Below the pieces are notes generated by a model. The model saw only the letters and a program-made list of their open reading frames with translations, was not told the origin of the DNA and made no database searches. The translations under genes and the position numbers were made by a program. From positions 35,216,001 through 35,280,000 of the forward strand of contig NW_026889779.1 in the NCBI RefSeq assembly GCF_033153115.1: a DNA stretch of 64,000 bases, in the 5' to 3' direction. Position 1 is the first letter of the stretch; each line of letters opens with the position of its first letter. This DNA comes from Saccostrea echinata. Lineage: Eukaryota. Below, one piece after another: positions 1 to 64,000 of this stretch.

Positions 1-55
1 AAAAATTTGAAAAATTAGATGGAAATAATGGCTGTGTTTATGTGGATAAACTCAC

Positions 56-3000
56 GTGGATTAAAGCTTCCATTGCTGCTCTGTGAGTGTCCAGATGCCA
101 CACTTCCACGGAGTCTTCTGGCACTTTGATCCAGACGTTTATATATATCTTCTGACTGGTATGACTTGAACAGCAATAAGCATTCTCCAACCTCTTCTTG
201 TGAACTAAAAAAGCAATACACTGTATTTTAAAACTGAGTTTTTCCATTCAAATAAAACACTGTACCAGTACCTAAAAATGCTTTTGGATGTGCATGTACA
301 TGAGAGACCTATGGGCCATGACATATTTCTCATTCTTCTTTGCTAGCTGTCACTCAGAAATGGGTAAACTTGAATCAGTGTACATTTTTTTTTTTTTTTT
401 TTTTTTTTTGCCAGCCCCGTTATGCACTTTTTCAAATCAACATTGAAATTACTGAAAATTCTTTAAAACCTTATCAGCATCAGGTCTGCAAGCAGATGGA
501 AATTTCACAGACTAGTTGAATATCTACCCTACATACATTAAAGAATGTTTGCCAATTATTAAATTAACAAAAACATCATATAGAAATAATAAAAGGAAAA
601 AAAACAAGCTAATTCAGAGACTTCGTGTCCTCTACTTTATGATAAAAGATGAGGGTGGAAGAAATGGAAAAATTATGCAGATAGAGAAAGAGAAAAAAGT
701 CAACCTTGACCTTTCAGCTTTTGGCCTCAAAGTTAATAGAAGTCTTTTTTTTAAAGTTAAAGAAATTCATGACCTAAAGTTTCATTGCAAAAGTCTAAAA
801 TTATTATTTGAAAACTACATATGCAATATCTATTTCTAACCTTGACCTTTGACTTTTTGACCTCAAAATCAATATGGGCTTTTTTTTAGGCCATAAGAGC
901 TGTGATATAAAATTTCATTGTAAAAGCTCAAAGGCTTTTAAAGATATCATCCGGAAATAAGTGTTACACACAAACAGAATGTTATGAATTTATGACCTCG
1001 ACCTAATACCTTTTGACCTCAAAATCAATAGCGGTCTTCTTTAGGCCATGGAGAGTTGCAGTATAAAATTTCATTGCAAAAGCTCAAAGGTTTTTTGAGA
1101 TATCATCTGGAAACAAAAGTGTTACACAAAGACAGAATGACAGACAGACAGATGGATGGATGAACAGTTAGACCAAAATTAATATCCCTAACTTTCAGTG
1201 AAAGGGGGGGGGGCAAAGACACAGAGGTTTTAAATCTTATCTTGGTGTAAAAATAATGGTTGAAATCTGTTCCTCTTTGAGGAAGTTTAAAGTTCACAAG
1301 TTTTATAAACAACTAAGGTGCACTCAGAATGGTGAGGGCTTGCTACCTTTCACGAGTCAGCTTCTGTATAACAAACTCCAAACAATTGCTACTGCTCCTG
1401 TGTTTACTCCTGTCTTTAATGAAAGATGGTGTTTGAAGAGAAACTTATTTTGATTGAATGATTTCATTTGTACTCCATTATCATAACATTTATCTTAATT
1501 ATTCAATGTTCAAATTTCATTCAATAATGAAGAAAAAAATTAAGTCCATGAAATGAACATTATTAATTATTTCGCTGTGAAAGTAAATCATGTCCAGTAT
1601 GAATCGAACTTGGGCCAAATATCAGATGTGTCCTATACCATTCAGACCTAATTTTTTTCTGCAATAGAATATAACTCTCAGCATTTAAATTATTGATATA
1701 TTATGAAACATTATAATGAGAATTATTAAGGATTTGGATCTTTTTTCAATAATTTAACCCTGCATGATGGCAATATACATGAAAATTTATATAGAAAATG
1801 AAGTTGCATTTTGCAATTAATCATAGATGTTTTTTTTCATGGGTACATACAGTAAAGCTTGCCTTGTATGTCTTAAACTTACATTTTTGCAAGTTGTACT
1901 ATTCACATGCTTAAGCTAGCCTTAAAAAAATTCCATAAGCCCACAAATTCTTTTTAGTTCAAAAGAGTGCAACCAGTTCTTAAAATAGAAACAGATTTTA
2001 CCAGGACAGTGGCAGTGGCAATAATTTTACTGACCACCTCATTCACACATCTTAAAAGGAGGAACAGGTTTTACAGACACATTCCGAATAATGTCATTAC
2101 AGGACAACTACACATCTTTCAAACATGCTCCATTACATTAGGCCTAGATAAATAAATTGTGTGTTTCTGGTTCCCCAACCGACCCTAAAATATATGAGCC
2201 GACCCTGAAAAATTTATTCGCTGATATTTTTCCGGAAGTAAATGGTTCCATCTTCACTATTAGAAATCCTAATCTTGACCACTGTGGTGTTTGAGAAAAT
2301 GCATATCCTATACACATTAAAAACAAATGCCATCAGTAAGCCTCCCTTTTGGGAAAAAGAAAGGAACTCTTGAATTTTAACAAATAAAATGTTAAAATAA
2401 AATAAAATGTTTTGCCTACCTACCTACCCTATTTTTTCTCGGGCTGGAATAGGAAAATTTATTTATCTTGGCCTTATATAATTACTAATCACCATCTGAA
2501 GGGATGATGCTGGAAGTGTAAAATGTAAACAATGGTTTTCGTAGACTGAAGCCAAGGCAACCTCTAAAGGAAATCTTACCGGCCATTTTCTATAAGGAGG
2601 TTGTTGTCCCGTTTCTCTGGGTTGGCCGTGTACCTTCTGATGCAGGAAATCTTCATACTGACCCACCTTCTCAATTTTGAAATATCCTCATAAACATTAA
2701 CCCTTTCAGCTGTCACTTCCATTATACATTCTCCATCATAATTTAGAAAAATGTTTGGTATTAGGTAAGCTCGAAACATTCCTGAAATCAGATCATTGCA
2801 TCATAAGGCCATTCCAAGTTTTTTCTCTGTTTAGAGTCCACCCATCTTTCAAAAACCTACCTACCTAATCGCAAAAAAACCACACAGGCCAAAAAATAAA
2901 ACACAGGCTTTATAGTCTTAAAAATGATGTCATTCACAGCATTTGATTTCGTAAATCTAATTTTTCTCGAAGAAAAATCTATTCTTTAGCACAATCAAGG

Positions 3001-6000
3001 TATTAAATGCTTAAAATAAGCCTAATATGATATACTGTAGACAAATACTTACAGAAATTGATATAATTAAAAGAATTTTAAAGATTTTGACCAGAATAAT
3101 CAATTTTAAGGCTCCTGATTTTGTTTTTTTTTCTGATTTGGGGTGTCAAAAACCAAGGCACATGTGGACGCTAAACATAGAAAAAAGTTGGAATTGCCTT
3201 ATTTAAAAAGAACAAAGTATGATAGGGCTCATCCTTAGTTACAGAAATAGGGCTATATTAATATGGTCAAAAATGTCTTGTTCAATTAACTAATGAATTA
3301 AATCAAATTTATTTAAAAATCAAATACTCAAAATAAATCAACATCATGCAATGATGTGCCAGGCATTGTTTACTTAAATGGTGTCCCAATTTTCTTTTTT
3401 TCTTTTCTTAATCATATGAACATGGACAATTTAACAGTAAACACACAAACTGAAATTTCAAAAATGCAAATGAATGTACACCTAATATGTCTTGTCAATG
3501 TAAGAAAAACTTCTGACTTAAAAATGGTAATTAAAACTTATGAAATCACGTTTCAAACGGTTTGTCTTATTCAATCATCACTGAAACTTACCCACTGGAA
3601 GAGTATCACTTTTACCAGCCTCTGCCTGCAATTTTTGAAGCCAGTCATCTGCATCTAAAAATTAATGATGACATTTTACAGGTATAAAATGCTTTAATTT
3701 GATAGCACTAATGTTTTTTCTTTCTTTCTTTCTTTTTTTTGAAACACTTTGTTTGGTCTGTTTAATCTACAATAATTATACATTTCACATGAATATAAAA
3801 AAAAAAAAATGCCCAAGAAAGAAAACCTTTCTTTGAAACATGTTAAAAAATCTTTTTCCTCCTGTTTGCCATTTTGAGAACAAATTAATTCTATAAAGTG
3901 TCTCTGTCTGTATTCAACCTGCTACTGTCTATAGATGGACCAATACAAAAAATGCCTAAAACATGTACATAAAGCTTATTAACATGTTAATTTCATATTT
4001 TCCTGCTTATGACCTTGTCAAAATGACCCTGGCTCATGGCAAACCATAAGCCATTAAGGTCAAACATAAAGCTTCATAATATGTACCAGTACATGTACTT
4101 ACATCTGTTGTAGTTTTTTTTTTAAATAATCATAGACAAGTTTATTACTGATACAAGCCATACATTAATTAAGAAACTTTTTGGGTTCAGCATTAACCTC
4201 TTGTGTTTCCAAGCAACAAAGCCATTACCCTTCATGATCTGAGAGAAAATTTTACTTCTCCTCATAGGACTTTAACAAGGTCACTGAGAACCTTTTGTGT
4301 GTGATATGTTTCAACTTCTGTTCTCAACTAGAAATCTGACCAGTCAGCAAGGGCCCCGCCGAGGGGTAGAAATAGGGTGCAGATTAGGGGATGAGAATTT
4401 TACTTGATTCCAAAAAATTTAAAATATATAAAGAATAAGCAACAGCAACTGCTAAATATCCAACAATCTGTAAATAGTATCCTTGTATTTACATAAGGCA
4501 GTAAAAAACATCATATCTATAATAACTCAATTAAATGTATATTTAAAAATGAATGAAGCATGTGTTTTCTAAAATGCCAGCCTTCAGTGAATGCAAATAT
4601 CACCCAGGCTTGACCTTAACTTCAAAACAAATATCAGTTGCAGACAAACTTAAGGTGTTAATTAATCTTAAGGTGACAGAAAGATAACCCTCTAAAATAT
4701 TCTGCAAACCAGCAAGATAATCAAACCCATGGGATTAATTATACTGCTCTCTCAACCTTTTCTAAGTTTACAATAAGAACTTTTTCAGCAATGATAGAAT
4801 GAGGTTATTATCTGAATACCTGTTAAAATAATTAGTATTCTTAAATTTACATAAGGCAGAAAAAAAAGAAAAAAAGGAAGTAATAATAAAAACAATATCT
4901 TTATCTATATCTTGTTTTTAGAATTCAATAAAATCATAACTCATTGTGTATTTTAACAAAATAAAGTATAAACATTATTTAAACCCACATTTCAGAGAAT
5001 GTAAACATCATTCAGAATTGACCTTAACTTCAAAACAAACTTCATTTGCAGACAGAGGTGTTAATTAATCTCAATGTGGCAGATAAAGATAAATGCTTTG
5101 GATTTTCTTCAAGAGGAAAGTTAATTAATCCCAAGAGACTCATTGCAGCCTTTCATAGTTTACAATAGGAACATTCTCAGCAGTTATCTCTCTTTGCCAA
5201 TTCACTCTTATATAAAGTTAAGGAATATACCCCACCACCCCAGCTCCAAACCTGATGACATAGAGAACCAAACTTAGCATCAAAATATGTCTTACTGCCT
5301 ATTCAACCAACATACCAAATTTAAACTTAATTGGTCAACCCTAAAAAAAGTTATTAGAAGAAAAACAGAAAATTTGTGGACGGAAGAATGACAGACGGAC
5401 AGACAGACAGACAGACAGAGTGATTACTATAGGGCACCCGCAAATCCTTGCCGGGCCCTAATTACAAAATTATGGCATGGATATGCTATGCACTAAGAGA
5501 TCAACAAATCCCCCCCCCCAGCAAAGAAATTGTTCACAGGGACATGCATATGATGGGCATCTCTATAGGTATTTGATACTATCTCTATAACTATTTGATA
5601 CTATCTCTATAACTATTTGATACTACATGTATCTCTATAACTATTTGATACCTACCATCATTACATATAAACTGTCGAACTTCACCCCCAGCCAGGGAGA
5701 TTGTGATGCCATGATCTTCATTAAACGACAACCTTACAACCGTTGTCACATCCTGCATGCGAATAAATGAAAGCGGCTTCTCCTCCCGGAACCCCCTCTC
5801 ATCTGCATACTTCACAAATCTTGTTGGACCTTTACTGGAAGGGGCAAACAGAACAACATAGCGTTTCCTCCAAATCTAATGAAAAGAATGTATGAAAAAA
5901 ATAGTCATGAGCTAGGTTCCCAATGTTTTTTTTTCTATGCCTTTTTCCCCCTTCATTTTCACCACTTAAAATCTTATTTCCCCTTAATCTTTATCATGCT

Positions 6001-6694
6001 GCTATAATAAACAAACTGTATATTAAATGCAAGAAGCATGGAAGTGAAATTGGGAACAATTTATTAAGAAGTTGTAAACATGTACATGATGTAATAGTAA
6101 GAATTTTTTTGTTTCTTAGAGTCTTTTTTATCAAATTTTACTATTCTGAAAAAGTGAACTAGGCATAATAACTATGACAATCAATAATATACCAATGGTT
6201 ATTGTCAACACTGAAATACCTGGTTTGCACTTACATTTAAATGTACATATAGCTCTTAGGCATACACGTATTACATTCACTGTGAAATTTCCTAGTTCTC
6301 CCATTTAATATGTGGATAAACACAAATGCCTTTTGCCCTTTTCTTTTCACTTCTGCTTCAAGAAGCAGGAATTATTTACTTTTTTAACTATTGATTTTTC
6401 AATCCAAATCCAGGAAGAAATTCAAAAGGAATAGCATAATACATACAATCATACATAAATTAAATTAAAGTTTACATATTACAGTGTATTATGCTCATAT
6501 ATCCAGGAAGAACGCTGGGATTAAGTTAGGTTTTTTTTTTCAGTTAAGTGAAATCATATATTAACATGTGTAAGTCTGTATGCACAAGTATAATATACAC
6601 TCACCCCAAAGGTCTTGCTTTTCATGCGAACCTCCCCCTCTTTTAAGATAATGGACTGTTCCACTCCTTGGTAACCACCATCACCACCATTCAT
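56..6694 (-). CDS. Docking protein (DOK4/5/6-like) PH + IRS-type PTB adaptor, 3'-partial
   Basis: Coding exons 6694-6605, 5875-5656, 3654-3592, 2781-2580 and 204-56, all GT-AG with consistent phases (0,1,1,2). Translation MNGGDGGYQGVEQSIILKEGEVRMKSKTFG/IWRKRYVVLFAPSSKGPTRFVKY...DADDWLQKL matches a DOK-type PH domain; ...IRRY...LLIENGRSQEEVGECLLLFKSYQSEDIYKRL is PTB-like. The donor at 55 shows the gene continues beyond the window. Paralogue not assignable. Confidence 0.8.
700..1212 (+). mobile_element. Interspersed tandem-unit element (family shared with 53295-54068)
   Basis: Units containing GACCTCAAAATCAATA..TTTCATTGCAAAAGCTC, then (GACA)n and AAATTAATATCCC..CAGTGAAAGGGG. Confidence 0.7.
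2138..2476. mobile_element. MITE (AGGCC...GGCCT termini)
   Basis: Terminal inverted repeats AGGCCTAGATAAATAAATT / AATTTATTTATCTTGGCCT. Confidence 0.7.
2804..3201. mobile_element. MITE (TAAGGC...GCCTTA termini)
   Basis: Imperfect ~35-bp TIRs TAAGGCCATTCCAAGTTTTTTCTCTGTTTAG / CTAAACATAGAAAAAAGTTGGAATTGCCTTA. Confidence 0.75.
4325..5462. mobile_element. Probable Helentron-like element with two diverged ~400-bp internal units
   Basis: AACTAGAAA..GGGCCCCGC at the start; (GACA)n plus TAGGGCACCCGC..GGGCCCTA at the end; duplicated motifs TTTACATAAGGCAG (~4488, 4846) and TTGACCTTAACTTCAAAACAAA (~4610, 5018). Confidence 0.55.
5569..5650. repeat. 22-bp tandem repeat adjoining the DOK exon donor
   Basis: About 3.5 copies of TATTTGATACTATCTCTATAAC. 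Confidence 0.85.
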
Positions 6695-7315
6695 CTTCAA
6701 ACATTATAACAAAGTGCACTTCAAAAAAGACATCCTGATAAAAAAAAAATAATAATAATTATTATCACGAAAAGTTCATAATAAATTTAATAATTAATAA
6801 AAATTCATAACGAGTGCATTATGAAGACGTTGATCCTGTTCAAAACATTATTTACAATACTGAAATTACCAGATAATTGTCAATTAAAAGTCCCCAACTC
6901 TAGGCTGCTTGTCAACAAGAGAATTAGTTTTTGACTCCGTTATTCATTCAAGAAAATGTTGAAGTAATATTAGCATCACTCACCCATATACATGTACATA
7001 AATAAACAAAAATGTCATCTCAATGACACTACATGTACACATATATGATATATATGTATAAAACATATAAACAGATGATACTATAGCACATGAATTTCCT
7101 AATTGTCAGTCAAAGGCTGTGATTTTTTTCACATGACAGAACTTGATCATTAGCATGTTACTTGTAAGTTTTAAAGCAATCACATGTCAATTTTCTAATG
7201 TAACAATAATTACTTTAATACAAAATTATATTGAACACAACACATAAACATGAGATTGTGTTTCACGTGACACTGATATTGTAAATGCCAGCTATCATAC
7301 TCCATCATTATGAAA

Positions 7316-7497
7316 TACAGTTGAACTTCAGTAATATCTCGAACACTGATATCTCGAATACCATGGATATGTCGAAGTGATTTGGAAGTCCCAACCCCTT
7401 ATTCTTTAAGTATTTTACCCCAGTTATCTTGAATCCTCGGTTATCTCCAAGTTTTTCCTTGCTTCCATTGAGTTTGAGATAACAAGGTTTGACTGTA
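7316..7497. mobile_element. Tc1/mariner (pogo-like) MITE
   Basis: TA-CAGTTGAACTT...AAGGTTTGACTG-TA, with TA flanks. Confidence 0.7.
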
Positions 7498-8691
7498 CTT
7501 CCAAAACATCACATTACCTTAAGTTTCAATTAATATGTCGACATTTTCTCTTCAGAAAACTCCCCGTATATGAGACTATTTTCATTTTTTTTTTACTTTA
7601 TATCACACACATTTTATTCAAGTTGAAGATTTCACCTGTGTATGTAAGTACCTGTGCTTATAAGTGTATGTATAAGGACATGTACTCTACACTCTCAAGG
7701 ACTATTATAGGCACTACACGATTACAAAGGAGTGATTGTGAATGAACAATTGAGTTACATTATAAACTGCTTTATTAGTTTTACCTTTATTCTTCTCATA
7801 TTTTTTTTATTGTATCAAATTATATATTTCTTGTCTTTTTGTGGGATGACAAAAATTATGAAATTAACACTGTAGAAGTGAAAGTATCTTAATTAAAGAG
7901 CAGATTGATATATATGGTGAAAAATGAAATGGATTTAAAAGGGGATAAACACAGATTTTTTTTCCCCTTCTAGAAACTGCATGAATAACCAGTAAAAGTT
8001 ACCTGTATAGTGACTACCAGTATATAAATAGTGTGACAACTATACCAGTACATCATGGGACTGTATTGTATGTCAAAATTCCACCACACATTTAATAAAG
8101 TGCACTGCTAGGTTACATGACATGCTTAAATTTGGAACTACATGATGCATATCTGTTTATGCATATTCATAGTCACCAACTGTGACCTTGTCATTTGCAA
8201 GTACAATGGAACATGGAATAAAGTTACTGTAAACATGTCTTAAGCTCCACATATTAATGCAAAGATTTACACGTAAACAAAAAGAGCTTTCTCTTTATTG
8301 TTATCTATTGAAAGAATCACTGCTAAAAAAGCAAAATTCATTGTTTAATGCTCCAATGCTTCACTATGTTAAGGATTTGGCCTGGAAACAATTTGATTAG
8401 CTATAGCTAGTATTGAATTCCAAAATGAGGTCACAATGACCTTTTGGGGGCCATGATATAACCCCACCCCACCCACCCCTTTCAAGATCATCAAATGGCA
8501 AGTATTCCTAGTCCTCCTAGTGTGCAAGATATGAACCTAACATGATATTTGACTATGTATCACTGTAAAATTCCCACAAATATGTTTTAGCAACAACAAA
8601 AAATTAATTTGAAAATACACATGGTAGAACATAGTTACCAAGATTTTGCTATCTATAAATATTCATTATTGTATCTGCCATCAAGAATTAG

Positions 8692-9097
8692 TAGGGCTGC
8701 ACAATAATATCGATATTCCAGTATATTGCGATTCGTTAACAAAAAATATCGTATACCGATGTTTTTCCAGTACCAATATACCGGCAAAATGATTGGGCTT
8801 TAGATTTATGAAGTAAAATATGAAATTTAAGCAATGTTTTCAATCATGCTAAACAGTACCAAACGGTAAAGGTTTCTGTTGCATTTATTTGCCAAACCGT
8901 AGTAAAATTGAATAATAGAACTTTTTTTGTTACAACATATTTATAAAAGTTTTATACACTCTGCTATAAATGGAGGTTAAAAAAATAAGAAAAGAGCATT
9001 TAAACTCTTATTTAAAATATTGCAATACATATCGCAATACAGTTCCAAATATCGCAATATATTGCAATAGGAGATTTCCAACCGATATTCAGCCCTA
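8692..9097. mobile_element. hAT-like MITE
   Basis: TIRs TAGGGCTG / CAGCCCTA; 8-bp flanks AGAATTAG and ATAATTAG (7/8 match); internal ATCGCAATA repeats. Confidence 0.75.
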
Positions 9098-9634
9098 ATA
9101 ATTAGGGATTTTTCATAATTATTTGTTTTGCAGACATAATATTCAGGCACATAGTAATGAAAAGTTGGAACCTTGCTTGTCAAAGGTTTTATAGGTATCT
9201 AGTCAATTATTTCTGCATTCTGAAGCCCCCTTCCACCACCCCACCCCAACCCGGCCCCCATAAAAATATTATTAATACACTGTATGTGCCTAATCTTCTT
9301 TTTTTTTTTTTTAGGAAATCAATGCAGAAACCATCTCCTTAATATTATTCAATGTAATTCATGTTTCACTTGGAAACCTGTATAACACTACATTATAAAC
9401 AATAAATAGTATAGTTATGTGGAATATGCTATATGGATTAAAATGAAAACTTGTTATATGTTCTGCCATGGAGTATGCACTACTGAATGCAATGTACAGT
9501 TTGCTAAAAAAATTGTAACAGTTCTTTATTTTAAAAACACAAATCTGTCTGAAAATGTATATATTGATATAGATCATATTTCTTCAAGTTACCTGCCGGA
9601 ATTATTACACCGCGAACAAATCCTCACGTCAGGC

Positions 9635-10170
9635 AATCTAATTAAAATTAGATGTTCCGAATCTCAAAGATCTAACAACATCCCATTCGGAGTCACATCA
9701 GAGCGACCTTTTGATTAGCCAATGAAATTGCTGCCTCCAAAATCTTGGCTTATGGTTCGGATGCATTTCTTTTTTCAGTGCTAAACCTAAACGCCCAAGG
9801 AGTTTCGTAGTAAACAAAACATGCATGGCAAAGGCCATGCTATGTATGAATGTGACGTGCGGGATGACTTGTATAGTTTGTGCATTTTCATTTGAGTTAC
9901 TTCAGGTAAGAATGCTAGATTGGAGGACTATACATTTAATTTATACCAAAATTACTTGAATTCAACATAAGACAGACTACTGAGCATCACTAATGTTAAG
10001 ATGTAGCTGTGGAACTAATTTTAGAATCGTACAGGGAAGCTCAAATCTGATTGGCCAAAATGTTCAAGTTTATTTCTAATCAAAAGGTTGCTCTAACGTG
10101 ACCCCAAATGGGATGTTGCTAGATTTTGAGAAGCGGTAGCGGATTCAGAACATCTAATTTTAATTAGATT
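9635..10170. mobile_element. MITE-like element with ~85-bp terminal inverted repeats
   Basis: 9635-9718 is the reverse complement of ~10076-10170, apart from a short indel and substitutions. Confidence 0.75.
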
Positions 10171-10178
10171 ACATGTCA

Positions 10179-10501
10179 GGGGTTCTTAGTCAACATGTTG
10201 CTGGTTGGACCACTGACAAATTTCATTCGATATCTTACAGGCTGACTGCAGCGACGTCTTTCGGAAAAATTACAAATATTGATTGTTTTTCTTACCTCTC
10301 AACCGATCAAACTGCTGGTTTTTTGGTGATAACCAATGTGTAACACATGCATTTTAGGTGTCACCTGATTCCCTTCTCAACCTGTTTACATTATATGTAT
10401 ACTTCAATTTGATTGGTGTTTCACAATGAGAGAAGCAAGCCTGAATAAAACTGAATGAAATTTGTCAGGGGTCTAACAGCACCATGTTGACTCAGGGCCC
10501 C
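10179..10501. mobile_element. MITE (related to 35211-35552)
   Basis: Imperfect ~48-bp TIRs GGGGTTCTTAGTCAACATG.. / ..CATGTTGACTCAGGGCCCC. Confidence 0.7.
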
Positions 10502-10596
10502 AAACACTATGAGGATGCAGTGAACAGAAATATATACAACTCTAGCAATTAATTTAAAATATTTTAAAATGTTGGTGTTTTAGTATCATACCTGTG

Positions 10597-10679
10597 GGAG
10601 CACCTAATGCCAGTTTATGTTTAATAAATACAGGTATTATACCTGTATTTATTAAACATAAACTGGCACTAGGTGCTCC
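10597..10679. repeat. Near-perfect 83-bp palindrome
   Basis: 41-bp arms with one mismatch and a single central base. Confidence 0.9.
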
Positions 10680-12060
10680 TTAAAGCTTACAGTTAGATAA
10701 ATACTGTGTATGTTAGCAAAGGAATCCAATTATATTGAATGGACTCATTAAAGATGCTGGATGCAGTTGTGAACATGATGGTAGAACTTGAGGCACCTGA
10801 ATTTTTATCGATAAGTTGCATATAAGGTCCAACAAAAAACTCTACTCCCTTTTTATAAATATAAGTTGGGGTTATATAGGACTTTAATGACTTTATTTGT
10901 AACTTATTAGGCCTAAATAAAAAAAAAATTAGTACCTATGGTGCAAGAAAAAATGTGTTATGCCCATTTAATTGAAAATAATCTAGCCCAGCGACACATT
11001 CAAAAGTGTGTGGTAGAAGAGAATGAACTCTTACCTTACATCAAAGTTTTCAAGGTGTACTTTGCGGTGTCGTTTTTCATTCTCTTGTTATTTTTGTTTT
11101 CTTGAGACTTGAGTTTTTGGGTTTGCCCACCGGATATCTTTTACGGTATAACGAACCCGATCCAATTTTTAAATTAACACAGTGAACTCATTGCTGAAAT
11201 ATTTCCTGTACCACTTGAATGCAGAATATTTTGTTTGAATAAGCTAAAGGCATGTAAATAAAAGACATGACTAACGTTTTTTAACGAATGAAAGAGTGGA
11301 TAAATAAGTTCAGAGACATGATTATTTATGCATCGTCCAACTATGATCAAATTCATATCATTTATGTAACGTTAGGCCTACAGTTTTTTTTTTTAAAAAT
11401 CCGACAGTAATTATTTTCATTAAGAATTCACAGATAGGATACCAACCAGTTTAAACTTTTTTTTACTCTAAGGATACACTGTACATGTACCGTAGAATAA
11501 GGAAATTTTCCGTTATTGTGATGTTCAAACGGGACGTATAGTCAGAAAGAGAATAAATTTAACATGCTGCCCCCTTCTAAAAGGAAGAAAAATATAAATT
11601 CTAGTCCAGAAGTGTATAACTATCATCCTATCATGTCACCCCCTTTTTTCATAACGAGCCAAACAGTCATAATTAATTTCACATGCAGTTCTTTCCAGAA
11701 AATTTAAAAAAAATACCAATACCGACAAATAAATGAAGTATATATTCCGGTATACTAATGTTTTCAATTTCGTCTTCCAAAGATATACAGAATTTGCTCG
11801 GATATCTCTTTTAGCATATTTGACTTCGTACTGACTTAACAACAGGCTAGATTAAATAAAAATAAAAAGACCGTCGGAAGGGGGTGGGTGGGTACGATCG
11901 CACCCCCTTAAAAAAAAACAATCGAAAATCTATAGTGTTTGAAACAAAGCAATTTTTTAAAAAATTATTTTTGTGTTTATAGTAATGCTGCTTTATTTTG
12001 TTAATTTGAAAAAATGACTTTAGAAATGCATCAGAACCCATCAAAATGGTACCATTTATA

Positions 12061-12062
<2 letters not shown>

Positions 12063-12124
<62 letters not shown>
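12063..12124. repeat. Compound (CT)n(AT)n microsatellite
   Basis: Seen directly. Confidence 0.97.
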
Positions 12125-12509
12125 GTGGCTCTGAGATCCTTCACCAGCGATGGCCCTGAATAAAGTGCTTTACCATCTCAAGCTAAAATGGAAAATATGT
12201 ATCATACAAATGCATATCGTGATGACTGACCATGAAGTTTGTTAAATTGACTTGAGACAAAAGTATTCTGTGGGTGCATGACAAAGACTTATATAGTCAA
12301 AGGGGGCTGGGAGATCTTTGTGGCGCCACTGTTTTGGTCATAACAGTAAATCCATTCCGAAAATGTAGGAAAATTATATGAAATATCCTTTTTCCCTTTG
12401 TCAAATGTCTTCGCAACTAGTTAAACTGAAAAAAACAATTCCCCTACTGTGTCCTACTTCTTTGTCGGAGTTTTGTCATTGTCCAATTTTAATAGGGGTG
12501 AGGGAATTG

Positions 12510-12775
12510 TCAGCGGCGGATCCATGAATTTCATAACGGGGGGGGGGTGCAGTAGAAGGCAAGGAGGGGGTTCTGGAGGCTGCATTGAAGTCCCCACTGG
12601 TTCCAGGGCAAAGCCCTGGTGTGGATTCGGAGGCTTCGTCCCCGGAAGCTGAGAAATCTTACAAATAAGAGGCGTTTTTTCCTTGATTTTAGGATAATGG
12701 ATATATCAGTTCTATATACATGTAAAAAAAAAAATCAAAGAAGGGGGTGCATGGTGTTGCGCTGGATCCGCCTTC
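12510..12775. mobile_element. GC-rich MITE (GGCGGATCC termini)
   Basis: GGCGGATCCA / TGGATCCGCC inverted ends. Confidence 0.6.
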
Positions 12776-12945
12776 GATTGTCGACAATTGAATTGGAAGT
12801 CACATTTACTTGGTTAAACCTCTGACTCTTTTATCAAGTTTGTAACTACGCCACGTATATAATGATATTCCAATCCCGACCCTGTCCTTTAACTGTTTAA
12901 AGAGGTGTAAATTCTTTATTTACTTTTAATTTTTCTCATAATAAA

Positions 12946-28861: not shown

Positions 28862-31323
28862 TTGTTTGGAAAAAATGCATAATCCGCGTATTTAGCGTCA
28901 CAATTATTTTACATCATAATGCTTTGGCGTCAAAGGCGCCAAAGTATCATGACGTCATAATAACTTAGTTGTGCATAGCGCGATTTTGTTGACAAGAAAA
29001 CAAAAATGGGTCTCTTCCAAAGCTGTTTGCGGAACAATAAAGTTGGCATTCTGTCCGACGAAGAGGAAGCCGCCTACAAAAAAATACAGGAGGTCAACAA
29101 AGAAATGGCGCATGATCAAGAGAAGAATGACATTCAAACTCTCCCAGAGATGATGTTTTGTGTAACACCGATTAAAGCCCATGGGGATACTAGTCATGAT
29201 CATGATGATAATGACCTTTCTCCAGATGCCATTGAAAAGACTGAGTTGATGAACTCCACCTACAAATCAAGTGTGCCCACGTTACCTCCCCTCGTTGGAC
29301 AAGTGAAGACAATCCTGGTTCTGGATCTTGAAGACGAGAACGCTTACGTTCAATGGGAAGGTAATACTAAATACGATTAAATCAGTCTTCACTGACCAAT
29401 TTCATAAACTTTCCAATTCTTTGTTATATTAAATTTATTTTTCTTTTTTTTTTCACAGAAGAAAGTGAGAGAATTCTTGTGGAGAAAGGTTTTCTTAAGA
29501 AGGATAAAAATAAGTTGACGGAACAAAGAAGAAAACAGCTTCTCCGAAGAAATTCTAGACAGACAGTCAATTAAAAGAACCCAAGACATTTTGTGAACAG
29601 AAGAGAAGCTGCTGTTGTCTACAATAGGAAGTTTGAACACTTCCATAATTTATTTATCTGATTTCCGTCGTGAATATCTTGGTCGAAAGAGGAACATTTA
29701 TAGGCTCTTTAATTTGCAGTTTATACTTTATTTGACTTGTGTTTTTTCTTGCTCCTATACATATTTATAGGTGAAATTTTTCAGATGTGCGTAATGAAGA
29801 CAGATCTGTGGCTCATTGCTACATGTAACTATTTATATATTCAATGGATTTAAACAACTTTGGCTTTTAAGGAATCTATATTCCTCAAAAAAGGGTACTG
29901 ATTCCCTTTCAAAATCATAAATGGTAAATTTCCATTTAGATATCTGATATTCTGTTGTACCTTCTTTTTGAAATTCTGAAATGTATAATAAAAAAAAACT
30001 TTATGTTCATAATTTTGCACTTGTTGGGCTTATTATTTCTTTGAAGTGAGAGGCTATGCTGCACATGTATAAGGTTTATAATTCATTGTCACATACATGT
30101 ACTTCATTTACATAGAGATGTATCAGCTACATGCATACACATTATAACATTCACCCATTTCATGATGTGAAGTGATTTTAATGGGGGCGGGGGGGGGGGG
30201 TAAATATAAATCTCGGAACAGAAAGAGAGTAAGTTATTAAAGAAATTTCCGTTATCTCATCTCAAACCAGCTAGTTCAAAAAGGGACAATGCAGAAGAAA
30301 TGATTTGTAAGAATTTAATCAACTCAGACTCTATACACGACTTAATCTTCATCTTCAGTCATTTTTTTTCCAAATATGTTTATCAGTAACAATTAAACGT
30401 TAAAAATGACAAAACAACCGACCTGTCAGTGTTCGACTGTCAGTTGTGATATTAGTACTCGCCTATTTGGAACTAATGAATTTCAACTGAAAAATCCACA
30501 TATATAGATTAAAATTTTGTTATGCTCATTTGGGCTTTGATTCGGTAATGAATTTGTTTATTTCTTTTCTATAATAATAATGAATATAAATGTGTGTTAG
30601 TTCCTCTCATTATCTCTGTAACTCTCATCAATCTAACAAGGATTTTTATATTAATCCAAGCTTTGTTTTTATGTAGGACGTCTTTGAGGTCCAGAAAGAA
30701 GCATTTAAGCCAGGACAGTCTGTTGTAATTGTTGACGATCTCTTAGCAACAGGAGGTATGTTTTAGTTTTCTGTTCATAAAAATGCAGCTTTATGAAATA
30801 AAATTGAGACTGGCGTTCATTTTTATAACCTCGCCTCCAAGACGCACTCGTTGCTTTTTCCGACAAGGAAAAGTACGATAAAAAATTAAGTTACCACAGT
30901 CCCTCCTTCGAAGGTGACTATTTCTCCCTTTAACAGGCCCGTAGGAACCGCTCCCCCCTTTCCAATAATTTTGCCTGTTTATGCAATTAAATAGATAACG
31001 ATGTTAATGTGCGGTTATGCCCCCCCCTTCAAAGATAATGAAATTACTTCCTACGGACCTGTAATCATGCTTATGTTGTCGGTGTCATTGCATCCATTCT
31101 TTACATTAAAATCCCGAATATTACTGATGATATGTATTGAAAGAATATTGGCAAATGTAAATGTATACATTTAACATATTTTTTAGGCACAATGAAAGCA
31201 GCATGTGAATTAATTGAAAAAGTCGGCGCCAAAGTGATACTGTGCCTGGTGGTAATAGAACTGACGGATTTGAATGGACAAGGAAAATTGTCCCAGCCGT
31301 GTTCCTCTCTTATTAAATACTAA
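26452..31323 (+). CDS. APRT: Adenine phosphoribosyltransferase, 177 aa
   Basis: Exons 26452-26531, 28188-28425, 30677-30755, 31187-31323 (534 nt). Motifs PDFPTPGVLFRDI, GLEARGFLFG, RKKGKLPG and the PRPP-binding motif VVIVDDLLATGGT. AATAAA at 31629-31634. Confidence 0.96.
27180..27349. mobile_element. MITE
   Basis: CATAGGCGTCGGAA / TTCCGACGTCTATG ends with G- and C-runs inside. Confidence 0.75.
28946..28958. promoter_or_regulatory. CRE (TGACGTCA) upstream of the nested gene
   Basis: ATCATGACGTCAT about 50 bp 5' of ATG 29006, in a locally CpG-rich stretch. Confidence 0.4.
29006..29574 (+). CDS. Uncharacterised 156-aa protein, two exons, nested in APRT intron 2
   Basis: Exon 29006-29360 (AAAATGG start context, donor GAAG|GTAATA), a 98-nt intron with a strong polypyrimidine-CAG acceptor, then exon 29459-29574 continuing in frame to TAA. 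AATAAA near 29986. N-terminus MGLFQSC. No family recognised. Confidence 0.65.
30935..31061. mobile_element. MITE (family also at ~25150-25197 and 58733-58986)
   Basis: CAGGCCCGTAGGAA / TTCCTACGGACCTG ends. Confidence 0.7.
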
Positions 31324-31709
31324 TGCATATACTTATAGCAAGAAAAAACAGTATTTAATACCAACTGTGTATTAGTTGTATACGATAGTGTTACTGATCT
31401 GACGCAACGAATCCACTTTTTGTGCCTTGGTGGCCTACAATATGAGGAATAATTGAACATTTGCAACTTGTTTGTATAAGAGTTACCAAATGGTGTCTTT
31501 TCTGCATTTTTTTTAAAACAGAAAAATTGTGAAAAAGTGTACTTAGAAAAACAAAACACGAACTACTGTGAAATGAGGTTTCACTATACAAGTGTTCTAC
31601 TGTTATCAAATGATCCATGACAAATTATAATAAAATCTGAGCAACACAAAATTATTGCGTTCGATTTTTGTTTAATCGATTTTTATCGACGGAAACGCAC
31701 ACATGTAGA

Positions 31710-32930
31710 GGAGCAAGCTCATATACCCCTGCTCCCTCCTCGCTAGACAATGCTACACAAATGCTATGCATTATAAAGCAAGTAACCACTCTTCACTTTT
31801 CCAGATGCTTGTGAAATGTATGCCACCCAAGACACAAATTAGAATTCCCTGTGAATATGCACATCTACACAGTATGTCCATATCAACTACAATGTTACAT
31901 GGAATTATGTTGAGCAGTTTTAGAGGAGCTGTGCCTACAAACTATTTCGGAAGTACCTAGTATATCTGATCTATGCTAAAAAGGAGGCGTAACTCCCAGA
32001 AAAGAAATTAAATAAGAATTTCCCGCGAATATGCACATCTAAGTCATCTACATAGTATGTTAAACTACAATGTTACGTGGAATTCTGTTCAGCAGTTTCA
32101 GAGGAGTTGCAATGACAAACTGTCTGAGCAGTATATTTAATTTTGGTCTTCCTTCTAAGTTAAAAAGGGGTAAAATCCCTAGAGAAAAATAATCAGAATT
32201 TCCTGTGAATATGCACACCTAAACAGTGTATCCTTATTAACGATAAAGTTTCATGAAGTTCTATTCAGCCGTGTCAGAGAAGTTGCTCTGATAAGAACAG
32301 GACAGACAGAGGCCAGACTTTTCGAAGTTTAAAAGGGGTATAACTCAGAAAAAAATGAATCAGAATTTCCTGGAAGACTACACAGTATGTCTTTATTAAG
32401 AAATTCTATTCAATGGCCTCAGAGGAGCTGAGATGACAAGAGCAGGACCGACGGAGGCCAAACTTTTAAGTTCAAAAGGGGTATAACTTCCAGTAAAAAA
32501 AAAAAAAAAAGAGTCTGAATTTCCTGCAAATTTGCACATCTACACAGCATGTCTTATTTCTTCATCCGGTGATGTGCCTTGCTCCAATTTTGGGCATTTC
32601 CGTACACATGAACTGAATTGCACTTATTAACTAAAAAGTTTATGAAATTTGATTTGTTCAGCATTTTAAAAAAAGGAGTTGCATGACAAAATTTTTCAGA
32701 AGTACACTGTATAATTTAGTCCAAACTTTGAATTTAAATGGCTGAACTCCCAGAAAAAAAATTGAATCAGAATTTTCATCTACATTTTATGTCCATATTA
32801 ACAACAAGGTTTCTTGAAATTCTGTGGTTTCGAGAGGAGCTGAGCTGATATGAACATGACAGAGTGAGACTGATCGACAGAAAGGTAAAAATAAATATAT
32901 CCTCTACAACTTGTTGCATGGGGTATTAAA
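31710..32930. mobile_element. Interspersed element with internal tandem units
   Basis: Recurrent AGAATTTCCTG(T/C)GAATATGCACATCTACACAGTATGTC units and a ..GGGGTATTAAAA end; degenerate. Confidence 0.65.
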
Positions 32931-33552
32931 ACATCAAAGCTTTATTCTAAATGTATGTTCAAGTTTTTCCAAGAGCAGAAAACAAAAATTTATGTCAATA
33001 TGCCAAGATTGTTATAAAGGTGAAGAATAATAAATTCAGCATTTTTTAGTGACTGAATGTAAAATCATGATGTTTCACAAATCATCAGGTTTTTTGAGGC
33101 CTTGGATAAACCCTTTCTAGTTATTCTAACTCGTCCAACAAATCACTTTTAACAATGATGCTTAGGGCCAATACTAGAGGGAGCTTATACATGTTCTGCT
33201 TAGAATATATGTAATTGATAACTGCACAATGAGCATTCTTGATTTTTTCCCCACTGCAAAAGAGGATGAGGATTTGGATTTCATTCAAAAGTGTAAATTA
33301 GTGGTTAAATTATCATCACCCCAGGGCTGCCCAATTAGAATTGAAATAGCAGGGAACATTAAATAAGTAGAAGGGGGTTTGAGGTTCCTCCCCTAACAGG
33401 GGGTTGAGGGGGAATATCAGAATATACCAGGAGGTTACTTCATTTTTGGCAGAAAAATTCGGGGCCCCCAGGTCTTAGGGACAACCCTGTCATCTCTTAG
33501 TTGTAGGGGTATAAAGTATGCCTCAGTTTAGTACAACACAAACATAGGTAAT

Positions 33553-34332
33553 CAAAGATTACGAAGCTCACCTCGACGAATGTTTATCTTTAAGTAAGGC
33601 AAATTTCACATCATATTCTTTTTTTAGTTAGTGTACATCCCAAGATCAATATCCATGCAAGTTTGATTTAAGTACGGCTTACAGTTACTTGGAAATAGAC
33701 CTATTCAAAAAACGTTTATCCTGTTTACTAATCAAGAAAATTTTGGTCAGTTCCAACATCCAAAGTAAGTCTGGAAGTTTTCATCCTTAGATGCACCATC
33801 TATGCAAGTTTAATCATAACAGGCCATAATGTTATATAGCTACTCCAAAAAAATTATCCTGGTCACTCATCTGGAAAATGTAGGTCAGATTCAGAATCCA
33901 AAGCAAGTCTAGAAGTGACCATCCCTAGCTACATCATCCATGCTAATTTGGTTGAAATATGGCTAAAATTCACTCATGTGGAAAATCTAGGTCGAATCCA
34001 GCATCCGAAGCAGGTTGGTTAGCGTACATCCCAAGATGCATCATCCATGCAAGTTTGGTCGAGGTAGGGCTTATAGTTACTTGGAAATGGACCTGCTCCA
34101 AAAACTTTAATCTGGTCACTCAACGGGAAAATGTAGGTCAAATCCAGCATCCGAAGCAAGTGTGATAGTGTCCATCCCTAGATGCATCATCCATGCAAGT
34201 TTGGTCCAGGTAGGGCTTATAGTTACTTGGGAATGGACTTGCTCCTAAAACTTTAACCGGGACGCCGACACTAAAGCTGACGCCGGGGGTTTAGCATAAG
34301 CTCATCTTGACTTTGTCAGGGCGAGCTATAAA
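33553..34332. mobile_element. Helentron-like element with internal tandem units
   Basis: Repeated CATCC.AGATGCATCATCCATGCAAGTTTGG units, a GACGCC microsatellite-like stretch and an AGCTC..GAGCT end. Confidence 0.65.
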
Positions 34333-34819
34333 TTCCAACATCGGTTGGATTTTAACTTAAAATCAACAGTGGGGTACAAATTTTTGCATCACCAGGACTG
34401 TTCAACTTTTTTTGGCACCACAAATTATGTAATGTGTATTTTAAAATTTTCAATATTAAAGAGCCAACAATAAGAGAAAAAGTTTATTTAACATAACACA
34501 AATCATTTAGCTACATGCACTCATCTCTTTCACACACTTTTCATCTATATTCAAGTGTAGTTGTCGCAATATATCTTACACAGGCATTAGCAAATACATG
34601 TATAGTAAAGCAAAAAACCATCTTAATTCCCAGTAAAAGTTCATCTTCCTTTGTTTTGTCTTGAAAATAAGGTTTGACAGGCCTAAAACTATCCCTAAAA
34701 GTTTATTTTTCTCTGAAATTTGTTGTGTCTATATTGAATAAGCTTATGTTTAATTATCAAATGAGTAATCAAAGGTAAGATTATTGTTCTTTTTTTAACT
34801 GATTTTTTAAATCTGATTA

Positions 34820-37533
<2,714 letters not shown>

Positions 37534-38624
37534 TATGAATGATTTCTTTTATTTCTTGCAAATATGCCGAAGCCGAATTTCCATAAGCAGTTCTGCAGTT
37601 CCGGTAAGCCGAATTTATCATGAAACAGTAATTTTGATTGGTTGAAAACGGAAAATTAATAATTTGTACATAGATTCGCTCGTATATTTTTAGCTCACCT
37701 GATCACGGATGACAACGTTACAGAATGGGTCTCAAGATCATAAAAACTGAGAACATACAGTTTAGATTCAATAAAATTTTCATTATGTGTCGGCTATGTG
37801 TTTGTATTCAAATACGGTAAAAACGTTAAATATTTTAAAAGTGTTTGTTATAAATAAAATTATGTATTCAAGATATTCAAATTCTGAATGTTAACATTTT
37901 ATTTTTTCTTTTAATTTTTATTAACTATTTACATTGCCCAATATCATAACATGTATAAAAAGAAGACAAAAGAGTGTTTTTTGGGCACAGACACTCACTA
38001 GCTTATATATGTATAGACTCGCTCTTTACATGATAATAATTACTGGTAAAATGGTTGAAAAAAAAAATCTATAGCATATTTATAATCATAACTTTACATA
38101 TTCTTCTTGAAATATATATTTACTACTCTATATTAATTTAAAGATACATCAATAAAAATCTAAATATGGTAGCAAACAATGTAACAGTTTTAAGCTGATT
38201 GAAATATGTTTTTTCCACAAGGACCACTCTTTTTCAAATTTTCTATGTAGAAATTATTTTATAGCTATACATTTTTCAATATTATTTTTCAATTTCATAT
38301 GATTTAATAGCCCAAAAGGATTTGGAATTTTACTTTGCATTAAACATGTAAAAATATATTGTTTTGTATATAATTTTATAAAATTTTTAACATTGTTAAC
38401 ATTGTTGCTACATGTCATTGGTAGTTCACCTAAAATAGTATTTTCAACATTAACAGTATTTAAATAGTATTTTCAACATTAAAACATTAACTCTATTGTA
38501 AATTGTTTTGTAAAACTGAGGTTGGCCCACAAAGATAAAACTTTTTCACAACCAATGAAAACGTGCTGAATAGTTTCTACTTCTTGTTTGCTAAAAGTAC
38601 AATTGTCCGAATTCTTAGTCTTAT

Positions 38625-39502
38625 TATTATACCCCCGGATCGAAAGATCCGGGGGTTATATTGTTTTTGTCCTGTCTGTCTGTTTGTCTGTTTATCTGTT
38701 TGTCTGTCTGTCTGTTGTCAACTTTAACCTTGCCCATAACTTTTGATTGGTTGAAGCTATGACTTTCATATTTCACATGTGTATTCCTTGTGACAAGACC
38801 TTTCTTTGGAAACTATCATATTTTACCTTTTGACCTTGACCTTGGAGTTTGACCCACTTTAACAAAATTTTATGAGACTTTAACCTTGGCCATAACTTCT
38901 GAACAGTTGGTGCTTGGGGTTTCAAACTTCACATGTGTATTCTTTGTGGCAAGGCCTTCCTTTGGATACCAAAAACTTTGACCTTTTGACCTTAGAGTTT
39001 GACCTACTTGTGAAAAACTATAATCTTGGCCATAACTTTTGAACAGTTGGTGCTTAGAGTTTCAAACTTCACATGTGTATTTCTTATGACAAGACCTTCC
39101 TCTGGATATCAACCTCTTTGACCTTTTGACCTTGACCTAGGAGTTTGACCTACTTTTGAAAAACTTTAACCTTGGCCATAACTTTTGAACGGTTGATGCT
39201 AGGGCTTTCATACTTCACATATGTAATTCTTGTGACAAGACCTTTCTTTGGATACCAACTTTGACCCTTTGATCTTGACATTTTATTTACTTTTTAAAAA
39301 CTTTAACCTTTGCCATAACTTTTAGACAGTTGAAGCTAGGGCTTTCAAATTTCACAGGTATATTCCTCGTAACAAGACCTTTCTTTGGGTACCAACATTT
39401 TTCATCTTTTGGTCTGGATTTTGACTTGCATTTGAGAAACTTTACTTTAACCTTTGCCATAAGCTGCCATTCGGGGCATCATTATTTCACAAATACATCT
39501 TG

Positions 39503-39503
<1 letters not shown>
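38625..39503 (+). mobile_element. Helentron-like element with ~140-bp internal tandem repeats
   Basis: Terminal hairpin CCCCCGGATC-GAAA-GATCCGGGGG, (TCTG)n, about five units containing AACTTTAACCTTGGCCATAACT, and end GGGGCATC..TTTCACAAATACATCTTGTT. Confidence 0.85.
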
Positions 39504-39534
<31 letters not shown>

Positions 39535-40020
39535 ATTCAAGCCCAGAGGCTTCGGAAAAATCTCCCTCCCCCCTCTCGTCGAAGCCCTGGGAGAATATGA
39601 TTTTTCTTGGCTGAATAAATCTTCATATTTCCATCACCATCATGAAATAAATATATAATATATAGTATGCAATAGGTCCATTCAAATACAACTCTTCAAG
39701 GCTGAGCGAGACAAAGTAGGTATATGAACATCTCACTATTTCAAAAATGGAAGTAATAAGTGTAGCTAACTGAAGAAAAGAAGAAATAAATCTGTTTACA
39801 AAAATGAATATTTTTCCTAGGTATATTGAATCAAGTTGGTTCGAGGACTATATATATATTTACAAGTGAGCTGTGCAGGTTATGGCCTCTTGAAATGAAT
39901 AAATTCGGGTTCGATGTTCATTTAATTCTGAATTACATATGGCGCTGGTTGGCTACTTTTTTCTTCTTTCCAAAATCAAAATTTAATGTTCCTGATTTTC
40001 AATTTTGCAAGAGTACTTCC

Positions 40021-42922
40021 ATGGCACAGTATATCCAGGTTAGTGACGAAGAGGGTGACGAGCCGATAGAAATTCCTAGTGAGGATGACGGTTCGTTGTT
40101 GCTCAGCACACTCGCCGCACAGTTTCCGGGGGCATGTGGAATGAAATACAGAAATCCAAGCACTGGAAATTTTCGTGGAATTAGACTATCAGAGGGAAGA
40201 CTGCATCCACCAGATGGAGTTTGGGGAAATTTTGTTTACATTGTTGTATTCCCCAAAGGTTTGTATTGAACAAGGAGTAATTTATATTGGCATTTTTATA
40301 TTTGTTCCTTATTCAATCAGTGAGTCATGCAAGAGATGATATCCAGCAACAAAGTACATTTTTTTTCTGTATATACATACACAGAAGTGACATCTCATGA
40401 AGTTCTTAACATGTTGGTTGCAGTTTAAAAAAAGGATGTAAAGATTGTAACTCTTACAAGACAGCTTGAATAGGTCCGGCACAATTTCTTGATTTAGCTA
40501 AATAGCTTGAATTAGTTATCATTATTTTTATTTATCATTATCATTTTACATTTTTCTTAACCATGCATTTTTTTTATCGTTATCATTTGACTTTTTTCTT
40601 AAATGTGCATTTTTTTTCAGCATGCTAAAAAAAAAAATCACATTTTGGTGCACTGAAAGTTTTCAGCTTTGAACTCTGAATGCATGAGAAAATCATTCAT
40701 CAAATTGCCAGGGCTCTACATTAACTTTTTTTCATACTTGTCCGTTTGGACAAGTGACCAAGACATTTACTTGTCCGAACTTCAACCTCACTTGATATTT
40801 TTCAATAAATAATTCTGTCAACTTGAAAACTATTACTTAAAATAAAGTCCATTTTATGCATGCTTGAGGGATTTGTGATTTTATTGATACATATGACAAA
40901 CACATAAGACAAAATTTTATCTAGACTTTCTGTCCTGACAGCAACATAAATGCTCACAAATGAAACTGTCAACATCAAACAGAATCCAAACTTGGTAAGG
41001 TCCATGCCTTTGCAGTGGTATGCAATTAGTGAACTTCAATCCTGATCAAGTGTGAACTCAATTACATAGTGATTAATATTGGGATTAAAGTTTGGCTTTT
41101 ATGTACTGCTTCAGTCTTTAACCTATTGTTAAACTTTTCACCAGTTGTTCTTTTTATTATTTAGAGGCTTCGTTACATAAAAAAGCACTTGTCCAATCGG
41201 ACAGGTGCCCAGCAATATTCACTTGTCTGTAAATTTTTTTCACTGGTGCCGGACAAGCAGACAAGAGTTAATGTTGAACCCTGATTGCGTCTCCTTTGAG
41301 AGACTTTGTACTCATTGACAAAGTTCTAGAAGTTTTAGGGAGTTATAAAGAATCTGTGACCACACAGTTACTTCTTGAATGAACTTGTATAACATATCAA
41401 CTTGCAGATAATGTGATGATAAAACGCAAAGGAGATGAGGCTGGTGAAAATTCAGTGGCAAAGAATAAATGTGTTGATAAACAGAGATGCAGTGATCTCA
41501 TTGTTCTTGGCTTACCTTGGAAAAGTAATGAAGATGATCTGCGCAGATACTTCTCTTCATTTGGAGAACTGCTTCTTGTACAAGTAAGTTAATTTATTAC
41601 AAAATCATATAAATTTAAAAAAAAAAAAAAAATGCCGGCTTTTGCTCTTTGAGCAATGAGCCTGACTAAAAAAATGTTTTGTTCTTGAAAAAAAATTTTC
41701 TACTTCAGATATTTTTGGTTTTATTAAGATTTGGTGTAATTATGATGAAGTTTTATCTTAAAAAGTATATTTTGTGTAATGGCTTGTTTTTTTAGGTGAA
41801 GAGAGATGTGAAGACAGGAGCATCAAAAGGGTTTGGCTTTATTCGATTTTTAGAGTATGATTCGCAAGTAAAGGTTTTGGCACAAAGACACATGATTGAT
41901 GGAAGATGGTGTGATGTAGCTATTCCAAATTCAAATGCAAGTATTTTCAGTGGAATAATTTGTTTTATACTAATTAATCAAATTTAGAGATCCGTTTCTC
42001 AGTTTTTAAACAATAAAAACATCAAAAATTAAAAGATATCATTTGACATGTCATTATACCATTCCTAGTATTGGCATTTTGCAAAGTCCAAAGACAGTGT
42101 TTTACTTTGATTGCTCATAGATACAGTTTTTTAAGTATGCATTGTGAAAGTAAAAATTCAAATAAAAATTTATTAATTCATTTTATTACATGTACAACTG
42201 TATATATTATTATATAATGCATAATGATGATAATTCATTCTTGGTTTTTTCCTTTCATACAGGAAGGTGCTGCAGAAATGGTTAGCAGAAAAGTTTTTGT
42301 AGCAAGATGCACTGAAGACATAACAGCTGATGACCTAAAAAGTTACTTTTGCAAATATGGGGAAGTGTCCGATGTTTTCATTCCCAAACCCTTCCGAGCA
42401 TTTGCTTTTGTTACTTTTGCAGATCACAGGGTTGCTCGATCTCTTTGTGGGGAAGACCATATTATCAAGGGTGCAAGTGTTCATGTCACCACAGCTGCTC
42501 CCAAAAACGCCGACAGAAATGATAACAGGGGCAGATTTGATCATGGAGGAAGTGGGAGGGGAGGGGGACATGGGGGGTGGAGCCAGCAAGGTAAACCAAT
42601 TGCTACTGTAGGTACAGTTCCACCTGTGCCTGACCCAAACATGGCTAATAGTATAGGCATGAATTTATTGAATTCAGCTGTGTTAGCAGCAGCCCAGGCT
42701 ATGTTACAAAGTCAAGGTCAGTTACCAGCACCCCAACCACAGCCAGTGGGTCAAGGTCATGGGGATCCTTTTGGTGTTCAAACCACAACTGCCAGACAGA
42801 CCCAGCAAACAGGGTTCTTTAGTACTCAGAACTCTGCAGGCTGGGGGACAGCTGACACCAACACATCCGCAGGCGGATATCCCAACTGGGGAGGAAACAG
42901 CCATCAGAGTGGTTGGAGTTAA
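40021..42922 (+). CDS. TARDBP: TAR DNA-binding protein 43 (TDP-43), 404 aa
   Basis: Exons 40021-40258, 41408-41583, 41796-41936 (GC donor), 42263-42922. N-terminal domain [36 protein letters not shown]1 ([26 protein letters not shown]), RRM2 ([27 protein letters not shown]), and a G/Q/N-rich tail with the helix [16 protein letters not shown]. Confidence 0.96.
40709..41283. mobile_element. hAT-like MITE in TARDBP intron 1
   Basis: TIRs CAGGGCTCTACATTAACT / AGTTAATGTTGAACCCTG, subterminal ACTTGTCC repeats, ATTGC on both flanks. Confidence 0.8.
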
Positions 42923-44177
42923 TGTATGGGAGGATACATTGTTTGGTGTGCGTCAGTGTGGTGTTGATTTTTTTACTATGCAGAGTGCTAAGCCTTGTGT
43001 TTATTAGGGCTGGAATGATATGGGAAGACAGACTTCTATGATCCATGCATCTACTGCTTGTAGTATATATCTGTTCCTATATTTTGATTGTATATCAAAA
43101 ATTACATGTATAGCCAAGTCAAATACTTAAGTTATGTTAAATTAATTCTTTTAATTCAAAGACAAAAAAAGTCCCGAACAAATATTTTTCCTCTCGTAAA
43201 AAAAATATCAAAGACTTTATTTTCTCTTTTTTTCTAGGAAATTACTTGGTAATATTGAAAAAAAAATCTAAGCTTTTATCAGTGTAAAGTTGAATTACTG
43301 AACTAAAAAGTATTTTAATGTGCAGAATGTAGCAGAATTTGCAGTCATTGTACCAGGATGTATATTGTTTCACATTTTACTTGTATCATCCCAGCCCTAG
43401 AGTTTAACCATTTATAAGGTCACTACAGCAGTTTCTAGAACTTTGCTTATTCTAAAATGATATTTATCCTTTTTGTTAATTTGCACCATAGGTTTAACAG
43501 TTTTTTTAACACACATAATTATATTGTCCATTCAGAGAAAGTTATTTACACAAACTGACATCTAAACTGTACCTTTTAATTAACACATTGCTCTATAGCA
43601 TATTAACTTATACATTTAAAGAGATTGTTTCACCTTCACTAAAGTGGTGCTTTCAGAGGAGAAATCAGTGCTAAGCACGACAACTTGTTTATCCTTTCAG
43701 AGTTTAAAAGTAATTCATAAGATTTTTAACATGGGAACTTGGTTCCAAGTTTGTTTTTTTTTTTTTGTGTTGCTTAAATATGATCAGAAATCTTAATATG
43801 TACATGTACATAAAATATTATGTGTGGATTTGCATAAATTGTTAATCAGTGTATCTACCTTCAGCATTCCCATTTGTTGTAAATTTTTACGAAAAGTAGC
43901 TTTCTATATTTTCCCTAGCAACCTACTACATGTAGCAGATGCCTAAAATTTTCTAAATTGTTTAAATTTCACCTTTATTTTTTTCTGATGCTGATATTGT
44001 ATTTACTTCTAAATAGATTTTTTGAGATTTGTATTTCAGTATGTAAAACTATTTAACACTGTGTGACCATTATGAAAAGTAATTGGATTATTGGTTGGAC
44101 TGAAATGAACAGAACTTGAAAGATGTAATCTAGACTGAAGTGTGTATTGAGAAAATTTGGAAAAAATTGAATTAATT

Positions 44178-44442
44178 GAATCATGAATGGAATGAACTGA
44201 ATCATGAGTGATCTGGAATGGACTGAATCATGAGTGATCTGGAATGGAATCATGAGTGATCTGGAATGGAATCATGAGTGATCTGGAACAGACTGAATCT
44301 TGAGTGATATGAAATAGAAACTTGAGCAATTTGGAACAGAAACATGAATGATCTGGAATATGAATCATGTGTGATCTGGAGCAGACTGAATCTTGAGTGA
44401 TCTAGAATGGATTCAGTGGTGTATGGATGCTCTGGAATGGAC
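44178..44442 (+). repeat. 22/26-bp minisatellite downstream of the TARDBP stop codon
   Basis: Roughly ten diverging copies of GAATCATGAGTGATCTGGAATG(GACT). Confidence 0.92.
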
Positions 44443-44583
44443 ACAGATGAAGTGTGATTTTGCTTTTATGTTGTATTGTGCAGAATGAATTAAAGGAGAG
44501 TGTATATATGGTGTGCAAAAGTGTTTTGAGTGTTTCTTTTTAGCATTGAAGTCTATGGTAATATCTGTGTTTTTATCTTTCAG

Positions 44584-44597
44584 GGGTACCTCCTTGA
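44584..44597 (+). other. Putative alternative terminal coding exon of TARDBP (…GVPP*)
   Basis: Acceptor TGTGTTTTTATCTTTCAG|G at 44583/44584. Joined to the donor CAAG|GTAAAC at 42590/42591 it reads G-V-P-P-TGA. Not supported by transcript data here. Confidence 0.45.
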
Positions 44598-58534: not shown

Positions 58535-59469
58535 TTCTGTAACTGTATTGACTGTATGTTATCAAATATTTCAGAAAATCTTCGCTCAGCGAAAATCACG
58601 TCTTATCTCAACAAATGATGCTGAAACAATGAGCTGTAACCAAAACACATCACACAGCCTAGCAATCATGACGTCATCACCAAGACGACAACCAATGAAA
58701 TTATTATCCTATTTCGGAGGTAGAAAGAACTCACATGGAGGTAGGAACCGGGGGGGGGGGGGACGGGGGGCCGTGTCCCCCCAGTAATTTTGCCAATGTA
58801 TAGAATACTATAGAAAACTTAGCTACTATATGTTTGTGCCCCCTCAATAAAAACGGCTGATGCCCTTTTTTTCTTTTTTTTTTCTTTTGCTTGTCAAGGA
58901 ATTTTGGTAGTTGATAGTGCCCCCTCAACTGAAAATGTTTGGCTGTGCCCCCCCCCCCCCAACTGAAAATGCTTCCTACGGGCCTGACTCATCCCCCTAC
59001 CCCATTCTTAGAAAACGTTAATCTTTAAATGTAGTGATAAAAAGCATATACATATACTTTCACGTCTTTAAAAAAAAAAATCCAAGTCGCAAACTGTATC
59101 CTCGAATACGCAGTACTTAGTCTGCGCTTAGGAACGACCATTTTGATTGTGGAGGGGGGGGTTATCGCCAACACCCCCCCCCCCCCAACTTCGTCACTTT
59201 TGGGTAACTCCGCGCTGTTTGTATACAAATGCGATTGTGACGATTACTGAAAATCTACAATCAAATGCCGAGAAATCATTTCTGTCAAATTCAAGAATGC
59301 GTCAAAAATTACACGTGATCTTTTGTATCTATCATATTTTATGTGAAATCAGTAAGCACTTTTTCTCTTTATGCGCTATTCCATCGATACCTTTGACATT
59401 TGCGTCAATATGCTCATTTTTACATGTCCGTCATATTTTTGAAGGTCTTAATAGTCAGATAGTCAGCGG

Positions 59470-61585
59470 TCATACCAATCGAGCTATTCAGGCAATGCCG
59501 GTAAAAGAAGGTTTAAATTTTTATATGAACCAGGTTGTCAAAAACAGGTTTCCTTATTTTTAAAAGTTTTTTGTGAATTTCGTCCGCAGGGCAGGAATGT
59601 CCTAAAAAATCATGTCTTAAATTATTCATTAGATCACAACCTATCAAAATATTATAATTTTATTTAGGGGCAGACCTACCCTGAAGGACTTCTAGGTCAG
59701 AATTCATGCAAAAAATCAGTGCTTTATCGGAGAAAATGCTGTTTTGGAGGTTAATTGAAAAGTTGCAAATGAAAAAAAATTAGGTTCAAAATTCAAGTTT
59801 GCAAAATTTAGACATATATAAGGAAGAGTGCAACTAATGAACATTGATTTTAAAAAAATTATGACTTTTTCCGAGAAATTGGTCTCTTCTTGAAATTCCT
59901 AATACATCCTTTGTAAAACCCAAGTACCAAAAACTCCTCTGATTTTTGTAATATGGAAATTTTATGCATTGTCCAAGAACTTTCTGAGCTTTGTTATCCA
60001 AGAAATTTGTTGCATTTAGGTCTTAAGAAATGAAAAAAAAAAATTAACTTCCTTTTTTTGTGTCGGAAGTATGTCTTTCTTAAGGTCCATCATCCCTCTC
60101 TTCACTCACACAAAATTTTGTTTTAATGCTAATGATTTTCAATAAAAGAAATCTAATATTCATAATTAAAATGTACACACTTTCGGTATACCTTGAGGGG
60201 TAAAAGAAAGGCTTCTATATAATTGGGGCGCCGACTAGGAGCGGGTTGGGTCTTAGTCTTTACAAATTTCTGTTCCGGTTAAAGACTTCAGGCTTCATTC
60301 ATATACTAATTCGTTTCTCATGAATTATTTTATTTCAGTATGCAGAGATAGAAGGGACCTTTTTCATAAACATTAACTATATATAGCATGCCAATGTCAA
60401 CGCATTTTGAGTTTGTGATCTCAAAATGTTTTTTTGATATTTTTTCTTTACTTTTCATTTTACATAATGGTAATGTCGATAGTCTTAACTTTTTTCTTGA
60501 TGCGTGTTTATTTTACAACACATTTCCGTGGATATATAATAAAAGCATGTCATAAATGTACACAAATTATATAAATGAAATCTAAGGGAGTGCAGATACC
60601 GATATATATGTAGTCCTACTGGTTAAAAACTTGAGGTCTGAATTAACATTGAATCAGTATATGTATGTAGTTCTAAATATATTTTATTATAAGCTCAGAT
60701 AATACAAGCAATACGTATACTTTCCAGTGCAATAACCCATACAAGTAGTAGTAGTACAGACGGAATAAAAGCAATGTAACGCATTGAATTGATTAAATTC
60801 TAATTCTTCTATAAAAAGAAACCCATCGCATCTCATTGCAGGCGAGAATAATTCTTGTCCTTGAAGAATGTGTGCTATACTGAGGTATAGCTCCGCTTGA
60901 CTGTGTTTTAGATACAGTGGAATTTACGATTTACTTTCTCTTTAGTGTCTTTTATATCAAGAATGAATATGCATAAAAGAAAGATAATTGAAGGAAAATA
61001 CAGAAGTCTATATTGAAAAAAGTCTTTGAAAAGATGAGAATTTAAAACTATAAAAGTGTGGCACCATGTGGATTCGAACCATGACTCTAAAAATGATATT
61101 CATTCCGCGGTGTTGAAACTTAGCTATTATACCAATCGATCTATTCTGACTATGAAAATAGCCGTTATAAATGTGAACCAGGTTGTCAAAAACAGGTGTT
61201 TTTTAAAAATATTTTTTGTAGTTTTTTTTTGTGAATTTCGACCCTAGGGAAGGGGTGCCCTTTAAAAAATCCTATCTTAAATTATTCTTTACATTACAAC
61301 CTATCAAAATATCATAATTTTATTTACAGGCAGTCCTATCCTGAAGGACTTAGAACTAGGCCAAAATATAGCAAAAATCGGTGCGTTAACGGGCTAAATG
61401 CTGTTTTTGGCCATCTTTGGAGATAATTTTAAAGTTGTAAAAAATAAATTTTAGGTTCAAAAATACAAATTTGAAAAATTTGGACATATATACGGTAGAA
61501 AGCAACTAATGAACATTGATTAAGTGTAAAGTTGTTCTTTCCAATAGGTCAGTTCCTTTGAAATTGTGAATACATCCTTTTACAC
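59470..61585. repeat. Two diverged direct copies of a ~440-bp sequence (59470-59912 and 61128-61580)
   Basis: Shared collinear blocks ATACCAATCGA, GAACCAGGTTGTCAAAAACAGG, CAACCTATCAAAATAT, CCTGAAGGACTT, GCAACTAATGAACATTGATT, AATACATCCTTT. Confidence 0.85.
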
Positions 61586-62344
61586 AAATGGCCTTTATCT
61601 TGAAATTTTATAAAGAATAATAGACAATTATATCACTGGGAGTTATCTCTCTTAGCTGAGGGTCAATGCATCTTAATCTGTCATCTAAGAAGCATCATAT
61701 ACACGTACCATGTACCGTTTTTTTTTCTGTTTGAATACATGTATTTATAATTGTGATAAAACTTTGTATTAGCAAATAACGAATAGTAATAAAAGGTGTG
61801 AATTAATCTGGGACACAATTTACATAGTTAGCATTTGACTTGACTCTCCATTATTACGCAATGCATGATGGTTGGCTATGATAGATGGTGCCAATGCATA
61901 ATAAAGAGAATGAATTGGGTAAAAAAGGGCACCGCAGAGCGGAGTATTTCCTTCCCAAAACACATCGATCCCGATATAAATTATTACTTCCGAAACTTTC
62001 GTTACGCACATACTCACTTACACCTAGTATATCCCCTACTACTTTGTTGCTAGACTAGATAAAAAAAATGTGTCTTGTTTACTGACAACACACAGAGATA
62101 ACTCTAATGGACAACCCGTTTTTATGGACTGGCATATAGAAGCTGCCTTAAACATGTTCTGTGATTAAAATGAGATGGCGGTGTTTCTGGTGCTGTGACA
62201 GTACATATTGTCGTTCTGTCCATATTATCACAGTGTAAAATTCATGGTTTCAGAAAACTTTTTTTTTTTACTTTACTTTTCAATTTCTTGCTTATGTCAT
62301 ATTTTTCATCTCTCACAATATGTTTAACAAAGCTAATTGTTTAA

Positions 62345-63100
62345 TTAACTTTTCACATTTCAGCTTCTTCTCTAGAACTACTTCGGCCAATTTCAACCAA
62401 ACTTGCCAAAATCATCAGGATAAAAGGGATTCAAGTCAATTTAAATGAAGGATCATGCCCTTTTTCAAGGGAAAATAATGAAGAATTAGTGAAAATTTAA
62501 AAATCTTCTTCTCAAGAACCACAGTGTCAGAAAACTGTGTGTTGAAACTTATATAAAAGCTTCATTATAAAGCATAAACTCAATTTTGTTGAGATCATGA
62601 CCACCGGGTGGGACTACAGTAGGTGATCAAAGTTTTACATAGGAATGTATTAGGAAAAATCTTCCAAAATCTTTTTCTCAAGAACTACTGGGCCAAAAAA
62701 GTTGATACTTATGTGAAAGCTTCATTAAATAGTGTACATTCAAGTTTGTTCTAATAATGACCCCAAGGGATAGGGTGGGGCAACAATGGGCGTTCAAAGT
62801 TTTACATAGGAATATATATTATACAGAAAATCTATAAAAATCTTCTCAAGAACAGCAAGTCCACGAAAAGTCATGTTTATATGGAAGCATCCTCAGGTAG
62901 TATATATTCAAGTTCTTTCAAATCATGGTCCCCGGGTCTAGGTTGGGGCCACGATGGTCTATCAAAGTTTTACATAGGAATATTTGTGGGAAGAGTAGCG
63001 GATCAGAAACCCCTGGCTGACGAAGAGGTATAGGAACATTCTTTAAAAATCTTTTTCTCAAGAACAGTAAAACAATGATCAGTCGTATTTATATGGGAGC
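62345..63100. repeat. Satellite-like units of the same type as in 12946-14367, reverse orientation
   Basis: TCTCAAGAAC..., CAAAGTTTTACATAGGAAT recurring about every 170 bp (~62628, 62796, 62963). Confidence 0.7.
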
Positions 63101-63897
63101 GAGCATTGTCATATTATGACATGTGACATGTACTGATGGACGACAATATGTACAGTGAGGGTAGGTAAACATTTGTCGCCGGTGCAACGACGAAAAGTGA
63201 CCCCCGTAGAATATTGACCGGGGATCATTTTTCTATGTAGAAATTTGACCCCCTGGTCAATATTCTACGTAGAAAAATGACCCATGTTTTCGTAGAAATT
63301 ATGGTCTTTGGGTCATTTTTCTCCGTGTGGATTGTAGAAAAATGACACCATAGAAAAACGACCCTCTGTCATTTTTTGATAAAATATGGTTTTGTAAAGA
63401 AATTTTTTGTTAGGCAAATACAAGAGGGGTCATTAAAATCACAGAGTCTTATTATATGAAGTGTTCATTTCTAAAAGCTTTAAAGTTTAAATAACAAAAT
63501 TAAAAGGTATTACTGTACTTTACATAAATAATACAAGGTGGTTTATCCCATTTAAAGGAAAACATAACAAGGATATAATACTTAAGAACAAGAATACGCG
63601 CTTTCTTTAATTTCTTTTATCACATTTCAGGTTTTCCATCCCTAATAGGGCCAAAGTCTCTATCCTTAAATTTCATCATGTACATAATACTTTGATATTA
63701 ATTTAAAGCATTTTTTAGTACAAAAGGATTTACCGAGAGAAAGTTTCAAAAATGTAATTTACTAAGCAGTAATTAATTAACAAAAATTGCTTTGAAGTCT
63801 ATGGGGACAAGAATTCTTTTAAAAATTCAAATAATAATATCAATAAACATTGCGGTAGAAAGATGCATTAAACATTAGAAATAGAATGACAATTGAA

Positions 63898-63939
<42 letters not shown>

Positions 63940-64000
63940 CAGATAAGTTTTTAAGGTTAATTTTTTATTAATTAAAAACAGATAACTCTTACCAAAATTC

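Follow-up and report, generated by a model that had tools for sequence, protein, structure and literature searches.

A conserved UG-rich block with a minisatellite core in the 3'UTR of an oyster TARDBP-like gene, a candidate TDP-43-family regulatory region

Autoregulation of TDP-43 is central to ALS/FTD and has been characterised mainly in mammals. In case of the human gene, pA1 is under inhibition by TDP-43, and it is the lengthened transcript that offers the intron-7 acceptor, as described in PMC4937342; the binding region is given as ~600 nt of non-canonical UG sequence (PMC3643599). A first-pass annotation of a TARDBP-like gene of the oyster Saccostrea echinata had pointed to a UG-rich minisatellite downstream of the coding region, which raises the question whether this array serves as a binding platform for the protein encoded by its own gene or by a sister paralog. 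A literature search, mainly outside subscription journals, retrieved no paper on how TARDBP is regulated in molluscs, nor one describing a minisatellite as TDP-43 autoregulatory region.

Host gene and transcripts

The window, i.e., the whole 64-kb stretch of DNA analysed, harbours a four-exon TARDBP-like gene on the + strand (40021-42922; Table 1), the exon ends of which were set by splice joints of transcript contigs. The joined 404-aa model is identical to P0123, labelled by its source as Saccostrea echinata TDP-43-like protein, and contains Pfam TDP-43_N and two RRMs; the array had been placed correctly on the sense strand of TARDBP. A second protein entry (P0121) differs from P0123 at residues 186-187, and this difference beside the GC-AG intron (41937-42262) suggests a nearby alternative splice site. 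RRM2 has four matches in the genome (window locus on C30, a duplicate on C54, and the paralogs L014 and L015). The C54 duplicate is collinear and 97-98 % identical across much of ~27 kb, and most likely represents the other haplotype of the window locus. Three TARDBP paralogs are recognised in the oyster (C30, C54, C42; L010-L013), L014 being of the canonical type and L015 another. Tandem repeats of 140 nt flank the gene in opposite orientation (38877-39411 and 47036-47716); they recur near L015 and belong to a common dispersed repeat family.

The RNA-binding surface of the RRMs is kept in the window protein, as judged from sequence comparison of aromatic and basic contacts: equivalents of F147, F149, R151, K145, K192, F194, F229, F231, D247, K263, G146 and V220 are retained (residue numbering through P0097). 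The gene falls into a paralog type of bivalves that is marked by A or T at vertebrate position 176 and by N at position 181; the window paralog itself has A, N, T, T and A at positions 176, 181, 258, 259 and 261. Since RNA binding of human TDP-43 is abolished by K181E and not by K181A according to PMC6885686, N181 need not disable binding. On account of the five changed positions, RNA specificity may differ from that of vertebrate TDP-43 (residues and background after PMC6934062 and PMC13343711). Changes of this paralog type at the RRM1-RRM2 linker and the RRM2 end are bivalve-wide and may alter RNA specificity.

Transcripts were assessed with eight runs (X1-X8) from three studies, which are not on record as RNA and the transcript origin of which was judged by splice joints. 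Their contigs join exons across introns with GT-AG or GC-AG ends, and most intron bins are empty; hence the contigs derive from spliced transcripts. RNA coverage of the array, which the first-pass annotation had left to be confirmed, is provided by such contigs in all three studies. In case of X1, one contig leads from the coding exon into the array (42576-44254) and the next one covers 44259-44846, with the three introns spliced out in the same runs. The contigs are unstranded, the sense being taken from the spliced gene; those of X1-X5 break inside the array (44254/44259), and bin depth across it (e.g., 354.9 in one X5 bin) was left out as a measure of copy number. A loose end at 44816 (X1-X4) finds no match in the window, lies inside a high-copy repeat and was treated as stemming from another locus. 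One X5 contig departs from the genome at AAG|GT (44659-44661) with 76 unaligned letters, possibly because the 3'UTR is spliced to a distal exon or because the allele is rearranged. Further downstream, ~810 nt of the window (44949-45760) are missing from the C54 copy; they contain several AATAAA and are covered by transcript contigs at lower depth.

Table 1 Features of the TARDBP-like gene and its 3'UTR (window coordinates)
Feature	Position	Strand	Basis or remark
Coding exon 1, N-terminal domain	40021..40258	+	Splice joint in 4/4 runs; model = P0123; Pfam TDP-43_N
Coding exon 2, RRM1 start	41408..41583	+	Joints of spliced contigs
Coding exon 3, RRM1 end, followed by GC-AG intron	41796..41936	+	Joint 41936->42263 with GC..AG ends in 8/8 runs
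Last coding exon: RRM2, disordered tail with AAAQA helix region, stop	42263..42922	+	
Candidate CDS-internal donor in G-K-P codons	42588..42596	+	Consensus scan; no joint seen in the runs
TG-rich island after stop, still alignable in related species	42923..43028	+	X6 contig aligns up to 43028; 16 TG/100 nt
Single-copy conserved UTR island	43653..43853	+	Aligned in X6 and X7; 2 genome matches = locus and duplicate
Non-repetitive TG-rich lead-in of conserved block	44084..44177	+	13.8 TG/100 nt; aligned in X6 and X8 save a 22-nt deletion at 44155
Minisatellite, unstructured, with UGAGUG, UGGAA and GAAUG; putative platform for TDP-43-family binding	44178..44440	+	TRF, unit split, folding, transcript contigs
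Non-repetitive TG-rich tail, UGUA at 44472	44441..44488	+	
ATTAAA, candidate proximal poly(A) signal	44489..44494	+	Sole AATAAA/ATTAAA from stop codon to 45132
Inferred cleavage region (weak hint)	44515..44520	+	X4 (P1) contig stops at 44515, X8 (P2) at 44520
GU/U-rich downstream element	44521..44545	+	Sequence
Pyrimidine tract and CAG, candidate acceptor	44561..44583	+	95 nt past poly(A) signal
Dispersed high-copy repeat, end point of most UTR contigs; outside the element	44794..44950	.	Summed depth in thousands, many loose ends

Anatomy, composition and genomic distribution of the array

The array is located in the 3'UTR, 1.26-1.52 kb past the stop codon of one of the three paralogs, on the sense strand. 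Previously described as about ten units of 22/26 nt at 44096..44535, it is a real tandem array of 11 units, but starts at ~44178, the preceding 44096-44177 belonging to the non-repetitive TG-rich lead-in. Splitting at the unit start yields 21, 26, 22, 22, 26, 22, 22, 23, 26, 22 and 31 nt, and TRF calls a period of 22 nt with 9.3 copies (44188-44409). The last unit ends ~143 nt before the acceptor at 44584, in agreement with the ~140 nt reported before.

TG density peaks here, at 52 per 300 nt, when both strands of the 64 kb are scanned in 300-nt windows, and amounts to 14-17 per 100 nt across 44084-44583 vs 6 in the mid-UTR. Among 40 random 10-kb genome stretches, the TG density of the array was matched in one, there by another minisatellite, and its GAATG count in none. 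With respect to the GAAUG/GUGAAUG motifs put forward by the first-pass annotation, GAATG occurs nine times in 44096-44535, albeit in only five of the nine full units, whereas GTGAATG is absent (TGAATG 2, TGTGTG 1). TGGAA (11 occurrences in the block, two of them as UGGAAUGGAA) and TGAGTG (7) are as characteristic. By an approximate version of our own of the hexamer classes of PMC8445024, built without the full published lists, the array contains 13 AA-type, 6 TGAGTG, 3 YA-type and 1 YG-type hexamers. Folding of the sense strand was no better than that of shuffled sequences (z = +0.38; 67 of 100 shuffles as good), and the block, like a TDP-43 autoregulatory binding region (TDPBR), is longer than 100 nt, single-stranded as judged by folding and equipped with dispersed UG-rich motifs.

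Two other roles were considered and rejected: (i) a structured RNA, in view of this z-value and of an Rfam search of 42900-45300 that gave no hit at E <= 1, and (ii) a coding role, as stops are present in all three sense frames and just two stop-to-stop frames of 71-72 aa in antisense. An m6A platform was dropped as well; the 15 DRACH per 350 nt are a level reached by 2.3 % of window positions.

The unit is unique within the window, as claimed before. Genome-wide, the exact unit has at least 8 matches with one mismatch allowed and at least 10 with two, all of them at the C30 locus and its C54 duplicate, and none in viral contigs; the earlier expectation that it is no dispersed transposon repeat is therefore borne out. 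A DNA search did reveal one unrelated look-alike array: 27 copies of a 23-nt unit (C23:8447789-8448489; G000, L053) sharing 20 of 21 aligned bases. With its start in the terminal codons of a rhodopsin-type GPCR, this array lengthens the GPCR frame beyond S-G-H, and it is oriented opposite to the GPCR sense; S-G-H is the end of the frame in the adjacent GPCR paralog, where no array is present. Comparing the window UTR with 27 kb around the C23 array, the repeats alone align and the flanks are single-locus. Since the unit is not dispersed and mobile-element flanks are not shared, origin from a transposon family was rejected. The likeness fits both local origin with convergent sequence and a single transfer. 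Its occurrence at an unrelated GPCR means that such units can arise without TDP-43 selection. Minisatellites are common in general, with 15 rows (~11 arrays) in 400 kb, one of them at 0.154 TG per base vs 0.167 for the present array. On the GPCR sense strand, the C23 array repeats CAUUCCA, a putative miR-1-family site.

Processing signals and conservation

The order in the 3'UTR is array, ATTAAA, GU-rich element and AG acceptor; that the array directly precedes the first canonical poly(A) signal of this UTR, with an AG acceptor after it, is a new observation. The G+T fraction downstream of the signal at 44489 is 0.69, the top value of the 23 hexamer sites listed, and UGUA precedes the signal. 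In two of the eight runs (X4, X8), bin depths fit no cover past the contig stops at 44515 and 44520, respectively, 26-31 nt after the signal start (loose ends as listed; X8 with 6 unaligned letters), which is a weak hint of cleavage at 44515-44520; the other six runs read past 44520. The site at 44584, called an acceptor before, is acceptor-like in sequence (pyrimidines at 15 of 20 positions, which ranks it joint third of the 62 YAG sites in 42923-45300), but no splice joint to it is among the joints listed for the eight runs, and contigs of X1, X2, X3, X5, X6 and X7 read straight across it. As contigs drop rare isoforms, the missing joint is compatible with regulated splicing.

Runs X6-X8 stem from a related species with 92-94 % coding identity and about 0.23-0.37 differences per synonymous site (differences counted, without classification). 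Their UTR aligns only as islands (to 43028; 43653-43853; ~43975-44006; block from 44084/44103 to 44520-44652), 379 other letters taking the place of the 624 nt of 43029-43652. Block identity across species is ~94 % vs ~25 % synonymous divergence, a value to be read with the inflation of alignment identity by repeats. In case of the non-repetitive X7 contig (44424-44609), 8 substitutions and 3 gap letters amount to 11 of 186 (binomial P ~5e-8 at 20 % neutral divergence), and the X6 block shows ~10 differences in 161 (P ~8e-7 at the same divergence). Across the block, X6 is longer by 50 letters and X8 by 52, even with the 22-nt upstream deletion, implying about three more units in the related species. 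The block, non-repetitive flanks included, appears to be under constraint between species.

Between the two genome copies, 44084-44620 differs at 1 of 537 nt vs ~11-14 expected, the other non-coding nucleotides of the gene showing 78 differences in 3,018. Such low haplotype divergence is shared with 2 of 36 windows across the duplicate, and SNPs within the block are present in other individuals. The proposal that copy number tunes TDP-43 dosage is unsupported, because both genome copies have the same unit count. The proposal that repeat expansion built the region applies in part: the TG-rich block is enlarged by repeats, but not the whole region is repeat-built and the non-repetitive flanks are conserved as well. 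The UG-rich patch is probably older than the tandem duplication, which would have enlarged it.

The array is absent from the other two oyster paralogs, and homology of the block to their UTRs was rejected, since 160 and 52 of 200 shuffles, respectively, score as high. A 23-nt match of the lead-in to L015 scores above 100 of 100 shuffles, yet is one of 80 comparisons, and none of 20 loci aligns to 44420-44620. The canonical paralog L014 has an ATTAAA, an element of 0.75 G+T and an acceptor 98 nt on (7140-7238), a spacing close to that of the window gene, with 10.8 TG/100 nt upstream; it also has an earlier AATAAA. With thresholds set after L014 was seen, 800 kb of background contain 10 sites combining signal, element and acceptor, and none once TG density is added. 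The full combination was found at one of 20 other loci (L014), L030 having all but TG and most others being short transcripts; the genomic clam-type locus L026 is without this layout.

A metagenome scan yielded 33 TARDBP loci, none of them an oyster ortholog. After removal of 16 loci (redundant or without UTR) and addition of the two paralogs, 19 not fully independent loci were compared. Downstream of their stops, TGTG (365 vs 288) and TGAGTG (33 vs 17, in 12 of 19 loci; antisense 3) are above all 200 shuffles, the TGAGTG excess dropping to 19 vs 13.4 without the related loci L039 and L041. No such enrichment is apparent in oyster background DNA, which is the sole control and does not include non-TARDBP UTRs of the compared animals. 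Words of the form UG-NN-UG are likewise overrepresented past other invertebrate TARDBP genes, on their sense strand. In contrast, GAATG (73 vs 62.6 expected) and TGAATG (23 vs 28.9) are not enriched at the 19 loci; GAAUG was rejected as a conserved invertebrate feature and the weight placed on it by the first-pass annotation was too great.

Proposed function and alternative readings

We regard it as somewhat better than an even bet that the array and its flanks form a regulatory region of the TDP-43 family, one part of which arose by repeat expansion. With similarly restrained preference, the block is viewed as a putative landing pad with several sites for proteins of the TDP-43 family, through which use of the downstream poly(A) signal would be controlled. 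At low protein level, the transcript would be cut near 44517 and translated, by analogy to human TARDBP. At high level, TDP-43 (window paralog or canonical) would load on the block and suppress the site at 44489; read-through would then expose the acceptor at 44584 or a distal end, and its products may be retained, degraded or C-terminally truncated. Location and transcription of the array, its single-locus status, its conservation and the order of the elements are observed, and cleavage site, TDP-43 binding, suppression, splicing and feedback are steps we infer. According to PMC8445024, TDP-43 binds UGAAUG-type motifs and UGAAUG aligns with its crosslinks; AA-type regions are described there as independent of condensation for the most part, and the human region in the 3'UTR is placed in the condensation-dependent YA-type. 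Cooperativity of TDP-43 was demonstrated for pure GU repeats, other sequences being left open in PMC8523171.

As in the mammalian TARDBP region described in PMC3643599 and PMC4937342 (TDPBR, pA1, alternative intron 7), the oyster gene combines a long last exon with a several-hundred-nt block of dispersed non-canonical UG motifs, which is located upstream of the first poly(A) signal and then of a splice acceptor, signal and acceptor being candidates in case of the oyster. Unlike the mammalian region, about half of the oyster block is tandem repeat; its motifs are of AA/UGAGUG/UGGAA-type and fall outside the YA class to which PMC8445024 assigns the human [UG]n region, and three paralogs allow cross-regulation. 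Alternative intron 7 and feedback are known for mammals, whereas in the oyster the layout is known from sequence, with no joint to 44584 listed in the eight runs. Given the different motif class, and binding and feedback being predicted only, the block is not filed as a TDPBR member, but would be TDPBR-like by layout. It is likely a variant of the known autoregulatory layout with a repeat-built core. If so, its presence in a mollusc would push the origin of the switch far back or point to convergence, a minisatellite would have been recruited into the control loop of an RNA-binding protein, and this natural periodic platform of 22/26-nt units, the number of which varies between species, would offer a ready test of motif type, spacing and valency in TDP-43 feedback.

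One may argue that the main binder of this constrained 3'UTR element is a different protein (hnRNP A/B, FUS or a factor recognising purine-rich motifs), which would tune polyadenylation or stability with TDP-43 being incidental. UGGAA repeats are bound by TDP-43, by FUS and by hnRNP A2/B1 alike (PMC6985187), hnRNPA2 crosslinks to GGAA-type motifs according to PMC8445024, and the block holds 11 TGGAA with canonical UG repeats being nearly absent; furthermore, conservation and position at the poly(A) signal suit any regulator. The likeness to the pathogenic UGGAA expansion has its bounds, since the latter is kilobase-sized and intronic (PMC6985187), whereas the oyster copies of the motif are spread over longer units within a 3'UTR that is normal and conserved. 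This reading is considered unlikely, if worth keeping in sight: the host gene encodes TDP-43, the vertebrate orthologs of which autoregulate via such a block, TG enrichment extends to flanks free of GGAA, and the UG-NN-UG words recur on the sense strand at other invertebrate TARDBP genes.

Still less probable is a near-neutral minisatellite beside a conserved poly(A) site, with selection acting on the flanks only. Head-to-tail units of 22/26 nt with degenerate edges and species-variable unit number are indeed those of an ordinary minisatellite/VNTR, such arrays are as common in this genome as stated above and include the look-alike at an unrelated GPCR, and the paralogs manage without one. An ordinary VNTR would, however, hardly be expected to retain the same count and a single substitution between genome copies otherwise 2-3 % apart, nor a unit sequence conserved to ~94 % over ~25 % synonymous divergence. 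A cluster of microRNA target sites or a small-RNA decoy, to which near-identical 22-nt 3'UTR units bear some resemblance, is very improbable considering the Rfam result for 42900-45300 and non-repeat flanks conserved like the units.

Extending the preferred reading of a TDP-43-family regulatory region, one may speculate that a complete switch of the vertebrate kind (binding region, proximal poly(A) site under suppression, downstream acceptor and short isoform) operates in bivalves, either dating back to the bilaterian ancestor or re-evolved, the oyster repeat expansion forming a periodic platform possibly read by a sister paralog; this extension is tentative and rather doubtful. Splicing of TARDBP from a CDS donor to a site past the stop is reported for jawed vertebrates only, Ciona, Branchiostoma and Petromyzon being negative in the same survey (bioRxiv 10.64898/2026.10.06.756961); no mollusc appears in the part of this survey covered here. 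Like such exitron-type genes, the oyster gene has a candidate donor ~30 residues past RRM2 and a pyrimidine-rich post-stop acceptor, but unlike them the junction was not found in the eight runs. Joining this donor to 44584 is predicted to yield a 298-aa protein without the helix region; oyster proteins with predicted short tails were not among the 23 C-termini or sequences inspected; of the oyster cluster, 40 of 68 members were covered.

The donor-like sequence overlaps G-K-P codons (42588-42599) that are kept in oyster, scallop and mussel proteins of the paralog type, GKP being present in 32 of 45 (redundant) proteins of this type vs 3 of 171 others. Clams retain K-P only, so that a role of G-K-P in the protein is just as likely as one as donor. 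An oyster-type 120-aa protein from a metagenome assembly (P0151) has lost the helix region by internal deletion and represents a pseudogene or a splice product.
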